From the NCBI GenBank assembly GCA_045589355.1, contig JAZNOW010000073.1:680-64679 (forward strand): DNA of 64,000 nt, in the 5' to 3' direction. The position numbers and the translations under genes were made by a program. Under the pieces are notes generated by a model. The model was not told the origin of the DNA, did not search any database, and worked only from the letters and a program-made list of their open reading frames with translations. Source of the stretch: Clostridia bacterium (lineage in GTDB: Bacteria > Bacillota > Clostridia > Christensenellales > Aristaeellaceae). Every line of letters starts with the position of its first letter. Position 1 is the stretch's first letter. This document shows, piece after piece, positions 1 through 64,000 of the stretch.

Positions 1-20
1 GCAAAAAAACAGTCCTTTCG

Positions 21-49
21 TTGACAAAGCGGTGTTTCCTTGTTATTCT
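21..49 (+). promoter_or_regulatory. candidate sigma-70 promoter for asnA
   Basis: TTGACA (21-26), 17-nt spacer, TATTCT (44-49); RBS AAAGGAGG at 66-73 lies ahead of ATG 82. Confidence 0.4.
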
Positions 50-81
50 GTTTGTATGCTTTTTCAAAGGAGGCATGTGCC

Positions 82-1089
82 ATGAGCCGCACCGTCGTTC
101 CCGCAGGGTATCAGTCCACCCTGTCTCTGTATGAAACCCAGGAAGCCATTGCCCTGATCAAGAAAATTTTTCAGGGGAATCTTTCCCACGCGCTGCATTT
201 GAAGCGTGTGACCGCCCCTTTGTTTGTGGATGGCGCATCCGGCCTCAATGACAACCTGAGCGGTGTGGAAAGGCCTGTTTCTTTTGACATGCTGGAAACC
301 GGGGAAGAGGCCCAGGTGGTGCATTCTCTGGCCAAATGGAAGCGGCTGGCCCTGGCCCGGTATGGCTTTGCGGTGGGGGAAGGCATTTATACCGATATGA
401 ACGCCATCCGCCGGGATGAAACGCTGGATAACCTGCATTCCGTGTATGTGGACCAGTGGGACTGGGAAAAGGTGATCGCACCGGAAGACCGCACCCTGGA
501 TACCCTGAAGGATGCCATGCAGCGCATTGTCACCGCCATCTGTGTCACGCTGGATCTGCTCAAATGGCAGTATCCCCAGGTGAAGACGGAATTGAAGCGG
601 GAGATCACTTTTGTCACCTCCCAGGAGCTGGAAGACCTCTATCCCGACAAGACCGGCAAAGAACGGGAAAACCTGTTTGTGAAGGAACACAAAACCGTGG
701 GTATTCTGCAGATTGGCGGCAAGCTGAAATCCGGCAAGCCCCACGACGGCCGCGCCCCGGACTATGACGACTGGGAAATGAACGGCGATATTATGTTCTG
801 GGATGACGTGCTGCAGTGCGCCATGGAAATTTCCTCCATGGGTGTGCGCGTGTCCCCCGAATCTCTGGACCGTCAGCTGACCCTGTCCGGCCATGATGAG
901 CGCCGGGAACTGCCTTTCCACAAGGCGCTGCTGAACGGCGAACTGCCTGCCTGCATCGGCGGCGGTATCGGCCAGAGCCGGGTGGGCATGCTGCTGCTGG
1001 GCAAGGCCCACATCGGTGAAGTACAGTCCTCCTACTGGGACAGGGACACCAAGGAAACCTGCGAAAAAGCCGGCATTGTATTGCTGTAA
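82..1089 (+). CDS. asnA: aspartate--ammonia ligase (asparagine synthetase A)
   Basis: ORF 40..1089 trimmed to ATG 82 behind the RBS. The whole length reads as AsnA family (SLYETQEAIALIKKIF, VDQWDWEKV, GGGIGQSRVGMLLL). Confidence 0.9.
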   Translation: MSRTVVPAGYQSTLSLYETQEAIALIKKIFQGNLSHALHLKRVTAPLFVDGASGLNDNLSGVERPVSFDMLETGEEAQVVHSLAKWKRLALARYGFAVGEGIYTDMNAIRRDETLDNLHSVYVDQWDWEKVIAPEDRTLDTLKDAMQRIVTAICVTLDLLKWQYPQVKTELKREITFVTSQELEDLYPDKTGKERENLFVKEHKTVGILQIGGKLKSGKPHDGRAPDYDDWEMNGDIMFWDDVLQCAMEISSMGVRVSPESLDRQLTLSGHDERRELPFHKALLNGELPACIGGGIGQSRVGMLLLGKAHIGEVQSSYWDRDTKETCEKAGIVLL

Positions 1090-1096
1090 TATATCG

Positions 1097-1128
1097 AAAA
1101 AGCTGCTTCAAAAGGGCAGCTTTTTTTC
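1097..1128 (+). terminator. rho-independent terminator after asnA
   Basis: AAAAAGCTGC / GCAGCTTTTT stem followed by a T-run, directly after the asnA stop. Confidence 0.7.
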
Positions 1129-1220
1129 AAAATACAATGCTGCAACGAAAGGTTTACAGATAGTTGCTGGCGGCAACCGATCAACGGGGGTATACTGAAG
1201 GCAGAAAGGAGAGAAGCCAG

Positions 1221-1592
1221 ATGGATACATTTGTTTTTTCCGGCACCGGTTTTTTTGTACAGCTGCTGAATATTATTGTACTGGCTGCGTTGATTGGCGC
1301 ATTTGTTTTGCTGGTTTTGGCTCTTCTCAAATACCTCAGAAGGAAGGAAATAAACAGCCAGCGGATGTGCATACAAAAATCGCTGGGAGAAAATATCCGG
1401 GAAAAGCGTGTGCAGCTGAAAATGACCCAGGAATTTGTGGCAGAGCGCATCGGTGTCAGCAGGCAGGCGGTTTCCAAATGGGAAAGCGGAAAAAGCGACC
1501 CCAGCATGGCAAACCTGATGGCGCTGGCAGGGTTGTTCGAAATTGAGACGGAGGAACTGCTGAAAGGGAAAGCAATGGAAGCGGAGGGATGA
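1221..1592 (+). CDS. membrane-anchored XRE-family HTH transcriptional regulator
   Basis: N-terminal hydrophobic segment (LLNIIVLAALIGAFVLLVLALL), then HTH_3 motif LKMTQEFVAERIGVSRQAVSKWESGKSDP. Start set at ATG 1221 behind AAAGGAGAG. Confidence 0.75.
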   Translation: MDTFVFSGTGFFVQLLNIIVLAALIGAFVLLVLALLKYLRRKEINSQRMCIQKSLGENIREKRVQLKMTQEFVAERIGVSRQAVSKWESGKSDPSMANLMALAGLFEIETEELLKGKAMEAEG

Positions 1593-1720
1593 TGCGGCAG
1601 GAGACGGCATAGCACACTGCGGCGGGAGCCTTCTCGTTCCCTGTACCCCTGGTTTTTTCTTAAAAATGCGCATTGACTGACCAACTGCATTTTTGAGAGA
1701 TACCAAATTATGGATAATGA

Positions 1721-1754
1721 AAAACCGCTTGAGAAAAGGCGGTTTTTTCTTTTT
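1721..1754 (+). terminator. rho-independent terminator
   Basis: AAAACCGC ... GCGGTTTT stem followed by TTTCTTTTT. Confidence 0.6.
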
Positions 1755-1773
1755 GAAATATAGCAAAAAATGC

Positions 1774-1802
1774 TTAACAAAACAGGACAAATATGGTATA
1801 CT
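1774..1802 (+). promoter_or_regulatory. candidate sigma-70 promoter for murA
   Basis: TTAACA (1774-1779), 17-nt spacer ending in TGG, TATACT (1797-1802). Confidence 0.45.
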
Positions 1803-1854
1803 TAACGTGGTATACCATGATGAAGAAATATGCGAAAACAGGAGGCAACAGTGC

Positions 1855-3117
1855 ATGGATACTTATAAGCTGCTGATCACCGGCGGTATTCCTCTGGAAG
1901 GGGAAACCTATGTTTCCGGGGGCAAAAATACGGCGGTGGCAGTGATTCCTGCGGCTTTGCTGTCTGACGAAATATGCGTGCTGGAAAACTTGCCCGATAT
2001 CGAGGACGTGCGGGTGCTGGTGGATATTCTGGGGTCTTTGGGTGCCGTGGTGGAATACGACGGCAAGGCCCGCCGCATGACCATCGATCCCCGTCCCGTG
2101 AACAGCTATCAGGTGCCCTACCGGCAAAGCCAGCGCATGCGCGCCAGCTATTATCTGCTGGGTGCGCTGCTGGGCCGCTGCGGCCAGGCGGAGGTGGGTT
2201 ATCCCGGTGGCTGTGCCATCGGCAACCGTCCCTTTGACCGGCATATCAAAGCCTTCCGTACCCTGGGCGCCGAAGTGGAAGAAAAAGGTGCCGTGATCTA
2301 TGCCAAGGGCCGGATGATGGGCGCCGGTGTCTTTTTTGACGCCATCACCGTGGGCGGTACCATCAATGCCATGCTGGCTGCGGCCAAGGCAGAGGGCAAC
2401 ACCACCATCTATAATGCGGCCAAGGAGCCCCATATTGTGGACCTGGCCAACTTCCTCAACTCCATGGGCGCTTCCGTCAAGGGCGCCGGCACCGATACCA
2501 TCCGCATCAAGGGCGTGAAGCACCTGCACGGCAGCGTGTATTCCGTCATCCCCGACCAGATCGAAACGGGCACCCTGATGATCGCCGCTGCCGCCACAAG
2601 GGGCGACGTGGTGATCCGCGGCTGCATTCCCACTCACATGGAAGCGCTGACGGCCAAGCTGCTGGAAATGGGTGTGCAGGTGAGCGAAATGGACGATGCC
2701 ATCCGGGTGCGCACGGTGCGGCCCCATCGCGCCGTGAACATCAAAACCCAGGAATACCCCGGTTTCCCCACCGACCTGCAGCAGCCCATGAGCGCCATGC
2801 TCACCCGGGCTAACGGCGACAGCGTGGTGATCGAAACCATTTTCGAAAACCGGCTGAAGCACCTGATCGAAATGCAGCGCATGGGCGCCAAGGTGCGCAT
2901 TCTGGACCAGACCGCCATCATCGAAGGCGTGCCGGAACTGTACGGCGCGCCTGTCACCGCTACCGACCTGCGTGCCGGTGCTGCGCTGGTGGTGGCCGGG
3001 TTGATGGCCAAGGGCGTAACGGAAATTTACGAGCCCGCCTTCATTGCCCGTGGCTATGAGCACATTGAAGACAAGCTGCAGGCGCTGGGCGCCAAGATCC
3101 ACCGGGAAGACCTGTAA
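1855..3117 (+). CDS. murA: UDP-N-acetylglucosamine 1-carboxyvinyltransferase
   Basis: ORF 1693..3117 trimmed to ATG 1855 (MDTYKLLITGG). Active-site loop GGCAIGNRPFDRH; EPSP-synthase-like fold along the full length. Confidence 0.92.
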   Translation: MDTYKLLITGGIPLEGETYVSGGKNTAVAVIPAALLSDEICVLENLPDIEDVRVLVDILGSLGAVVEYDGKARRMTIDPRPVNSYQVPYRQSQRMRASYYLLGALLGRCGQAEVGYPGGCAIGNRPFDRHIKAFRTLGAEVEEKGAVIYAKGRMMGAGVFFDAITVGGTINAMLAAAKAEGNTTIYNAAKEPHIVDLANFLNSMGASVKGAGTDTIRIKGVKHLHGSVYSVIPDQIETGTLMIAAAATRGDVVIRGCIPTHMEALTAKLLEMGVQVSEMDDAIRVRTVRPHRAVNIKTQEYPGFPTDLQQPMSAMLTRANGDSVVIETIFENRLKHLIEMQRMGAKVRILDQTAIIEGVPELYGAPVTATDLRAGAALVVAGLMAKGVTEIYEPAFIARGYEHIEDKLQALGAKIHREDL

Positions 3118-3149
3118 ACAAACAACGAGCCTGAAGGAGGCACGCTGTC

Positions 3150-3689
3150 GTGAATGCGTATGAAGTTCTGGGCCTGAAAGAAGGGGCGGATAAGCAGGAG
3201 GTGCACCGGGCATACCGGGCACTGGTGAAAACCTGCCACCCCGACCTGTTTGAGGATCCCGAACAGCGGAAGGTGGCCCAGCAGAAGCTGCTGGAGCTGA
3301 ACCAGGCCTATGAGATCGTCTACAAAAAGGCGGGGGAGGTGCCGGGTGCGCCCAGCTACCGCACCGTGCCTTTGGACCAGGCGCTGGATATTGCCGACAG
3401 GCTGCAGCAGCAGGGACGGTATGAAACGGCGCTTTTGCAGCTGGGCCGTGCGGAATTCAAGGACGACCGGTGGTTCTTTGTGGAAGGGAAAATCATGCTG
3501 GGCATGAAGCAGTACGGCACCGCCCATCAGGCCTTTCGGGAGGCGATCCGCCTGAACCCCGATAACCGGCAGTACCGGGAATATGCCCTGGAAGCGGCGC
3601 TGCTGATCAAAAAACACCAGAAGCTGCCCTACCGTGTGGCGGACTGGGCGGAAAGAACCTTCCGCTTCGGCAAGAAAAATCAGCTCTGA
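3150..3689 (+). CDS. J-domain (DnaJ-like) protein with TPR-like C-terminus
   Basis: GTG start. NAYEVLGL...AYRALVKTCHPDLF contains the HPD motif; the C-terminal half is helical-repeat-like. Confidence 0.75.
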   Translation: MNAYEVLGLKEGADKQEVHRAYRALVKTCHPDLFEDPEQRKVAQQKLLELNQAYEIVYKKAGEVPGAPSYRTVPLDQALDIADRLQQQGRYETALLQLGRAEFKDDRWFFVEGKIMLGMKQYGTAHQAFREAIRLNPDNRQYREYALEAALLIKKHQKLPYRVADWAERTFRFGKKNQL

Positions 3690-3702
3690 AAAGGAGAACA
3701 AC

Positions 3703-4215
3703 ATGAACCTGCCCAATAAACTGACCATTCTGCGTATCTGCATGATTCCTTTGTGCCTGCTGGCCTGGGCGCTGGGGGTGCACTGGCTGGCGGCGGCTAT
3801 TTTTGCACTGGCTGCCTTCACCGATTTTCTGGATGGTTATCTTGCAAGGAAAAACAACATCGTCACCACCTTCGGTAAGTTTGCCGATCCTGTGGCGGAC
3901 AAAATTCTGGTATTGACGGCTATGATCTTTCTCTGTGCCGACGGCCTTTTGCCCCACTGGGCGGTGGCCATTGTGGCGGCCAGGGAACTGATGGTGGACG
4001 GCCTGCGCATGGTGGCCTCCCAGAAAGGCGTGGTGATCGCCGCCGGCTGGCCGGGGAAGATAAAAACCAACCTGCAGATCTTCTGCATCCTGTGCGCCAT
4101 GATCATCGGCAAGCACATCGTAACGGATATTTTCATGTATGCCATGGCTCTGATGACCCTCATCAGCGGCGTGGAATATTTCAAAAACAGCTGGAAGCTG
4201 CTGAAAGATAATTAA
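3703..4215 (+). CDS. pgsA: CDP-diacylglycerol--glycerol-3-phosphate 3-phosphatidyltransferase
   Basis: ORF 3634..4215 trimmed to ATG 3703 behind AAAGGAG. CDP-alcohol phosphatidyltransferase motif DFLDGYLAR...GKFADPVADK. Confidence 0.88.
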   Translation: MNLPNKLTILRICMIPLCLLAWALGVHWLAAAIFALAAFTDFLDGYLARKNNIVTTFGKFADPVADKILVLTAMIFLCADGLLPHWAVAIVAARELMVDGLRMVASQKGVVIAAGWPGKIKTNLQIFCILCAMIIGKHIVTDIFMYAMALMTLISGVEYFKNSWKLLKDN

Positions 4216-4244
4216 TACGACACAGATAAAGGGAGGAAAAAAAG

Positions 4245-5342
4245 ATGGCCAAGAAAGCAAGCGAAAAAAAAGATATGAAAAACCTGGACGCCACCCTGCA
4301 GGAAAAGCAGCGGGCGCTGGAAATGACCCTCTCTTCCATCGAAAAGGAATTCGGTAAGGGTACCGTGATGAAGCTGGGCGAAAAGACCGCCATGCAGGTG
4401 GATACCGTGCCCACCGGCTGCCTGGACCTGGATATGGCGCTGGGCGTGGGGGGCATTCCCCGGGGGCGCATTATTGAAGTGTTCGGCCCGGAATCTTCCG
4501 GTAAAACCACGGTGGCCCTGCATGTGGTGGCTTCCGTGCAGAAAATGGGCGGCGCCGCTGCCTTTATTGACGCCGAACATGCGCTGGATCCTGCCTATGC
4601 CAAGAACCTGGGTGTGAACATTGACGAACTGTATGTGAGCCAGCCCAACTGCGGCGAAGACGCCCTGGAAATTGCAGAAGCGCTGCTGCGCTCCGGCGCC
4701 ATTGACATTGTGGTCATCGACTCTGTGGCCGCACTGGTGCCCCGTGCCGAAATCGACGGCGAAATGGGCGACAGCTTTGTGGGTGTGCAGGCCCGTCTGA
4801 TGAGCCAGGCCATGCGTAAACTGACCGGCGTGGTGGCCAAGACCAACGCCATCGCCCTGTTCATCAACCAGATCCGTGAAAAAGTGGGCGTGATGTACGG
4901 CAACCCCGAAACCACCCCCGGCGGCCGTGCCCTGAAGTTCTACGCTTCCGTGCGTCTGGACGTGCGCCGCGGCGAACAGCTGAAAAACGGCAGCGAAGTG
5001 GTGGGCAACCGCACCAAGGTGAAGGTGGTCAAGAACAAGGTGGCCCCGCCCTTCCGTTCCTGCGAATTTGACCTGATCTACGGCCAGGGCATTTCCAGGG
5101 AAGGCAGCCTGCTGGACCTGGCGGTGGAAAAGGATATCGTTCAGAAGAGCGGCGCCTGGTTCTCCTACAACGACCAGCGCATCGGCCAGGGCCGGGATAA
5201 CACCCGCCAGTTCCTGAAGGATCATCCCGAAATTGCGGACGAAATCGAAGCCGCCCTGCGGACGGTGATGAACCCCTCCGCCGTGCCCGCCGTGGATGCC
5301 GATAACATTCCCGAAATGAACCTGGACGCCGATGACGAATGA
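4245..5342 (+). CDS. recA: recombinase RecA
   Basis: [10 protein letters not shown]..., Walker [40 protein letters not shown]. Confidence 0.97.
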
Positions 5343-6109
5343 TGAAGCATGAGCATGATCACGGCCAGGGCGGCTGTGCCCTGTGCCGGATTGAACTGAA
5401 AAACGTGGGGGTGACGGCAGGGGGCGACACGCTCCTTTCCGGCATCAATTTCCACATCCACTGCGGCCAGCTGACGGCGCTGGTGGGCCCCAACGGCGCC
5501 GGCAAAACCACCCTGCTCCGTGCGCTTTTGCAGCAGGTGCCCCACGAAGGGCAGATCCGCCATGTGGATGCCCACGGGCACGATTTTGCGGCTCCCCGCA
5601 TCGGCTATGTGCCCCAGCAGCTGTCCTTTGACAGGGAAATGCCCCTGACGGTGGAAGATCTGATGGCGGCGGCCATTTCCAAAAAGCCGGTGTGGCTGGG
5701 CATTGGCAAAAAAACAAAGGAAACGGTGCACAGGGCGCTGAAAGAAACCAACGCCGAAAGCCTTGCCAACAAGCGGCTGGGCACATTGTCCGGCGGCGAA
5801 ATGCAGCGGGTGCTGCTGGCCATGGCGCTGATGCCCCTGCCGGATTTGCTGGTGCTGGATGAACCGGTGTCCGGTATGGACCAGAACGGCCTTTCCCTCT
5901 TTTTGCAGACGGTGGACCATCTGCGCAACACCCACCACATGGCCATCCTGATGGTGAGCCACGATTGGCAGCTGGTGCAGCAGTACGCCGATTATGTGGT
6001 GCTGGTGAACCGGGAAGTGCTGTGTGCAGGAACGCCGAAAGAAGTGTTCATGTCCCAGGCGTTCAAAGATACGTTTCAGATATTGCCTGTTATGGAGGAA
6101 GAGAAATGA
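5339..6109 (+). CDS. metal (Zn/Mn-type) ABC transporter ATP-binding protein
   Basis: Walker [12 protein letters not shown], signature LSGGEMQRV, Walker B LVLDEP. His-rich N-terminus [13 protein letters not shown] overlap with the recA stop. Confidence 0.85.
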
Positions 6110-6564
6110 GTGAAAGAATGTGCGCGGCTGACCGGGCGGAAAGCCTGTTTAGGGCCGGGTATAACTGCGGCCAGGCGCTGGTGGGCGCCTTTGCGGAAGA
6201 AATGAAGATGCCCATGGAAGACGCCATGCGCATTTCTGCCGGCCTTGGCGGCGGCTTGTGCCGCATGCGGGAAGCTTGCGGTGCGGTGAGCGGCGCCATT
6301 GTGGTGCTGGGCTACATTCTGGGCAATGATGACCCGGAGGATTATGCCAACAAGGGCTATGTGTACGCCCTGGGCCAGCAGATGTGCTTCCGCTTCCAGG
6401 ATCAGTTCAAAACGCTGAACTGCGGCAAACTGCTGGGCCTGCCGGAGGGCTCCGTGGGCAGCATGCCCACCCCCCGTACCCCGGATTTTTATGAAACGCG
6501 GCCCTGCCTGAAATACATCCGGGCCATGGCGGAAATTCTGGAAGATACGTTGAAAAATAACTGA
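6106..6564 (+). CDS. C_GCAxxG_C_C family protein
   Basis: ORF 5965..6564 trimmed to ATG 6106 (ATGA overlap with the upstream stop). Motifs YNCGQALV and CGAVSGAIVVLG are typical of the C_GCAxxG_C_C family. Confidence 0.75.
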   Translation: MSERMCAADRAESLFRAGYNCGQALVGAFAEEMKMPMEDAMRISAGLGGGLCRMREACGAVSGAIVVLGYILGNDDPEDYANKGYVYALGQQMCFRFQDQFKTLNCGKLLGLPEGSVGSMPTPRTPDFYETRPCLKYIRAMAEILEDTLKNN

Positions 6565-6582
6565 CGGAGGAAAGAAACACAA

Positions 6583-7422
6583 GTGGATGCATTGTACCGT
6601 GTGATGGACGCCGTGCTGCCGTTTGAGTGCTTTGGCATGTCCTTCATGAAAAATGCATTGCTGGCAATGCTGCTGCTCACCCCCCTGCTGGCCCTTTTTG
6701 GTACCATGGCGGTGAACCGGCGCATGGCCTTCTTTTCCGACGCGCTGGGCCACAGCGCCCTGGCTGGCGTGGGCATCGGGATGCTGCTGGGGGTGCAGAA
6801 CGAACTGATCAGCATGATCGTGTTCGGCATCATCTGGGCTGTGCTGATCAGCCGCATCAACCGCACCGGCGGCGAATCCGCCGATACCATCATCAGCGTG
6901 TTTTCTTCCACCGGCATTGCGGTGGGGCTGCTGATTTTGTCCCACAACGGCAGCTTTTCCCGGTATTCTTCCCTGCTTGCCGGGGACGTGCTGGCCATTG
7001 CGCCGGGGGACCTGGTGTGGCTGGCGGCAGCTTTGCCGGTGGGTGTGCTTTTGTGGGCGCTTTTGTACAACAAGCTGCTGATGACCGCCGTGAACCCGGC
7101 CCTGGCTCAAAGCCGGGGCGTGGGCACCAAATGGGTGGAATACGCCTTTGTTTCGCTGGTGGCGGTGGCGGTGATGCTGTCCATCCGGTGGGTGGGCGTG
7201 CTTCTGATCAACGCGCTTTTGATTTTGCCGGCAGCGGCCGCCCGGAACATTGCCCGCACTTCCCGCCAACATGCGCTGCTCAGCGTGCTGCTGGGGCTTT
7301 TTTGCGGCGTGGGCGGGCTGGTGGCAGCCTATTACCTGGATACCGGCGTGGGTGCGGCGGTGGTGCTGTGCGCTGCTGTTTGCTATGCCGTTACGCTGCC
7401 CATGAAGAAGCTGGTGCGTTAA
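6583..7422 (+). CDS. metal ABC transporter permease (ABC-3 / ZnuB-like)
   Basis: Polytopic membrane protein. FFSDALGHSALAGVGIG is typical of ABC-3 permeases. GTG start at 6583; ATG 6604 is an alternative. Confidence 0.82.
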   Translation: MDALYRVMDAVLPFECFGMSFMKNALLAMLLLTPLLALFGTMAVNRRMAFFSDALGHSALAGVGIGMLLGVQNELISMIVFGIIWAVLISRINRTGGESADTIISVFSSTGIAVGLLILSHNGSFSRYSSLLAGDVLAIAPGDLVWLAAALPVGVLLWALLYNKLLMTAVNPALAQSRGVGTKWVEYAFVSLVAVAVMLSIRWVGVLLINALLILPAAAARNIARTSRQHALLSVLLGLFCGVGGLVAAYYLDTGVGAAVVLCAAVCYAVTLPMKKLVR

Positions 7423-7488
7423 TTTTGTGCAGAACGGAAGGGTTCTGCATTTTCATTATGGCCAAATGTGTATGAGGAGGATACAGGC

Positions 7489-8361
7489 ATGATCGAAGAT
7501 TTTGACGGCTTGAGAGAGGTTGTCCACTTTGAAAAGGATCTGCTGCTGCGCATTTACCGCAATTGTGAAGCGGAGGATTATCCCCGTCATTGGCATACGG
7601 ATTTTGAATTGATCATGCCCCTGAAAAACGGGTACACGGTGCTGATTGACAACCGGGAATTTGCCCTGGCGGAAGGGGATCTTCTGCTCATTCCGCCGGG
7701 AGTGATTCATTCCCTGAAAGCGCCGGACAGCGGCGAAAGGCTGATCGTGCAGGTGAGCTGCGCCCTGGCCAACCAGATGCACGGCTTTTATGACGATCTG
7801 CGGCATTTTTACCCCTGCCTGCATGTACGGAAGGTAACGTCCATGCTGGAGGATGTGTGCGGCCAGCTGCAGCAGACTGTGCTGGAAATGTATGACGAAT
7901 ACATGATGCGCGGGCCTCTGTTTAATTATTATATTGCCGCCCGCTGCACCCAGATGTTCATTTTGCTGGCCCGCAACCGCAAGGCGTTCATCACCCACGA
8001 AAGCGACCGCCGTTATGCCAAATCGGTGGATGGCTTTTTGCGGGTGTGCGACTATATCCACAACCATTGCCACGAAAAGCTGGATGTGGAAATGCTTTCC
8101 GCCGTGGCCGGCTATTCCAAATCCCATTTCGTGCGTATGTTCAAGGAATTTGCCGATGTTTCCTGTGTGGACTACATCCAGCAGCAGCGCGTGGCCCTGG
8201 CCAAGCAATTGCTGATGGACCCGGAAAACAGCATCATGGATATCGTGACCCGCTCCGGTTTCGGCTCCGTGGCTTCCTTCAACCGGGTGTTCAAGCAGCT
8301 GACGGGCACCACCCCCACCCAGTACCGCAAAACCCTGCGGCAGAATAACCGTAATATCTGA
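7489..8361 (+). CDS. AraC-family transcriptional regulator (cupin + HTH_18)
   Basis: ORF 7468..8361 trimmed to ATG 7489 behind GAGGAGG. Cupin-like N-terminus; C-terminal AraC HTH (SKSHFVRMFKEF..., GFGSVASFNRVFKQLTGTTPTQYR). Confidence 0.85.
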   Translation: MIEDFDGLREVVHFEKDLLLRIYRNCEAEDYPRHWHTDFELIMPLKNGYTVLIDNREFALAEGDLLLIPPGVIHSLKAPDSGERLIVQVSCALANQMHGFYDDLRHFYPCLHVRKVTSMLEDVCGQLQQTVLEMYDEYMMRGPLFNYYIAARCTQMFILLARNRKAFITHESDRRYAKSVDGFLRVCDYIHNHCHEKLDVEMLSAVAGYSKSHFVRMFKEFADVSCVDYIQQQRVALAKQLLMDPENSIMDIVTRSGFGSVASFNRVFKQLTGTTPTQYRKTLRQNNRNI

Positions 8362-8445
8362 TAGGATTTAGGCGGGAATCGGTTGGCAATGAAAGTGGCC
8401 TATCTGCTATAATTCTAGTATCACACAAAAGGATTATGAAGGAGT

Positions 8446-10287
8446 ATGGCAATGCTGTTGAATGCTGAAAAATGCTGGCTGCCTTTTTTGAGCGATTGCT
8501 GCCCGGAAACTTTTTCTCCTGTGGAAGAAGCCAGGGCTGAACTGGCTTTGATGGGCATCAAAGCCCGCCTGCAGGTGGAAGAAGCCATGCAGGATGCCTT
8601 CCGCATTGAAAAAGATGGGGAAGGGTATGTGATCTCTGGCGGCGAAAAGGGCGTATTGTACGGCGCCTACCGGCTGCTGGAAAAGCTGTACCTGGGCCAA
8701 TGCCCCTGCTGCGGGGAAACAAAGCCCGCCTACGGGCTGCGCATGCTGAACCACTGGGACAACATGAACGGCCAGATCGAGCGCGGCTATGCCGGCAATT
8801 CTTTCTTTTTCAAGGACAATGCTTTCTGCTGGGACGAACAGCGCATCCGCTTCTATGGCCGTATGCTGGCCAGCTGCGGCATCAATGCCATCAGCATGAA
8901 CAATGTGAATGTGCATTACCCGGCGGACAGGCTGTGCACGAAAGAGTTGCTGCCCGAAGTGAAAAAGATTGCCGATATTTTCCGGGCATACGGCGTGCGG
9001 CTGATCATCAGTGTGGATTATGCGCTGCCGGTGACGCTGGGCCTGGATACGGCGGACCCGCTGGATGAAAGGGTACAGGCCTTCTGGAAAAAGCAGGTGG
9101 ACCTGATCTACTCCTATGTGCCGGACCTGTGCGGCTTCCTGGTGAAGGCGGACAGCGAATTCCGCCCCGGCCCCTATATGTACAAGCGCAACCATGCCGA
9201 AGGGGCCAACCTGCTGGCCCGGGCCCTGAAGCCCCATGACGGCGTGCTCATCTGGCGGTGCTTTGTGTACAACTGCCGGCAGGACTGGCGGGACCATTCC
9301 ATCGACCGGCCCAAGGCTGCCTATGAAAACTATGCCCATCTGGACGGGCAGTTTGACGAAAACGTTATTTTGCAGGTGAAGAACGGCCCCTACGATTTCC
9401 AGGTGCGGGAGCCCGTATCCCCCCTGCTGTACGCCATGCCGAAAACCTGCAAGTCGGTTGAGTTCCAGCTGGCGCAGGAATACACCGGCCAGCAGATCGA
9501 CCTTTACTACATGGCCCCTGTGTGGCATGAAGTGATGGACCAGCTGCCGGCGCTGCCCCCCCATATCGCTGCGGTGACCAACCTGGGCAACGACGAAAAC
9601 TGGACGGGCCACACCCTGGCCCAGGCCAACCTCTATGCCTACGGCCGCATGGCCTGGCAGGGCCGCGCTTTTGACGGCAAGGCTGTTTTGCAGGACTGGA
9701 TCGGCCTCACCTTCGGCCCGGATTTTGCCGAAAAGGAACGGCTGGAAACGATGATGCTTTCCTCCCGCGGCACTTACGAAAAGTATACCGCCAACCTGGG
9801 TCTTGGCTGGATGGTGACCCCTCATTCCCATTACGGCCCCGATGCGGAAGGCTATGAATACGATTTCTGGGGCACTTATCACCGGGCCAACTGCCGCTTT
9901 GTGGGCATTGACCGCACCGACAAAGGCACCGGCTACATTCAGCAATACCCCCGGGAATGGGCGGAAATGTATAACAACCCGGCCACCTGCCCGGAAAAAA
10001 TGCTGCTGTTTTTCCACCGCATGCCCTATGATTATGTGATGCAGGATGGCAGGACCATGCTGCAGCGGCTCTATGACGATCACTTCGAAGGGCTGGTGGA
10101 AGCGGAAAAACTGCTGGAGGACTGGCAGGCTATGGAACACGCCCTGCCCGAGAAGGATTACCTCCATGGGCTGGACCGTTTCCAGCGCCAGGTAAAGAAT
10201 GCCCGGAACTGGTGCGACCGGATGAACACCTATTTCTACCGCTTCACCTTGATCCCCGATGCCAAGGGCAGAAGGATTTACGATTGA
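8446..10287 (+). CDS. aguA: alpha-glucuronidase (GH67)
   Basis: RMLNHWDNMNGQIERGYAG and KNGPYDFQVREP match GH67 signatures. No signal peptide. ATG 8452 is the better-spaced start. Confidence 0.85.
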   Translation: MAMLLNAEKCWLPFLSDCCPETFSPVEEARAELALMGIKARLQVEEAMQDAFRIEKDGEGYVISGGEKGVLYGAYRLLEKLYLGQCPCCGETKPAYGLRMLNHWDNMNGQIERGYAGNSFFFKDNAFCWDEQRIRFYGRMLASCGINAISMNNVNVHYPADRLCTKELLPEVKKIADIFRAYGVRLIISVDYALPVTLGLDTADPLDERVQAFWKKQVDLIYSYVPDLCGFLVKADSEFRPGPYMYKRNHAEGANLLARALKPHDGVLIWRCFVYNCRQDWRDHSIDRPKAAYENYAHLDGQFDENVILQVKNGPYDFQVREPVSPLLYAMPKTCKSVEFQLAQEYTGQQIDLYYMAPVWHEVMDQLPALPPHIAAVTNLGNDENWTGHTLAQANLYAYGRMAWQGRAFDGKAVLQDWIGLTFGPDFAEKERLETMMLSSRGTYEKYTANLGLGWMVTPHSHYGPDAEGYEYDFWGTYHRANCRFVGIDRTDKGTGYIQQYPREWAEMYNNPATCPEKMLLFFHRMPYDYVMQDGRTMLQRLYDDHFEGLVEAEKLLEDWQAMEHALPEKDYLHGLDRFQRQVKNARNWCDRMNTYFYRFTLIPDAKGRRIYD

Positions 10288-10306
10288 GATAAAGGAGAGA
10301 ATCACC

Positions 10307-12379
10307 ATGATGGATCATCAGAAAGCACGTGCGCTGGCTACTGAGCTGGTAGCGAAAATGACCCTGGAAGAAAAGGCTTGTCAGCTGCGCTATGACGCCC
10401 CCGCCATCGAACGGCTGGGTATTCCCGCCTACAACTGGTGGAACGAAGGCCTCCACGGCGTGGCCCGCGCCGGCACTGCCACCGTGTTTCCCCAGGCCAT
10501 TGGTATGGCTGCCATGTTTGACGATGAAGGCCTGAACGAGATTGCCAGGATCATCGCCCACGAAGGCCGCGCCAAGCACAATGCCAACTCCACCCACGGC
10601 GACCGGGACATCTATAAGGGCCTGACCTATTGGTCCCCCAACATCAACATTTTCCGTGACCCCCGCTGGGGCCGCGGCCATGAAACCTATGGTGAAGATC
10701 CCTACCTCACCAGCCGTCTGGGCGTGGCTTTCGTCAAGGGCCTGCAGGGGGACGGCGAATACATGAAGATCGCTGCCTGCGCCAAGCACTATGCCGTGCA
10801 CTCCGGCCCCGAAGCCATCCGCCACGAATTTGACGCCATTGCCAACGAAAAGGATATGCGGGAAACCTACCTGCCCGCTTTTGAAGCGCTGGTGAAGGAA
10901 GCGGACGTGGAATCCGTCATGGGTGCCTACAACCGCACCAACGGCGAACCCTGCTGCGGCAGCAAAACCCTGCTCATGGACATCCTGCGGGATGAATGGG
11001 GCTTTGAAGGCCATGTGGTGAGCGACTGCTGGGCCGTGCGCGATTTCCACACCCGTCATATGGTCACCGATACCGCGCCCGAATCCGCCGCCCTGGCCCT
11101 GAAGAACGGCTGCGACGTGAACTGCGGCAACACCTACCTGCACATGATGGAAGCCTATCAGGAAGGCCTGGTAACCGAAGAGGATATCACCAAGGCCTGC
11201 ATCAGCCTCTTTGCCACCCGCTATCGCCTGGGCATGATGGACGAAAACTGCGAGTTCAACAAGATCAGCCTGCTGGAAAACGATACAGATGCGCATGATG
11301 CCGTGGCCCTGAAGGCGGCCCTGCGCAGCATGACCCTGCTCAAGAACGACGGCGTTCTGCCCATCGATAACACCGACAAGGAAAAGGTGATCCTGGTCAT
11401 GGGCCCCAACGCCAACAGTCAGCTGGCCCTGGAAGGCAACTACAACGGCACTTCCTCCCGCTATGTCACCTTCCTGGAAGGTATCCGTGAAGCCTGCAAG
11501 GGCAAGGCACGGGTGATCTATGCCCCCGGCTCCCAGATGTTCAAGGACAACGAAAGCAACCTGTCCCAGTACAAGGATGACCGCCTGGCCGAAGCTGTGG
11601 CTGCCGCTGAACTGGCGGACGTGGTCATTGCCTGCATGGGCCTGGACGCCACCATGGAAGGCGAAGAAGGCGATACCGGCAACCAGTACTTCTCCGGCGA
11701 CAAGAACGACCTGGAACTGCCTGCCGCTCAGAAGCGCGTGCTGGATGCCGTCATCAAGACTGGTACCCCCGTGGTTACCGTGGTGGCTGCCGGCAGCAAC
11801 CTGCGCGTGGAAGAAGGCAATGCTGTGGTGTGGGCATGGTATCCCGGCCAGGCCGGCGGCACCGCCCTTGCCAAGCTTTTGTTCGGTGAAGAATGCTTCT
11901 CCGCCCGTCTGCCCCTTACCTTCTACCACAACGTGGAAGACCTGCCCGAATTCACCGACTATAACATGAAAAACCGCACCTACCGCTACTACGAAGGCAA
12001 GGCCCTCTATCCCTTCGGTTTCGGCCTTTCTTACACCGATTTTGTGTACGAAAACGCTGCTTACGCCGATGGCAAAGTGACCGTCACCATCAAGAACACC
12101 GGCAAGATGGACGCTGAAGAAGTGGCCCAGGTGTACGTGAAGAACGACAGCAAGGATGCGCCCCTGCATCCCGCCCTGTGCGGCTTCAAGCGCGTGTTCG
12201 TGAAGGCAGGCGAAAGCGTGAAGGTGGAAATCACCCTGTCCGCCCTTACTTTCACCGTGGTCAACGACGAAGGCAAGCGCCTGCCCTGCGAAAAGGCTAC
12301 CCTGTACGTGGGCGGCTATCAGCCCGACGCTGTTTCCGCTGAACTCACCGGCAAAAAGAGCCTGGAAATCAACCTGTAA
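10307..12379 (+). CDS. GH3 family glycoside hydrolase (beta-xylosidase/beta-glucosidase type)
   Basis: ORF 10259..12379 trimmed to ATG 10307 behind AAAGGAGAG. GH3 motifs NWWNEGLHGV, KHYAVHSGPE, VVSDCWAV. Fn3-like C-terminus; no signal peptide. Confidence 0.88.
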   Translation: MMDHQKARALATELVAKMTLEEKACQLRYDAPAIERLGIPAYNWWNEGLHGVARAGTATVFPQAIGMAAMFDDEGLNEIARIIAHEGRAKHNANSTHGDRDIYKGLTYWSPNINIFRDPRWGRGHETYGEDPYLTSRLGVAFVKGLQGDGEYMKIAACAKHYAVHSGPEAIRHEFDAIANEKDMRETYLPAFEALVKEADVESVMGAYNRTNGEPCCGSKTLLMDILRDEWGFEGHVVSDCWAVRDFHTRHMVTDTAPESAALALKNGCDVNCGNTYLHMMEAYQEGLVTEEDITKACISLFATRYRLGMMDENCEFNKISLLENDTDAHDAVALKAALRSMTLLKNDGVLPIDNTDKEKVILVMGPNANSQLALEGNYNGTSSRYVTFLEGIREACKGKARVIYAPGSQMFKDNESNLSQYKDDRLAEAVAAAELADVVIACMGLDATMEGEEGDTGNQYFSGDKNDLELPAAQKRVLDAVIKTGTPVVTVVAAGSNLRVEEGNAVVWAWYPGQAGGTALAKLLFGEECFSARLPLTFYHNVEDLPEFTDYNMKNRTYRYYEGKALYPFGFGLSYTDFVYENAAYADGKVTVTIKNTGKMDAEEVAQVYVKNDSKDAPLHPALCGFKRVFVKAGESVKVEITLSALTFTVVNDEGKRLPCEKATLYVGGYQPDAVSAELTGKKSLEINL

Positions 12380-12394
12380 TCAACAGAAAATTGC

Positions 12395-12428
12395 AAGCCG
12401 CGGTCTTCCTGGCCGCGGCTTTTCTTTG
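12395..12428 (+). terminator. rho-independent terminator after the GH3 gene
   Basis: GCCGCGG ... CCGCGGC stem followed by TTTTCTTT. Confidence 0.7.
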
Positions 12429-12864
12429 GGGGAGACCATGGAGGGGCGTTGCCCCCTCCACCCCCAGCAGGGACATTGTCCCTGCACCCAGAGGTGGAAT
12501 TGTAATATGTATCCGTCAAACAATTTTCCGGCGGTACAGCATAACACGCACACACATTTTCGCAAGAGAAAGATTGCATTTTTGCGAATTGGGTGTGGCA
12601 CTGCCGCCCACGGGCTGGGCGGTGTTCCACCGCCTGCCGGATGCTTAGGCATCCGGGGAAAACGAAAAAAAAGAAGCGGTGAGAGAATAAATTCTCTCAG
12701 CCGCTCTTTTTTTCGTTTTCATGGCGCCCGTGGCTGAAACCGCTTGGTTTTTTCAAGCAACATGCGAAAACAACCATTTTCGATACATCCTGTTTAGTCG
12801 CAGGAAGGGTGCAGGGCGGATCGCCCTGCCGAGGGGTACAGGGGGCGCGTAGCCCCCTGCTTCG
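12428..12864 (+). repeat. hairpin-rich mosaic intergenic element, full copy 1 (MITE/BIME-like)
   Basis: Homologous by eye over its whole length to 46879-47310 and to the reverse complement of 32443-32938. Two-hairpin end modules at both ends and a central long hairpin at 12658-12720. Confidence 0.8.
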
Positions 12865-12925
12865 TGGTTCTGTAAGCAGCACGCGGACACAACTTCTTCT
12901 AATCAATTTTGTTTTATCGCGCACT

Positions 12926-13010
12926 GGGTCAAGGGCCGATGGCCCTTGTGGGGCCAGGGGCAATGCCCCTGGTGCCGTGGTACGGGGGCTGCATAAGCCC
13001 CTGCCCGGTC
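12926..13010 (+). repeat. solo end module of the same repeat family (three GC-rich hairpins)
   Basis: CAAGGGCCGATGGCCCTTG, CCAGGGGCAATGCCCCTGG and GGGGCTGCATAAGCCCC..CTGCCCGGTC. The 3' part (GGTAC-GGGGGCTGCATAAGCCCCTGCCC-GTC) closely matches the 3' end of copy 3 at 47278-47310; the extra CCAGGGGCAATGCCCCTGG hairpin is the copy-2 type. It overlaps the stop codon of the convergent gene. Confidence 0.75.
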
Positions 13011-14100
13011 ACCGTTTCCGTTCAAAATGGTCGCAGGTGTATTGATAGCCGTCCCAGGCCCGGGTGCCGGTATCGGTGTGGGTGTATTGGAAGCCAAGGC
13101 TTTTGCACAGGTTGGCGGAAGGCGTGTTTTCCCGGAAGCAGCTGTAGAGGAAGGTGTGGCCGTCCAGCTTGTCAAAAGCCAGAGAAACCAATGCTTCCAG
13201 CATTTCCTTACCGTAGCCCTTGCGCTGATGAGCCCGGGTGATGCACAGGCCAAGTTCATCGAACACACCGGGGGCTACTTCCCGGATGCCGCCAAAGCCG
13301 ATGGGCACGTCCGTTTCCTTGAGGCAGACAAAATAGGTAAAATGGAGGGATTGCAGGGAAATGGTGCGTTCCATACGCCGGAGCGCTTCCTCCCGGGTGA
13401 GGGTGGGCTGCCACAGCATGTTTTGAGCCACTTCGGTATCGCTCCACACGTTGTGCCAGATGGCGTCCAGATCGCTTTTCCGGGCTTTTCGCAGCACAAG
13501 ACGTTCCGTTTCCAGCCGGCTGAATTTTTCCAGATTGTTCATATGCGCCAGCACGTTCAGGATGTTCTCTTCCCGGGGGATGATGATATCCGGATCCACC
13601 TCCGGATGGACGGATGCATAGGAAAGCAGCATGTCCATCAGGTTGTCCTTGGAGAGCATATAGTCCTGCACGATGGTTTGCGCATCGGCCCCCAGCTTTT
13701 TCAAAAGCAGGGCGGATACCACGCCGGTGCGGTCCTTGCCAGCGGTGCAGAAATACAGAACGCCCTGTGGTGCGGCCAGGATAACGTCCAGGATTCTGGC
13801 CATCCGTCCGTCCACCATATTCCGGTAGGTTTCGTGCAGGTGCGCCCGGGAACGGGGCGTATTGCCGCCTCCGGTGACGGGCAGGTGATGGTAACGGAAG
13901 GCAGGGTGAAGGGACAAGGGGCAGGGGCGGAGCAGCGTCTCCTCGGTAGAGCGCAGGTCCACCAGGGTGGTGATGCCATTTTCCAGCAGCCAGCATACTT
14001 CATCGCTGGTCAGGTTGAGCGGCGCATCGCTGCGCACAAAACGGCGATCGCCGACGGGCAGAAAGCGGGTGTTGAGGGTGGAGCGGAGCAGGGAAGACAT
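13009..14100 (-). CDS. protein-tyrosine phosphatase-like / GNAT N-acetyltransferase fusion protein
   Basis: The N-terminal half has the CX5R P-loop (FCTAGKDRTGV; Y_phosphatase3-like). The C-terminal half is RimJ/RimL-like GNAT (LETERLVLRKARKSD..., RAHQRKGYGKEMLEALV). Confidence 0.75.
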   Translation of the reverse strand: MSSLLRSTLNTRFLPVGDRRFVRSDAPLNLTSDEVCWLLENGITTLVDLRSTEETLLRPCPLSLHPAFRYHHLPVTGGGNTPRSRAHLHETYRNMVDGRMARILDVILAAPQGVLYFCTAGKDRTGVVSALLLKKLGADAQTIVQDYMLSKDNLMDMLLSYASVHPEVDPDIIIPREENILNVLAHMNNLEKFSRLETERLVLRKARKSDLDAIWHNVWSDTEVAQNMLWQPTLTREEALRRMERTISLQSLHFTYFVCLKETDVPIGFGGIREVAPGVFDELGLCITRAHQRKGYGKEMLEALVSLAFDKLDGHTFLYSCFRENTPSANLCKSLGFQYTHTDTGTRAWDGYQYTCDHFERKR

Positions 14101-14161
14101 GCCATCACCGTCCTTTGAAAAAAATTGGGCTTATTGTACCATGGATGGAGTGAAAAGTAAA

Positions 14162-14194
14162 GCAAAAGAAAAAGGACGGCGAAAAGCCGTCCTT
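14162..14194 (-). terminator. rho-independent terminator at the end of the envelope operon
   Basis: AAGGACGGC-GAAAA-GCCGTCCTT hairpin, T-rich on the minus strand after the stem. Downstream of the PrsA-like gene. Confidence 0.65.
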
Positions 14195-14205
14195 TGTTTG
14201 CGGGA

Positions 14206-15468
14206 TTACTTGAGCCGTTCGGGATAGGTTTTCACATCCGCTTCGGACACCCACTGTTCCAGCATGGAGTTGAACACCTTGTCCTGGGCTTCGGCCAGCA
14301 TTTCGTCATGCAGGGCCTGGCGGGTGGCTTCGTCCTGGTTGGCACCGGCGGGCACGTCGGCGCTGTAGAGGATGATGTGGCAGCCGTAATCGGAGTAGGT
14401 GGGTTCGCTCACGTCGCCCACGTTTTCCAGGCCCATGGCAGCAACGGTGAACACATCCACAAAGCTGGCATAGCCGTCGCACACGGCGTAGCCGTCCTGG
14501 GGCATGCCGGTATCTTCATTGTACTGAGCAACCAGGGCATCGAAATCGGCGCCTTCAGCGGTGGCCAGGGCGTACACTTCGTCCACCTTGGGCTGGATAT
14601 TGGCCATGGCAGCCTGACGGGCGGCGTCCAGCTCAGCCTGGGCAGCGTCCATGGCAGCCTGGGCTTCGGTGGTATCGGTGCCTTCGTTGGTGGCGCGGCC
14701 CACGTTGGCAGCGGCCTGGGTGAGGGCATCACGCTTCTGGTTGAGGATGGTGGTGTCTTCTTCGGTGAACATCACCAGCACATGCTTCACCATGCGGTAG
14801 CCTTCGGGGGCATAGTACACCGTGCCGAACTGCTGGTTCACATAATCGCCAAAGAGGGAGGGCGTTTCGTCGAACTGGGCTTTCTGTTCTTCCGCCTTTT
14901 TGGTCAGGGCGGCATCCACGTCGGCAGCATCAATTTCGATGTCCTTGATGCATTCCGCTTCCAGCTTGGCCAGCATCATGCTGTTGGCAGCGCCCTGCTG
15001 ATAAATTTCCAGCGTGGCGCCGTTTTCCTTGGCCAGTTCCACGGCGGCCTTGGTGGCTTCTTCGCCTTCCAGGTCGGGGAAGTAGGTGGCGGCAGCCCGG
15101 CTGATGACGGAATCATACTGTTCCTGGGCCGCCTGCTGGATCTGGGCGTTTTCTTCTTCGGTGAACTGGTCCATGCCCATTTCCTTGGCCTTCTGCTGGG
15201 AAACGGCGGCGGTGATGAAGGAATTGATCAGGGCATTGGCCACCTGGGTCCGGTCGGTGGGCAGGCCGGGGTTGAAGCCGTGAAAGGACTGGTAGAAGGA
15301 ATTGACCTGCTGGTTGTAGGCAATCTGGGAATCGATATCGGCGTTCAATTCGCCTTTGGTGAGCACCTGGCCGTTCACGTCCACGATCACGGCGTCATCG
15401 CCGGCAGAGCAGCCGGCCAGCAGGAGCACCACGGCCAGCAACAGGGCAAGTACGCTGATTTTTTTCAT
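14206..15468 (-). CDS. PrsA/SurA-like peptidyl-prolyl isomerase lipoprotein (parvulin domain)
   Basis: Lipobox LLLAGCS. C-terminal parvulin motif SEPTYSDYGCHIILY. Confidence 0.8.
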   Translation of the reverse strand: MKKISVLALLLAVVLLLAGCSAGDDAVIVDVNGQVLTKGELNADIDSQIAYNQQVNSFYQSFHGFNPGLPTDRTQVANALINSFITAAVSQQKAKEMGMDQFTEEENAQIQQAAQEQYDSVISRAAATYFPDLEGEEATKAAVELAKENGATLEIYQQGAANSMMLAKLEAECIKDIEIDAADVDAALTKKAEEQKAQFDETPSLFGDYVNQQFGTVYYAPEGYRMVKHVLVMFTEEDTTILNQKRDALTQAAANVGRATNEGTDTTEAQAAMDAAQAELDAARQAAMANIQPKVDEVYALATAEGADFDALVAQYNEDTGMPQDGYAVCDGYASFVDVFTVAAMGLENVGDVSEPTYSDYGCHIILYSADVPAGANQDEATRQALHDEMLAEAQDKVFNSMLEQWVSEADVKTYPERLK

Positions 15469-15491
15469 GGTTCATTTCTCCTTGTCATTGA

Positions 15492-15704
15492 TTAGTTGGG
15501 CTTTTTCTTTTGTTCCAGTTTTTTGTAGGAGCCGTCTTCCTGTTGCATGTACACATTATCCAGCGTCAGCCGCAGGTTTTCCTTGAATTCGTCAATGTAC
15601 TGACGGCGCAGGGCTTCGTGCTCCTTTACTTCAGCTTCCGTCAGGCCCACGGTTTTCTTTTTCCGGGCCAGCTCGTTGATGCGGTCTACTTGCGCTTTTT
15701 CCAT
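15492..15704 (-). CDS. DUF896 / UPF0291 (YnzC-like) small protein
   Basis: 70 aa. VDRINELARKKKTVGLTEAEVKEHEALRRQYI resembles the YnzC family. Confidence 0.8.
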   Translation of the reverse strand: MEKAQVDRINELARKKKTVGLTEAEVKEHEALRRQYIDEFKENLRLTLDNVYMQQEDGSYKKLEQKKKPN

Positions 15705-16675
15705 GGAATCAGGCTTCCTCCTTTACGAAGACGCAATCCCACATAGACCAGTGCGGCTACCAGAACTGCGAACAGGGTGTAAATCAGGTAAATATCCATT
15801 TCAAGGGTCATATCGGGGCGGTAGATGGTCAATTCCAGCAGCACGCCCAGCACAACGGCACCAAGCAGACATCCGGACAGGATGTACATAAAACGCTTAT
15901 CCTTCTTTGCCCGGACGGCGGCCATAATGACCCCGGCTACCAGCATGGGAATGGCCATGATCTGCTGCAGATGGACAAAGGACAGCGTCAGGTGCTTATC
16001 CTGCCGCAGGCTTTCCAGGATTGCCTGGCTGCCGCCAAACAGCAACAGGAACAGGATGAACGTATCGCCGGGCTTTGCGTTTTTATGCAGCAGCAAATCC
16101 AGCAACAGCACTACCAGGATCAGGGCGGCGGCAATGGCTTCCAGTTTGTACACCGGCAGATAATTGGCGTAATCCCCTTCCTGCAGAAGAAATGCAGGCA
16201 GATGGGCGGAGAAAGGATGGGTCAGGGGCCGGCTGATGCCGAAGTCTTCCACGTGCATTTCACCCAGCCGGGCAAAAAACACAAAGCCAAGTGCGGCCAC
16301 GCTGAAAGCATCCGCATAATCCAGCGGATTTTGCTTCATCAGCCTTGCGGCGATCACCGCGCCTGCAAAACTGCCCACCAGGGCGCCGAACATGCTGTGG
16401 CCGCCGCCGGTGAACACCTGAGGCAGCATTTTGCCAAAGAAGGGCACGTCCACGTTGAAGCTGAACAGGGCAAAGAAAATTTTGCTGCAGATGGCGCCAA
16501 GGAAAACACCCAACAAAAACGTGACCGGCACGGCGCCCTTGAGCATCTTTTTGGCCAGGCCCATTGCACAAAGCAGCAAAAGCATGGCCAGGGCACCGAT
16601 GGCGGCAAACATGCCCCAGGCGTACACATCCGTGCCCAGAACGGAAATAAATCCCGCTTCTTCCCACATGTACAT
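15686..16675 (-). CDS. Lgt-like (prolipoprotein diacylglyceryl transferase family) polytopic membrane protein, divergent
   Basis: About 8 TM segments. Lgt-like boxes GGGHSMFGALVG, ARLGEMHVEDFG, PVYKLEAI, ESLRQDKH. The canonical GNFxNxE box is degenerate. Confidence 0.6.
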   Translation of the reverse strand: MYMWEEAGFISVLGTDVYAWGMFAAIGALAMLLLLCAMGLAKKMLKGAVPVTFLLGVFLGAICSKIFFALFSFNVDVPFFGKMLPQVFTGGGHSMFGALVGSFAGAVIAARLMKQNPLDYADAFSVAALGFVFFARLGEMHVEDFGISRPLTHPFSAHLPAFLLQEGDYANYLPVYKLEAIAAALILVVLLLDLLLHKNAKPGDTFILFLLLFGGSQAILESLRQDKHLTLSFVHLQQIMAIPMLVAGVIMAAVRAKKDKRFMYILSGCLLGAVVLGVLLELTIYRPDMTLEMDIYLIYTLFAVLVAALVYVGLRLRKGGSLIPWKKRK

Positions 16676-16678
16676 GGA

Positions 16679-17728
16679 TTATTCCTCCGTGATGGCGCTG
16701 GCGAAATAGATGATATCGCTGACGGCGCGTTCGCTGCCGGCCAGGTCGTTATAATATTCGCCGTTGTAGTACATGGCAGCGGTGCCGCCGCCGTCCAGGT
16801 TATAGGCTTCTTCGCAGCCCAGCAGGAACATGAAATCGGCCAGTTCCTGATGGGTAACGCCCACGCTTTCACCGCGGCCTTCCGCCACAACCATCACATA
16901 GCTGAGGGGACCCATCTGGCCGATGGCGCTGCGGGGTTCCCGGCCGTTGGGGTTATAGCCGTAATCGGTATCCACTTCCAGCAGGTTGCCTTTTTGCACC
17001 AGCGCCGGGCCGAAGGTGAAGGCGTGCAGGATGCGGCCTTCCACGCCTTCCGCGGTGATGTTTTCCTGCAGGGATTCGTTCAGCTTGGCCTTCTTGCCCA
17101 CGGTGATGCCCTGGGACTTGACGAAGGTGTGGAAATCGCCGTATTCGTCGATGATGAGGATATCCTTGGTTTTATTGGTCTTGGGCACTTTGCTGTTGAC
17201 GGGCTGGAACATGCGGAATTCGAAGCAGCGCTTCACCTGATCATCGGCAAAATAGTCGCCGTTGAGGGCTACCACAGCGTTGCTCTTTTCCGCCATGGCC
17301 TTTACCTTGGCGGTTTTGGTGGAGGTGTAGATGCCTTTTTTGTTAAAATCCCCGGCCAGGGTGATGCGCAGCTGGGAGGGGTCCTTGATATCCACCCAGG
17401 CAATGCGCCAGATAACGCCGTCTTCCTCCCGGGTTTCCATTTCCACGGTGATGGAAGGGTCGCTGTAGCCGCTTTCGGTGAAGCCTTCCGCCTTGGGGGC
17501 GGGAGCGGCGGAAAAATCGTAAGGCAGGGCATAAGCGGCTTCTTGGGTATCTTCGGCATAGGCAGAGGGCACCAGGAAGCGCAGCAGGCCTTCTTCTTCC
17601 CCTTCCAGCATGTCGGTGGCTTCCCACTGGGCTTCACCCAGCATGGTGGGGGAGGAAAGGACAAAGGGCATGGAAAGGATCATCACGGCGCACAGCACCA
17701 TCAATACAATGCGGACAGGCAGTTTCAT
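16679..17728 (-). CDS. phosphodiester glycosidase family protein (NAGPA/DUF2233 domain), secreted or anchored
   Basis: N-terminal signal/anchor. VVALNGDYF, FGPALVQKG, RSAIGQMGPLSYVMVVAEGR, AYNLDGGGT are typical of DUF2233. Confidence 0.8.
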   Translation of the reverse strand: MKLPVRIVLMVLCAVMILSMPFVLSSPTMLGEAQWEATDMLEGEEEGLLRFLVPSAYAEDTQEAAYALPYDFSAAPAPKAEGFTESGYSDPSITVEMETREEDGVIWRIAWVDIKDPSQLRITLAGDFNKKGIYTSTKTAKVKAMAEKSNAVVALNGDYFADDQVKRCFEFRMFQPVNSKVPKTNKTKDILIIDEYGDFHTFVKSQGITVGKKAKLNESLQENITAEGVEGRILHAFTFGPALVQKGNLLEVDTDYGYNPNGREPRSAIGQMGPLSYVMVVAEGRGESVGVTHQELADFMFLLGCEEAYNLDGGGTAAMYYNGEYYNDLAGSERAVSDIIYFASAITEE

Positions 17729-17743
17729 AGGCAGTCTCCTTTT

Positions 17744-18847
17744 TTACACTTTTTCGGCCGGGAATACCCAGGCCTTCTGAATGCGGTAGTTGACGATGTA
17801 CATGGCCACGTCGATCACCACTTTCAGAAGGAGGTGCAGGAAAGCGGTGTTCACATAATGGTCCAGCCAGCCGAACAGCAGCGTGGTGATGACCAGAGAG
17901 CAGGCGGCCAGGATGATGTAGCGCTTGACGGAGCCCTTGCTGCTTTTGGCCTGGAAGGCGAAGTTTTTGTTCAGCAGATAATTCACCGGGGCGCTGAACA
18001 GACGGGCAATGGGGGCGGCGATGAGGGCCTTCACGCTGAAGGGGATGCCAAGGAACACAATATCCGGCTGGTCCTTGAAAATCCAGAACATGAGCAGGGA
18101 CAAAATCAGGTAATCCAGCAGGAAGGAAATGATGCTGGCGGCGCTGTAGCGCAGGAAGGAGCCCAGCAGCAGCTTGTAAATGCGCCAGCTGTCCCGGATG
18201 GGGTGGAAATGGCTGGATTTGTTATCGTCCAGGTACACCGTTTCAATGCCGATGGCAGTCATGACAATTTTCTGGTTGGCGCAGAAGATGAGCTGGTTCA
18301 TTTCATATTCGAACCGGTCGCCTTTCACCTTCAGCATGGCGGGGATCAGCTCCCGGCCAAAGGCGCGAAGGCCCGTCTGGGTGTCCGGCAGCCACTGGCC
18401 GTACAGCAGCCGGAACACCACGGAGGTGATGCGGTTGCCAATGCGGGACTTGGGGGGCACCTGCTTGCTCTTGAGGGAAAAATCCCGGCTGCCCAGCAGC
18501 AGCTCCTTTTTATCAGAAAGGGCGGCGGTGAGCTTCAGGGTGTCGGGCACGGTGTGCTGGCCGTCGGCGTCGGCGGTGATGACGCCCTGGATCTGCGTTT
18601 TTTCCCAAAGGAACTCAAACCCCGTGCGCAGGGCCTGGCCCTTGCCGTGGTTCACGTCATGGTGCAGCACGTGGCAGCCATCCATCTGGGACAGACGTTC
18701 GAAAATGGGCTGATATTCGGGGGCGCTTCCGTCGTCCACCACCAGGATCAGGCCGTAATCCGCTTTCAGCAGTTCTTCCACATACTGGGGCAGCCTTTCA
18801 TCCGGGGACAGGGAAGGGATCAATACACAGCAATCCTGGGGTCTCAT
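17744..18847 (-). CDS. bifunctional GT2 glycosyltransferase / GtrA-family membrane protein
   Basis: N-terminal GT2 (VLIPSLSP...VVDDGS...NHGKGQALRTG...ADADGQH). C-terminal 4-TM GtrA-like domain (FLRYSAASIISFLLDYLIL...). Confidence 0.85.
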   Translation of the reverse strand: MRPQDCCVLIPSLSPDERLPQYVEELLKADYGLILVVDDGSAPEYQPIFERLSQMDGCHVLHHDVNHGKGQALRTGFEFLWEKTQIQGVITADADGQHTVPDTLKLTAALSDKKELLLGSRDFSLKSKQVPPKSRIGNRITSVVFRLLYGQWLPDTQTGLRAFGRELIPAMLKVKGDRFEYEMNQLIFCANQKIVMTAIGIETVYLDDNKSSHFHPIRDSWRIYKLLLGSFLRYSAASIISFLLDYLILSLLMFWIFKDQPDIVFLGIPFSVKALIAAPIARLFSAPVNYLLNKNFAFQAKSSKGSVKRYIILAACSLVITTLLFGWLDHYVNTAFLHLLLKVVIDVAMYIVNYRIQKAWVFPAEKV

Positions 18848-18872
18848 CGATAAAAACCTTCTTTCGTGAGGA

Positions 18873-20348
18873 TTATTCCATCATTTTTGTATCCAGATAA
18901 TCCTGGGTGAGGGGGGTAAGGTCCTGCCCGGCCCAGGCATTCAGGGCATTTTCAAAATCCTGCCGGCTGGCAAGGGCAAAGGCATGGGTTTGGACGTAAT
19001 GGTTCAAAAAGGCGTCCACGCCGCCGGGAAGGAAAGTATCCAGCGCAATCAGCAGCGCCGCACCGCGGCCGTACACAATGGCGCGGTAATCGGTGAGGGA
19101 AGAAAAATAGCTGATGGGGCTGGCGGGGGTAAGGCCGCCGGGGATGCGCTCCTGCATGGGGCTGTCCACCCGGTAATAGCGCAGGTTTTCATAGGCGGCC
19201 CGGCCGTAGTTTTTTTCCGCATAGCGCAGCAGCGCATATTCGGCCAGGGCTTCGTCCTGCCAGGGGTTGTTCACCGGGTCGCTGCCCGCCATGGCGTAAA
19301 ACCACTGGTGCGCCCCTTCGTGGGCAATGAACAATTCCAGCGTATCCCACTGGTCGGGGGCGAAATAGCGCTGGTTCACCACCGCCATGGCGGTATATTC
19401 CATGGCGCCGGGGGCGAAGGGGGCGCTGCATACGGTGAAGGTGGGGAAGGGATAGGGGCCGTACAGGGATTGGTACGTGGAAAGGGCTTTCCGGGCATAC
19501 TGTACCGCCTGGGCAGCGCTTTTTCCTTCTTTGGCATAGGCCAGGATGCGCACGCCGTCCATACCGGCGGCGGCCGCTTCCCAGTCTTTGCCCACCACCA
19601 GGCCCAGATCCCGGATGCCCAGGCCGCTGCCCGTCCAGACGCCTTCCTTTTCCTCAACAAGGGGCAGGGAACAGGCGGGGGTGTAGCCTTTCGGGAGGTG
19701 CAGGGAAAGGGTGTAGTTGGCACACTCGGTATAGAAAGGGTCGCCCACGGGGGAATAGGCGTCCTGCCGCCAGGCGCCGTTTTCAAACACGGAAAGCACG
19801 GGCAGGGCCTGGCCCAGCAGGTAGGTGCCCTCAGCATAGCCGGTGCGGTGGGCGCAGTTTGGCAGCTGCACCACACAACGGATCCGCAGCGTGCCGGCCT
19901 GGCCCGGGCTGATGTCCGGCACCGAAACGGAAAGCACGGTGCCTGCATCGTCCAGAAAACGATGGGGCATCATTTCGCCGTTCCATTGCACGTCATGCAG
20001 CGCCACATACCCTTCCGAAAAGCCGTTGGGGTAGCAGGCATCGAACAGTTCGTCGGACGCGGCAGGGCTGGTTTCCCGGGTGGCGTAGGCATTGGCCCAC
20101 AGCCGCAGCTGAACGTCGGACAGGGGCTGGCCGGTGCGGTTGGTGAAGGAAATTTCCTCCGTGACGGACAGGGTGTGGTCCTGATCGTTCAGCTTCAGGG
20201 TAAGCCGGTAAGCCTGCATTTTTTCCGCAGCCTGCAAAAGAGCGGCCGGCGCCTTATACCCCGGCTGCCGGGGCACAAGCAAAACGCACAACAGGGCAAG
20301 TGCGCACAATAGGCATACCATCAACATTATACAACGTTTTTTGCGCAT
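18873..20348 (-). CDS. membrane-anchored M1-family zinc metallopeptidase
   Basis: N-terminal TM segment. HEGAH-X18-E (HEGAHQWFYAMAGSDPVNNPWQDE) is the gluzincin M1 signature. Confidence 0.8.
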   Translation of the reverse strand: MRKKRCIMLMVCLLCALALLCVLLVPRQPGYKAPAALLQAAEKMQAYRLTLKLNDQDHTLSVTEEISFTNRTGQPLSDVQLRLWANAYATRETSPAASDELFDACYPNGFSEGYVALHDVQWNGEMMPHRFLDDAGTVLSVSVPDISPGQAGTLRIRCVVQLPNCAHRTGYAEGTYLLGQALPVLSVFENGAWRQDAYSPVGDPFYTECANYTLSLHLPKGYTPACSLPLVEEKEGVWTGSGLGIRDLGLVVGKDWEAAAAGMDGVRILAYAKEGKSAAQAVQYARKALSTYQSLYGPYPFPTFTVCSAPFAPGAMEYTAMAVVNQRYFAPDQWDTLELFIAHEGAHQWFYAMAGSDPVNNPWQDEALAEYALLRYAEKNYGRAAYENLRYYRVDSPMQERIPGGLTPASPISYFSSLTDYRAIVYGRGAALLIALDTFLPGGVDAFLNHYVQTHAFALASRQDFENALNAWAGQDLTPLTQDYLDTKMME

Positions 20349-20471
20349 TTGCTACCCCCTCCTTTGCCGTGCAGGTAAATTCTCCTTCATTATAACACAT
20401 GAAAAGCAGATTTCCTTCCCGGCCAGCAGAAAATATGAAAAAATTTACGCTTCATTCATTTTCTTTTGTCA

Positions 20472-20499
20472 TTGAAGAATGCAAAAAATAGGGTATAAT
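20472..20499 (+). promoter_or_regulatory. candidate sigma-70 promoter for the MATE gene
   Basis: TTGAAG (20472-20477), 16-nt spacer, TATAAT (20494-20499). Confidence 0.5.
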
Positions 20500-20530
20500 G
20501 GAGAAGAAAGACAGCCGTTGGAGAAGTGAT

Positions 20531-21892
20531 ATGAAGCATTTTTTTGTCCGTGACCGGAATTTCTATAAAGCCATGGTGCGCCTGTCCCTGCCGGCGGCGT
20601 TTCAGTCGCTGCTTTCCATGCTGGTGCTGATGGCGGATAACGTGATGGTATCCCGTTTTGACCCCAGCGCCCTGGCCCCGGTATCCCAGGCCAATTCGGT
20701 GTCCACGTTTTTGCTGGCGGCCCTCAACGGGCTGGGCAGCGGTGCGGTGGTGCTGGTGGCCCAGTATTGGGGGAAGAAAAACATTTCCGCCATCAAGCGG
20801 GTGTTTTCGGTGGTGTGCACGCTGGGCGTGGTGCTGCCGGTGCTGTTCATAGCCGTTGTGCAGCTTTTCCCCCATTGGGTGGTTTCCCTGGTGCTGGACC
20901 CTGCCCTTTCCCACCTGACGCCGGTGGCGGTTTCCTACCTGCGCATTGCGGTGCTGGCCTTTTTGCCCTTTGGGCTCACCAGCGCGCTGGTGGGTGGGCT
21001 GAAAGGCGTGGAAGTGGTGAAGGTGACGCTGTATGCGGCGGTGATCAGCCTGCTTTCCAATGTGTGCCTGAATGCGCTGCTGATTTTCGGCCTGGGCCCC
21101 ATTCCTGCCCTTGGGGTGAAAGGGGCGGCCATTGCCACGGTGCTGGCCCGGGTGATTGAGTTTTGCGTGGTGTGGGTGTACTGCTTTCATAAGCAGAAGG
21201 TGCTGGAAATCCGGCCCCGGGATCTATTCCGCCACGAAACATGGGCCTGGAAGGATTACCTGCGCTTTGGCAGCCCCGTCAGCCTTACCGACGCCCAGTG
21301 GGCGCTGGTGGGGATGATGAAGATGGCCATCATCGGCCACCTGGGGGCCACCATGATGAGCGCCATGAACATGACCGATACCATGATGAACCTGGGCACC
21401 ATGTTCACCTTTGCCCTGGCCGGCGGCGCCTGCGTGATGGTGGGCAAGGCGGTGGGCGAGCAGGATATGGAAAAAGTGCGCGCCTATTCCCGTACCATCC
21501 AGTGCATGTTTGCGGTGATCGGCGTGGGGATGGCCCTCATTGTGATTGCCATGCGGCATGTGTTCATCGGGCTGTACGGCCAGCCAGAGGATGTGGAAAG
21601 TCTGGCCGGGCTGATGATTTTCATCGGCGCCATTACCATGATGGGCACCAGCTACCATGCCTCCTGCTTCACCGGCATCAACCGGGGAGCGGGGGATAAC
21701 CGGTTTGTGATGCTGGTGGACCTGATCTGCGGATGGCTGGTGGTGCTGCCGCTGACGTACCTGGCGGCGTTTGTGTTCCGCTGGCCGCTGCCCATTGTAT
21801 TCCTGTGTACCCGCATTGACCAGTGCTTCAAATGGATCATTGCCTTTATCAGGCTCAGGGGGAACAAATGGATCAAAAAAGTAACCCGGTAA
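20531..21892 (+). CDS. MATE family efflux transporter
   Basis: 12-TM protein. N-terminus FYKAMVRLSLPAAFQSLLSMLVLMADNVMVSRF is typical of MATE. ORF 20498 trimmed to ATG 20531 behind GGAGAAG, because the -10 box overlaps 20498. Confidence 0.88.
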   Translation: MKHFFVRDRNFYKAMVRLSLPAAFQSLLSMLVLMADNVMVSRFDPSALAPVSQANSVSTFLLAALNGLGSGAVVLVAQYWGKKNISAIKRVFSVVCTLGVVLPVLFIAVVQLFPHWVVSLVLDPALSHLTPVAVSYLRIAVLAFLPFGLTSALVGGLKGVEVVKVTLYAAVISLLSNVCLNALLIFGLGPIPALGVKGAAIATVLARVIEFCVVWVYCFHKQKVLEIRPRDLFRHETWAWKDYLRFGSPVSLTDAQWALVGMMKMAIIGHLGATMMSAMNMTDTMMNLGTMFTFALAGGACVMVGKAVGEQDMEKVRAYSRTIQCMFAVIGVGMALIVIAMRHVFIGLYGQPEDVESLAGLMIFIGAITMMGTSYHASCFTGINRGAGDNRFVMLVDLICGWLVVLPLTYLAAFVFRWPLPIVFLCTRIDQCFKWIIAFIRLRGNKWIKKVTR

Positions 21893-22731
21893 ACTGTTCG
21901 ATTGACGGCATTGCCTTTCAGCTGAAGCTGCCGGAGGATTTTTCCTGGCTGAAAAAATACGGCAGGGTGTTTCAGGTGATGGACCAGCAGATGAGCGGCA
22001 ACCTGTGCTTTGGGGTGGAAGGCCCCTATGGCAAATTGTTTGTGAAATATGCCGGCGCCCATCCCGTAAACTATTCGGGCGATCCGCTGGAAGCGGCCCT
22101 GCAATTGAAGCATGCCATGCCCCTTTATGAAAAGCGCCACCCGGCGCTGGTGGAACTATTGGCCCACGGGCCGGTGGGGAATGGGTATGCGGCGGTGTTT
22201 GCCTGGCAGGACGGCATGGCCATGCGGGGCACGCAGGGGGAAAGGTATGGCAAGTATGTGCGCCAGTTGGAACTGCACCAAAGCCTTGCCATGCTGGACG
22301 GTGTGTTTGATCTGCACCAGAAGCTGGCGGAGGACGGCTACATTGCCGTGGATTTTTACGACGGCAATTTGCTGGTGGATTTATTGGAGGGCACCATGCG
22401 GGTGTGCGATGTGGACCTGTACCGCAAAAAGCCTGCCTATAACGATAAGGGACGCATGGCCGGCTCCTCCCGGTTCATGAGCCCGGAGGAATTTGAAGAG
22501 GGTGCGCCGCTGACCGAAAGCACCACCGTGTTTAACCTGGGGGCGCTGGCTTTTGAAGTGTTCGGCGATAACATGAACCGGACGAAGAAAGCCTGGCAGG
22601 GGCCGGAACCGCTGTTTGACGTGGCGGCCCGGGCCACCGAACCCAATCCTTTCCGCCGCTATGCCACCGTGCGGGCTTTCCTTTCGGCCTGGCGGGATGG
22701 GGTGAAAATGCTGCACCTGGAAGAAAAATAG
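21868..22731 (+). CDS. protein-kinase-like fold protein (Ser/Thr kinase or phosphotransferase type)
   Basis: LFVKYAG (VAIK-like Lys), VDFYDGNLLVD (catalytic-loop-like), VCDVDLY (DFG-like), FMSPEE (APE-like). Its start overlaps the MATE 3' end by 25 nt. Confidence 0.55.
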   Translation: MDQKSNPVNCSIDGIAFQLKLPEDFSWLKKYGRVFQVMDQQMSGNLCFGVEGPYGKLFVKYAGAHPVNYSGDPLEAALQLKHAMPLYEKRHPALVELLAHGPVGNGYAAVFAWQDGMAMRGTQGERYGKYVRQLELHQSLAMLDGVFDLHQKLAEDGYIAVDFYDGNLLVDLLEGTMRVCDVDLYRKKPAYNDKGRMAGSSRFMSPEEFEEGAPLTESTTVFNLGALAFEVFGDNMNRTKKAWQGPEPLFDVAARATEPNPFRRYATVRAFLSAWRDGVKMLHLEEK

Positions 22732-22754
22732 GGGCCCTGTAAACATAAAAGAAG

Positions 22755-22790
22755 GCACCGGAGAAGAGAAATTCTCCGGTGCTGTTTTTT
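22755..22790. terminator. bidirectional terminator between convergent genes
   Basis: GCACCGGAG ... CTCCGGTGC stem followed by TGTTTTTT; also T-rich on the other strand. Confidence 0.7.
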
Positions 22791-24558
22791 AGTTGGCAAC
22801 AAAGGTGCCGGACGCATCGCCGATATGCAGGGTGTAGCTTTGGCCGATGAGGAGTTGGGGGGAAGAGAGAATGATCACGCTGTAATCCAGGGCCGGCGCG
22901 TGGGTGAGCAGGGTTTCGCCGGCTGCATTTTGCAGGGTGAAGGCGGTGCCGGCAGGCGCGGAGCCCACCTGCAGGGCAATTTTGCCCTGGCTGCCGCCGG
23001 AAAAGGTCTGGGCCATGCCCATGGCGCCGGTGCCGATGAAGGTGCCGCCGTTTATTTCCGCTGTGGTATCATAATCCAACGTGGCGGTATCGCCCTTTGT
23101 GGGGCCGCAGACGGTCACCTGGCCGCCGTCCATCCGGAAGGAACCGTTGGCGTCGATGCCGTCGCCGCCGGCGGTGACGGAAAGGGTGCCGCCGGTAATG
23201 AGAATGCTGCCGTTGCCCGCGCTCATGCCAGGCCTGCCGCCTCTGCCGCCGCCCCAGCCGCCGAACCTGTCCATGCCGCCATAGCCGCTCTCATCGGTGC
23301 CGCCGGCAGCGTTCAGCCCGTCATCGTCGGCCGTCAGGGTGATGCTGCCGCCGCCAATGCGGATGTGCAGCCCTTCCAGCCCTTCGTAGCTTTTTTCGAT
23401 GCGGATATCGCCGCCGTCAATGATCAGGGTGTCGTCGGCGTGTACGCCGTCGTCTCCGGAAAGGAGGGTGAACGTGCCGCCGGTAAGCTGCAGGGAGGCG
23501 TTGGTATGCAGGGCATCATCGGCGCTGTCCACGGAAAAGATGCCGCCGCAAAGCAGCAGGTTGCCGCCGGCCTTCAGGCCCTTGGTGCTGGTGGATGCAG
23601 CCGTATCTTCCGCTGGGGTTTCTCTGCCCCATTGGGCAAAGCCGTTATCCGGCCTGCTGCCCCTCTCTCCCCGGCCGCCCATGCCGCCGGGCCCTCCGCC
23701 AAAGCCGCCAAAGCCGCCTCTGCCGCCGCCCATCATGCTGCCTGCATGGCTTTCGCCCATTTCGCTGCCGCCGCCGCAAAGCAGGGTGAACCGGCCGTCC
23801 CGGATTTCCATTTGCCCGGAGGCGCTGATGCCGTCCTGGGCGGCAGTGATATCAAACTGGCCGCCGGAAAGGAACACAAAGCCAAGGGCTGCATCTTCCT
23901 CGTGCTCGGCGTGAAGGCCGTCCTTGCCGGCGGTGATGCGGAAGGTGCCGCCGCTGATGCACAGGCTGTCCTTGGCGGCAAAGCCGTGAGACGCGGCATT
24001 TACCGTGTAGGTGCCGCCGGTAACGGTGAGTTCATCCTTGGAAACCACGCCGTGGCCGCCGGGGGAGGAAAGGGTGAGGCTGCCTTCGCCGTTGAGGGTG
24101 ATATCGTCTTTGGAAAAGAGGGCGGCGTCCACGTTGTTATCGTCGTATTGGATGAAGGTTTCGCCGCCGGAAAGGGAGTTTTCCGTATCCGGGGAAAGGG
24201 TGAGGAACACTTTGTCCGCCTGTTTCACATAGAGGGCGGCGTGGGTATTGCAGTGGACGTTTGCGCCGTTTAGCACCAGCTGCACCTTTGCATCCTTGGG
24301 TGCGTCCACCACGATCTGCCCGTTTTCGATGGCGCCGGACAGGATGTATACGCCTTCTTCGGTGATGGTGACGGTTTCATTCTGCAAAGGAAGGGAAATC
24401 GCATCCCCCTCGTCCCAGGAAAAATCCACATCCCGGTCGGAAAAAAGATCGGTTTCCTTGAGAGGCGTGATGGAAACTTCCTCCGCAAGGGTAGGGGAAA
24501 CACAGCCGGTCAGCAAAGCACAAAGCAGCAGACAGGCAAACAGCCTTTTGATTTTCAT
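22789..24558 (-). CDS. Cthe_2159-type carbohydrate-binding (beta-helix) lipoprotein
   Basis: Lipobox LLTGCV. Repeated GGxF/TxxxxDDGxxA beta-helix units (LTGGTFTLLSGDDGVHA, ITGGTLSVTAGGDGIDA), as in the PF14262-like family. Confidence 0.7.
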   Translation of the reverse strand: MKIKRLFACLLLCALLTGCVSPTLAEEVSITPLKETDLFSDRDVDFSWDEGDAISLPLQNETVTITEEGVYILSGAIENGQIVVDAPKDAKVQLVLNGANVHCNTHAALYVKQADKVFLTLSPDTENSLSGGETFIQYDDNNVDAALFSKDDITLNGEGSLTLSSPGGHGVVSKDELTVTGGTYTVNAASHGFAAKDSLCISGGTFRITAGKDGLHAEHEEDAALGFVFLSGGQFDITAAQDGISASGQMEIRDGRFTLLCGGGSEMGESHAGSMMGGGRGGFGGFGGGPGGMGGRGERGSRPDNGFAQWGRETPAEDTAASTSTKGLKAGGNLLLCGGIFSVDSADDALHTNASLQLTGGTFTLLSGDDGVHADDTLIIDGGDIRIEKSYEGLEGLHIRIGGGSITLTADDDGLNAAGGTDESGYGGMDRFGGWGGGRGGRPGMSAGNGSILITGGTLSVTAGGDGIDANGSFRMDGGQVTVCGPTKGDTATLDYDTTAEINGGTFIGTGAMGMAQTFSGGSQGKIALQVGSAPAGTAFTLQNAAGETLLTHAPALDYSVIILSSPQLLIGQSYTLHIGDASGTFVAN

Positions 24559-24584
24559 TTTTTACAGGGCCTCCTTCAAGAGGA

Positions 24585-25280
24585 TTACAGTTCGTTGGCA
24601 GCGGTTTCCTGGTGGGAAATGCTGATTTCCAGATTGCCGTTGCGGCAGCGCAGGTCGTCAATGAACTGCTTTTCGCTGGCGTCCGGCTTCATGGTCACGT
24701 TATAGGTAAGGCGGAAGAGGCTGCCCATGTTGGTGGTTTTGACACGAACAAGGTCATGCTCCCGGGTGTATTTTTCGAACAGATCGGCGAAGATGCCGGT
24801 GTAATCCAGGTCTTCGGGGATGGTCACGTTCAGGGTTTTGTAGAGCAGGTTCCGCTTTGTGCCGCCAAAGCGGAACTGATTGCAAAGCAGGAACACAAGG
24901 CCCAGCACCAGCGTGAACAGCACCGCAAAAGCCAGGTACCCCATGCCGCAGATGAGCCCGGCGCCCATGGCCAGGAACAGCATGGTAATTTCCTTGGCGG
25001 TGCCGGGAACGGAGCGGAAACGCACCAGGCTGAACGCACCGGCCACCGCCACGCCGGCGCCCACATTGCCGTTTACCATCATGATCACGGCGCACACCAC
25101 GGCGGGCAGCAGCAAAAGCGTGACCACAAAGGAGCGGGTGTAGCGGCTGCGGTACATGTGGCACAGGGAAAGCAGCAGCCCGCACACCAGGGCCACCCCC
25201 AGGCACAGCAGGAATTCCCCTACGGGGATCACCTTGATGGCGGCGGTATCGAACAAACCTTTGAACAGAGTATCAGGCAT
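24585..25280 (-). CDS. DUF4956 domain membrane protein
   Basis: 4-5 TM segments. SLVRFRSVPGTAKEITMLFLAMGAGLICG is typical of DUF4956. Confidence 0.7.
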   Translation of the reverse strand: MPDTLFKGLFDTAAIKVIPVGEFLLCLGVALVCGLLLSLCHMYRSRYTRSFVVTLLLLPAVVCAVIMMVNGNVGAGVAVAGAFSLVRFRSVPGTAKEITMLFLAMGAGLICGMGYLAFAVLFTLVLGLVFLLCNQFRFGGTKRNLLYKTLNVTIPEDLDYTGIFADLFEKYTREHDLVRVKTTNMGSLFRLTYNVTMKPDASEKQFIDDLRCRNGNLEISISHQETAANEL

Positions 25281-25992
25281 GGAAGCGTTCCTCCTTTATT
25301 TCGGGGAATATCATTTGTGTATAGGCGGTGCCGTATTTGGAAAAGGACGTGCGGTATATGTTGGCTTCGTTCAGTGCGTGGGCCATCCACAGGGGCATGG
25401 CACCGGCGCATTTGAGCTCCATCAGGGTCATGCCTTCCGGCAGCAGGGGCGTGCCCACGGAATGATCGCTGTCCAGGGTCAGGTCCGTCTGCCGGGCGCG
25501 TATTTTGGTATCGAAGGTGACCCGGAAGGAAGAGCCTTCCTTATCGTAATAGGCCAGCCGGTGGTAGGAAAGGTAAACGGTGGGGTGCAGGCCGGGGTAG
25601 AAATTGCGGAAGTAGGTAATCTCCCGGGCGATCTGGCTGTCCTCCGGTGCATCCCCGCCGGAAAGCCATTCCTGCACCTTTTCTTCCTTCATTTGCAGGC
25701 GCCGTTTGTACACCACCCGTTTGTATTTCTTTTTCAATTCCACATACACCGGCACGCCCTCTTTGGCCCGGTGGTAGGAGCGGATGCGCAGTTTTTCCTT
25801 GTACACCGGTTTTTGAATGGAATGGCGGATGAGCCGGTAATCGTCGGTATCGTAGTAGAGGTTGCGGATGATGGAATCGCCGTATTCGTCCAGCTGCATG
25901 TGGGGCTCCATTGCCTGCAATACATGCTGCAATTGCGCATCATTCAGCAGGTATTTCAGCTCGTACCGCTTGAACACTGCCTGATAGGCCAT
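25273..25992 (-). CDS. VTC-domain (polyphosphate polymerase domain) protein
   Basis: FKRYELKYLL..., NLYYDTDDY, KLRIRSY, VELKKKY match the VTC/CYTH-like triphosphate tunnel family. Confidence 0.75.
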   Translation of the reverse strand: MAYQAVFKRYELKYLLNDAQLQHVLQAMEPHMQLDEYGDSIIRNLYYDTDDYRLIRHSIQKPVYKEKLRIRSYHRAKEGVPVYVELKKKYKRVVYKRRLQMKEEKVQEWLSGGDAPEDSQIAREITYFRNFYPGLHPTVYLSYHRLAYYDKEGSSFRVTFDTKIRARQTDLTLDSDHSVGTPLLPEGMTLMELKCAGAMPLWMAHALNEANIYRTSFSKYGTAYTQMIFPEIKEERFHA

Positions 25993-26168
25993 GGCGCCGC
26001 CTCCTCTCTTTTGAATACAGGCTTATTGTATCACGGAAAATGCGGTTTCTCAAGGACAAACGGTAAACGATTTGTGAACGAAAGTGTACAGAAAAGATTT
26101 TTCTTCCGAAATGAAATATTTTCCCATTGTTATGCGTCTACATACATGGAAGGAGGTGCACAAAAGAA

Positions 26169-26717
26169 ATGGAGATGCGACAGGGCCCGGCCATCTGCCA
26201 TGATGCTTTCGTTCAGCTGGTGGAAACCCACCAGCCCATGCTGATCAAAATGTGCTATGTGTATTTGCGGGATGCGGAGCAGGCCCGTGATGCCGTGCAG
26301 GAAACCTTTCTGAAAGCGTATCGTGCGCTCCCCTCCTTCCGCCGGGAATGCAGCGAAAAGAACTGGCTTATCCGCATTGCCATCAACACCTGCAAAAGCA
26401 TGCAGCGCACCCCCTGGTACCGTTTTGTGGACAAGCGCATTACCCCGGACGAACTTCCGCTTGCTCAGGAAATTGCCACCGATGAAACGGACCTGATGTG
26501 TGAGATCATGCAGCTTTCGCCCAAATTGCGGGAGGCGGTTTTGCTTTACTACTGGCAGGAAATGGGCGTTCAGCAAATTGCGGAACTGTTGGAAATATCC
26601 CAAAGCAGCGTGTCCAACCGCCTCAGGCGGGCCCGGGCACAGCTGAAAAAACAACTGGAAAGGGGGCAATATGATGACGGAACAGCAGGAAAAACGGATT
26701 CTGAAAAACACCTTTGA
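26169..26717 (+). CDS. ECF-type RNA polymerase sigma-70 family factor
   Basis: Region 2 (DAEQARDAVQETFLKAYRALPSF...WLIRIAINTCKS) and region 4 (LSPKLREAVLLYYWQEMGVQQIAELLEISQSSVSNRLRRARAQLK). The start among ATG 26127/26169/26175 is uncertain. Confidence 0.85.
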   Translation: MEMRQGPAICHDAFVQLVETHQPMLIKMCYVYLRDAEQARDAVQETFLKAYRALPSFRRECSEKNWLIRIAINTCKSMQRTPWYRFVDKRITPDELPLAQEIATDETDLMCEIMQLSPKLREAVLLYYWQEMGVQQIAELLEISQSSVSNRLRRARAQLKKQLERGQYDDGTAGKTDSEKHL

Positions 26718-28284
26718 CATGACCCTTTCCGGCCTGCAGACGGATCCTTATCTGGCGCAGAAGATCATCCGGGAACAAACGAAGGGAGAAGAGAAAGTGA
26801 AAAAGAAGATTTCTTTTGCATTTGTGCTGGTCAATTTGCTGGTGCTTTGTGCCGTGACAGCCTTTGCCGTATCCATCGGCACCGAAACCCCGGACAAGCA
26901 GGTGCTGCAGCCGGCGGTCACCCTGTCCCCTGTGAATACGAAGGGGAAAGAAGCCTATGATATCCTTCCGCTTTCCGAGGCTTGTGAAATTGCCCGGGAG
27001 GCGCTGCGGAAAAACTACGGCGTAACGGACACGGAACTGGAGCAGCTGATGCTGTACCCCTACAGTGCTGTGGGCTACTATGACGTTAGCAACTGGACCA
27101 TGGTGTTCTATTCCAACCCCAACCGGGTGTCTGACCAGAGCCAGGATACCTACGCCGGCCCCCTGGGGGAATACCGGGTGGTGATCAATGGGAAAACGGG
27201 CAGTGTGGAAAGCTGCGAATGGTACACCGTGGATTTCTGGAAGAACGCCCAGCGCATCTGGGATGCAGGGAACTATGAGGAAGTGTACCGCCGCTATTTC
27301 ATGGCGGATTTCCGTTACCTGCCCGAAGAAACCCAGGCCCATTTTGAGCAGCTGCTGGTGGAAAAAGGGTATGCCATGGTGGCCGAATCGGACCGGCATT
27401 TGCAGCTGGATGCCTTTGGCAGCAAAATACTCCTGTGCGACCCGGCCCTGGCTCTGCCCGATGAGGATCCGCAGGTACAGGCAGCGTGGGAAGCCGTGGA
27501 AAAGCGGTTTGGCCTGGACGTTTCCGTCCTGAAAAACTACAGCTACATTGCCACCCGTGCCCCCTGGGAAAGCGATACGGACGATATTGTGATTGCCTAC
27601 AACCTGCCTTCTGCGGTGGAAAAGCAATCCACCGGTGGGATGGACCCCTGCGCCTATCTGCTCTATGCCAAGGTACAGCGGGCCGGCATGTTCCTGTTCA
27701 GTTTTGAAAAGGACACCACCCACATCGTCAACCGCATCAAACGGGACTGGGAAATGCCTGCGTCCGAGTATGCGGTGGAAACCAATACCGGCCTGCTTTT
27801 GAACCGGTACCTGAAATGGAACGGCAAGGAGCTTCTTCAGTTCCACGAAAGCTATTGCCAATTGGAAGAAATGCTGGACGAAATGGATGCGGCCCATGCC
27901 ACGCCCCATGAAAAGCTTAGGGCCGCCTATGCCTACATGGTGCAGCTGGGCTCCGGCAACGAAACCTATTACCGGGAAACCAATATTGCGTATCCTGACG
28001 GGAATTCTTCCGGGTTTGTGCCGGGGGAAGAATGGACGCTGGCCTCCTCCGCTTCCGGGGAAAACTATGTGACCCTGAAGAAAGGCCATTACGGCGCGCC
28101 GGTGCAGGCATTGCAGAGGGAACTGAGAAACCAGGGCTTCTATGCCGGTGTGGCAGACGGCTATTTCGGGGAAGATACCGAAACGGCGGTCAAGGCCTTC
28201 CAGCGCAAGCACAGCCTGGTGGAGGACGGCATTGCCGGCCTTTCTGTCCAGCGTCTCCTTTATGAAAACGCAGGAAAAGAATGA
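26671..28284 (+). CDS. putative anti-sigma factor with single TM and C-terminal peptidoglycan-binding domain
   Basis: Overlaps the sigma gene 3' end. TM segment ISFAFVLVNLLVLCAVTAFAV. C-terminal PG_binding_1 motif (GHYGAPVQALQRELRNQGFYAGVADGYFGEDTETAVKAFQ). Confidence 0.6.
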   Translation: MMTEQQEKRILKNTFDMTLSGLQTDPYLAQKIIREQTKGEEKVKKKISFAFVLVNLLVLCAVTAFAVSIGTETPDKQVLQPAVTLSPVNTKGKEAYDILPLSEACEIAREALRKNYGVTDTELEQLMLYPYSAVGYYDVSNWTMVFYSNPNRVSDQSQDTYAGPLGEYRVVINGKTGSVESCEWYTVDFWKNAQRIWDAGNYEEVYRRYFMADFRYLPEETQAHFEQLLVEKGYAMVAESDRHLQLDAFGSKILLCDPALALPDEDPQVQAAWEAVEKRFGLDVSVLKNYSYIATRAPWESDTDDIVIAYNLPSAVEKQSTGGMDPCAYLLYAKVQRAGMFLFSFEKDTTHIVNRIKRDWEMPASEYAVETNTGLLLNRYLKWNGKELLQFHESYCQLEEMLDEMDAAHATPHEKLRAAYAYMVQLGSGNETYYRETNIAYPDGNSSGFVPGEEWTLASSASGENYVTLKKGHYGAPVQALQRELRNQGFYAGVADGYFGEDTETAVKAFQRKHSLVEDGIAGLSVQRLLYENAGKE

Positions 28285-28288
28285 TTCA

Positions 28289-28323
28289 AAAAAAGCAGGG
28301 GCTGAAGCAGCCTCTGCTTTTTG
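28289..28323. terminator. bidirectional terminator
   Basis: GCAGGGGCTG-AA-GCAGCCTCTGC hairpin flanked by an A-run and a T-run, between convergent genes. Confidence 0.65.
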
Positions 28324-28337
28324 CTTTGGATGAATGA

Positions 28338-28997
28338 TCAGGTGCGGCGGACGATCTTGCCGGGGGCTTTGAAGATATGGTCTTCCGGCACGGTGCCCCG
28401 CACGCAGGAAAGGGGGTACACGCTGGCGCGGCGGCCCAGCATGGTGCCGGGGTTCAGCACGCTGTTGCAGCCCACTTCCACATAATCCCCCAGCATGGCG
28501 CCGAACTTTTTCCGGCCCGTTTCCATCTTTTCTTCGCCGTCACGGACGGTGACCAGGGTTTTGTCACTTTTGACGTTTGAGGTAATGGAGCCGGCGCCCA
28601 TGTGGCTTTTGTAACCCAGAATGGAGTCGCCCACGTAATTGTAATGGGGCACCTGCACGTTATCGGAAATGATGCAGTTTTTCAGCTCCGTGGAATTGCC
28701 GATGACGCAGTTGTCGCCGATCAGGGCGCTGCCGCGGATGAAAGCGCCGGGGCGCACTTCGGTTTTGTGGCCGATGATGCAGGGGCCGGCAATGTAGTTA
28801 TTGGGAAAGATCACCGCATCCCTGGCGATCCACACGTTTTCGGAAGGATGGTCGTATTCATCGGGGGAGAGGGTTTGGCCCAGCTCCACAATGAAATTTT
28901 TGATGCCGTCCAGCGCTTCCCAGGGGTACACGGTTTTTTCCAGTAGGGGCGCGGCTTTGGTATGGGAAAGATCAAACAGATCAACGGTTTTCAGCAT
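28338..28997 (-). CDS. left-handed beta-helix (hexapeptide repeat) protein, GlmU C-terminal-like
   Basis: ORF trimmed to ATG 28997 behind AGGAGG. Hexapeptide repeats (IGDNCVIGNSTELKNCIISDNVQV, VGDSILGYKSHMGAGS). Confidence 0.7.
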   Translation of the reverse strand: MLKTVDLFDLSHTKAAPLLEKTVYPWEALDGIKNFIVELGQTLSPDEYDHPSENVWIARDAVIFPNNYIAGPCIIGHKTEVRPGAFIRGSALIGDNCVIGNSTELKNCIISDNVQVPHYNYVGDSILGYKSHMGAGSITSNVKSDKTLVTVRDGEEKMETGRKKFGAMLGDYVEVGCNSVLNPGTMLGRRASVYPLSCVRGTVPEDHIFKAPGKIVRRT

Positions 28998-29098
28998 AAG
29001 GATATACCTCCTGAAATTTTGGAAATGATGTTGCGACACCGGCGTATAGAAGGAATAAGGAATTTTGCTTCATCCGGGGCAGTTTTCTTTGGGAGGGT

Positions 29099-29138
29099 GC
29101 GGGAGGGGCTTTCTTTTTCAAAAGAAAGCCCCTCCCGC
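29099..29138 (-). terminator. strong hairpin downstream of glmM (19-bp perfect stem)
   Basis: GCGGGAGGGGCTTTCTTTT-TC-AAAAGAAAGCCCCTCCCGC, lying between glmM and the LbH gene. Confidence 0.55.
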
Positions 29139-29149
29139 ATAAACCCTAT

Positions 29150-30493
29150 TTATTTCACTAAATTCTCTGCTTTCAGGGCGTTGACGATATGATCCACGCA
29201 CTTGTCGCACAGTTCCTGCCGGCTGCATTCGGCCATGACGCGGATGACGGGCTCGGTGCCGCTCTTGCGAAGGAGAATGCGGCCGTCGCCATTGAGCATT
29301 TCTTCCGCTTCCCGCTTGGCCTGCTGCACCTTTTCGTTGTTCAGGGCCTGTTCTTTATCAATGACCCGCACGTTTTTGAGCACCTGGGGGTAGAACACCA
29401 AAGGCTCCACCAGCTTGGACAGGGGCTGCTTCTGCTCCAGCATGGCCTGCATCACCTTGATGGCGGTGAGCATGCCGTCGCCGGTGGTGGCGTACTTGGA
29501 GAAGATGATGTGGCCGCTGTTTTCGCCGCCCAGCACATGGCCGCCGTTGCGCATGGCTTCGTACACAAAGCGGTCGCCCACCTGGGTCTGCATCAGGTCG
29601 ATATCCAGCTTTTCCAGGGCTTTGCCCAGGCCGAAATTGCTCATCACGGTGCCCACGATGGTGTTGGTGAGCAGCTTATCCCGCTTTTTCAGGTAAGCGC
29701 CGTACAGGTACATGATGGCGTCGCCGTCCACCAGGTTGCCGTTTTCGTCCACGGCCAGGCAGCGGTCCGCGTCGCCGTCAAAGGCAAAGCCGATATCCAG
29801 CCCCTTTTCCTTGACGAACTTTTGCAGCACGTCAATGTGGGTGGAGCCGGCATTCACGTTCACGTTGGTGCCGTTGGGCTCGTTATTGATGACGAACGTC
29901 TGGGCGCCCAGGGCATCGAACACGGATTTGGCGATCATCCAGGTGCTGCCGTTGGCGCAGTCCAGGCCCACCTTGATGCCCTTATAGCTCTGGGTGGCCA
30001 GGGAGATAAGGTAGCCGATGTAGCGGTTGCGGCCGGAGGCATAGTCCACCGTTTTGCCGATCTTGTCGCCGGTGGCATAGGGCACTTCGGGGATCAGCCC
30101 GTCGATGTACTGTTCCACCATGTCGGTCACGTCGTCGCTCATCTTTTCGCCCTTGCCGTTGATCAGCTTGATGCCGTTATCCTGGTAGGGGTTATGGCTG
30201 GCGGTGATCATGATGCCGCAGTCGAATTCGTCAATGCGGGTGATGTAGGCAACGGAGGGGGTGGTGGTGACGTGGAGCAGGTACACATCGGCGCCGCTGG
30301 CCATGAGACCTGCGGCCAGCGCGTATTCAAACATGTAGCTGGACAGGCGGGTATCCTTGCCGATGACCACCTTGGCCTTGTGGCCCCGGCCGTAATAATA
30401 GCCCACATAGCGGCCTACTTTAAAGGCATGGTCCACCGTCAGGTTGATATTGGCTTCGCCGCGGAAGCCGTCAGTTTCAAAATACTTACCCAT
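29150..30493 (-). CDS. glmM: phosphoglucosamine mutase
   Basis: ORF trimmed to ATG 30493 behind GGAGGAAAG. MGKYFETDGFRG, active-site TASHNPYQDNGIK. Confidence 0.93.
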   Translation of the reverse strand: MGKYFETDGFRGEANINLTVDHAFKVGRYVGYYYGRGHKAKVVIGKDTRLSSYMFEYALAAGLMASGADVYLLHVTTTPSVAYITRIDEFDCGIMITASHNPYQDNGIKLINGKGEKMSDDVTDMVEQYIDGLIPEVPYATGDKIGKTVDYASGRNRYIGYLISLATQSYKGIKVGLDCANGSTWMIAKSVFDALGAQTFVINNEPNGTNVNVNAGSTHIDVLQKFVKEKGLDIGFAFDGDADRCLAVDENGNLVDGDAIMYLYGAYLKKRDKLLTNTIVGTVMSNFGLGKALEKLDIDLMQTQVGDRFVYEAMRNGGHVLGGENSGHIIFSKYATTGDGMLTAIKVMQAMLEQKQPLSKLVEPLVFYPQVLKNVRVIDKEQALNNEKVQQAKREAEEMLNGDGRILLRKSGTEPVIRVMAECSRQELCDKCVDHIVNALKAENLVK

Positions 30494-30627
30494 ATACTTT
30501 CCTCCGAAACGGAAGCGGTAAAGCTTCAAAATTCTATGCAGATTATAGCATATTCCGTTTCATAAAACAATATGCATCCATGAAGAAACGCCTCCTGCCC
30601 CGGATTTGGCAGAAGGCGTGGCCTTTT

Positions 30628-31347
30628 TTACAGCAGGGAAGCGGCGTCCTTATCCACCAGGAAAATGGCATTGGGATGGCCCCGCAGGATGGAGGCCTGC
30701 ACCTGAGGATCCATATTGCCCTTCACGGCATCCCGGACAGCCTGTGCCTTGGCTTTGCCGGTGGCAATCAGCACCACACATTTGGCGTTCATGATGCCGC
30801 CAATGCCAAGGCTGATGGCTTGGGTGGGCACTTCTTCCCGGGAGTTGAAGAAGCGCTGGTTGGCGTCGATGGTGCTGTCGGTGAGCTTGACAATCTGGGT
30901 GCCGTACACGAAGTGCTTGTTGGGCTCGTTGAAGGCGATATGGCCATTGTTACCGATGCCCAGCAGCTGCAGGTCAATACCGCCGGCTTTTTCGATGGCA
31001 GCGTCGTAGCGCTTGCATTCCGCCTGCAGGTCGGGGGCGTTGCCGTTGGGCACATGGTGTTCCTTCATGTTGATGAAGTCGAACAGGTTTTTGTTCATGA
31101 AATCATGGTAGGAGCAGATATGGTCTTCCGGAATGCCGCAGTATTCGTCCAGGTTATAGCTGATGCACTGGGAAAAATCCAGAGCACCGGCCTTATGCCA
31201 GTCGATCAGCTGCTGGTAGCAGCCCAGGGGAGAAGAACCGGTGGCCAGGCCCAGCACGCTGTCCGGCTTTTTGGTCACCTGAGCGGCAATCAGCATGGCG
31301 CAGGCTACGCCCACCTGCTGGGCATTATCATAAATACGTACTTGCAT
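30628..31347 (-). CDS. nagB: glucosamine-6-phosphate deaminase
   Basis: LGLATGSSP, YNLDEY, LLGIGNNGHIAFNEP. Confidence 0.93.
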   Translation of the reverse strand: MQVRIYDNAQQVGVACAMLIAAQVTKKPDSVLGLATGSSPLGCYQQLIDWHKAGALDFSQCISYNLDEYCGIPEDHICSYHDFMNKNLFDFINMKEHHVPNGNAPDLQAECKRYDAAIEKAGGIDLQLLGIGNNGHIAFNEPNKHFVYGTQIVKLTDSTIDANQRFFNSREEVPTQAISLGIGGIMNAKCVVLIATGKAKAQAVRDAVKGNMDPQVQASILRGHPNAIFLVDKDAASLL

Positions 31348-31486
31348 GGTATATTCCTCACTTTCATATTGAACCTTCGTTCCTGACCATTATAGCATGG
31401 CCGAAACCGGGAATACAAGGAAAACGTTGCAAAAATGTGACGGAAACGATCATTCGTTTGCAATCTTTGCAAGAAAACAGCAAGAA

Positions 31487-32266
31487 TTATGCAAGAATGA
31501 TGTCACCGGCCACTTTCCGCAGCTTTTTCAGCGTGTCGGCGGGGATCAGGCTGTCGGTGATGAGCAGGTCGGCGTCCTTCAGGTCGCAGATGCGTACCAG
31601 CGCCGTGCGGCCGATTTTCTGGTGGTCCGCCACGATGACGGTGCGCTTGGCAGTGCGCAGCATCATGCGCTTCACGCCCATTTCCTCAAAATTGGAGGAG
31701 CACACATTGCCCATCAGGTCAATGCCGTCCACGCCGATGAAGGCAATATCTGCATGGGTGGAGCGGATAAAATCTTCCGCCACGGCGCCGATCAGTTCGT
31801 GATAGCCGCTGCGCCGCATGCCCCCCGTGACCATCACCTTGCAGCTGGGTTTCATCTCCAGCTGTGCCGCGGTGAACAAATCGTTGGTGATGATGGTGAT
31901 CCGCTCCAGCTGGCTCAGGGCTTTGGCAATGGAAAAGGCGGTGGTGCCCGCGTCGATGAACACCGTGTCGCCGTTTTTCACCAGCTTGGCGGCTTCCAGC
32001 GCAATGCGCTCTTTCTCCTGCTGCTGTTGGGTGATCCGCTCCTGATAGCGGCTTTCGTAGGCGGTGCTCTTTTCGGCCCGCATGGCACCGCCGTGGGTGC
32101 GGATGATGGCGCCCTGCCGGGAAAGCTCATCCAGGTCTCGCCGGGCCGTGGCTTCCGATATGCCGAAATATTCCGCCAGCTCCTGCAGGTGCACCCGCCG
32201 GCTCAGGTTGATGTATTCCAGCATACGGCGCTGCCGTTCCACCGGTGCATAGCTGTTCTCGCTCAC
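31487..32266 (-). CDS. DeoR/GlpR-family transcriptional regulator
   Basis: GTG start behind GGAGGG. N-terminal HTH (RQRRMLEYINLSRRVHLQELAEYFGISEATARRDLDEL) and a DeoR C-terminal sensor domain. Confidence 0.88.
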   Translation of the reverse strand: MSENSYAPVERQRRMLEYINLSRRVHLQELAEYFGISEATARRDLDELSRQGAIIRTHGGAMRAEKSTAYESRYQERITQQQQEKERIALEAAKLVKNGDTVFIDAGTTAFSIAKALSQLERITIITNDLFTAAQLEMKPSCKVMVTGGMRRSGYHELIGAVAEDFIRSTHADIAFIGVDGIDLMGNVCSSNFEEMGVKRMMLRTAKRTVIVADHQKIGRTALVRICDLKDADLLITDSLIPADTLKKLRKVAGDIILA

Positions 32267-32442
32267 ATCCTTCCCTCCAAACGATCAAAGTAATCACAAA
32301 AACCTGCAATTACTTTATCATAGTATGCGCGTTTTGTAAAGAATGATGCAAGTTTTTCGGAATATGCGTGAAAAAACAAAAGTTTTTTTAGAATGCTGTT
32401 GTTCGTAAAAAAGAAGCAGTGTCCGCTTGCAGCTTGGGGAAC

Positions 32443-32938
32443 GACGGGGCAGGGGGCTCCTCGCCCCCTGTACCCTCACGCCAGGGGCATTGCCCCTGGA
32501 CCCTTCCTGCGATGCAGAAGATTGCTTTTCCAAACTTCTTTCCGCATGTTCCTTGGGGAAACGAAACGAGAACCCACGGGCGCAATGAAAACGAAAAAAA
32601 GAGCGGATGAGAGAATTTATTCTCTCACCGCTTCTTTTTTACCGTTTTCCCCGGATGCCCAAGCATCCGGTTGGCGGTGTAGCACCGCCCAGCCCGTGGG
32701 GCGGGTGGCAGTACCACTTCCAATTCGCAATGCAATAATCGTCGCTTGCAATCGGGTTTCTGCGTGGCGGCAGTGCCGCAGCCAATTCGCAAAGAAACGA
32801 TCTTCCTCTGCGAAAGAGTGTGTGCGTGTTACGCGTTTTCACCGGGAATCTGTTTGTTTGATGCAAATTGCAATTTCCGGAAATGGGTCCAGGGGCAATG
32901 CCCCTGGTGGGGTGTGGGGCAACGCCCCATGAATCCCC
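32443..32938 (-). repeat. hairpin-rich mosaic intergenic element, copy 2 (inverted orientation, with internal duplication)
   Basis: Its reverse complement aligns by eye end-to-end with copies 1 and 3. The GCGAATTGG..GGCACTGCC box occurs twice. Central hairpin at 32587-32649. Confidence 0.8.
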
Positions 32939-32940
32939 GT

Positions 32941-34014
32941 TTACTTTCGTTTCATGAACAGTATCTTCCCGGGGCAGGGGGAATCGGGGTTGCCGGTGGG
33001 GCCCCAGGCGCAGCCGCCCTTGCAGTGCAGGCAGGTGCCGGTATCCCGGCCGGCCAGGGCATCGCTGGCGAAATTGTAATTTACCAGATGGCCGCGGCCC
33101 ACGTCGATGCCGTCAATACCGGTCAACGCCAGCACCCCCCGGGCCATTTCGCCGTCGGTGATCATGTCCACGCTGAACACAGGGGTATCCGGCAGCATTT
33201 CCTTGATTTTCATGGCGGCATAGAAGGAGGGCCGATAGGGGAAAGAGGCAGGGCAGGCAGACACGTCGCTGTCGATGCCGTAGGAGATATCCAGGAAATC
33301 CACATACGGGGCCAGGGCCCTGGCATGGCGCAGGCCGTCCTCCATGGTGGGCTCAAAAGCCGCCAGGCGGATGCCGACGCAAAAATCCTTACCGCAGGCA
33401 ATGCGGATGGATTCCAGAATTTCTTTGACAAAAAGGGTTCTGTCTTCGCCGTATTCGTCGGTACGGTGGTTGACTTTGCTGCTCAAAAACTGGCTGAGCA
33501 GATAGCCGTGGCAGCCGTGCAATTCCACCCCGTCCAGCCCGGCCGCCTTGCACCGCAGGGCTGCCTTGACGAAGGCATTGCGGATGTACACAATGCGGTC
33601 CAGCGTCATTTCCTTGCCGGGGGTATGGTGGGGGTGGGTGGGAACATAATCGCTGGGGCAGTCGGCCACATCGTCAATGCCGTTGATGCCGGCGTGATGG
33701 ATCTGGGCCAGCAAGGGCGTGCCGTTTTCGTGGCACACTTCCGCCAGGCGCTTCCAGCCTTCGATCTGCTCATCTTCCCACAGCCCCAGCTGAGTTTCGT
33801 GCAGCCTGCCCCGCTTGGTGACGCACACGGCTTCGGAAAAAATGACGCCGGCGCCGCCCTGGGCCAGGGCGCGGTAGTGGGCGATGTTGCGGGGGGTGAC
33901 CATGCCGGTATCGTCCGTCCAGTCAAAGCACACCATGGCGGGCACGGCAATGCGGTTTTTGACGGTGACGGGCCCCATTGTAAAGCTGTCGGACAGCTGT
34001 TTCATACAATGCAC
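32941..34014 (-). CDS. NADH:flavin oxidoreductase (Old Yellow Enzyme family)
   Basis: VKNRIAVPAM, QIHHAGI, GLDGVELHGCHGYLLSQFLS. Cys-rich C-terminal tail CLHCKGGCAWG. Confidence 0.85.
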   Translation of the reverse strand: MHCMKQLSDSFTMGPVTVKNRIAVPAMVCFDWTDDTGMVTPRNIAHYRALAQGGAGVIFSEAVCVTKRGRLHETQLGLWEDEQIEGWKRLAEVCHENGTPLLAQIHHAGINGIDDVADCPSDYVPTHPHHTPGKEMTLDRIVYIRNAFVKAALRCKAAGLDGVELHGCHGYLLSQFLSSKVNHRTDEYGEDRTLFVKEILESIRIACGKDFCVGIRLAAFEPTMEDGLRHARALAPYVDFLDISYGIDSDVSACPASFPYRPSFYAAMKIKEMLPDTPVFSVDMITDGEMARGVLALTGIDGIDVGRGHLVNYNFASDALAGRDTGTCLHCKGGCAWGPTGNPDSPCPGKILFMKRK

Positions 34015-34017
34015 TCC

Positions 34018-35166
34018 TTACAGCAGAATGATCTCCGCTTCGTTGACGGCCTTTTCGATGAGGGCTTCCTGATCCAGCTTTTCTTCGCCTTCCAGAATCT
34101 TGGCCATTTTGGGCTTGGTGGCAGGATGCTTGGGGGTGAAGACGGTGCAGCAGTCTTCATAAGGCAGGGAGGAGGTTTCGTAGGTGCCGATTTTCTTGGC
34201 GTAATCGATGATATCGGCCTTGTCGAAGCCGATCAGGGGACGGAAGACGGGCATGTTCACCACTTCATTGGTGGTCTGCAGCGCTTCCATGGTCTGGCTG
34301 GCCACCTGGCCGATGGATTCGCCGGTGATGAGGGCCAGGGCGCCTTCCTTTTCGGCGATTTTTTCCGCAATGCGCATCATATAGCGGCGCATGATGAGGG
34401 TGGTGTAATCTTCGGGGCATTTTTCGTGGATCTCCATCTGGATTTCGGTGAAGGGCACCACGTAGGTTTTCATGCCGCAGCAGTACTGGCTGAGGATGCG
34501 GCCCAGATCCAGCACCTTTTCCTTGGCCTGTTCGCTGGTATAGGGGAAGGAATGGTAGTGAACGGAGATCAGCTGCACGCCGCGCTTGGCGATCATGTAG
34601 CCGGCCACGGGGCTGTCGATGCCGCCGGAAAGCAGCAGCGCTGCCTTGCCGCCGGTGCCAACGGGCATGCCGCCAACGGCCATGTATACCTGGCAATAGA
34701 GGTAGGCCTTGTCCCGGATTTCCACGGAGAGGATATGCTCCGGCTTATGCACGTCCACGGACAGGTGGTCTTCATTCCGCTCCAGCACATATTCGCCGAT
34801 CTTGCGGTTGATCATGGGAGAATCCATGAAATAGCGCTTGTCGGAGCGGCGGGCTTCCACCTTGAAGGTGCCGTTGACGGAGCGCATCATTTTTTCCGCT
34901 TCCACACAAATGGCGTCAAAATCGTCCTTTTCCATTTCGATGGCGGGGCACACGGAGTGCACGCCGAACACCTTCCGCACCCGTTCCATGCAGGCGTCGG
35001 CATCCGTCATGTCGCTGACGAAAATGCGGGCGTCATGCAGCCACACATTGGCCTTGAATTCCCGGGTAGCTTCCTTGACGCGCTTTACCAGCGCCTTCAT
35101 GAAATAGGGGCGGTTGAGCCCTTTGAGATAGATTTCGCCGTAGCGGACCATCAGCAACTGTCGCAT
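34018..35166 (-). CDS. thiI: tRNA 4-thiouridine(8) synthase
   Basis: YGEIYLKGLNR (ferredoxin-like/THUMP N-terminus) and PP-loop LLLSGGIDSPVAGY. Confidence 0.9.
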   Translation of the reverse strand: MRQLLMVRYGEIYLKGLNRPYFMKALVKRVKEATREFKANVWLHDARIFVSDMTDADACMERVRKVFGVHSVCPAIEMEKDDFDAICVEAEKMMRSVNGTFKVEARRSDKRYFMDSPMINRKIGEYVLERNEDHLSVDVHKPEHILSVEIRDKAYLYCQVYMAVGGMPVGTGGKAALLLSGGIDSPVAGYMIAKRGVQLISVHYHSFPYTSEQAKEKVLDLGRILSQYCCGMKTYVVPFTEIQMEIHEKCPEDYTTLIMRRYMMRIAEKIAEKEGALALITGESIGQVASQTMEALQTTNEVVNMPVFRPLIGFDKADIIDYAKKIGTYETSSLPYEDCCTVFTPKHPATKPKMAKILEGEEKLDQEALIEKAVNEAEIILL

Positions 35167-35181
35167 GTTTTTTCCCTCTCT

Positions 35182-36321
35182 TTATCTTCTCTGGAACCGG
35201 CTGAGCAAGGCATACTGGCTCTTGATCGCGTCCAGAACAATGTTCATTTCATCCACGGTGTTTTCGGGGCAGAAGGAGAAACGCAGGGCGCTTTCCGCCA
35301 GCGGCTGATCCACATGCATGGCTTTGAGCACTGCGCTTACCTTTTGCTTGTGGGAGGAGCAGGCGCTGCCGATGCCCACGTAGATTTTTTTTCCTTCCAG
35401 GGCATGGAGCATGGTTTCGCTCCGGACCGGGGGCAGGGAAATGTTCAGAATGTGGGGGGCAGCCTGGGGGCCGTCCGGCGCCGGGCCGTTTACCCGGGCG
35501 GTGGGGATCAATTGCCGGATGCCTTCGTACAGGTGCATTTTTACCTCCTGCATGGCATGCGCTTTGGGGAAAGCATCCATGGCAGCGGAAAGCCCGGCGA
35601 TGCCCACGGTGTTTTCGGTGCCGGAGCGGATGGCATTTTCCTGGCCGCCGCCCACCTGCCTTGCATGCACCTGCATGCCCGGCCCCATCACCAGCGCGCC
35701 CACACCCTTGGGGGCATGGATCTTATGGCCGGAAAGGGCATAGCTGTCCGCATGGCAGGCTTTCATATCAAAGGGCACCCGAAGATACCCCTGCACCCCG
35801 TCCACATGAAAATGGGCCTGGGGACAGCGGCGCATTATCATTTCGCCAATCTGCTGCAGTGGCTGAATGGCGCCGGTTTCGTTATTCACCTGCATGATGC
35901 AGAGGAGGGCCACGCTTTCGTCCAGCATGTCTTCCAGGGCGGCAAGGTCCACCAGCCCTTCCCTGGTGTAGGGAATGGGGAGCGCTTCGGCCCCTTCCAT
36001 GGCCTGACAGGCTTCCTTTACGGCGGGATGCTCCCCGGCGGAATAGAGGACGCGCTTGTCCCGGCATTTCTTCTGCTGGCCCAGGATGGCCAGGTTATCC
36101 GCCTCGGTACCGCCGGAGAGGAACACCACACGGCTTCCCTGAGGAGCATGCACGGAGCGCAGGATTTTTTCCCGGCACTCCTTCATCATTTTCTCCGGGC
36201 CCATGGCGGCAGCGTACAAAGCGGAAGGATTGTAAAAATCCTCCCGCATGGCTTTTGTCATGGCTTCCACCGCCCCATCGCAGGGACGGGTGGTGGCGCT
36301 GTTATCAAGGTAAATGCTCAT
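35182..36321 (-). CDS. cysteine desulfurase (NifS/IscS class)
   Basis: ORF trimmed to ATG 36321 (MSIYLDNSATT). PLP-Lys motif ALSGHKIHAPKGVGAL, active-site loop GSACSS. Confidence 0.9.
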   Translation of the reverse strand: MSIYLDNSATTRPCDGAVEAMTKAMREDFYNPSALYAAAMGPEKMMKECREKILRSVHAPQGSRVVFLSGGTEADNLAILGQQKKCRDKRVLYSAGEHPAVKEACQAMEGAEALPIPYTREGLVDLAALEDMLDESVALLCIMQVNNETGAIQPLQQIGEMIMRRCPQAHFHVDGVQGYLRVPFDMKACHADSYALSGHKIHAPKGVGALVMGPGMQVHARQVGGGQENAIRSGTENTVGIAGLSAAMDAFPKAHAMQEVKMHLYEGIRQLIPTARVNGPAPDGPQAAPHILNISLPPVRSETMLHALEGKKIYVGIGSACSSHKQKVSAVLKAMHVDQPLAESALRFSFCPENTVDEMNIVLDAIKSQYALLSRFQRR

Positions 36322-36322
36322 A

Positions 36323-36886
36323 TCAGTTATTCTGCCAGACACCCTGGGGGATGTACTTTTTGATCAGGCCCACCATTTCCTCGCTGGGCTCGATGATGAT
36401 GATGCGCTTTTGCTGTTCCTTCTGGAAGTAGAAGTAGAAAAGCTGGGCGTCCCGGTTGAGGAACCAGTTGGTGCGCTTGATGCCGGGCATGTTGATGTAG
36501 CGGTTGAAAGAGCCGCTGGCCACCATGCCGCAGGCTTCCACATTGCGCACGTTCATGGTGCCCAGGCTCTTGCGCTTTTTGTTGTTGAACACCTTGGCAA
36601 AGTCCATCTGGCCGTTGGTGAAGGTGTATTCGTATTCGGTGCGGATTTTGTCCTTGTTGAGGAAAGTGAGCAGGGCAATGCCGCAGGCCGCCAGGCCGAT
36701 GACCAGGTTGACGATGATATCAAGGGTGCCGAAGCCGCCCATCATGATGGCGTTGATCACGCTGTTGATGACGGAAAAGCCGTAGATGGCCAGCAGCACC
36801 CATACCACATTGGCCATGAGATACAAAATGGTGTCAAAGCCCGTCCGCCGGCTGGTTACGCTTTCTTCCCGAAAATTATCCATCAT
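36323..36886 (-). CDS. hypothetical membrane protein (2 TM + soluble C-terminal domain)
   Basis: Coherent ORF with two hydrophobic helices, tightly packed in the operon. I did not recognise a family. Confidence 0.5.
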   Translation of the reverse strand: MMDNFREESVTSRRTGFDTILYLMANVVWVLLAIYGFSVINSVINAIMMGGFGTLDIIVNLVIGLAACGIALLTFLNKDKIRTEYEYTFTNGQMDFAKVFNNKKRKSLGTMNVRNVEACGMVASGSFNRYINMPGIKRTNWFLNRDAQLFYFYFQKEQQKRIIIIEPSEEMVGLIKKYIPQGVWQNN

Positions 36887-36901
36887 TTGAAATTTGCCTC
36901 C

Positions 36902-37348
36902 TTAAGCCATGAATATTACAACGGTCAGCCCCACCAGCACGCCGCCCAGCACTTCCAGGGGCGTATGGCCCACCAGTTCCTTCAGGCGATCTTCGGTAAT
37001 GGGCTTGCCTTCAATGAGCACTTCCCGGATCAGTTGGTTCAGCACGGCGCCCTGCTTGCCCGTTTCTGCCCGGACCCCCAGCGCATCGTAGATCACGATG
37101 GCCATCAGCATGAACGAAACGGCAAACACTGCCGATGAAAAGCCTTCCTGCAGCCCGCACATCAGCGCCATGGAAAACACGAACGCAGAGTGGGAGGAGG
37201 GCATGCCGCCCATGCCGAAGCAGCGCCGCCAATCAAATTTCTTATCCATCCACCATGTAATGAGCACCTTGATCACCTGGGCCACCGCCCAGGAAAGCAA
37301 GCTGGCCATCACAATGCGGTTTTGAAAAAATGCCTGTATTTGTTCCAC
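36902..37348 (-). CDS. divergent PAP2 family protein (DUF212-like)
   Basis: GGMPSSHSAFVFSMA and YDALGVRAETGKQG are typical of the acid phosphatase/vanadium-peroxidase-related family. Confidence 0.8.
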   Translation of the reverse strand: MEQIQAFFQNRIVMASLLSWAVAQVIKVLITWWMDKKFDWRRCFGMGGMPSSHSAFVFSMALMCGLQEGFSSAVFAVSFMLMAIVIYDALGVRAETGKQGAVLNQLIREVLIEGKPITEDRLKELVGHTPLEVLGGVLVGLTVVIFMA

Positions 37349-37366
37349 GTTTGCTGTTCCTCCGGT

Positions 37367-38233
37367 TTATTGTACACGATGCAGCGTGTCTTCTGCAAGG
37401 GCTTGCAGAAATTCTGCCTTTTTTCCCAGAGGATCAAGGGCACGGACCGCCTGTTCGATGCACAGGGCGGCGTCCTTCCTTGCCTGCTCCACACCCACGC
37501 AGGCAGGCCAGGTGATTTTGCCTTCTTCCACGTCTTTACCCAGGGTTTTGCCCATCAGGGCGGCATCCCCTTCCAGGTCCAGCAGATCGTCCACAATCTG
37601 GAAGGCAAGGCCCAGGTTGCGGCCGTAGGTTTCCCCGGCAAGCAACTGGGTATCGTCGGCCCCGGCCAGGCGGAACCCGGCCGTGACGGGCGCTGTGAGA
37701 AGGGCGGCCGTTTTGCCAAGATGGATCTGCTGCACGGTGTCTCTATCCGGCTGCGTGCCCTCCAGGGTGATATCCAGCGTCTGCCCCGCCAGCATGCCCG
37801 ATACACCGGCGGCCCTTGCCATGATGCCAAGGGCGGAGAAGGCGCGGGGAGCAGTCTGGGCTGCCATCACTTCAAACGCGTGGCTCAAAAGCCCGTCTCC
37901 GGCCAGAATGGCCATCCCTTCGCCAAAGACTATGTGGTTGGTGGGCTTACCCCGGCGCAGGGTATCGTTATCCATGCTGGGCAGGTCGTCATGAATGAGG
38001 GAGTAGGCGTGGATCATTTCCACGGCACAGGCGAAGGGCAGGGCGTCCTGCACTATGCCGCCGGCTGCTTCACAGGCCGCCAGCACCAGTACCCCCCGCA
38101 GCCGTTTGCCGCCGGAAAGCAGGCTGTAGCGCATGGCGTCCCGCAGCTTTTCCGGGGCGCCTGCAAAGGGCAGTGCTTCCAGGGCCTGCTCCACCATTTG
38201 CTTGTATTGAGCATATTGCTGGTTGAAATTCAC
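37367..38233 (-). CDS. ispA: polyprenyl (farnesyl/geranylgeranyl) diphosphate synthase
   Basis: FARM LIHDDLPSMDNDTLRRGKPT; SARM FQIVDDLLD. Confidence 0.9.
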   Translation of the reverse strand: MNFNQQYAQYKQMVEQALEALPFAGAPEKLRDAMRYSLLSGGKRLRGVLVLAACEAAGGIVQDALPFACAVEMIHAYSLIHDDLPSMDNDTLRRGKPTNHIVFGEGMAILAGDGLLSHAFEVMAAQTAPRAFSALGIMARAAGVSGMLAGQTLDITLEGTQPDRDTVQQIHLGKTAALLTAPVTAGFRLAGADDTQLLAGETYGRNLGLAFQIVDDLLDLEGDAALMGKTLGKDVEEGKITWPACVGVEQARKDAALCIEQAVRALDPLGKKAEFLQALAEDTLHRVQ

Positions 38234-38448
38234 GGCGCATCCTCCATGGGTACAAGATTTCCGCCGGACAACTCCAGCATTCGCTTTTCCGCATCGGTAA
38301 GGGCGGAAGACAATTCCCGGGACAATTGCATGCCTGCCTCGTAGGCCTTCAGGGATTCTTCCAGAGGCAGGTTGCCCCCTTCCATTTTCTCCACCAGCGC
38401 TTCCAGCGCCAGCAGCTTATCTTCAAAGGTGAGTTGTTTCTTGGCCAA
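38230..38448 (-). CDS. xseB: exodeoxyribonuclease VII small subunit
   Basis: KKQLTFEDKLLALEALVEKMEGGNLPLEESLKAYEAGMQLS. TTG 38448 behind GGAGGA is preferred over the ATG 38478 of the track. Confidence 0.85.
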   Translation of the reverse strand: MAKKQLTFEDKLLALEALVEKMEGGNLPLEESLKAYEAGMQLSRELSSALTDAEKRMLELSGGNLVPMEDAP

Positions 38449-39646
38449 AGGGATCCTCCTTCCGGATTTCGTCCACATGCACGGAAATTCTGCCGTCCTG
38501 CAGCACGAGGGTCATGTTTGGTTGCGCCTTTTCCACATGGGTGACGGGCTTTCCGTTTGCCAGCACAAAGGCATAGCCCCTTTGCAGGGCCTGACGGGGC
38601 CCCAGCGCATTCAGCTTTTCGTGCAGCCGCTGCACGTCCGCTTTTTTCAGGGACAGGAGCCTTTCCATCAGCATTTGCAGCCGGGCGGTGTATAATTCTG
38701 CCTGACCCCGGGCCTTTTTCAGCCGGAGGGCCGGGTGTTCCCGGTTCAGGCGGTTCTCCAGGGAAGTAAGCCATGCCTTTTGCCGCAGCAGGCTGTTCTG
38801 CCCGGCCCGCAGCAGGGCTGCTTTATATTTTTCGATGGCCTGTACCACCGCCCGGTATTCCGGCACACATTTTTCGGCGGCCTCGGTGGGGGTGGCGGCG
38901 CGTTCATCGGCGGCCAGGTCGCTGAGGGTCACGTCCACTTCATGGCCCACGGCGGATACGACGGGGATGGGGCAGGCGGCAATGGCCCGCACCACGATCT
39001 CTTCGTTGAAGGCCCACAAGTCCTCCATGCTGCCGCCGCCGCGGCCCACAATGATCACGTCCACGCCGGGCACCCGGGCCATTTCCTCAATGCCTGCGGC
39101 AATATCCGGGGCTGCGTTTTCCCCCTGCACCAGGCAGGGCCGCAGCACCAGCTGCATGCCGGGGTAGCGCCGCCTTGTGACGGTGGCAATGTCGTGGATC
39201 ACGGCGCCGGAGCGGCTGGTGACCACCCCGATCATCCGGGGCAGCAGGGGCAGGGGCTTTTTGCGGCTTACGTCAAACAGCCCTTCTTTCATCAGCCGGG
39301 CTTTCATGGCCTCGTATTTCAGGTACAATTCGCCCATGCCGTCCAGGGACATGGTATCGGCGTAAAACTGGTAGCTGCCGCTGGCGGTGTACAGGCCCAC
39401 GGCGCCGGTTAGCTGCACCTTCATGCCGTTTTCCACGGGGAAGGTGATGTGCATGTTTTTTTGCCGGAAGCAGACGCACTGAATGCGGCTCTGCTCATCC
39501 TTGAGGATAAAATACCAGTGGCCGGAGGCGTACTTTTTCAGGTCGCTGATCTCGCCACGCAGGGATAAAAACCGCAGGGCAGGATCTCCGGCCAGTGACC
39601 GGCTCACATATTCATTCAGTTGTGTGACGGTCAGTGTCCAGGCCAT
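38423..39646 (-). CDS. xseA: exodeoxyribonuclease VII large subunit
   Basis: OB-fold N-terminus (VSRSLAGDP...GEISDLKKYASGHWYFILKD) and catalytic core IIVGRGGGSMEDLWAFNEE. Confidence 0.92.
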   Translation of the reverse strand: MAWTLTVTQLNEYVSRSLAGDPALRFLSLRGEISDLKKYASGHWYFILKDEQSRIQCVCFRQKNMHITFPVENGMKVQLTGAVGLYTASGSYQFYADTMSLDGMGELYLKYEAMKARLMKEGLFDVSRKKPLPLLPRMIGVVTSRSGAVIHDIATVTRRRYPGMQLVLRPCLVQGENAAPDIAAGIEEMARVPGVDVIIVGRGGGSMEDLWAFNEEIVVRAIAACPIPVVSAVGHEVDVTLSDLAADERAATPTEAAEKCVPEYRAVVQAIEKYKAALLRAGQNSLLRQKAWLTSLENRLNREHPALRLKKARGQAELYTARLQMLMERLLSLKKADVQRLHEKLNALGPRQALQRGYAFVLANGKPVTHVEKAQPNMTLVLQDGRISVHVDEIRKEDPFGQETTHL

Positions 39647-39650
39647 AAAA

Positions 39651-40496
39651 TTACTTCACTTTCTTTTCCGCAGCTTCCACGGTGTTTGCCATCAGCATGC
39701 AGATGGTCATCTTGCCCACGCCGCCGGGCACGGGGGTGATGTAGGAGGCTTTCTCAGCCACGGCGTCAAAATCCACGTCGCCGCAGAGCTTGCCCTCCAC
39801 CCGGTTGATGCCCACGTCCACCACGGCAGCGCCTTCCTTCACCATATCGGCGGTAACGAACCGGGGCCGGCCCACGGCAGCCACCAGCACGTCGGCGTTG
39901 CGGGTATGCTCCGCCAGATTCTTTGTGCGGGAATGGCAGATGGTGACGGTGCAGTTGGCATCCAGCAGCAGCATGGCAATGGGCTTACCCACGATGTTGC
40001 TGCGGCCGATGACCACGGCGTTCTTGCCGGAAAGTTCCACGCCGGCTTTTTCCAGCATGTACATGATGCCCTTGGGGGTGCAGGCCACGACGCCGTCCTG
40101 GCCGGTGAACAATTTGCCGGCGTTTTCAATGTGGAAGCCGTCCACGTCCTTTTCGGGCAGGATCTTTGCCAGGGCGGCGGCTTCATCCAGATGTCTGGGC
40201 AGGGGCAGCTGCACCAGGATGCCGTTGAAGCGGTCGTCCCGGTTCAGCTCGTCAATGATTTTTTCCAGCGTTTCCTGATCCGTTTCGGCGGGCAGGCGCA
40301 GGGTTTCGGACGTCATGCCCAGCTGTTCGCAGGCCAGGCCCTTGTTGCGTACGTACACCTGGCTGGCAGGATCATCCCCCACCAGGATGACGGCCAGGCC
40401 GGGGGTGACGCCCTTTGCTTTCAGCGCGTCCACGCGAATTTTCAGTTCTTCCATCACGGCGGCAGCCATGATTTTTCCGTCCAGAAGTTGAGCCAT
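39651..40496 (-). CDS. folD: bifunctional methylenetetrahydrofolate dehydrogenase/cyclohydrolase
   Basis: [47 protein letters not shown]. Confidence 0.95.
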
Positions 40497-40501
40497 TTTC
40501 T

Positions 40502-41437
40502 TCAGCCTCCCTGTAATTTTTCCAGGCCGATGAGCGATACGCCCACGGCGTTATCGCCGGAGTATTCCGGCTTACCAAAGTGCAGGTTCAGGTGCAGGCG
40601 GCGCTTTTCGTTCCTCTCCTGCAGCAAAGTGCGCAGCAGGTGGGAGGAAATAACGCCCCCTGCCAGCAGAATGTTCCGGGTGCCGCACTGATCGGCAGCG
40701 GCGCACAATAACCTCAGCACCGTGCGGCAAAGGACGGAATATACCTCCGCCGCAATATCGTTTTTCTCCTTGCCTTCCTGCACCATGCGAAGCAATTGGG
40801 CTTCTGCGCCGGAAAGATGGCACCGGAGCGTTTTTTCGTCCATACTGACGGGCACTGCCGCCTTGGCATTTCCCAGCACTGCCAGCTTTTCCAGGTGCGG
40901 CCCGCTGGGGAAGGGAAGCCCCAGGGCCACGCCCACCCGGTCCACCAATTGGCCTGCATGCAGGTCCATGCTGGTGCCAAGGGGCGTCAATGCATCCCCG
41001 TCCATCAGCAGCACGTCGGTGGTGCCGCCGGACAGGTGCAGCGCCAGGAATTTGCTTTCTTCCAGCCCACTGTCCACCCTGGCGGCCCGGATATGGCCCC
41101 GCTGATGGGTGGTGGTGAAGAAGGGCACGTGATGGGCGGCGGCAATGGAGCGGCCCACCATTTCGCCCACAGAAAAAACGGGCATGTAAGAATCCTTCCC
41201 GTCCCGGGGGGAAATGGATGCGCAGACGCAGGAAAGGGGTTCCCGGGCTTCCTTCATCACGTTTTCCACCTGACAGGCAAGTTGTCTTACATGCGCAAAC
41301 ACGGCCTCGCTTTGGCGAAGGCCGCGTTCACCCGTTTTGACGGGCAGCAACCGCCGGCTTTGCCATATCTCCCTACCAGAGGAGCAAAGCGCGGCGGACG
41401 TGGTATAGTTGCTGGTATCCAGCCCCAGAGAAAGCAT
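40502..41437 (-). CDS. Kae1/TsaD-like (peptidase M22 / ASKHA fold) paralog
   Basis: [21 protein letters not shown] (HxxxH-like metal site), LHLSGGTTD. Shorter than canonical TsaD. Confidence 0.65.
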
Positions 41438-41853
41438 CAGGCCTTTTCTCCCTGCTGGTTGCGTGCTTCCAGTACTGCGGAAAGCACACCGTTTACAAAC
41501 TTGCCGGCACCGGGCGTATTGAAGCGCTGGGCCAGGGTGACTGCTTCGTTGATGACCACGGCATCGGGAGTGGTGCGGTCATAGCACATTTCCCAGATGG
41601 CCACGCGGAGCACAGCCTTATCCACCTTGGCGATACGGTTCAGTGCCCAGCCCTTGAGGTTCTTTTCGATCAGGTCATCGATTTCGAATTCGTGTTCCGT
41701 CACGCCCTCAAGCAGCTGGTCGATAAAGGCCATGTCGCCTTCTTCCGGGGTGAAGGCGATGAGCCCCTGAAGGGTGTCCTCACCGCCGTCGCCGCCCAGC
41801 ATATTTTCAAACACCATCTGCACGGCAGCAGCACGTGCTGATTTACGAGACAT
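41437..41853 (-). CDS. nusB: transcription antitermination factor NusB
   Basis: SRKSARAAAVQMVF...; LNRIAKVDKAVLRVAIWEM; INEAVTLAQRF. Confidence 0.92.
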   Translation of the reverse strand: MSRKSARAAAVQMVFENMLGGDGGEDTLQGLIAFTPEEGDMAFIDQLLEGVTEHEFEIDDLIEKNLKGWALNRIAKVDKAVLRVAIWEMCYDRTTPDAVVINEAVTLAQRFNTPGAGKFVNGVLSAVLEARNQQGEKA

Positions 41854-41873
41854 GGGTCATTTCCCCCATAAAA

Positions 41874-42311
41874 TTATTCTTCGGTAGCTTCTTCCGCCAC
41901 TTCAGCGATCTCTTCTTTGATCTCTTCCACGGCTTGCGCGATTTCTTCTTTGGCGTCCACGATGCCTTCCTGCACGTCTTCCACCACGTCTTCCGCCTTT
42001 TCTTCGGCTTCCTTGGCTTCCTGGATGGCCTTGGAGACGCGGGCGTCCTTCATTTTGTACACCTTGTCCTTCACGGGGGCAACCTTATCGGCAGCCTTCT
42101 TGAAGGTGGCCTTCTTATCGGAAACACCGCCGATGAACAGGGCCACAACCAGCAGGGCCACGATCAGCAGGGTCTTCCAGAAGCCGATGGACAGGAACAG
42201 GATGCCCATGATCAGGGCGATCACGCAGCAGAAGATGGCGCATTCGGGGGTGCCGATTTTGAAGATCTTTTGCATCATGGTTTCAAATTTGGACTGCTTG
42301 TTTTCACTCAT
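41874..42311 (-). CDS. DUF2273 small membrane protein with acidic C-terminal tail
   Basis: ORF trimmed to ATG 42311. Two TM helices, then an E-rich tail. Conserved position after amaP. Confidence 0.7.
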   Translation of the reverse strand: MSENKQSKFETMMQKIFKIGTPECAIFCCVIALIMGILFLSIGFWKTLLIVALLVVALFIGGVSDKKATFKKAADKVAPVKDKVYKMKDARVSKAIQEAKEAEEKAEDVVEDVQEGIVDAKEEIAQAVEEIKEEIAEVAEEATEE

Positions 42312-43107
42312 TGGTTTCTTCCTCCTGTGCCTGTTGGGCAATTTCTGTGGTTTCTTCGGGAACGACAATCTCTTCCTGAACGGATTCTTCTTCGGTAACC
42401 GTTTCTTCCGTTACGGTTTCCGCTTCGGGGGCGGGAGCCGCTTCGGGGGCAACGGGCATGGTGGCAGGCTCCGCATCGCGCTTGAACAGGCGCTGATGGA
42501 TGGGCTGCTTTTTATCCTTCGCCTGGGCAGGGGTTTCCTGTTCGGCGGCAGGTTCGGCATTGACCAGGTAGGGGGAATTGTTGGCGACTTCCTTGGCGGT
42601 TTCCACAGCCACCTTGACTTCCTTCACTTCGATGCCGGAGGAGGCCAGCAGGTACTGCTTGATCTGCTTTTGCAGGGAGGAAACGGCCAGGGGGATGATC
42701 ACGTTATTGGCCAGGGAGATATTCAGGCCCACGGTGATGCCGCCGCGGCTGTTGTTGATGCGCATGGAGGAAAGCTGCACTTCTTCGTGCATATCCACGC
42801 ACTTTTGCACCAGGTTCTTGATGGCCACCACGGCAATGCGCAGTTCGCCGTTTTCCGTCTGCTGGACCACGAAATCCTTGCGGCGGAAGGTGAACTTGTG
42901 GGGGATGGAGAACAGGTACAGGCCAAACAGGGCACACAGGACGGCCACGCCGAAATAAATGTACTTGGCCAGCTTGATGTCCAGAATTTCGTTCAACTTG
43001 TAGGGGAAGAAGGGCAGCAGGGGCAGGGCCACGCCCAGACCCAGTGCGATCACCAGCACAGCGCCCACGATGATGATGATGCGATGCCAGAAACGAAACT
43101 TTTTCAT
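42304..43107 (-). CDS. amaP: alkaline shock response membrane anchor protein AmaP-like
   Basis: Two N-terminal TM segments plus an Asp23-like fold segment (ELRIAVVAIKNLVQKCV...). Follows the Asp23 gene. Confidence 0.7.
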   Translation of the reverse strand: MKKFRFWHRIIIIVGAVLVIALGLGVALPLLPFFPYKLNEILDIKLAKYIYFGVAVLCALFGLYLFSIPHKFTFRRKDFVVQQTENGELRIAVVAIKNLVQKCVDMHEEVQLSSMRINNSRGGITVGLNISLANNVIIPLAVSSLQKQIKQYLLASSGIEVKEVKVAVETAKEVANNSPYLVNAEPAAEQETPAQAKDKKQPIHQRLFKRDAEPATMPVAPEAAPAPEAETVTEETVTEEESVQEEIVVPEETTEIAQQAQEEETNE

Positions 43108-43131
43108 TTTTTACACCTCTTGCATTTGTTC

Positions 43132-43803
43132 TCAGCAGCGCTTACGGCCGGGAGCCTTTTTCTTGGTCTTGGGGGCTTCCTGAGCGGTTTCTTCGGCAGC
43201 GGGGGCTTCTTCGCCGTCCAGCTGAGCCTGCTCCGCCAGCACTTCTTCGCTGAAAGCTTCCTCTTCGTTCAGCTGGGCTTCTTCTGCTTCGGGTGCAGCC
43301 GTTTCTTCCTGCACAGGAATTTCTTCGGCCTTGGGCTCTTCCACCTTGACCTCTTCCTTCTTGGCAGCTTCGGTGAGCAGGGGGTTCTTGGCGGCTTCAA
43401 TGCCGGTCATGGCAGCCTTCTTTTCTTTTTCAAAGCTGACGCCCTGCACATGCACGTCGACCCTTACCACATGCAGGCCGGTGAGGCTTTCCAGGGCCTT
43501 GCGCACGTTTTCCTGCACTTCATGGGCCACCTTCTGGATGGGCTGGCCGTATTCCACCACGATGTACAGATCCACCGCGGCTTCCTGAGAACCCACTTCC
43601 ACCTTTACGCCCTTGGTGATGGTACGGTTGCGGCCCAGGATCTCGCTGAAGCCGCCGCTGACGCACATGCCGGCAATGCCGTCGATTTCATTGGCGGCAA
43701 CGCCTGCGATGGTGGCGATCACTTCGTTTGCGTAGGAAATGGTACCGCCGTTTTGCAAATCCACATCCACCTTGACGGGCAGATTTTCTTTCTTCTGAGC
43801 CAT
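43132..43803 (-). CDS. Asp23/Gls24 family envelope stress protein with long acidic C-terminal extension
   Basis: ORF trimmed to ATG 43803 behind GAGGAGG. ISYANEVIATIAGVAANEIDGIAGM and VDVHVQGVSF are typical of Asp23. Confidence 0.85.
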   Translation of the reverse strand: MAQKKENLPVKVDVDLQNGGTISYANEVIATIAGVAANEIDGIAGMCVSGGFSEILGRNRTITKGVKVEVGSQEAAVDLYIVVEYGQPIQKVAHEVQENVRKALESLTGLHVVRVDVHVQGVSFEKEKKAAMTGIEAAKNPLLTEAAKKEEVKVEEPKAEEIPVQEETAAPEAEEAQLNEEEAFSEEVLAEQAQLDGEEAPAAEETAQEAPKTKKKAPGRKRC

Positions 43804-43831
43804 ATTACGCACCTCCTCAGAGATATACACC

Positions 43832-43860
43832 AGTATAGCAGATTTTTTCTTCTTTGGCAA
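43832..43860 (-). promoter_or_regulatory. candidate sigma-70 promoter of the asp23-nusB-folD-xse-ispA operon
   Basis: On the minus strand: TTGCCA (43860-43855), 17-nt spacer, TATACT (43837-43832). Confidence 0.5.
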
Positions 43861-43923
43861 CACTTGCGGCCTTTGTGCCACAAGCGTGCCGTAAAGTTTT
43901 TTGCGAAAAAAATCAGGGAAAAA

Positions 43924-45213
43924 TCAGGGGGTCAGCCGGTTGGGGCCGCGGAAGAGGAACATGACTTCCTTGATCGGAATGCCAAGGAGCAGCATGGTGA
44001 GACGGTCCACGCCCAGGCCGAAGCCGCCGTGGGGCGGGCAGCCGTAGCGGAAGAAATCCATGTAGAATTTCACGTCTTCGCCCAGGCCCTTTTCGTCGGC
44101 CTGCGCACGCAGCTGTTCGTAGCGGTGTTCACGCTGGGCGCCGGTGGTGATTTCGGTGCCGCGCCAGATCAGGTCATAGCCCAGGGGCATGCCGTTTTCG
44201 TCGCGCATATGGTAGAAAGCGCGCTTCTGGGGGCCGTAGTCGGTGACGAAGAGGAATTCGTGGCCGAACTTATCCATGCTCAGCTTGGCGCAAAGGTGTT
44301 CCGCTTCGGTGGTCAGGTCGTTCTTTTCTTCTTCGGGGCAGGTATAGCCGTAGCGTTCTTCCAGCTCCCTGTACACATCCGCCAGCTTCATTTCGGGGAA
44401 GGGCAGGGTGGGCACCACGGTTTCCATGCCGAACAGTTCCTTGATCTTGTCGCCGTACTTATCGTTCACGGCCTTCAGGGCGGCCTGCAAAAGCTCCGCT
44501 TCCATGGCCATCACGTCCCGGAAGGAGGAAATATAGCTCATTTCCAGGTCGAAGCCGGTGAATTCGGTGGCGTGCTTGTTGGTGAAGCTCTTTTCGGCGC
44601 GGAACACGGGGCCTACTTCGAAAATGCGGTCAAAGCCGGCAGCCATGGCCATTTGCTTGTAGAACTGGGGGCTCTGGGAGAGGTAGCCCTTGCGGTCGAA
44701 ATACTTGAGCTCAAACACATCGGAGCCGGATTCGCTGGCAGCGCCGATGAGCTTGGGGGTGTGGATTTCCATGAAGCCTTCGTTCAGCAGGTAGTTGCGC
44801 ATGGCGGCCACCATTTCGGTCTGGGCCTTGAAGATGAGGGTGTTGCGGTCGGAACGCAGGTCCACCCAGCGGTAGTCCAGGCGGCTGTCGATGGCGGCGT
44901 CCTTGGAGATGGGCAGGGGTTCGGCGATGGAGAGGATTTCCATCTGTTCGGGCAGCATTTCAATGCCGCCCATCTTCACATAGCTGTTTTCCACCACGGG
45001 GCCGATGCAGGTGACCACGGATTCCACGGTCAGCTGGTCCACCACGGCGGCAATTTCGGGATACTTTTCCTTTTCCACGGTGACCTGGATGCGGCCGGTA
45101 TGGTCCCGGATGACCAGGAAGGCCATGGTGCGCTTGTTGCGCAGGTTTTCCACATAACCCTGAATCTTGTTCACTTCGCCGGGGATCACTTTGGCAATCA
45201 GATTTCTGTTCAT
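43924..45213 (-). CDS. aspS: aspartate--tRNA ligase, archaeal/type-2 (possibly non-discriminating)
   Basis: 429 aa class IIb aaRS. FRAEKSFTNKHATEF, C-terminal GPNRLTP. Classic hisS-aspS synteny. Confidence 0.85.
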   Translation of the reverse strand: MNRNLIAKVIPGEVNKIQGYVENLRNKRTMAFLVIRDHTGRIQVTVEKEKYPEIAAVVDQLTVESVVTCIGPVVENSYVKMGGIEMLPEQMEILSIAEPLPISKDAAIDSRLDYRWVDLRSDRNTLIFKAQTEMVAAMRNYLLNEGFMEIHTPKLIGAASESGSDVFELKYFDRKGYLSQSPQFYKQMAMAAGFDRIFEVGPVFRAEKSFTNKHATEFTGFDLEMSYISSFRDVMAMEAELLQAALKAVNDKYGDKIKELFGMETVVPTLPFPEMKLADVYRELEERYGYTCPEEEKNDLTTEAEHLCAKLSMDKFGHEFLFVTDYGPQKRAFYHMRDENGMPLGYDLIWRGTEITTGAQREHRYEQLRAQADEKGLGEDVKFYMDFFRYGCPPHGGFGLGVDRLTMLLLGIPIKEVMFLFRGPNRLTP

Positions 45214-45243
45214 ATAGGTATGCTCCTTTTCTTTCGGAATTGC

Positions 45244-46509
45244 TTATTTCAGCAAAGCGGCGGTTTCTTCCGCTGCGGTTTCAAGGGAAAATTCCACTTC
45301 TTCCCGGGTCTGCATGTTGCGCACTTTCACCGTGCCCCGGGCGTATTCGTCGCCGCCCATGATGGCCACATACCTGGCGTTCACCTTATCGGCAAACTTG
45401 AACTGGGCCTTGAGGGAACGGCCGCACACGTCGCAGTCGGCCTTTACGCCGGCCTTGCGCAGGGCCTGGGTGAAGGTGAAGGCAGGCACGGCCATATCGG
45501 CGCCCAGGTTGGCCACATAGACGTCGGTGATGCCGGGGTTTTCGGGCAGCAGGCCCTGGGTGGTCAGCTCAATGAGGATGCGTTCGATGCCGATGCCAAA
45601 GCCGGCAGCAGGGGTGGCGGGGCCGCCCAGCTCTTCCACCAGCTTATCGTACCGGCCGCCGCCGCAAAGGGCCAGGCCTTCCCGGCCGGACTGCATGATG
45701 ATTTCAAACACCGTCTTGGTGTAATAATCCAGGCCGCGCACAATGCGGGGATCCAGCGCGAAGGGGATGTTTGCCGCGGTCAGAAGCGTCTGCAGCTTTT
45801 CGAAGTGGCTGCCGCAGTCATCGCACAGGCAGTCCAGAATGGAGGGCGCGTCTTTCACGATGGCCTTGCACTTTTCTTCCTTGCAGTCCAGGATGCGCAG
45901 AGGGTTCTTGGCAAAGCGTTCCTGGCAGGTGGGGCACATATCGGACAGCCTTTCGCCCAGGTATTCCTTCAGCTTCTGGTGGTACCGGGGCCGGCATTCG
46001 GGGCAGCCGATGGAATTGATGTGCACGGACAGGTTCTTCAGCCCCAGCCCGCCCAGCAATTCAAACAGGGCGCAGATCAGTTCTGCTTCCACGGTGGGTT
46101 CCTTGCCGCCAAAGCATTCCATGCCGAACTGGTGGTGTTCGCGAAGACGGCCGGCCTGGGGCTTTTCATAGCGGAAAATGGGGGCGGCCAGGTAATACAT
46201 TTTGCAGGGCAGCGCTTCGTTATACAGTTTGCCTTCAATGAAGGCGCGCACGGCGCCGGCAGTGCCTTCGGGCTTGAGGGTGATGGAGCGTTCGCCCTTG
46301 TCCAGGAAGGTGTACATTTCCTTGGTGACGATGTCGCTGGTGTCGCCCACGCCGCGCTGGAAGAGCTCGGTGTGTTCAAAGACGGGGGTGCGCACTTCCC
46401 GGTAACCCCAGCGGGCGGCCAGGGAACGCATTTTTGCTTCTACATATTGCCACTGATATGCGTCCTGGGGCAGCATATCTTTTGTGCCTTTGGGTGCCTG
46501 TGTGAGCAT
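45244..46509 (-). CDS. hisS: histidine--tRNA ligase
   Basis: ORF trimmed to ATG 46509 behind [45 protein letters not shown]. Confidence 0.95.
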   Translation of the reverse strand: [421 protein letters not shown]

Positions 46510-46526
46510 AAGTTGTAAACCCTCCT

Positions 46527-46752
46527 GATAAAAAAATACGCCCATGCCCTATGCATGGGACGAAGTTCACTTCGCGGTGCCACCCAGCTTGAAAGGCAAT
46601 GCCTTTCCGCTTTCTTTTCCGTAACGCTGAAATGCGCCTGCTCTCGCAGGAGGCTCCGGGGTGTCCCATCCGTGCGGCGATGCGCTGCTTTCAGCCGGGG
46701 CGGCGCTCTCTTTGATCGCAACTGACCGGATTTCTTCCCATCATTGCCGGTG
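46527..46752 (-). promoter_or_regulatory. T-box riboswitch leader (His specifier) controlling hisS-aspS
   Basis: Minus strand: stem I AGAGAG and GCUGAAAGC elements. His codons CAU/CAC lie in GCGCAUCGCCGCACGG. T-box core UGGGUGGCACCGCG (46587-46573). Terminator CCCAUGC..GCAUGGG plus U7 (46560-46531). Confidence 0.85.
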
Positions 46753-46759
46753 TTTTCTT

Positions 46760-46788
46760 ATTATAAAAGGAAAAAACCAAGATGTCAA
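46760..46788 (-). promoter_or_regulatory. consensus sigma-70 promoter of the hisS T-box leader
   Basis: Minus strand: TTGACA (46788-46783), 17-nt spacer, TATAAT (46765-46760). Confidence 0.7.
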
Positions 46789-46878
46789 CAAAATTCAGAA
46801 TTCAGAATGAAGAATTCAGAATTGGGGTTTGTTGGTGATGAAAGGCTGTATCTTTCATACAGTTTCCCGGTGAAGCTT

Positions 46879-47310
46879 GGGGGACGATGCGGGGTTTCAC
46901 CCCTGCACCCCACCAGGGGCATTGCCCCTGGACCCTTTTTCCGGAAACAGCAATTCGTATCACACAAACAGTTTCCCGGTGGAACAGAGCATCACGCAGA
47001 CACACATTCGCAGAGGAAGATTGTATTTTTGCGAATTGGCTGCGGCACTGCCGCACCACGGGCTGGGCGGCGGAACGCCGCCAACCGGATGCTGTGCATC
47101 CGGGGAAAACATGAAAAAAGATCGGAGGGAAAGCAAGCTTTCCCGGCCGACTTTTTTCAATGTTTTCATAGTGCCCGTGTGCTTTCGTTTCGCTTTTCCA
47201 AGCAACATGCGGAAAGAAGTTTGGAAAAACAGTTGTCTGCATCGCAGGAAGGGTGCAGGGCCGATGGCCCTGCTGCGGGGTACAGGGGCTGCATAAGCCC
47301 CTGCCCCGTC
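46879..47310 (+). repeat. hairpin-rich mosaic intergenic element, copy 3 (reference copy)
   Basis: The 5' end (46879-46940) is an imperfect inverted copy of the 3' end (47249-47310). Central hairpin at 47105-47167. Homologous to copies at 12.4, 32.4 and 54.3 kb. Confidence 0.8.
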
Positions 47311-47321
47311 ATTTCCTGGAA

Positions 47322-47354
47322 AGCAAAAGAAAAGAGAGGGGCGAACCCCTCTCT
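47322..47354 (-). terminator. rho-independent terminator of pgm
   Basis: Minus strand: AGAGAGGGG-TTCG-CCCCTCTCT followed by TTTCTTTTG. Confidence 0.7.
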
Positions 47355-47400
47355 GTGATTGTAAACCAGCAATTCTGAATTCTTAATTCTTCATTCTGAA

Positions 47401-49116
47401 TTATTTCATGATTTCCTGGGCAGCAGCGGTGAGCTGAGCGTTCAGGGCATCGGTGGCTTCCTGGGTATCCGCCTTGGTGGCCACGTAGAGCTTGATCTTG
47501 GGCTCGGTGCCGCTGGGACGGATGCACAGCCAGTTGTTGTTTTCCAGTTCGAAGTAGAGCACGTTGGACTTGGGATAATCCAGCTTTTCTTCCTTGCCGT
47601 CGGCAATGCGGATGGAGCGGCCGAAGTCCCGGATGCCGGTGACCTTCAGGCCGGCCAGTTCAGCGGGAGGATTGTTGCGCAGGTTATCCATGATGCCCTT
47701 CATCTTTTCCACGCCGTCCTTACCGGGAAGCACCACAGAATGGCCGGTTTCCTTGTAGTAGCCGTACTTGCGGTACAGCTTCTGCAGGGCGTCGTAGAGG
47801 GTTTCGCCGCGGTCCATGCAGGCGCAGGTGGTTTCGCACAAAAGCAGGGAGGCGTTGACGCCGTCCTTGTCGCGCACCTGGGTGCCGGAGAGGTAGCCGA
47901 AGCTTTCTTCGAAGCCGAAGACGAAGGTATGGTCGCCCTTTTCTTCGAACTGCTGGATCTTTTCGCCGATGAACTTGAAGCCGGTGAGCACGTCAAAGAT
48001 CGGGATGCCGTAATCGTCGCAGATGGCCTTGGCCAGGTTTGTGGACACAACGGACTTCACGGCAGCGGCGTTTGCGGGCAGGGTGCCGTTGGCTTTGCGG
48101 CTTTCCAGGATGTGGCTGAGCATCAGGCAGGCGATCTGGTTGCCGGTGAGGGTACGCCAGATGCCGTCCTTGTCTTTCACGGCGCAGCCCAGGCGGTCGC
48201 AGTCAGGGTCGGTGCCGAAGACGGTGGTGGCGCCCACTTCTTCTGCCAGCGGGATGGCCATTTTGAAGGCGGCGGGGTCTTCAGGGTTGGGCGCGGTGAC
48301 GGTGGGGAAGCGGCCGTCGGGGGCTTCCTGTTCCTTGACCACAGTGACCATGGTGATGCCCAGTTCCTTAAGCAGGCGGCGCACCGGCACGTTGCCGGAG
48401 CCGTGCAGGGGGGTGTAGACGATGTTCAGGTCCGCGCCCCGCTTTTCCAGCAGTTCCGGACGCAGGGACAGGGTTTTCACCATTTCGATGTAATCATCGT
48501 CCACTTCCTTGTTGCCGATGATCTGCAAAAGGCCCTTGGCCTTGGCTTCTTCTTCCGCCATGGGCACGCATTCTTCGTACTGAAGGGCGTTGATGCTGGC
48601 GATGATTTCATCTGCCACGTCGGGGCCGATCTGCGCGCCGTCTTCGCCGTACACCTTGTAGCCGTTGTACTGGGGCGGGTTATGGCTGGCGGTGATGATG
48701 ACACCGGCAGCAGTGCCCAGATGGCGCACGGAATAGGAAAGGATGGGCACAGGGCGCAGGGATTCAAACAGGTAGGCCTTGATGCCGGCAGCGGCCAGGG
48801 TGAGGGCGGTTTCCTTGGCGAACACGTCGCTCTTGATGCGGCTGTCGTAGGCCACCACAACGCCCTTGTTTTCGGTGCCGTGGGCCTTGATGTAGCGGGC
48901 CAGGCCCATCGTGGCGCGGCGCACGTTGTATACGTTCATGCGGTTGGTGCCCATGCCCAATACACCGCGCAGGCCGCCGGTGCCGAAGGCCAGGCTGGTA
49001 TAAAAGCGATCTTCAATTTCTTTTTCGTCGTTTTCGATGGATTTCAGTTCAGCAATGGTTTCTTCATCCGCAGCAAAGCGGGTAAGCCAGCTTTTGTATT
49101 CTTCCATATAGCCCAT
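47401..49116 (-). CDS. phospho-sugar mutase (phosphoglucomutase/phosphomannomutase, PgcA-like)
   Basis: FGTGGLRG, active-site TASHNPPQYNGYKVY, GTDPDCDR. Confidence 0.9.
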   Translation of the reverse strand: MGYMEEYKSWLTRFAADEETIAELKSIENDEKEIEDRFYTSLAFGTGGLRGVLGMGTNRMNVYNVRRATMGLARYIKAHGTENKGVVVAYDSRIKSDVFAKETALTLAAAGIKAYLFESLRPVPILSYSVRHLGTAAGVIITASHNPPQYNGYKVYGEDGAQIGPDVADEIIASINALQYEECVPMAEEEAKAKGLLQIIGNKEVDDDYIEMVKTLSLRPELLEKRGADLNIVYTPLHGSGNVPVRRLLKELGITMVTVVKEQEAPDGRFPTVTAPNPEDPAAFKMAIPLAEEVGATTVFGTDPDCDRLGCAVKDKDGIWRTLTGNQIACLMLSHILESRKANGTLPANAAAVKSVVSTNLAKAICDDYGIPIFDVLTGFKFIGEKIQQFEEKGDHTFVFGFEESFGYLSGTQVRDKDGVNASLLLCETTCACMDRGETLYDALQKLYRKYGYYKETGHSVVLPGKDGVEKMKGIMDNLRNNPPAELAGLKVTGIRDFGRSIRIADGKEEKLDYPKSNVLYFELENNNWLCIRPSGTEPKIKLYVATKADTQEATDALNAQLTAAAQEIMK

Positions 49117-49161
49117 AGGAAAAAACCTCCCTTAACAATATGTACCTTGCAGATACCTGTA

Positions 49162-50295
49162 TTATACGTTATTTTTTGCCTGTTCGCAAGTGGTGTTTGC
49201 CCATTTCAGGCCCACAAAAATGTAGGCGGCGACACAGAGAATGTATACAATGTAGAGCAAAAGGTCGCTGATGCCGGAGCGGTCCAGCATAAATTCCAGC
49301 CCGATGATGCAGCCGGCCAGCAGCACGGTGGCAGCCAGCAGGGGGATGCGGCGCTTTTTGGATGCCAGCGCCATGGCGGCGGGGAAGAAAATGAGCATGG
49401 CATACAGCATTTCCGCATGCACAAAGCCCCACACCATGTGGCCGTCCCGGCGCAGGCTTTCCAGGGGCACCATCAGGCAGCCAAAGAGGAAAGCGGCGTA
49501 AAGGAACAGGCGGTTTTTTGGCAGTTTGCCTTTGCTGTGCCGGTTTGCCAGCACAAGCAAAAGAATGCCGAGCATGATCACCGTCAGCAGGGCGGTATCC
49601 AGCCGGCCCTGATCGTTCACCGGAACGGAAAGCAGGGGAAGAGCCAGTTCAGGCCCCCAGCCGGCCCGGGCGTGGGAATTGGCTGCGGCAACGGCCATGG
49701 GAAAGGCCAGCCACAGGAGGGCGCCCCGGTTCAATACGTCCAGGGGCTTTTCTCTGGCGATTTTTGCCCCCAGCACACCGGCCAGGGTGATGCCGGCAAG
49801 CGCGCCCATCATCGACAGGCCCCCTTCCCATACGTTCAGCATGGCCAGGGGGGACTGAATGTCCCGGAGGTAGAAGGCGATATCCGTCAGGCAATACACA
49901 AGCCGGGAAAAGAAAAGCCCCAGGGGCACCGCAAGAATGAGGAACCACAGCAGGCCTTTGCTTTCCTTCTGATGCCTGATGCAATACACAAGAAAAAGGA
50001 GCAGCAAAAGGCCCAGCGCTGCGGCCAGGAACCGGCTGAAGGCGCTGGTCCGGAAGGCGAAAGAGGCGGGGGCGGTTTCTGTTTCCGCAGGGGCGGCAGG
50101 GGCACTGCCCAGCAGCAGGGCCATCAGCTCCGCTTCGGCGCCGGTGGCCGTTTCCGCTTCCATTTTGGCCTTCTGTTCATAATATTCCGTCTTTTTTTCC
50201 GGCAGCATGGAGCCGTGGGTGCACAAAAACAGCACCGCCACGACGGCCAGGACAGCCATCAGCCCGGCCAGAATGGGAAGAACATGTTTCTTCAT
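49162..50295 (-). CDS. Lgt-like polytopic membrane protein, second divergent paralog
   Basis: ORF trimmed to ATG 50295 behind AGGAGG. VWEGGLSMMGALAG and ESLRRDGH boxes are shared with the 15686-16675 product and the Lgt family. Confidence 0.55.
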   Translation of the reverse strand: MKKHVLPILAGLMAVLAVVAVLFLCTHGSMLPEKKTEYYEQKAKMEAETATGAEAELMALLLGSAPAAPAETETAPASFAFRTSAFSRFLAAALGLLLLLFLVYCIRHQKESKGLLWFLILAVPLGLFFSRLVYCLTDIAFYLRDIQSPLAMLNVWEGGLSMMGALAGITLAGVLGAKIAREKPLDVLNRGALLWLAFPMAVAAANSHARAGWGPELALPLLSVPVNDQGRLDTALLTVIMLGILLLVLANRHSKGKLPKNRLFLYAAFLFGCLMVPLESLRRDGHMVWGFVHAEMLYAMLIFFPAAMALASKKRRIPLLAATVLLAGCIIGLEFMLDRSGISDLLLYIVYILCVAAYIFVGLKWANTTCEQAKNNV

Positions 50296-50361
50296 TTGCA
50301 GGAACCTCCTTTGGCATGAAAAAAGACGGTGTGCCGGTTTGCAACACACCGTCTGGAAGGG

Positions 50362-51240
50362 TTATTGCCAGGTTTCTTCCGGCACGGCGCTGACCACATA
50401 GATGATATCGCTCTGCTCCCGTTCGGAATCGGTATAGTTGGAGTCGTAGTAGCGGCCGTTGAAGGTCATCACGCAGGAATTGCCGCCGTCCAGGCAGTAG
50501 GCTTCCTTCACGCCCAGGTCCTTCATGAACAGGGCCATCTGGTCGGTGGTGACGCCGATGCTTTCGTCGTTGCGGCCCTGGGCTTCCACAAACACATATT
50601 CCAGCGGGCCCACCTGGGCGATGACCATGCGGGGGGCGCGGACGGTGCTGTCAAAGCGGGTGCGGTAGGTTTCGGGCATGGGCATGATCTCGCCGTTTTT
50701 GATGAGGGTGGGGCCGAAGGTGAAGGCGTTGATGATCTGATGGCCTTCCTTGAGGAAAGCCAGAATTTCATCGGCCTTGGTGCCCACGAAGTTATGCAGG
50801 TCGCCGTTTTCGTCAATGACCAGGGCATCCTTTTCTTCGTTCAGTTCATACCGGAAGGGGATGCCCTGACGGTAGATCAGGCCGTCTTTGCGCTGCACGT
50901 AGAAATCCCCGTTGATGGCCACCACGGCGTTCTGCCGGCGGGCCATGCGGCTGGGCCTGTCCGCCACCACCTCGTTGGGCTTGCCGGCGGTATGGGTGCG
51001 CAGCTGGGTGGGGCTTTTCACCTTGATCCAGGCGATGGAGTAGCGCACCCGGTCAATATCCCGGGTTTCCATGCGCACGGAAAGGCTTTCGTCCTCGTAG
51101 GTTTCTTTGGTGTAGCAATCGGGGTTGGCCCTGGGACCGGCGGAAAAATCCACCGGCAGGTGGTACACGTTTTCTTCCGCAAAGCAGCCCGCCGGCATCA
51201 GCAGGGCGGCCAGCAGCAGAAGGATCATCCATTTTTTCAT
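50362..51240 (-). CDS. phosphodiester glycosidase family protein (NAGPA/DUF2233), secreted, paralog 2
   Basis: Signal peptide MKKWMILLLLAALLMPAGCFA. AVVAINGDFY, FGPTLIKNG, MVIAQVGPLEYVFVEAQGR, AYCLDGGNS. Clear paralog of 16679-17728. Confidence 0.8.
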   Translation of the reverse strand: MKKWMILLLLAALLMPAGCFAEENVYHLPVDFSAGPRANPDCYTKETYEDESLSVRMETRDIDRVRYSIAWIKVKSPTQLRTHTAGKPNEVVADRPSRMARRQNAVVAINGDFYVQRKDGLIYRQGIPFRYELNEEKDALVIDENGDLHNFVGTKADEILAFLKEGHQIINAFTFGPTLIKNGEIMPMPETYRTRFDSTVRAPRMVIAQVGPLEYVFVEAQGRNDESIGVTTDQMALFMKDLGVKEAYCLDGGNSCVMTFNGRYYDSNYTDSEREQSDIIYVVSAVPEETWQ

Positions 51241-51259
51241 GGTTATTCTCCAGTTGATA

Positions 51260-51997
51260 TTAGTAGGCGCCGCCGCCGTTTTCCACGGGGTTCAAAGGGG
51301 AAGCGGTAAGGATGCCCTTGGCCAGGCGTTCCTTGGCTTCTTCCATGATTTTTACCGTGGCGGATACGCCGCAGCGCACAGCGCCGGCATTGCGGCAGGC
51401 AAGCACCATATCCAGCGTGCGGATGCCGCCGGAGGCCTTCACCCGCACCTTATCGGAAACGGCGGCGCGCATCAATTGCACATCCGCCACCGTGGCGCCG
51501 GCAGAACCGTAGCCGGTGGAGGTTTTCACAAAATCGGCACCGGCCGCTTCGCTCAGGCGGCAGGCAATTTTTTTCTGTTCGTCGGAAAGGTAGCAGGTTT
51601 CCAGAATCACTTTCAGGATGGCGTCGCGGCTATGGGCCATTTCCGCCAGTTTCTGAATTTCTTCCTGCACATAGCTTTCTTCGCCGTGGAGCATTTTGCC
51701 GATGTTGAGCACCATGTCCAGTTCCCGGCAGCCGTCATCCAGCGCTTTTTCTGCTTCGAAGCACTTGACGCTCATGTGATGGGCGCCGTGGGGGAAGCCG
51801 ATCACCGTGCAGGGCAGCACGCTGCTGCCGGAAAGACGGCGGACAACCAGGGGCATATCCCCGGGCCGGGCGCAGACGGTGGCAGTATTGTATTCCAGGG
51901 CAATATCGCAGCCTTTGATGATGTCATTTTCCGTCAGGAAGGGCTGAAGGGTGGAATGATCCAGCGTTTTGGCGATGTCAAAAAGCGTGATGGACAT
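51260..51997 (-). CDS. deoC: deoxyribose-phosphate aldolase
   Basis: LDHSTLQP, LKVILET, FVKTSTGY, VKASGGIRT. Confidence 0.9.
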   Translation of the reverse strand: MSITLFDIAKTLDHSTLQPFLTENDIIKGCDIALEYNTATVCARPGDMPLVVRRLSGSSVLPCTVIGFPHGAHHMSVKCFEAEKALDDGCRELDMVLNIGKMLHGEESYVQEEIQKLAEMAHSRDAILKVILETCYLSDEQKKIACRLSEAAGADFVKTSTGYGSAGATVADVQLMRAAVSDKVRVKASGGIRTLDMVLACRNAGAVRCGVSATVKIMEEAKERLAKGILTASPLNPVENGGGAY

Positions 51998-52012
51998 GGG
52001 GCATCCTCCTTC

Positions 52013-52660
52013 TTATTTGCCTTTGCAGTATTTGGCAACATAGGCGGCGGCGGATTCGTATTCCGCCTGGGTGAGCCGCAGCGCCATGGGGGCGCAGCGG
52101 GGGGTGTGGTACAAAAGGATCATGGCCTGGTGGGGCTTGTATTGCACCTGCTGCACGTCCTGCCACAGCATATGCCTTTCCTGGGACAGGTGCATCATCT
52201 GGCCGGCCTGGTTGGGCATATTGCGGGAAGGATCGGCCGACTGGAGGCGGGCCCAGCTTTTGCGCCGGTCCGGGTCATGCCAGGTTTGCAGGTGAGCGCC
52301 CCGGGGATCCAGCACATAAAAGAGGGTCTCCCTGCCCTGAAAATACAGGAACAAAAAGGCGATCAACAGCCCCAGCGGCAGGATGGAAAAAATCAGCGCA
52401 GGCAGATTGCCGCTCAGCGCCCGGGATGCGCCGGAGGAGCCCATCAGCAGCGCGTCCAGCCCGATGAGCACCAGGAACGTGAGGGCCACCATGCCGCACA
52501 GCGTGAGCAGGATGCCCTTCCATGCACGCCCGTCCGTCAGGGGCAGGAAGGAGGCTGTCCACACATTGCGCTGGGCGGCTGCCGAGGCCCGCTTGCCGCA
52601 GGCCTGGCAGGTATCGCCGGGCGATTCCGTTTTGCAGTGTTTACAATAGGAATAAATCAT
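52013..52660 (-). CDS. hypothetical zinc-ribbon membrane protein
   Basis: N-terminal CKHC...CQAC zinc ribbon, 2-3 TM segments, soluble C-terminal domain. ATGA overlap with the gpmI stop. Confidence 0.5.
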   Translation of the reverse strand: MIYSYCKHCKTESPGDTCQACGKRASAAAQRNVWTASFLPLTDGRAWKGILLTLCGMVALTFLVLIGLDALLMGSSGASRALSGNLPALIFSILPLGLLIAFLFLYFQGRETLFYVLDPRGAHLQTWHDPDRRKSWARLQSADPSRNMPNQAGQMMHLSQERHMLWQDVQQVQYKPHQAMILLYHTPRCAPMALRLTQAEYESAAAYVAKYCKGK

Positions 52661-54201
52661 TTCACAATCAGGCTTTCGCCGGTCATTTCGGCAGGAATTT
52701 CAAGGCCCATGCTGTCCAGCATGGTGGGGGCGATATCGGCCAGGCGGCCGCCTTCACGCAGCTTTTTGCCGATGAGGGCGTTGTCGCAGGCGATGAAGGG
52801 CACGGGGTTGGTGGTGTGGGCGGTGAAAATTTCGCCGGTGACGGGGTCCACCATCTGGTCGGCATTGCCGTGGTCGGCGGTGACGAAGGCACGGCCGCCC
52901 TTTTCCAGAATGCGGTTGACCAGCTTGCCCACGTCCTTGTCCACTTCCTTCACGGCGGCAACGGCAGCGTCCATCACGCCGGTGTGGCCCACCATGTCGC
53001 AGTTGGCGAAGTTGAGGATCATCACGTCATACTTGCCGCTGTCGATCAGCTCCAGCGCTTTTTCCGTCACTTCGGGGGCGCTCATTTCGGGCTTCATATC
53101 GAAGGTGGCGATCTTGGGGCTGTCGATGAGGAAACGGTCTTCCCCTTCATTGGGGGCTTCCACGCCGCCGTTGAAGAAGAAGGTCACGTGGGCGTACTTC
53201 TGGGTTTCGGCGATGTGGGCCTGGGTCAGGTTCAGCTTGGCCAGGTACTGGCCCAGGGTGTTGTCCATGGAGGCGGGGGGATTGACTACCTTCAGGCCCG
53301 TGAAGGTTGCGTCATACTGGGTCATGGATACGAACTGCACGGGGATGAAGCCCTTCTTGCGTTGGAAGCCGTTGAAATCGGGCATGATGAAGGTGCGGGT
53401 CAGCTGACGGGCACGGTCGGGGCGGAAGTTGAAGAAGATGACGGAGTCGTTTTCGTTGACGGTGGCAATGGCCTTGCCGTCTTCCACGATGACGGTGGGC
53501 AGCATGAATTCGTCGGTCTTTTCATTGGCATAGCTGTTCAGCACAGCCTGCACGGGGCAGGTTTCTTCCACGCCTTCGCCCAGTACGATGGCATTGTAGC
53601 CCTTTTCCACCCGTTCCCAGATGTTGTCGCGGTCCATGCCCCAGAAACGGCCCTGAATGGAGGCAACACGGCCCACGCCGATTTCGTCCAGCTTTTCCAC
53701 CAGCTGCTTCATGTATTCGGCAGCGGAGGTGGGGGGCACGTCACGGCCGTCCAGCAGGCAGTGGATGAACACGTTCTTCACGCCCCGCTTCTTGGCCATT
53801 TCCACCAGCGCATACAGGTGGGTGTTGTGGCTGTGCACGCCGCCGTCGGAAAGCAGGCCCATCAGGTGCAGGTTGCCGCCGTTTTCCTTCACGGCGTCCA
53901 TGGCCCAGATGAGGGGTTCCTTTTCAAAGAAGGTGCCGTCCTGGATGTCCTTGGTGATGCGGGTGAGTTCCTGATACACAATGCGGCCGGCGCCGATGTT
54001 CAGATGGCCCACTTCGCTGTTGCCCATCTGGCCGTCCGGCAGGCCCACGTCCATGCCGCTGGCGCCCAGCTGGCAGGTGGGGAACTTGGCCGTCAGTTTA
54101 TCCAATTCGGGGGTGCCGGCAGTGTAGATGGCGTTGCCTTCGGTGGCGGGGTTGATGCCGAAACCGTCCATGATAATGAGAGCCGTCATTTTCTTGTCCA
54201 T
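52657..54201 (-). CDS. gpmI: 2,3-bisphosphoglycerate-independent phosphoglycerate mutase
   Basis: LIIMDGFG, NSEVGHLNIGAGR, VTADHGNAD. 514 aa. Confidence 0.95.
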   Translation of the reverse strand: MDKKMTALIIMDGFGINPATEGNAIYTAGTPELDKLTAKFPTCQLGASGMDVGLPDGQMGNSEVGHLNIGAGRIVYQELTRITKDIQDGTFFEKEPLIWAMDAVKENGGNLHLMGLLSDGGVHSHNTHLYALVEMAKKRGVKNVFIHCLLDGRDVPPTSAAEYMKQLVEKLDEIGVGRVASIQGRFWGMDRDNIWERVEKGYNAIVLGEGVEETCPVQAVLNSYANEKTDEFMLPTVIVEDGKAIATVNENDSVIFFNFRPDRARQLTRTFIMPDFNGFQRKKGFIPVQFVSMTQYDATFTGLKVVNPPASMDNTLGQYLAKLNLTQAHIAETQKYAHVTFFFNGGVEAPNEGEDRFLIDSPKIATFDMKPEMSAPEVTEKALELIDSGKYDVMILNFANCDMVGHTGVMDAAVAAVKEVDKDVGKLVNRILEKGGRAFVTADHGNADQMVDPVTGEIFTAHTTNPVPFIACDNALIGKKLREGGRLADIAPTMLDSMGLEIPAEMTGESLIVK

Positions 54202-54308
54202 AGCGTTTTATCTCCTAACCGGCGTTATAAACGCCCATATTCACACAGCCTATATTATAATGGAATAAAGGGTTTCTTGCAAGGGTCTGCGGCAAATTTC
54301 GGGGCGCT

Positions 54309-54585
54309 GGGAGACGATGCGGGGTTTCACCCCTTTACCCCACCAGGGGCATTGCCCCTGGACCCAGTAGCGGATGTTGCTTGGCGTATCGAACAAACAT
54401 TTTCCCGCTGTTATCATGAGAAAAAAGGCTCCCTTGTGGAAAGGAAGCTGGCCCGTAGGGCCTGAGGGATTGCCGTTTCCTCCATCAACATGCGGAAACA
54501 ACCCTGTTAGATAAAATTGTCTTTCGCACTCTGGGTCCAGGGCCGATGGCCCTGGTGCGGGGTACAGGGGACGAGCAGTCCCCTG
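54309..54585 (+). repeat. hairpin-rich mosaic element, copy 4 (short, centrally deleted derivative)
   Basis: Its 5' module is nearly identical to copy 3 (GACGATGCGGGGTTTCACCCCT..CCACCAGGGGCATTGCCCCTGGACCC). It keeps the CAACATGCGGAAAC box and the 3' module (GGGTCCAGGGCCGATGGCCCTGGTGCGGGGTACAGGGG..CCCCTG). The central long hairpin is missing. Confidence 0.7.
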
Positions 54586-54663
54586 ATTTGTCCTTTGCAG
54601 CAAAATTTCCGGCACGAATGGGAAAAAGTGCGGGAAAGGGGGCAGAAAAATGAGAAAAAAAGC

Positions 54664-54692
54664 TTGCAATTTCGGGAACAGTCCTGTATAAT
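54664..54692 (+). promoter_or_regulatory. sigma-70 promoter of rpsF-ssb-rpsR
   Basis: TTGCAA (54664-54669), 17-nt spacer, TATAAT (54687-54692). Confidence 0.65.
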
Positions 54693-54760
54693 ACATTCTT
54701 GGCACATCCTTGCATCCTGCAAAGGACAGGATGCCATACGTCCATGAGGAGGTGAAAAGA

Positions 54761-55135
54761 ATGAACAAGTATGAAGTGGTGTACATCATCGATCCCGCCG
54801 TGGAAGAAGAAGCCCGCAAGGAACTGATCGCCAAGTTCAACGCCCTGATCACCGATAACGGTGGCAGCGTTGACAAGGTGGAAGAATGGGGCAAGCGTCG
54901 CCTGGCCTATGCCATCGATTATAAGACCGAAGGCTATTATGTGCTGGTGAACTTCCAGGCTGAATCCGAGCTGCCCAAGGAGCTCGAACGTAACCTTCAG
55001 ATTTCCGACAGCATCATTCGCTACCAGGTGATCCGGCTGCTGGAGAAAAAGGCTAGCGTGAAGCCGCGCCCCGTGCGCACTGCCCCCGCTGCCCCCGCTG
55101 CTGAAGCCGCGGTGGAAACCCCTGCCGCTGAATAA
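54761..55135 (+). CDS. rpsF: 30S ribosomal protein S6 (with Ala/Pro-rich C-terminal extension)
   Basis: ORF trimmed to ATG 54761 behind GAGGAGG. MNKYEVVYII...WGKRRLAYAI. Confidence 0.93.
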   Translation: MNKYEVVYIIDPAVEEEARKELIAKFNALITDNGGSVDKVEEWGKRRLAYAIDYKTEGYYVLVNFQAESELPKELERNLQISDSIIRYQVIRLLEKKASVKPRPVRTAPAAPAAEAAVETPAAE

Positions 55136-55150
55136 TCGGGAGGAAAGCGT

Positions 55151-55594
55151 ATGAACAAGGTATTCCTGATCGGCAATCTCACCCGCGACCCCGAAATGCG
55201 TACCACGCAGTCGGGCGTGTCCGTATGTTCCTTCACCATCGCTGTGAACCGCCGCCGCGCCAACAACGCGGAAGCCGGCCAGCCTGAAGCGGATTTCTTC
55301 CGCATCAGCGCATGGCGTCAACTGGGCGATATCTGCAGCCGCTACCTGGCCAAGGGTCGCAAGGTAGCTGTGGTGGGCACTGTGACTGCCAATGCCTATG
55401 TGGGCAATGACGGCCAGGCCCGTGCCAGCCTGGAAGTAACGGCGGACGACGTGGAATTCCTCACTCCCCGCGGTGAAGCTGGCGAAGCGCCTGCTTACAC
55501 CCCTGCCCCTGCACCCCGGGCCAACCAGGGCTTCGGTGCTGCGCCCCAGGGCGGCGGCTTTGTGCAGGTGGATGAAGAAGAATTGCCTTTCTAA
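55151..55594 (+). CDS. ssb: single-stranded DNA-binding protein
   Basis: MNKVFLIGNLTRDPEMR; acidic tip DEEELPF. Confidence 0.95.
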   Translation: MNKVFLIGNLTRDPEMRTTQSGVSVCSFTIAVNRRRANNAEAGQPEADFFRISAWRQLGDICSRYLAKGRKVAVVGTVTANAYVGNDGQARASLEVTADDVEFLTPRGEAGEAPAYTPAPAPRANQGFGAAPQGGGFVQVDEEELPF

Positions 55595-55630
55595 TTCCGA
55601 ACGGAAATCTCTAAGAAGGAGGAAACGAAA

Positions 55631-55885
55631 ATGTCTGAAGATCGTGGCGAAAAGCGTCCGCGTCCCCGTGGAAAGCGTCCGCGCCGGAAGGTGTGCGATT
55701 TCTGCGTGAACAAGATCGAATATATCGACTATAAGGATGTCAACCGTCTTCGTCGTTCCATCAACGAACGCGGCAAGATCCTGCCCCGCCGTATGACCGG
55801 CAATTGCGCCAAGCATCAGCGTCAGCTGAGCGAAGCCATCAAGCGCGCCCGTGCCATCGCGCTGCTGCCCTACACGGTGGACTAA
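55631..55885 (+). CDS. rpsR: 30S ribosomal protein S18
   Basis: KVCDFC...[35 protein letters not shown]. Confidence 0.95.
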
Positions 55886-55898
55886 GCAAAGTCAACTG

Positions 55899-55927
55899 CA
55901 GCTCAGAGCAATCTGGGCTGTTTTTTT
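55899..55927 (+). terminator. rho-independent terminator after rpsR
   Basis: CAGCTCAG ... CTGGGCTG stem (one mismatch) followed by T7. Confidence 0.65.
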
Positions 55928-55953
55928 GTTTCGCCGAATCAGATTCTGCCAAA

Positions 55954-55982
55954 TTGACATTCATTTTGTGGAATGGTACAAT
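55954..55982 (+). promoter_or_regulatory. candidate sigma-70 promoter
   Basis: TTGACA (55954-55959), 17-nt spacer, TACAAT (55977-55982). Confidence 0.55.
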
Positions 55983-56016
55983 GAATTGAAAATGCTTGAA
56001 AGGAAAGGGTGCAGCC

Positions 56017-56277
56017 ATGCTGAAGTTTTCTTTGATGAAAGGACCGTATTTGCTGGACGCCGAAGGGAAAAAGCATTTTTTACAGCTCTGGTTTCTGTCG
56101 CTGATGGGCGGTGCGGCAGCGGTGCTTGCTGCTTTGGTCAGAGATCTGTGGGCTCCGATGGGCTGGCTGGCTTATTTACTGGCAGTTGTCTTTTTGTTTG
56201 TGTTTTATGTAGGGCTGAATGCCGTTATATATTTGATAAATAAAGTCCGGTTGTACAAATGGATGTTTGATGAATGA
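56017..56277 (+). CDS. hypothetical small membrane protein (2 TM)
   Basis: Has its own promoter and terminator. Two hydrophobic helices. ATG 56017 is preferred over TTG 55996. I did not recognise a family. Confidence 0.45.
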   Translation: MLKFSLMKGPYLLDAEGKKHFLQLWFLSLMGGAAAVLAALVRDLWAPMGWLAYLLAVVFLFVFYVGLNAVIYLINKVRLYKWMFDE

Positions 56278-56298
56278 CTATTTTTCACTTAGGGACAT

Positions 56299-56326
56299 AG
56301 TCCGGAGAAATCCGGGCTGTTTTTTT
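56299..56326 (+). terminator. rho-independent terminator
   Basis: AGTCCGGA-GAAA-TCCGGGCT followed by GTTTTTTT. Confidence 0.65.
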
Positions 56327-56406
56327 ATGGAAAAATTGATCGAAAGGGCGGCTTCATTCGTCTTATAGGGTGAAGAATGCATTTTTCCAAGGAAAGGAAC
56401 AAACCA

Positions 56407-56883
56407 ATGACGGAACAGGAATTTGACAGCCGGGTGCGGCAGATGGAGGGGAAAATGTACCGCATGGCCCGTTGCATGCTGCGCAGCGACTCCGACTGCG
56501 GCGATGCCCTGCAAAATGCGGTGTTTGCCGCGTGGCGGAAATTGCCTTCCCTTCGGGAGGAAGCACAGTTTGAAGCGTGGCTGATGCGGATCCTTTTGAA
56601 CGCCTGCCGGGATGTTCAAAGGGGGTATCTGCGCCGCAAAGGGGAATTGCCCATGGAGGAAGCGCTGCATGCTGCTTCTGCACCGCCCCGGGATGTGGAC
56701 TTGCAAATTGCTTTGCAAACATTGCCGGAAAAATTCCGCCTGCCCATCCTGCTCCATCATATGAACGGCCTTTCCGTGCCGGTGATTGCCCGGGTGCTGC
56801 GGTTGCCTCAGAGTACGGTGAAAGGCCGCATCCGGGAAGGACTGAAAAAGCTGCGCAGGCTGCTGGAGGAGGAAAAAGGATGA
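56407..56883 (+). CDS. ECF-type RNA polymerase sigma factor (second copy in window)
   Basis: Region 2 DALQNAVFAAWRKLPSLREEAQFEAWLMRILLNACRD. Region 4 LPEKFRLPILLHHMNGLSVPVIARVLRLPQSTVKGRIREGLKKL. Confidence 0.85.
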   Translation: MTEQEFDSRVRQMEGKMYRMARCMLRSDSDCGDALQNAVFAAWRKLPSLREEAQFEAWLMRILLNACRDVQRGYLRRKGELPMEEALHAASAPPRDVDLQIALQTLPEKFRLPILLHHMNGLSVPVIARVLRLPQSTVKGRIREGLKKLRRLLEEEKG

Positions 56884-58112
56884 ACGATATCCATTTTGAG
56901 AACGCATTTCCTTCGGTTCCGGCTGTGGTGCATTTGCAGTTGGAAAAAGCATTGGAGGAAAAGAACATGAACCTGAACAAAGCAAAACGGCCTGTGGCTG
57001 TATTGATACTGGTGTTGGTATTGCTGCTGGGATTGATGGGCATTGCTTATGCAGCCACTCGGGGTGGTATTTTGGATTTTGCCAAAGAACATGGGGAAAT
57101 GGCAGAGCCTGCTTATCTGATAGACGACCTGGAGAAAAGTGCATACAGCCTGAAAGATCCGCGCTTCCGGTATGACCGTACAAGAGGGTATGTGTGGGCA
57201 ACGAGCGATTCGAAATTGGTGAAGGTCGAGCTGGAGGAACTTTTGTTTGAAAAAGGGTGGCTTTATGCTGCAATGACGGTAACTCCCTGCCAGCCTAAAA
57301 CCATGGTGATCGGAACAGACCTGGAAATAAAAGATGCAGAAACAGGAAAGGTTCAATTGCATCTGCTTGGCGGTCTGACCGATATCACAGAACCCGGAAG
57401 CATGAAAGCGTATGTGGCGGAAGGAGAGGAAACGGGCCTTTTATCTGTGTACGAATATGCGCGGCAGAAGGGGTTTGAACAGGTGATCCGGGTGGCTGTA
57501 TCCCGGGAAATGAAATATGCAGATTATGAGCTGATGGAAGATGGTTCCATGCGTATGATTGTGCAGATGAAAACGGTGTCGCAGGAGAAAGCGGAATTTA
57601 CGGAACACATCAGAATGGTGAACCTGTTATTGACTGCCGTGCAGTATGATGAGAAAGGCCGGATGCCGGAGGAATATGAAAAGCACGAAATGGTGGAGGT
57701 GCAGTTTGTCGGGCCGGAATATGTGGATCATCGCATCAAAGCAAGTATTTCCGAAGATAGCCATTACCTGAAGGGATTTCGGATTACGATGGATCAGGTG
57801 ATTATGGTTCCGGTAAGTGAAACAGAAATGAGCATCATCCTTCGAATCAGGGAAGATAGGTACGGACAGGATTTGCGCAACATGAAGGGGCCTGTTGCGA
57901 TGATATTGAGCGAAACAGGAGAAGTGTTGTACGAATATGCCCTGGAATGGGAGAAGATAGACCGGGATGCCCTGCTCTATTATGAAGAGGGTGTTCAGTT
58001 TCGGATAACGATGCCCCGGGAGGGATTGTCAGACGACAGGATCACCATTCGGCTGCATAATGCACAAAACCGGAAAATTGTCTATGATAACTACACCTAT
58101 ACGCTGAAATGA
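56880..58112 (+). CDS. putative anti-sigma factor / single-pass membrane protein with large extracytoplasmic domain
   Basis: ATGA overlap with the sigma gene stop. TM segment VAVLILVLVLLLGLMGIAYA. ORF 56577 trimmed to ATG 56880. Confidence 0.6.
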   Translation: MNDIHFENAFPSVPAVVHLQLEKALEEKNMNLNKAKRPVAVLILVLVLLLGLMGIAYAATRGGILDFAKEHGEMAEPAYLIDDLEKSAYSLKDPRFRYDRTRGYVWATSDSKLVKVELEELLFEKGWLYAAMTVTPCQPKTMVIGTDLEIKDAETGKVQLHLLGGLTDITEPGSMKAYVAEGEETGLLSVYEYARQKGFEQVIRVAVSREMKYADYELMEDGSMRMIVQMKTVSQEKAEFTEHIRMVNLLLTAVQYDEKGRMPEEYEKHEMVEVQFVGPEYVDHRIKASISEDSHYLKGFRITMDQVIMVPVSETEMSIILRIREDRYGQDLRNMKGPVAMILSETGEVLYEYALEWEKIDRDALLYYEEGVQFRITMPREGLSDDRITIRLHNAQNRKIVYDNYTYTLK

Positions 58113-58125
58113 AAAAGCGGTTGTC

Positions 58126-58154
58126 AGCCCGGAGAGATCCGGGCTTTTTGTTTG
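58126..58154 (+). terminator. rho-independent terminator
   Basis: AGCCCGGA-GAGA-TCCGGGCT followed by TTTTGTTT. Confidence 0.7.
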
Positions 58155-58191
58155 GAAATTTGTTGCAAATCGGACGGCAATGTGGCAATGC

Positions 58192-58220
58192 TTGCCCGGA
58201 AAATGGGAAACTGGTATAAT
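58192..58220 (+). promoter_or_regulatory. candidate sigma-70 promoter of the two-component system
   Basis: TTGCCC (58192-58197), 17-nt spacer, TATAAT (58215-58220). Confidence 0.5.
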
Positions 58221-58270
58221 AAGGCTGCAAGCAGAAGCAATACCATTTTTTCGATAAAGGGGCAAAGAGC

Positions 58271-58969
58271 ATGAACAAAAAGAAACTGATTTTGATCGCC
58301 GATGACGAGATCGGCATTCATGAATCGCTGCGGGTGTACCTGACGAGGGAGGATTACGAAGTGTATTCCGTGTTCCGGGGGGATGACGTGATGGAAGCGT
58401 TCAACCGGATGCGGCCGGACCTGGTGATATTGGACATCATGATGCCGGGCAGAAGCGGCACCCAGGTGTGCGCCGATATCCGGGCAAAATCCATGGTGCC
58501 CATCATTATGCTGACGGCCAAGGGGGAAGAGGTGGACAAGCTGCTGGGCTTTGCCCTGGGGGCGGATGACTATATGGTGAAGCCCTTCTCCCCCCGGGAA
58601 GTGGTGAGCCGTATTCAGGTGATCTTCCGCAGGCTGAACCAGATGCAGTCGGAGCCGGAAAAGAACCTGCTCACCATCGGCAATACCGAAATCGACCTGA
58701 AATGCTACGAAGTGACGGTGGAGGGGGAAAAGATGCTTTTGTCCCCCAAGGAAGTGGAGATTCTGCACCTGATGGCCAGCCATCCCCGGCAGGTATTTAC
58801 CCGGGAACAGCTGCTGGACAACATCTGGGGCTTTGATTTCAACGGCGACAGCCGGGTGGTGGATACCAGCATCAAGCGTATCCGCAAGAAGTTGCCGGAG
58901 AAGACGGACGTATTGCTCAAATCCGTGTACGGCGTAGGGTATAAGGTGGAGGTGCGGGAGGATGCCTAA
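58271..58969 (+). CDS. OmpR-family response regulator
   Basis: Receiver domain (LIADDE...DLVILDIMMPG...LTAKG) plus winged-helix Trans_reg_C (LSPKEVEILHLMASHPRQVFTREQLLDNIWG). Confidence 0.92.
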   Translation: MNKKKLILIADDEIGIHESLRVYLTREDYEVYSVFRGDDVMEAFNRMRPDLVILDIMMPGRSGTQVCADIRAKSMVPIIMLTAKGEEVDKLLGFALGADDYMVKPFSPREVVSRIQVIFRRLNQMQSEPEKNLLTIGNTEIDLKCYEVTVEGEKMLLSPKEVEILHLMASHPRQVFTREQLLDNIWGFDFNGDSRVVDTSIKRIRKKLPEKTDVLLKSVYGVGYKVEVREDA

Positions 58970-60674
58970 ATGGTCGTCCTATCTGACAAGGTTTATTTTG
59001 CTTTTGATCATCTGCATCCTGGTGATCGGCGTGTTTTCCTACGGCATGAGCGCCTATTTCTTTTCCCAGGCCACACGGGATGCAGAATTTTTCCTGCTGA
59101 AAAGCAACATCCAGAATGCATCGGGGCTGCTGAGGGGCTATACCCGGGGGGAAATGAACCGGGAGGAACTGAAAGAAATGCTCAACCCCCGGCTGAACCC
59201 GGACGGCGTGTTTTACCTGATGATGGATAACGCAGGGCAGGTGATCGCCTACAGTGAGGAAGCGGTGCCCTACATGGCCCAGGCTTCTTCCCGCACGCTG
59301 CAAAACGCCATTGTGGACGCCGACGGCACGCTGCTTCATAGCGGTGTCAACGGCAAAACGGCCATGGTGGTGGGCAGCCGGACGGAGGACGGCTACATCT
59401 TTGCCGGCCGCACCACCCGGGTGAACAGCGGTACGGAGGTGTCCTTCCGGATGCGGCTGATGCTGTCCATGATCTGCCTGCTGTGCCTGATTCTGCTGCT
59501 GAGCACCTTCTTTGCCCGGAAGGTATCCCGGCCTGCCCGCATGATCACCGAAACGGCCAGCCGGCTGATTGAAGGGGATGCGGTGGAGGTGCCGGAGGAT
59601 ATGCCGGGCCAGGAAATGCGGGAAATTGCCCGGGCGTTCAACCACATGAGCGCCACCATTGCCCGCACCATCCGGGAACTGAAACTGGAAAAGGAAAACA
59701 TGAACCTGGTGCTGGAGGGCCTGCAGGAAGGCGTGGTGGCCGTGGACGGAGACGGCGCGTTCCTTCACATCAATGCGGCGGCACGGGAACTGATGGGGGA
59801 AGATACCCCTGCGTTTGCTGCGCTGATGGAGGCAATGCAGGGGGATGCCACCCAAGGGCATATCCAGAACGGGGGGCAGGTGCTGGCCTATGCCATCAAC
59901 CAGCTGCCCCTGGACGCAGAAGAAGATTCCCGGGGCAAGGTGGCCCTGATCCGCGATGTGACAAGGGAAGAAAGGCTGGAGCGAACAAGACGGGATTATG
60001 TGGCCAACATTTCCCACGAGCTGCGCACCCCCCTTACCTCCATCCGGGGCCTGGCGGAAGGGCTGCGGGACGGCATGGTGACAGAGGAAGAGGACCGGCA
60101 GCGCTATTACCACATCATCGTCAACGAATCCACCAGGCTGTCCAGGCTGGTGAACGATTTGCTGGAGCTTTCCTCCCTGCAATCCAACCCCTCTGCCTTT
60201 GAAATGGAAAAAGTGGAGCCCGGGGAACTGGTGCGGGAGATGCACGACAGGAATCTGAGCCTGTTTGAACAGGCGGGCATCCGTTTCCTGTGCCGGTTGC
60301 CTCAGGAGGAGCTGCCCGTTATTTCCAGCAACGAGGACAGGCTGTCCCAGGTGCTGACCATTTTCCTGGATAATGCAAGGAAGTTTACCCGGGAAGGAGG
60401 CACGGTCACCCTGGGGGCCGGGAAGGAAGAAAAAGGGGTTTGCTTCTTTGTGCAGGATACCGGCATCGGCATGGACGAAGAAACAAGGAAGCTGGCCTTT
60501 GAACGTTTCCACCAGGCGGAAGCGGGCAGGAGCGCAAAGGGCAGCGGCCTTGGGCTTTCCATTGCCAGGGAGATCCTGAAAAAGATGGGAGTGGAAATCC
60601 AGCTGGAAAGCGCCCTGGGAAAGGGCAGTACCTTCCGTTTCCTGATCCCTTTTGACGGGGAAGGGAAGGACTGA
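58962..60674 (+). CDS. sensor histidine kinase (2 TM, HAMP, HisKA, HATPase_c)
   Basis: H-box ISHELRTPLTSI, N-box LDNARKFT, G-boxes DTGIGM and GSGLGLSIA. Overlaps the regulator gene by 8 nt. Confidence 0.9.
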   Translation: MPKWSSYLTRFILLLIICILVIGVFSYGMSAYFFSQATRDAEFFLLKSNIQNASGLLRGYTRGEMNREELKEMLNPRLNPDGVFYLMMDNAGQVIAYSEEAVPYMAQASSRTLQNAIVDADGTLLHSGVNGKTAMVVGSRTEDGYIFAGRTTRVNSGTEVSFRMRLMLSMICLLCLILLLSTFFARKVSRPARMITETASRLIEGDAVEVPEDMPGQEMREIARAFNHMSATIARTIRELKLEKENMNLVLEGLQEGVVAVDGDGAFLHINAAARELMGEDTPAFAALMEAMQGDATQGHIQNGGQVLAYAINQLPLDAEEDSRGKVALIRDVTREERLERTRRDYVANISHELRTPLTSIRGLAEGLRDGMVTEEEDRQRYYHIIVNESTRLSRLVNDLLELSSLQSNPSAFEMEKVEPGELVREMHDRNLSLFEQAGIRFLCRLPQEELPVISSNEDRLSQVLTIFLDNARKFTREGGTVTLGAGKEEKGVCFFVQDTGIGMDEETRKLAFERFHQAEAGRSAKGSGLGLSIAREILKKMGVEIQLESALGKGSTFRFLIPFDGEGKD

Positions 60675-60754
60675 ATTTTTTCCTGTTTCCATTTCCGGCC
60701 GAATATGCTATACTACCTGTATTCCCGAATGCAGAAAGGAATGGAGAAACACAG

Positions 60755-61783
60755 ATGTTTGGCAAAATGATGAATAACTACTATTACGGCAAAAGCGGCA
60801 AGGGCGATTTCAAAAAGGACGATCTGCCCAACAACCGCTGGCAGCTGTTCTGGGATATGCTGCGTACCCGCCTGGCCGGCCTGTGCCGGCTGAACCTGAC
60901 GGTGTTTGCGGCCTGGCTGCCCCTGATCATCCTGATCGGCTACAATGTGCTCAGCCTGATCAACTGGATGGGCATTGTAAATACCTACAGCGAATACCTG
61001 GTGACCGGCGATCTGGGCGAATACCTGACGGCGGAAGCGGTGACGGCGCTGGAGCAGCTGATGGCCGGCCGCGAGCCTGCCCAGTTCCTGGCGGACCTGA
61101 TCATGGAAGCCATTCCCAGCATGTGCCTGTGGTGCATCCCCTGCATCCTGATCACCGGCCCCGTGCAGGCCGGCCTTGCTTATGTGGCCCGCAACTGGGC
61201 CCGGGACGAGCATGCCTTTGCCTGGAGCGATTTTAAAGACGCCGTAAAGGCCAACTGGAAGCAGGGCCTGGTCATTTCCGCAATCACCTCCATCATTCCC
61301 CTGATCGTGTACACCAGCTACACCTACTACGGCCAGATGGCGGAAACCCAGGGCGCCTTCTTCCTGATTCCCCAGATGCTGGTGATCGTCATGTCCATCG
61401 TGTGGCTGCTGAGCCTGGTGTTCATGTATCCCATCATTGTCAGCTACGAAATCAAAACCCTGGGCCTGATCAAAAACGGCATTGTGCTGGCCATTGCCCG
61501 CCTGCCCCAGACCATCGGCATGCGGCTTTTGACCCTGGTGCCCGGCCTGATCTGCCTGGCCATTTTCTGGTTCACCTTCTCCGAACTGGCCCTGCTGGCC
61601 CTGGTTGCCTATTATGTGCTCATCGGCTTTGCGCTGACCCGCTTCATCTACGCCAGCTACACCAACGGCGTGTTTGACAAGTACATCAATTCCCGCATGG
61701 AAGGCGTGCAGGTGAACCGCGGCCTGGCCACGGACGAAGACGACGAAGACGACGAAGAAGAAACGGATACCCTCTCCGAATAA
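60755..61783 (+). CDS. YesL-like (DUF624) membrane protein with acidic C-terminal tail
   Basis: N-terminus NRWQLFWDMLRTRLAGLCRLNLTVFAAWLPLI is typical of DUF624. About 6 TM segments. Tail DEDDEDDEEETD. Confidence 0.7.
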   Translation: MFGKMMNNYYYGKSGKGDFKKDDLPNNRWQLFWDMLRTRLAGLCRLNLTVFAAWLPLIILIGYNVLSLINWMGIVNTYSEYLVTGDLGEYLTAEAVTALEQLMAGREPAQFLADLIMEAIPSMCLWCIPCILITGPVQAGLAYVARNWARDEHAFAWSDFKDAVKANWKQGLVISAITSIIPLIVYTSYTYYGQMAETQGAFFLIPQMLVIVMSIVWLLSLVFMYPIIVSYEIKTLGLIKNGIVLAIARLPQTIGMRLLTLVPGLICLAIFWFTFSELALLALVAYYVLIGFALTRFIYASYTNGVFDKYINSRMEGVQVNRGLATDEDDEDDEEETDTLSE

Positions 61784-61888
61784 GCGGAGCCTTTCCCGGA
61801 AAAAATGCATACAGCGGCCACCGTGCCGCAATTAACGGGCGGCCTGGCAGAAGTGACGGGTCGCCCCTGATGTATGCAGGAGGGTGCC

Positions 61889-62056
61889 ATGAAACCATTG
61901 TCCCCAAACGAACGGATGAAATACGAAGTGGCCCGGGAACTGGGGCTGACGGACAAGCTGAAACAGGTGGGCTGGGCAGGCCTGAGCACCGCGGAAAGCG
62001 GACGCATCGGCGGGTTGTGCGGCGCACGGAAGAAAAAGCAGCGAAAGGATACGTGA
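61889..62056 (+). CDS. alpha/beta-type small acid-soluble spore protein-like
   Basis: ORF trimmed to ATG 61889 behind AGGAGG. MKYEVARELGL....LSTAESGRIGG matches the SASP core pattern (MKxEIAxExG ... GxxGG). Confidence 0.6.
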   Translation: MKPLSPNERMKYEVARELGLTDKLKQVGWAGLSTAESGRIGGLCGARKKKQRKDT

Positions 62057-62060
62057 AAAA

Positions 62061-62804
62061 ATGTACCAGTCTTTTGCACAGGTGTATGATGCACTGATGG
62101 ACCAGGTGGATTACGGCGCCTGGGCCCGGCATTATGATCAATTGATGCAGCTGTGCGGCGTGAAAAAAGGCGCCCGGTGCGTGGAGTGTGCCTGCGGCAC
62201 CGGCAGCATCACCATCCCCCTGCGGAAGATGGGCTATCAGATGACGGGGGTGGATCTTTCGGAGGAAATGATCGCCGGCGCTATGGAAAAGGCACGGAAG
62301 GAAGGGGTGATGATCCCCTTCATCCGGCAGGATATGTGCAGCCTTTCCCTGCCCCGGAAAACGGAGTGCATCCTGGCCACCTGCGATGGGGTGAACTACC
62401 TGACCGCGCCGGAAAAGGTGAAGCAGTTTTTCGCTTCGGCCTATGCCATGCTGAAAAACGGCGGCGCCCTGATTTTTGATATTTCTTCGGCGTTCAAGCT
62501 GAAAAATACCCTGGGCAACCACACCCTCACCTGCGATGAAGAGGATTTTGCCTACATCTGGCATAACCGCTTTGACGAAGAAAAGGCGCTGGTGGAAATG
62601 GAGCTTACCATCTTCCGCAAGCGGCCGGACGGGGCCTTTGACCGGCTGGAGGAATGCCAGGTGCAGCGGGCCCACAAGCAGGAGGAAATGGTGGCCTGGC
62701 TGCAGGAAGCGGGCTTTGAAAACGTGCAGGTCTTCGGCAATCTGCGCATTGCATCCCCCGATACGGAGGATGAACGGCTGCATATCTGCGCCGTGAAAAA
62801 ATGA
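62061..62804 (+). CDS. class I SAM-dependent methyltransferase
   Basis: Motif I VECACGTGSITIPL; post-I GVDLSEEMI; Methyltransf_11/25-like. Confidence 0.8.
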   Translation: MYQSFAQVYDALMDQVDYGAWARHYDQLMQLCGVKKGARCVECACGTGSITIPLRKMGYQMTGVDLSEEMIAGAMEKARKEGVMIPFIRQDMCSLSLPRKTECILATCDGVNYLTAPEKVKQFFASAYAMLKNGGALIFDISSAFKLKNTLGNHTLTCDEEDFAYIWHNRFDEEKALVEMELTIFRKRPDGAFDRLEECQVQRAHKQEEMVAWLQEAGFENVQVFGNLRIASPDTEDERLHICAVKK

Positions 62805-62873
62805 AGCCCTTGCGGAAAAGGGAAAAATAAGGCATAATAAGCCTTAACAGCAAAAGAAGGGGCGGAGAAGGCA

Positions 62874-64000
62874 TGTATCAGGCGCTTTACCGGGTGTGGC
62901 GGCCCAAGAAATTTTCCGATATGGTGGGGCAGGAGCACATCGTGCGCACCCTGTGCAATCAGGTGAGCACGGGGCGTATTGGCCATGCCTATCTGTTCTG
63001 CGGCAGCCGCGGTACCGGCAAAACCAGTGCCGCCAAGATCATGAGCCGGGCCATCAACTGCGAAAACCCGCAAAACGGCGATCCCTGCGGTCAGTGCAAT
63101 TCCTGCCGCATGATCGAAAGTGATACTTCTTTTGACGTGTATGAAATGGACGCTGCCAGCAACAGCCGGGTGGAAGAGATCCGCGAGCTGCTGGAAAAGG
63201 TGGATTATCCGCCCCAGTTTGGCAAATACAAAGTATACATCATCGACGAAGTGCATATGCTGTCCAATTCGGCCTTCAATGCGCTTTTGAAAACGCTGGA
63301 GGAGCCGCCGGAATACATGGTGTTCATTCTGGCCACCACCGAACCGCAAAAATTGCCCTCCACCATCCTTTCCCGCTGCCAGCGCTACGATTTCGGGCGC
63401 TTTACCGAAAGCCAGATCGCCGGGCATTTGCAGAAAGTGGCCCGGGAAACCGGCGTGGATGCGGAGGAAGATGCCCTGGCCCTCATTGCCCGTGCGGCGG
63501 AAGGCGGCATGCGCGACGCCCTGTCCATTTTGGACATGTGCCTTGGCGGCGGGGAAAAGGTGACCGAGGAAAGCGTGCGCAGCGTACTGGGCGCGGCTGA
63601 CCGGGCGTTCCTTTTCCAGTTTTGCGATGCGCTCAGCGAAAAGGAAGGCGGCGAGGCGCTGCGGCTGATTGATAAAGTGATGCTGGACGGCCGGGACGTG
63701 CAGGTGCTGCTCAAGGACCTTTCCGCCCACCTGCGGCTTTTGATGGCGGCAAGGCTCTGCGGCGCCGATGAAAAGATTCCCGGCCTTGGCGGCGCCTATG
63801 GCAAACGCTATGCCGCCCAGGCACAGAAGTTTTCCCAGGAAAGGCTTTTGCGGGCGCTGGATCTTTGCACTAAAGCAGAAGCGGATACCCGCTGGGCGGC
63901 CTCTGCCCGGAGCGTGCTGGAGGTGTTCGCCCTGCGTGTGTGCGAACAGCCGGAGGAAAGGGATTACGAGGCGCTGCTGGAACGCATCAGCGAACTGGAA
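62874..64000 (+). CDS. dnaX: DNA polymerase III subunit gamma/tau (5' partial, continues beyond the window)
   Basis: Not in the ORF track because there is no stop inside the window. My translation from ATG 62874 reads MYQALYRVWRPKKFSDMVGQEHIVRTL...GHAYLFCGSRGTGKTSAAK...CGQCNSC...YIIDEVHMLS...LKTLEEPP...SRCQRYDF. Confidence 0.9.

Follow-up and report, generated by a model that had tools for sequence, protein, structure and literature searches.

Compensated substitutions in the stems of an intergenic repeat family of gut Clostridia

Described structured repeats and the copies in the window

As compensatory changes that keep a hairpin are documented for REPINs, in which the hairpin is one of single-stranded DNA (ssDNA) (PMC3116915, Bertels & Rainey 2011), and for bcr1 of the Bacillus cereus group, whose structure with compensatory changes is accompanied by defined terminal inverted repeats (TIRs), a 5-bp duplication and transcription (PMC3184786), the phenomenon itself is already known. 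REPINs consist of two inverted REPs with a short spacer and form one long hairpin (PMC3116915), and to one side of its palindrome each REP bears a tetranucleotide tag, GTAG or CGTC (PMC3733652, Di Nocera et al. 2013). REPs are mobilised by RAYT tyrosine (Y1/HUH) transposases, whose single-copy gene usually has the repeats on its flanks. In TIRtrons (TIRYT) a RAYT-like gene lies between long TIRs, some of them double palindromes, and these TIRs make up repeat families (PMC3733652); among the MITE-like structured repeats some carry terminators (SPRITE) or are transcribed (PMC3184786). The repeat described here was found in a 64-kb stretch of DNA from a Clostridia bacterium (the window, by which the whole analysed stretch is meant). 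The window holds four copies and one extra end unit, ~1 per 15 kb, and every copy is intergenic:

12426-12869, + strand: copy 1, subfamily A, the element under study (nhmmer 12430-12869; aligns with copies 2-4)
32440-32941, - strand: copy 2, full length, in reverse orientation, with an internal duplication of ~64 nt (alignment, nhmmer)
46877-47316, + strand: copy 3, full length, with the pgm terminator on one side and the hisS promoter/T-box on the other (alignment, nhmmer; orthologues in L243 and L245)
54306-54597, + strand: copy 4, both end units, centre replaced by a short insert (alignment, nhmmer)
12917-13010, + strand: a further right-end unit standing alone, with the three hairpins CAAGGGCC-GAT-GGCCCTTG, CCAGGGGC-AAT-GCCCCTGG and CGGGGGCT-GCATA-AGCCCCTG

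Within the window the hairpin pattern gave 13 matches (0.10 expected) and the module pattern 7 (0 expected), a repetition far beyond chance. The first-pass annotation had reported four repeat copies, and four are present, with the corrections that copy 2 is reversed and copy 4 is without the centre. The insertion of copy 4 is also present in L239 and L241. The region of copy 1 is non-coding: the gene of a GH3-type glycosidase ends at 12379 and has its own terminator at 12395-12421, and a convergent gene ends at 13009. Convergent genes flank copies 1 and 2, copy 4 lies in a divergent promoter region, and the pgm terminator directly precedes copy 3, as it does the copy at L005. Element length is ~290-500 nt, and no reading frame has been preserved, as the aligned copies differ in indels and duplications and in a central deletion. 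The region was confirmed to belong, as one of many copies, to a family of non-coding intergenic elements of uncultured ruminant-gut Clostridia.

Relatives were collected by a genome scan, whose pattern was left free except in the tags and in the outer stem of hairpin b, and which led to at least 118 loci, and by a metagenome scan anchored on hairpin P3, which led to at least 120 more loci, ~100 of them true copies. Further copies, at least ~130, came from ruminant-gut Clostridia MAGs and metagenomes, and among the matches listed full elements were found only in ruminant-gut 'Clostridia bacterium' MAGs (goat, sheep, buffalo, deer) and in one Christensenellaceae MAG. Two subfamilies were distinguished, A being the type of the window with the P1 strands CCACGGGC/GCCCGTGG, and B, ~370 nt long, carrying GCTTCTGGCC/GGCCAGAAGC; the architecture is kept at 70-93% identity across many genomes. 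Rfam 15 gave no gathering-score match for the window, the element or three subfamily-B loci, with only chance-level hairpins at E up to 5. BLAST of copy 3 against plasmid and phage collections gave no match, and a literature search by hairpin sequence found no paper. The family appears to be undescribed in the literature and is probably to be placed among the REPIN/MITE-like structured repeats, as a variant not reported before.

Anatomy of the element and its place among known repeats

Each element is composed of a left and a right end module of ~100 nt each in inverted orientation, a central four-way junction and a variable spacer. From the inside to the outside an end unit consists of a weak stem, GGGT, hairpin b (9 bp, mostly with a 3-nt loop), GGGGT plus 1-2 nt, hairpin a (7-8 bp, with a 3-nt or G-N-N-N-A loop) and CGT(T/C)CCC, the hairpins a and b spanning 17-21 nt each. 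End modules numbered ~170 in total among the matches listed. In copy 1 the following parts were assigned:

12440-12459, + strand: left end hairpin a, GGAGGGGC-GTT-GCCCCCTCC (read directly)
12468-12484, + strand: left end hairpin b, CAGGGAC-ATT-GTCCCTG, between ACCCC and ACCC tags (pattern matches, covariation)
12493-12534, + strand: third, imperfect stem of the left unit, GTGGAATTG...CAATTTTCCGGC (alignments)
12608-12733, + strand: four-way junction, P1 CCACGGGC (12608-12615) paired with GCCCGTGG (12726-12733) (RNAalifold, 92 copies)
12618-12634, + strand: P2 hairpin, GGCGGTG-TTC-CACCGCC, 7 bp (99% of cells paired; 5 of 7 pairs with double changes)
12637-12656, + strand: P3 hairpin, CCGGATGC-TTAG-GCATCCGG, stem invariant, loop variable (pattern match, alignments)
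12658-12720, + strand: P4 long hairpin, GAAAACG-A8-(variable stem)-T7-CGTTTTC (inverted repeats)
12811-12829, + strand: right end hairpin b', GCAGGGCG-GAT-CGCCCTGC, with GGGT before it (alignment, covariation)
12839-12859, + strand: right end hairpin a', CAGGGGGC-GCGTA-GCCCCCTG, with GGGGTA before it (alignment)

In the alignments the third left-unit stem reads CCGGAAA...TTTCCCGG or GCGGAA...TTCCCGC elsewhere, and tandem duplications of end units were seen at 12917-13010 of the window and at L116, L042, L113 and L001. The left and right hairpins differ in sequence in 37 of the 37 elements with both ends resolved, indicating that local hairpins are conserved and not a left-right pairing; a long hairpin of the REPIN type joining both ends was rejected, as the end sequences differ. 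Sequence is kept in the outer stem (CCAGGG/CCCTGG) and in the tags (GGGT/GGGGT), and conservation across species extends to the loops as well as to tags and outer stems. Comparison of the outward flanks showed further conserved motifs and no consistent outermost end; the AATTCAGAAT inverted repeat around copy 3 was rejected as the true terminus since it is unique to the copy-3 site. Many subfamily-B copies have more inverted motifs outside hairpin a, e.g. ...ACTTAAAGTGTCCTTGA...ACTGAACAATTAC and ...CCCTTGAGAACATAACTGTTAA.

With REPs and REPINs the family shares short GC-rich extragenic hairpins in many copies (palindromes of ~20-40 nt in high copy number), units that are inverted and also clustered or in tandem, compensatory changes that keep the hairpins, a short conserved tag beside each hairpin and the proposal of a single-strand folded substrate. 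It differs in the tag, which is GGGT/GGGGT (ACCC/ACCCC) and not GTAG/CGTC, in having two to three hairpins per end, in ends that lie 200-330 nt apart around a conserved junction whereas a REPIN is one hairpin of ~70-110 nt, and in the unlike sequences of the left and right hairpins of one element. The host also differs, being Clostridia, and no RAYT was found among 230 neighbouring ORFs or by motif scan. Membership in the REPs or REPINs was rejected on the tag and on the short doublet hairpin. TIRtrons are the nearest described concept when descriptions rather than sequences are set side by side, with long terminal modules containing self-complementary tracts and G-runs, and moderately abundant solo, dimeric or clustered copies; their published motif GGGGWSAS is, however, unlike the GGGGTAC or GGGGTCT found here, and no TIRYT gene lies beside any module. 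Like bcr1, ERIC, BOX, Correia/NEMIS, RUP and SPRITE, which occur in Firmicutes and other bacteria, the elements are interspersed, non-coding, of a size of ~100-500 nt and have a conserved predicted fold that compensatory changes support (PMC3184786), but unlike bcr1 they have ends conserved in structure and not in sequence, and a four-way junction plus end hairpin arrays.

Small, non-coding and multi-copy (290-500 nt), the elements also resemble MITEs, which derive from DDE insertion sequences; when examined for MITE-type TIRs, architecture and tags were found to be inverted, the hairpin sequences to differ between the ends and the outermost ends not to be fixed. Miniature elements derived from IS200/IS605 (PATE) were excluded because the ends are inverted; the wobble-bearing strand also switches between them. 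REP/RAYT and IS200/IS605-type hairpins, offered as examples by the first-pass annotation, therefore hold as analogies and not as memberships, there being no GTAG tag and the ends being inverted instead of lying on the same strand. Integron attC sites are recognised as a folded single strand in a strand-selective manner, with highly variable sequence and kept complementarity. They lie in cassette arrays next to the integrase gene and carry R and L boxes, whereas the present elements are scattered among housekeeping genes.

Compensated substitutions in almost every stem

The paired differences on which the first-pass annotation had built its case were all found in the window. Hairpin b reads CAGGGAC-ATT-GTCCCTG at 12468-12484 and CAGGGGC-ATT-GCCCCTG at 46914-46930, at 54344-54360 and, on the reverse strand, at 32890-32906. 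The 3' hairpin GCAGGGCG-GAT-CGCCCTGC (12811-12829) is represented by three variants in copies 2-4 of the four-copy alignment, the interior hairpin GGCGGTG-TTC-CACCGCC (12618-12634) by GGCGGCG-GAA-CGCCGCC in copy 3, and the stem CCGGATGC...GCATCCGG, said to be invariant with differing loops, occurs three times with the loops TTAG, TGT and TTGG. As four copies are too few for statistics, larger sets that had not been selected on the stems in question were tested. For the core, 92 copies were aligned with MAFFT and the RNAalifold consensus comprised 42 pairs, 29 of them with double-sided changes. Paired cells amounted to 95.4% compared to 86.4% in shuffles (0/500), double-change cells to 278 compared to 60.5 and the covariation score to 0.245 compared to 0.100; with the partners slid, 34-56% were paired. 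P1, which closes the junction and spans ~125 nt, showed double changes in 7 of 9 pairs, and in P4 all 18 pairs vary, 17 with double changes. P3, the search anchor of the metagenome set, has no variation in the core alignment and is invariant in nearly all copies found via hairpin b. Folding of copy 3 was far better than that of shuffles for both strands (z -9.95 and -8.63).

For hairpin b, 130 modules from the window and the metagenome loci were aligned by plain MAFFT, the ends not having been used for selection. Pairing was observed in 99.1% of the cells compared to 76.6% in shuffles, with 257 double-change cells compared to 58.3 and a covariation score of 0.613 compared to 0.160 (slid controls 28-58%). 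Each of the three inner pairs occurs in several Watson-Crick types and the innermost in all four, one example being C-G 47, T-A 33, G-C 22 and A-T 20, and at one outer pair the types form a stepwise series, with G-C 100, G-T 20 and A-T 10. An independent hairpin finder detected 56 distinct variants of hairpin b with 465 Watson-Crick, 15 G-T and 3 A-C pairs, and 62 variants of hairpin a with 398 Watson-Crick (of 434), 18 G-T and 8 A-C pairs; variants of the two hairpins combine in 106 ways. Pairing is maintained by compensated substitutions in nearly all stems. The claim that structure and not primary sequence is selected is supported for most of the element, pairing being kept in ~100-130 copies and against the controls, and has to be restricted for the CCGGATGC hairpin, the outer CCAGGG/CCCTGG stems and the GGGT/GGGGT tags, all of which are conserved in sequence.

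Evidence for independent events is most direct at the pgm-hisS spacer, the site of copy 3, which is syntenic in related MAGs. Comparison of copy 3 with L245 (pgm protein 96% identical) led to 96-99% identity for the non-coding flanks and 82% for the element, and with L243 to 91% for the T-box leader and 76% for the element. In this spacer hairpin b changes from CCAGGGGC/GCCCCTGG to GCAGGGAC/GTCCCTGC and the tip of P4 from GGGAAAGC/GCTTTCCC to GGGAAAAT/ATTTTCCC, both compensated, and P2 and b' show one double change apiece. Strains with nearly identical flanks at the rpsF site differ in hairpin a, which has been replaced or duplicated, and in copies with a context of 230-290 nt that is ~89% identical, three adjacent tip pairs can differ on both sides. 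Change is much faster at the stem tips than in the DNA around them. The hairpin b variant that L243 and L245 carry at the copy-3 site is identical to that of copy 1, and hairpin variants are likely exchanged in part between copies via gene conversion.

These data bear on two explanations that do without selection on pairing. According to the first, the apparent compensations would be differences among a few sub-family consensus sequences; it could call upon the clear subfamilies A and B, which account for most of the P1 covariation, and upon the hairpin tips shared by the closest copy pairs. We consider it hardly credible because 106 combinations of the 56 and 62 variants exist, no element with both ends resolved has like hairpins on the left and the right (37/37 differ), wobble intermediates are present in the G-C/G-T/A-T series and compensated changes were found at orthologous loci; with intermediates and independent events at hand, the statement that more than sub-family consensus differences is involved was borne out. 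According to the second, the element would have no function, and intra-strand template switching or quasi-palindrome correction together with gene conversion among copies would keep the palindromes perfect and make double changes without selection. Three adjacent pairs changing together between otherwise similar copies, hairpin variants common to different copies (such as that of copy 1 at the copy-3 site) and the faster divergence of the element compared to its flanks may be explained in this way. This explanation is nevertheless improbable, as long-range helices covary as well, the ~125 nt of P1 lying beyond repair by within-hairpin template switching. It is also opposed by loops, tags and outer stems that are conserved across species, G-T pairs that greatly outnumber A-C pairs and an architecture kept at 70-93% identity across many genomes.

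The folded strand, mobility and wider relatives

When hairpin b is read from the inside to the outside, G-T and A-C pairs occupy 34 and 4 cells (15 and 3 among distinct variants); these are not counts of independent events, as one G-T position is common to several variants. The common G-T variants of hairpin b are as frequent at left ends as at right ends, with the module orientation unchanged, and the favoured strand is therefore the one with its 3' end towards the element tip at both ends; this in turn rules out a duplex-only function and a single RNA gene on one strand. Such an asymmetry is meaningless in duplex DNA and thus also speaks against duplex palindromic binding sites for dimeric nucleoid or regulatory proteins, for which hairpin formation would be irrelevant. 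Sequence-specific binding would moreover conserve the sequence, whereas the stems a, b, P1, P2 and P4 vary while staying complementary, and we regard binding sites of this kind as very improbable despite the operator-like P3, an invariant 8-bp inverted repeat with a variable spacer of 3-4 nt, and despite REP/BIME elements binding IHF and gyrase.

Judged from the sequences, the wobble asymmetry would fit ssDNA, and RNA read-through from either side would show the same at the far end. P4 has 49 G-T and 57 A-C pairs, without strand bias. The loops of hairpin b are overwhelmingly 3 nt long (TCA 70, GAA 47), and triloops are likewise present in P2 and P3. In DNA, C-GAA-G makes a hyperstable mini-hairpin, and RNA disfavours triloops. 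The loop sizes therefore lean towards DNA. A promoter-like site was sought in the element and none was found. Folded ssDNA is moderately preferred as the selected state.

The strongest competitor, to which we assign an appreciable but minor probability, is a cis element at the RNA level, with P4 terminating read-through transcripts of the neighbouring genes on either strand, the far-end hairpins protecting their 3' ends and spread being secondary. A covarying four-way junction is typical of structured RNAs, and in copy 1 the 14-bp imperfect stem of P4 is preceded by A8 and followed by T7, although a simple terminator scanner flagged the inner stem only, on the minus strand. The P4 of subfamily A has the form of a two-way intrinsic terminator, and this sequence of A-run, hairpin and T-run is predicted to terminate in both directions. 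Such an element would be well placed between convergent genes, where copies 1 and 2 lie, and immediately behind the pgm terminator, as in copy 3 and at L005; its being kept at orthologous sites would also suit this explanation. The G-T wobble on the outward strand at both ends would agree with transcripts entering from either side, and bcr1, BOX, ERIC and SPRITE are precedents (PMC3184786). Against it stand the lack of a promoter-like site and of an Rfam family, hairpins with almost exclusively triloops, the P4 of subfamily B without clear T-runs, a core without G-U bias on either strand, and copy 4, which lies in a divergent promoter region and has no centre. Tandem end units and shuffled hairpin variants, too, resemble dynamics at the DNA level.

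The explanation we favour, though with no better than even confidence, is a non-autonomous repeat of the REPIN/MITE type whose ends, folded most likely as ssDNA, would serve a putative trans-acting enzyme as substrate. The hairpins would have to fold in a single-stranded state, the enzyme would copy, move or homogenise the copies, and the centre may additionally act on transcription. Mobility is suggested by the copy number, the varied genomic contexts, the derivatives and the nesting; traits of this sort are the tandem end units, copy 4 as an internal-deletion derivative and a foreign mini-element nested in hairpins. For a transposase near the modules, a Pfam scan of 230 neighbouring ORFs showed only housekeeping families to recur, and all-against-all clustering of the ORFs from 118 loci recovered only ABC ATPases, response regulators and DnaQ-like proteins. 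No RAYT motif was detected in all collected DNA, and where a left and a right module lie over 450 nt from each other, the DNA between them holds ordinary genes only (AraC, RmlD-like, MBL-fold) and no transposase. Exact look-ups of three window proteins gave no match. All orthologous sites examined were occupied and none was empty, and no target-site duplication was established at the sites examined; L246 is without the element, but its gene order is different there, and the rpsF-linked contigs carry an insertion and end at the repeat. Several related strains have the element at the same site, as would be expected of a stably inherited cis element no less than of a mobile one.

The two-hairpin end module, GGGGC-NNN-GCCCC, ACCCC, CAGGGGC-NNN-GCCCCTG and ACCC, often forms tandem arrays of ~25 nt. 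Among the matches listed, arrays with the ACCCC tag were seen in Clostridia, Magnetococcales, Acetobacteraceae and other Alphaproteobacteria, Streptomyces, Chloroflexota, Riflebacteria and Desulfovibrio. Such hairpin arrays in distant phyla suggest a wider family which is so far uncatalogued. Speculatively, the end module could belong to a third, unnamed 'ACCCC-tagged' REP-like superfamily that occurs in many phyla and has its own structure-reading enzyme, and the module of the ruminant Clostridia might have captured a four-way junction as cargo, giving a mobile element that is defined by shape and has hypervariable stem tips similar to attC.

The family provides an unusually clean natural covariation data set, wobble intermediates included, and a test case for structure-reading transposases or recombinases outside the Proteobacteria. 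Its elements break metagenome assemblies and may supply intergenic terminators in a host group of poorly studied gut Clostridia. If the proposed explanation is true, an abundant element of these bacteria would be preserved and propagated by the shape of its DNA or RNA rather than by its sequence.

Surroundings of individual element copies

Copy 3, which lies in the pgm-hisS spacer, is accompanied by a regulatory leader and by a separate inverted repeat:

window 46553-46753, minus strand: T-box leader upstream of hisS (Rfam, 83.7 bits, E = 7e-19)
window 46792-46836 and 47365-47402: inverted repeat of AATTCAGAAT units, 33-38 nt, 84-91% complementary

The score of the T-box is slightly below the Rfam gathering score of 93, and the leader is therefore missed at the default threshold of an Rfam scan. 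A TTGACA/TATAAT promoter sits just upstream of it. Both copy 3 and the pgm terminator lie inside the inverted repeat; of the two loci representing the orthologous site, L245 shares it and L243 lacks it, and no other occurrence was found in the rest of the window or in any collected locus.

For copy 4, the orthologous gpmI-rpsF spacer of other samples (L239:1-305 and L241, compared with window 54400-54760) holds the same element between nearly identical flanks, with a different hairpin a and one further, decayed hairpin added. Contigs tend to stop within the element, which therefore breaks assemblies.

Copy 1 is followed by an additional end unit:

window 12917-13010: additional solo right-end unit of three hairpins, 50 nt past copy 1

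The outer stem of one of these hairpins carries a compensated change of C-G to A-T (CAAGGGCC/GGCCCTTG), and a G-T wobble was detected in another.

Nested mini-element and the hairpin module in other phyla

In metagenome copies of the element, hairpin arms were found interrupted by a foreign mini-element, about 108 nt long, with the arrangement ACGAACCGCCGATGACCGCC...CATCGGCGGTGAGATCAGCCGAAACAAGCAAT...TTGCGCCGATTGAGGCTGCGGA:

L167, about 1655-1765; also L217, L122, L230, L203, L209, L154, L183, L148, L181 and L184: mini-element, example loci

It contains two hairpins of its own, gave no match in Rfam and is inserted immediately 3' of CAGGG, CAGG or TGGGG, a target behaviour similar to that of IS200/IS605-derived miniature elements.

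The two-hairpin module with its ACCCC spacer was also observed in many other phyla, frequently in about 25-nt tandem arrays (loci L002-L117, among the matches listed):

L035:400-480, L071:4335-4503 and L101:7540-7680: example sites
L024, L025, L073 and L083: Streptomyces loci

The taxa among the matches listed include Magnetococcales, Acetobacteraceae and other Alphaproteobacteria, Streptomyces, Chloroflexota, Riflebacteria and Desulfovibrio. Directly upstream of 84 of the 97 non-Clostridia pattern matches listed lies another perfect hairpin (5 bp or more), compared to 6% of control windows.

Internal variation of copies 2 and 4

Two copies in the window deviate in their interior:

window 32700-32800: copy 2, about 64 nt duplicated internally in tandem, in segment TTGCGAATTGG-[GC-rich hairpin]
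window 54400-54470: short hairpin-rich insert (AGGCTCCCTTGTGGAAAGGAAGCTGGCCCGTAGGGCCTGAGGGATTG) in place of the centre of copy 4

A duplication similar to that of copy 2 is present in L113. The insert of copy 4 recurs in L019, L023, L111 and L113; there the core is intact and the insert separates it from the left unit. The AGGCTCCCTTGTGGAAAGGAAGCTGGCCCGTAGGGCCTGAGGGATTG insert is therefore a separate, optional sub-module.

Follow-up and report, generated by a model that had tools for sequence, protein, structure and literature searches.

An intergenic, modular REP/BIME-like repeat family with a predicted four-way junction core in uncultured gut Clostridia

Among described bacterial repeats, those closest to the family treated here are the REP and BIME sequences of Escherichia coli and the REPIN–RAYT systems of Proteobacteria. 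In these systems imperfect palindromes, short and GC-rich, carry a conserved head beside the stem; extragenic copies are numerous and combine into mosaics in which linker motifs are conserved and inverted arrangements occur. The number of units varies from strain to strain, and copies are inherited vertically, over the long term, at the same sites. All of these traits recur in the present family. In Gram-positive bacteria a comparable case is provided by the BOX elements of Streptococcus pneumoniae (boxA-boxB(n)-boxC), which are likewise modular, non-coding and intergenic, with one module type that varies in tandem number. Like the present family, BOX elements have stable folds and no known transposase. 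Among structured MITEs, the Correia elements of Neisseria, the enterobacterial ERIC/IRU sequences and the pneumococcal RUP share with our family terminal inverted repeats, an intergenic location and a multi-copy state; they can be co-transcribed with neighboring genes, affecting transcript ends.

The locus of interest is a block of some 430 bases in a 64,000-nucleotide stretch of Clostridia DNA (the window). Our favored explanation, held with moderate confidence, is that the block represents, at full length, a non-coding family of REP/BIME type that is modular and non-autonomous, carries a probable bidirectional terminator and has its units spread by an enzyme that recognises hairpins. The family appears to be undescribed, yet of a familiar element type. 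The original prediction, made from the sequence alone, had assigned no named family, in keeping with the zero matches that the whole window gave to Rfam at gathering score; at E-values of up to 10 the segment 46700-47450 returned only noise (22 bits or less) from a collection that includes ribozymes and HEARO. Literature searches, both on the topic and with motif sequences as literal text, turned up no account of the family.

The block had been placed between the hisS promoter and the pgm terminator, and both flanking signals could be located. Its parts are as follows.

46788-46760, minus strand: hisS promoter, a perfect TTGACA-17-TATAAT, followed by a T-box leader
46848-46877, plus strand: tail box (GTATC..CAGTTTCCCGGTG), all that remains here of an additional left module further out, hairpin part absent; 25-nt direct repeat of 46957-46981
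46878-47322, plus strand: full-length, non-coding copy (left module, core, right module), member of the repeat family
46878-46990, plus strand: left end module (repeat families D4 and D19; profile and alignment), comprising head GGGGGACGATG, hairpin 1 (46889-46906), hairpin 2 (46913-46931), a spacer and tail box (46957-46981)
46991-47056, plus strand: variable linker of one subfamily only, present or absent among the copies of alignment A2, with box TTTGCGAATTGG (47028-47039) and small hairpin CTGCGGCACTGCCGCA (47040-47055)
47057-47179, plus strand: core, a 123-nt four-way junction predicted from 44 aligned cores
47057-47063 pairing with 47173-47179: core stem P0, CACGGGC/GCCCGTG
47066-47082: core stem P1
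47085-47103: core stem P2, CCGGATGC/GCATCCGG, a perfect palindrome
47105-47167: core stem P3, the long arm, a hairpin of A-run, stem and T-run with a 1x2 internal loop
47180-47312, plus strand: right end module (repeat family D2, profile and pair prediction), comprising head box CAACATGCGGAAA (47203-47215), TCGCAGGAAGGGT (47242-47254), hairpin A (47255-47273), a GGGGTAC linker, hairpin B (47283-47303) and terminus CCCCGTC (47304-47310)
47331-47354, minus strand: pgm terminator flanking the block

Most of what had been read from the letters is borne out by this anatomy. Both strands of the block form folds far more stable than those of shuffled sequence (z about -9.7). Its ends are inverted copies of one another: the whole-element profile matches the reverse strand (E 1.9e-13), and the right-end profile matches 46884-46940 on the minus strand with 27 bits. 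A pair of stem-loops is present at each end, and both boxes proposed as conserved, one in the linker and one at the head of the right module, were found. Among the interior hairpins, those at 47066-47082 and 47105-47167 stand as proposed, and the third, given as 47086-47104, is one base off. That the interior hairpins together form one conserved four-way junction, with a long arm resembling a bidirectional terminator, had been missed. The 13-nt direct repeat bracketing the left module is real and is part of the longer, 25-nt repeat 46848-46872/46957-46981 (family D19). The upstream tail-box copy is what is left of a second, outer left module, and a relative (L101) still has the hairpin unit beyond the tail box at the matching position; the composite thus begins at about 46848.

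The end modules are about 110 nt long and mutually inverted; each consists of GC-rich hairpins headed by a conserved GGGT(A/G)C and may be repeated in tandem. Their hairpin units measure some 19–21 nt and have covarying inner pairs; the DNA examined contains left and right module copies, about 100 of each kind, every one of them intergenic. Within one module the units are direct, whereas left and right modules are inverted with respect to each other and lie about 330 nt apart. It is here that the family departs from the known REP/BIME elements. Sequences are unrelated: the conserved heads (GGGT-S ahead of hairpin A, GGGGTAC ahead of hairpin B; GGGTAC or GGGTGC in general) are not the GTAG of enterobacterial REPs. 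The units form direct doublets in modules of about 110 nt with a distal TTTCC(C)G..TG box, and the whole, at about 450 nt, is far larger than known REPINs. Its 123-nt conserved junction core has no counterpart in REP/BIME elements. There is no sequence similarity to BOX elements either; these are smaller, have no terminator-like core, and repeat their middle module in tandem, whereas here it is the end modules that are repeated.

The structure of the core and of the end hairpins is under selection. Across the 44 aligned cores, 38 base pairs are predicted and 14 of these show compensatory changes; 96.1% of cells are paired, compared to about 50% when the partners are slid. Cells in which both partners change number 146 in the cores against 51 in shuffled alignments, and none of 500 shuffles attained the value of the cores. 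P0 and P2 are invariant in all 44 cores, and the A-run and T-run that flank P3 recur throughout. In the right modules (n = 42) compensatory changes affect 5 of 18 predicted pairs. An apparent conserved G-U pair at the base of P3 proved to be an alignment artefact: GAAAAC and GTTTTC pair perfectly.

Repeat and profile searches find four further copies in the window, as had been proposed, for a total of five.

12428-12900, plus strand: copy A, full left-core-right copy between the convergent GH3 and phosphatase/GNAT genes (repeat pairs I1 and I5)
12917-13011, plus strand: copy B, a lone right-type module with three hairpins (repeat families D3 and D5)
32411-32945, minus strand: copy C, complete, with some 80 nt of the linker box duplicated internally
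54308-54604, plus strand: copy E, left module, a different two-hairpin interior module and right module, no core

Copy A extends past its right module in a 35-nt tail that it shares with copy C, and copy B lies 40 nt downstream of it. Copy C, in which the linker stretch is duplicated, abuts the stop codon of a flavin oxidoreductase gene upstream of the DeoR promoter. Copy E sits between the back-to-back promoters of gpmI and rpsF and is the sole copy of the window in a divergent context; it is without the core that holds the putative terminator. Its interior module is found also at loci L038, L119 and L120, and strain variants of it have one additional hairpin unit. The genes that adjoin the copies (GH3, phosphatase/GNAT, flavin oxidoreductase, DeoR, hisS, pgm, gpmI and rpsF) are all ordinary, and no transposase was found in the window, consistent with the original prediction that none is nearby. 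Since alignments show the copies to be separated by many insertions and deletions, we infer that no reading frame is conserved among them.

Related genomes of uncultured gut Clostridia contain dozens of copies. A genome scan placed the family in at least 59 of 97 loci among the matches listed, with a constant module order: one to three tandem left modules, one core, and one to three tandem right modules. Lone modules were also found. The suspicion that end modules duplicate or move on their own thus fits a family that is modular throughout. Near-identical strains differ in the number of hairpins and modules. The element is present at the pgm locus of the relatives L101 and L103 (contexts in L105 and L104 are rearranged), and at the orthologous pgm site of SIG363 it lies in the opposite orientation. 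In the related species represented by L123 an ordinary terminator takes the place of the element, and L028 compared to L063 provides a second case of a site without and with it. The spacers of L028 and L123 are unrelated to the filled sites, so that boundaries and duplications cannot be read from them; the loci compared include no clean pair of filled and empty sites that would define termini or a target duplication.

The location of the copies relative to genes is strongly skewed toward gene 3' ends, a preference that had gone unnoticed. Using a crude GC3-based gene caller, which was checked on four window loci only and was right on all four, we assigned 23 of 35 clusters (66%) to the space between convergent genes, 11 (31%) to tandem pairs (5 sense, 6 antisense) and one (3%) to a divergent pair. 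Background gene pairs from the same loci comprise 40 convergent, 189 tandem and 48 divergent pairs, giving an odds ratio of 11.4 for enrichment between convergent genes (p = 3.5e-10). Elements may span the entire space from stop codon to stop codon (L011, 6492-6877, for example), in several cases to within 10 nt. This is nearly the distribution of REPs in E. coli, of which about 60% are found between convergent, 40% between tandem and 1% between divergent genes (bioRxiv 10.64898/2026.03.23.713779). The role proposed for REP/BIME sequences, that of bidirectional terminator and protector of 3' ends, is also the one that we propose here.

Judged from its sequence, the element is probably a two-way transcription stop with a bidirectional intrinsic terminator in the core. 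The long arm P3 has an A-run on its 5' side, a stem-loop, and a T-run on its 3' side, and would act as an intrinsic terminator whichever way it is read. Combined with the GC-rich hairpins of the ends, it may stop transcripts arriving from either side and protect their 3' ends. Such a function would explain why copies are retained almost exclusively at gene 3' ends, and in either orientation. A simple consensus terminator scan gave no call on P3, probably because of its 1x2 internal loop; the same scan flagged left hairpin 2 and the T-run that follows it as terminator-like. In the window, the element would keep transcription that runs on past pgm from reaching the hisS promoter and its T-box leader. 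The pgm gene has a terminator of its own at this locus, which counts against a terminator role there.

Three other explanations deserve consideration. The architecture had been likened to a MITE or a BIME-like mosaic, and the latter comparison is the better fit; the distribution matches that of REP/BIME sequences. A classical MITE, that is, a DDE-type insertion sequence reduced by internal deletion, which is moved in trans by way of its terminal inverted repeats and leaves target-site duplications, would account for the long imperfect inverted repeats of a non-coding element shorter than 600 bp, for multiple copies in both orientations, and for near-identical copies at unrelated loci. We nevertheless consider it unlikely. 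Target duplications are absent from every end examined, a weak test given that empty sites cannot be aligned with filled ones; termini vary, some copies beginning directly with hairpin 2; and tandem end modules, with gain and loss of single hairpin units, are unusual for MITEs that move by cut-and-paste. The loci examined yielded no insertion sequence with matching ends, no version bearing an ORF and no recurrent adjoining transposase. The same points separate the family from Correia, ERIC/IRU and RUP elements: their ends are fixed, whereas ours vary by whole modules and show no duplication, and for Correia and RUP, moreover, target duplications are defined and an insertion sequence is the candidate partner. 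It is equally improbable, in our estimation, that the copies are primarily genes or modules for a structured RNA (such as a small RNA, a ribozyme, or a scaffold for the protein of a mobile element), with their character as DNA repeats secondary. Strong covariation in a multi-branched structure whose junction-proximal stems are invariant is what such a reading expects, and 40 of the 44 cores fold slightly better on the plus strand. We rejected this bias as a sign of RNA: it is mirrored in the end modules, right modules folding better on the plus and left modules on the minus strand, and it follows module orientation and G-richness, so it is not read as the signature of one transcript. Moreover, a conserved promoter upstream of the core was not found, orientation relative to genes is random in the tandem contexts, the closing stem has its 3' strand on the far side of the terminator-like hairpin, no protein gene recurs consistently beside the copies, and the permissive Rfam search described above gave no match.

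The third alternative does without mobility. Here the block would be a terminator or protein-binding cassette maintained by the host (possibly a nucleoid or topology site), which dispersed in the distant past and is now altered only by slippage, gene conversion and homologous recombination between copies. Copies retained at orthologous sites between species, with flanks 85–91% identical, agree with this reading, as do a mean pairwise core identity of only about 71–75% within and between genomes alike, and the lack of any orientation bias of the core with respect to local GC skew (16 against 22). The invariance of P0 and of the perfect palindrome P2 is as expected of protein-binding sites. Set against this are cores that are 97–98% identical within one MAG at loci whose masked flanks show no similarity (two of the three loci differ in their left modules too), which argue for recent copying; the same site also differs between relatives in presence or absence of the element and in its orientation, and about 100 dispersed copies would still require a mechanism for their original spread. 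We regard this alternative, too, as rather doubtful.

Under the favored reading, the REP/BIME-like family would have established itself throughout the intergenic DNA of a single clade of uncultured gut Clostridia, its units and modules being copied, lost and exchanged by an enzyme that acts in trans on folded hairpins. The most plausible candidate is a tyrosine (Y1/HUH) transposase resembling RAYT. Copies probably also recombine with one another, which could by itself account for the observed turnover. The search for a partner gene combined clustering of ORFs from 59 loci, inspection of ORFs between modules, a scan for HUH/Y1 motifs and tblastn with a RayT protein. Across the examined loci it returned housekeeping genes only: neither the window nor some 60 loci of the clade (up to 8 kb each) contained a Y1, RAYT or other transposase. 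In this the family differs from REPIN–RAYT systems, as it does in its host, a Firmicute lineage (Clostridia). Plasmid and phage collections yielded no copy of the element, only two 45-nt hairpin matches, both in phage contigs, and the core was not found in IMG/VR viral contigs. A more speculative extension, which we put forward as a long shot, gives the invariant junction core (P0, P2 and, in P3, the conserved 1x2 loop) a role in recognition or assembly: folded as single-stranded DNA, or as RNA, it would be the site at which a mobilising or processing protein, as yet undescribed, engages the element. The family would then be a Firmicute counterpart of the REPIN–RAYT 'domesticated replicator' with this machinery added, and the element a self-contained mobile terminator cassette that the host retains for its function at gene ends.

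Repeats of this type make up about 3% of the window, and extrapolation suggests roughly 100 sites per genome. Many convergent genes have nothing but such repeats between them. If the proposed function is correct, the family would therefore rank among the chief suppliers of transcription terminators and of 3'-UTR structure in these little-studied gut bacteria, and biology of the REP/BIME type, studied mainly in Proteobacteria, would reach into Clostridia. The family also offers a conserved junction structure, for which a partner protein may be presumed. On the practical side, the repeats create long spurious ORFs and fragment metagenome assemblies (at least 26 contig ends lie inside a copy, as expected of repeats that break assemblies); as they vary between strains, they could serve as strain markers.

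Two further observations concern single loci. L071 and L045, from the same MAG, have flanks that are 98% identical and identical outer hairpins, with an interior that is inverted and only about 72% identical; the apparent inversion may reflect either genuine replacement or a chimera in the assembly. In a Planctomycete, a Pirellulales MAG (L004), a hairpin CCAGGGGCAA(T/C)GCCCCTGG matches the left-end hairpin, and a partner hairpin GGGCC..GGCCC resembles hairpin A of the right end. The phylum is a different one and only the hairpins are shared, with neither tail boxes nor core. As a lead toward a RAYT partner the case, the only one with this hairpin, is weak, since the matching hairpin was itself the search pattern. 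Both Pirellulales hairpins occur as inverted doublets on each side of a 153-aa Y1_Tnp gene, homologues of which carry the JGI name RayT.

Inspection of window positions 46600-47600 revealed a hairpin block between the hisS promoter and the pgm terminator, as the original prediction had it, and bore out the description of each end as two GC-rich hairpins, the ends being inverted relative to one another. The interior hairpins and boxes described at that stage are all present, although one hairpin is shifted by a base. The element folds far more stably than shuffled sequence on both strands (z = -9.6 and -9.75). A repeat search and a four-way alignment confirmed the further window copies.

Features of the reference locus (copy D) and further copies of the element, in window positions
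45244-46545, minus strand: hisS, downstream neighbor of the element
46553-46753, minus strand: T-box leader, downstream of the hisS promoter and upstream of hisS (83.7 bits, E 6e-19)
46788-46760, minus strand: hisS promoter, perfect TTGACA-17-TATAAT (sigma-70)
47331-47354, minus strand: pgm terminator
47401-49116: pgm, phosphoglucomutase-type mutase (Pfam domains), upstream neighbor of the element
12428-12900, plus strand: copy A
12917-13011, plus strand: copy B, a right-type module only
32411-32945, minus strand: copy C
54308-54604, plus strand: copy E, without core
46792-46824 (plus) and 47370-47402 (minus): arms of an AT-rich AATTCAGAATGAAGAATT repeat
12866-12898 and 32411-32443: conserved tail of copies A and C

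The T-box leader was missed in the default Rfam scan because its score falls under the gathering score of 93. The 13-nt direct repeat reported around the 5' end is real, and is a portion of a 25-nt repeat (46848-46872 and 46957-46981) that is conserved as the left module's tail box. The upstream copy (46848-46872) is left over from another left module lying farther out, one that the relative L101 retains complete with its hairpin.

The AT-rich repeat is assembled from 7-nt units (AATTCAGAATGAAGAATT...). Its two 33-nt arms, inverted and 91% complementary, enclose the pgm terminator and the element; the arm on the pgm side begins immediately past that gene's stop codon, and its partner touches the hisS -35 box. 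The motif also occurs at other loci (L009 2632-2660; L054 3719-3745; L028 1-33 and 286-318; L103 5215-5241 and 5803-5829), lies in other species immediately 3' of stop codons and 5' of a GGGAGGG..CCCTCCC terminator, and is absent from both flanks in L101, a close relative. It could represent a 3'-UTR motif or a small repeat family in its own right.

A search with the 19-nt hairpin CCAGGGGCATTGCCCCTGG, taking one genome per species, returned at least 97 loci. A profile built from four window copies found the whole element in 59 of the 97 loci listed, all of them in gut metagenome-assembled genomes (MAGs) of ruminants and humans that carry the label Clostridia or Clostridiales (RGIG2992, RGIG6199, RGIG1827, RGIG3115, SIG363, SIG368 and SGB_3086). 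Full-length identity of the outside copies to those in the window is ~70-78%, and module order is constant: one to three left modules, one core, and one to three right modules, with lone modules now and then. Some copies carry a different two-hairpin module in place of the core or beside it. Scanning a metagenome collection with the core pattern gave 13 further loci of identical layout. No carriage of the element by phages or plasmids was seen: it was found neither in the plasmid collection nor among IMG/VR viral contigs, and the phage collection gave two short hairpin matches only. As is typical of a high-copy repeat, assemblies break at it: at least 26 contig ends lie within copies, and contigs bearing the window's rpsF end at copy E. 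Extrapolation from four sites in 64 kb suggests a copy number of ~100 per genome.

The element appears to have no coding capacity. Long stop-free frames do run over the GC-rich repeat (204 aa at window 46744-47358 and 179 aa at 32393-32932, for example, both plus strand), and in an all-against-all comparison such frames group as spurious 'protein families'. In public contigs, annotated genes lacking a Pfam match overlie the element (e.g., L103 5239-5814 and L120 4216-4809). The repeat is an annotation trap.

Left and right modules mirror each other as inverted copies, and each comprises a hairpin doublet, a spacer of ~35 nt and a box (TTTCCCGGTG in left modules, corresponding to CATGCGGAAA in right ones). 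Right modules follow the consensus TCGCAG-NNN-GGGT-S-CAGGG....CCCTG-S-YGC-GGGGTAC-AGGGG......CCCCTG-CYYCGT; over 42 of them, inner pairs in the two hairpins alternate among G-C, C-G, A-U and U-A, with compensatory changes in 5 of 18 pairs. The interior of copy E (window 54410-54485) is a distinct two-hairpin module, GGCTCCCTTGTG.AAAGGGAGC plus GGCCCGYAGGGCC, which recurs in L038 (~3560-3620) and in L119 and L120 (~4180-4260), and is placed between left module and core in composites of other genomes; the family therefore includes at least one additional interchangeable module. A conserved tail of ~35 nt (AAGCWGCAMGCGGACAC..CTTCTT) follows the last hairpin in copies A and C and not in copy D, showing that the right boundary varies among copies.

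The core (window 47057-47179) was aligned across 44 distinct copies. Two arms of its four-way junction, P0 (CACGGGC/GCCCGTG) and P2 (CCGGATGC-loop-GCATCCGG), are invariant, whereas P1 and the 30-bp P3 covary; P3 preserves a 1x2 internal loop, as judged by eye in the alignment, and its flanks, an A-run 5' and a T-run 3'. Of the 38 pairs predicted by RNAalifold, 14 show compensatory changes. On this predicted structure 96.1% of alignment cells pair, compared to 43-52% when partners are slid by one to three columns, and the 146 double-change cells (51 ± 7.6 in shuffles) were equaled in none of 500 shuffles. Covariation and pairing excess together indicate selection on a folded single strand, either DNA or RNA; the two invariant arms are additionally constrained in sequence, as expected for protein recognition. 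A G-U pair that looked conserved at the base of P3 was rejected as an alignment artefact.

Genomic context was determined with a gene caller based on GC3, which returns the known gene arrangement at all four window loci. The element is placed at gene 3' ends: of 35 classifiable clusters, 23 lie between convergent genes, 11 are tandem (5 sense, 6 antisense) and one is divergent, compared to 40, 189 and 48, respectively, for all adjacent gene pairs of the same loci (convergent enrichment: odds ratio 11.4, p = 3.5e-10). Numerous copies begin within 10 nt of a stop codon, and at L011 (6492-6877) the element occupies the entire gap between two stop codons. E. coli REPs are ~60% convergent, 40% tandem and 1% divergent, and REPs are reported as bidirectional terminators and decay blocks (bioRxiv 10.64898/2026.03.23.713779). 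Copy E, the sole window copy in divergent context, is without the core and its terminator-like arm. The distribution suggests tolerance of, or selection for, the element at gene 3' ends only, where P3 and the GC-rich end hairpins would provide termination and 3'-end protection in both directions; the element may act as terminator and insulator.

The element is retained across species and turns over among strains. It occupies the same site in different species with flanks 85-91% identical (locus pairs L009/L088, L044/L058, L014/L075 and L075/L089). In strains with near-identical flanks, copy E carries one hairpin unit more; a relative whose pgm protein is 98% identical shows an additional left and right module and a different pgm terminator; and module content differs between two samples sharing an identical oxidoreductase protein. 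At the oxidoreductase-DeoR locus a relative at 88% protein identity has an ordinary terminator and not the element; the element is present in L063 and missing in L028; in SIG363 it lies beside pgm in opposite orientation. Recent copying is indicated in RGIG2992, where the cores of three loci are 96.7-98.3% identical, against a family mean of ~71-75%; a masked all-against-all comparison showed no similarity among the flanks, two of the three loci having been aligned together with their flanks. Two loci of RGIG6199, L071 (5390-5864) and L045 (216-692), share their outermost hairpins exactly and show 98% flank identity, with interiors oppositely oriented and only ~72% identical: either the assembly is chimeric at the repeat, or co-binned strains differ by a replacement or inversion.

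The best-supported reading is of a REP/BIME-like, non-autonomous, modular repeat with a conserved junction core bearing a bidirectional terminator-like hairpin. Of the original 'MITE or BIME-like mosaic', the second half thus holds up best, a classical MITE being less well supported; termini vary among copies, and no clean empty site emerged from any locus comparison, hence no target duplication or exact terminus is defined. An immobile host cassette is again less well supported. So is an RNA gene family: the core folds slightly more stably on the element's plus strand in 40 of 44 copies, and this asymmetry is mirrored in the end modules (plus strand better in right modules, 80 vs 9; minus strand in left modules, 54 vs 25), so that it tracks each module's orientation and its G-rich linkers, not one transcript. 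No conserved promoter was found 5' of the core, and orientation relative to local GC skew is unbiased (16 to 22).

The element may be mobilized by a RAYT-like enzyme that recognizes its hairpins. Its neighbors are housekeeping genes (dnaN, dnaE, recF, ABC ATPases, glycosidases, hisS, pgm); no recurrent ORF was found beside or inside elements, and neither a motif scan nor a tblastn search with a RayT protein detected a Y1 transposase in the Clostridial loci examined. A non-Clostridial match of the CCAGGGGCATTGCCCCTGG scan, locus L004 in a Pirellulales MAG (CAVTBU010000008.1), carries a 153-aa Y1_Tnp gene (3393-3854, minus strand) whose product matches PF01797 (E 2.7e-24) and has homologues titled 'REP element-mobilizing transposase RayT' by JGI. 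Inverted hairpin doublets stand on both sides of this gene (3281-3326 and 3924-3969, region 3281-3969), holding CCAGGGGCAA(T/C)GCCCCTGG and a GGGCC..GGCCC partner, the two kinds of hairpin that make up Clostridial end modules. Such hairpins can therefore be REPs of a RayT system; for the Clostridial element the locus is only a lead, because the hairpin itself was the search pattern. In several further Planctomycetota loci the hairpin is embedded in a longer palindrome, GGGTCCAGGGGCAATGCCCCTGGACCC.

The element matches no Rfam family, and no description of it was found in Rfam or in the literature searched by topic and literal motif. Its general kind is already well known (REP, BIME, BOX and structured MITEs), from which it is set apart by its size, its repeated 110-nt inverted end modules and its conserved four-way junction core; for specialists it is useful and moderately interesting, not startling.

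Elsewhere in the window, a lower-GC patch (56300-58150, GC 0.495) with strong GC skew may be acquired DNA; it encodes a sigma factor of the ECF type (56377-56883; Sigma70_r2 and r4), after which comes a long ORF, a possible anti-sigma partner. Two coding regions, ORF 29150-30559 and pgm, share a 96-nt direct repeat at 71% identity (30123-30218 and 48611-48706, respectively); it probably reflects paralogy of two phosphohexomutase genes and lies outside the repeat family.
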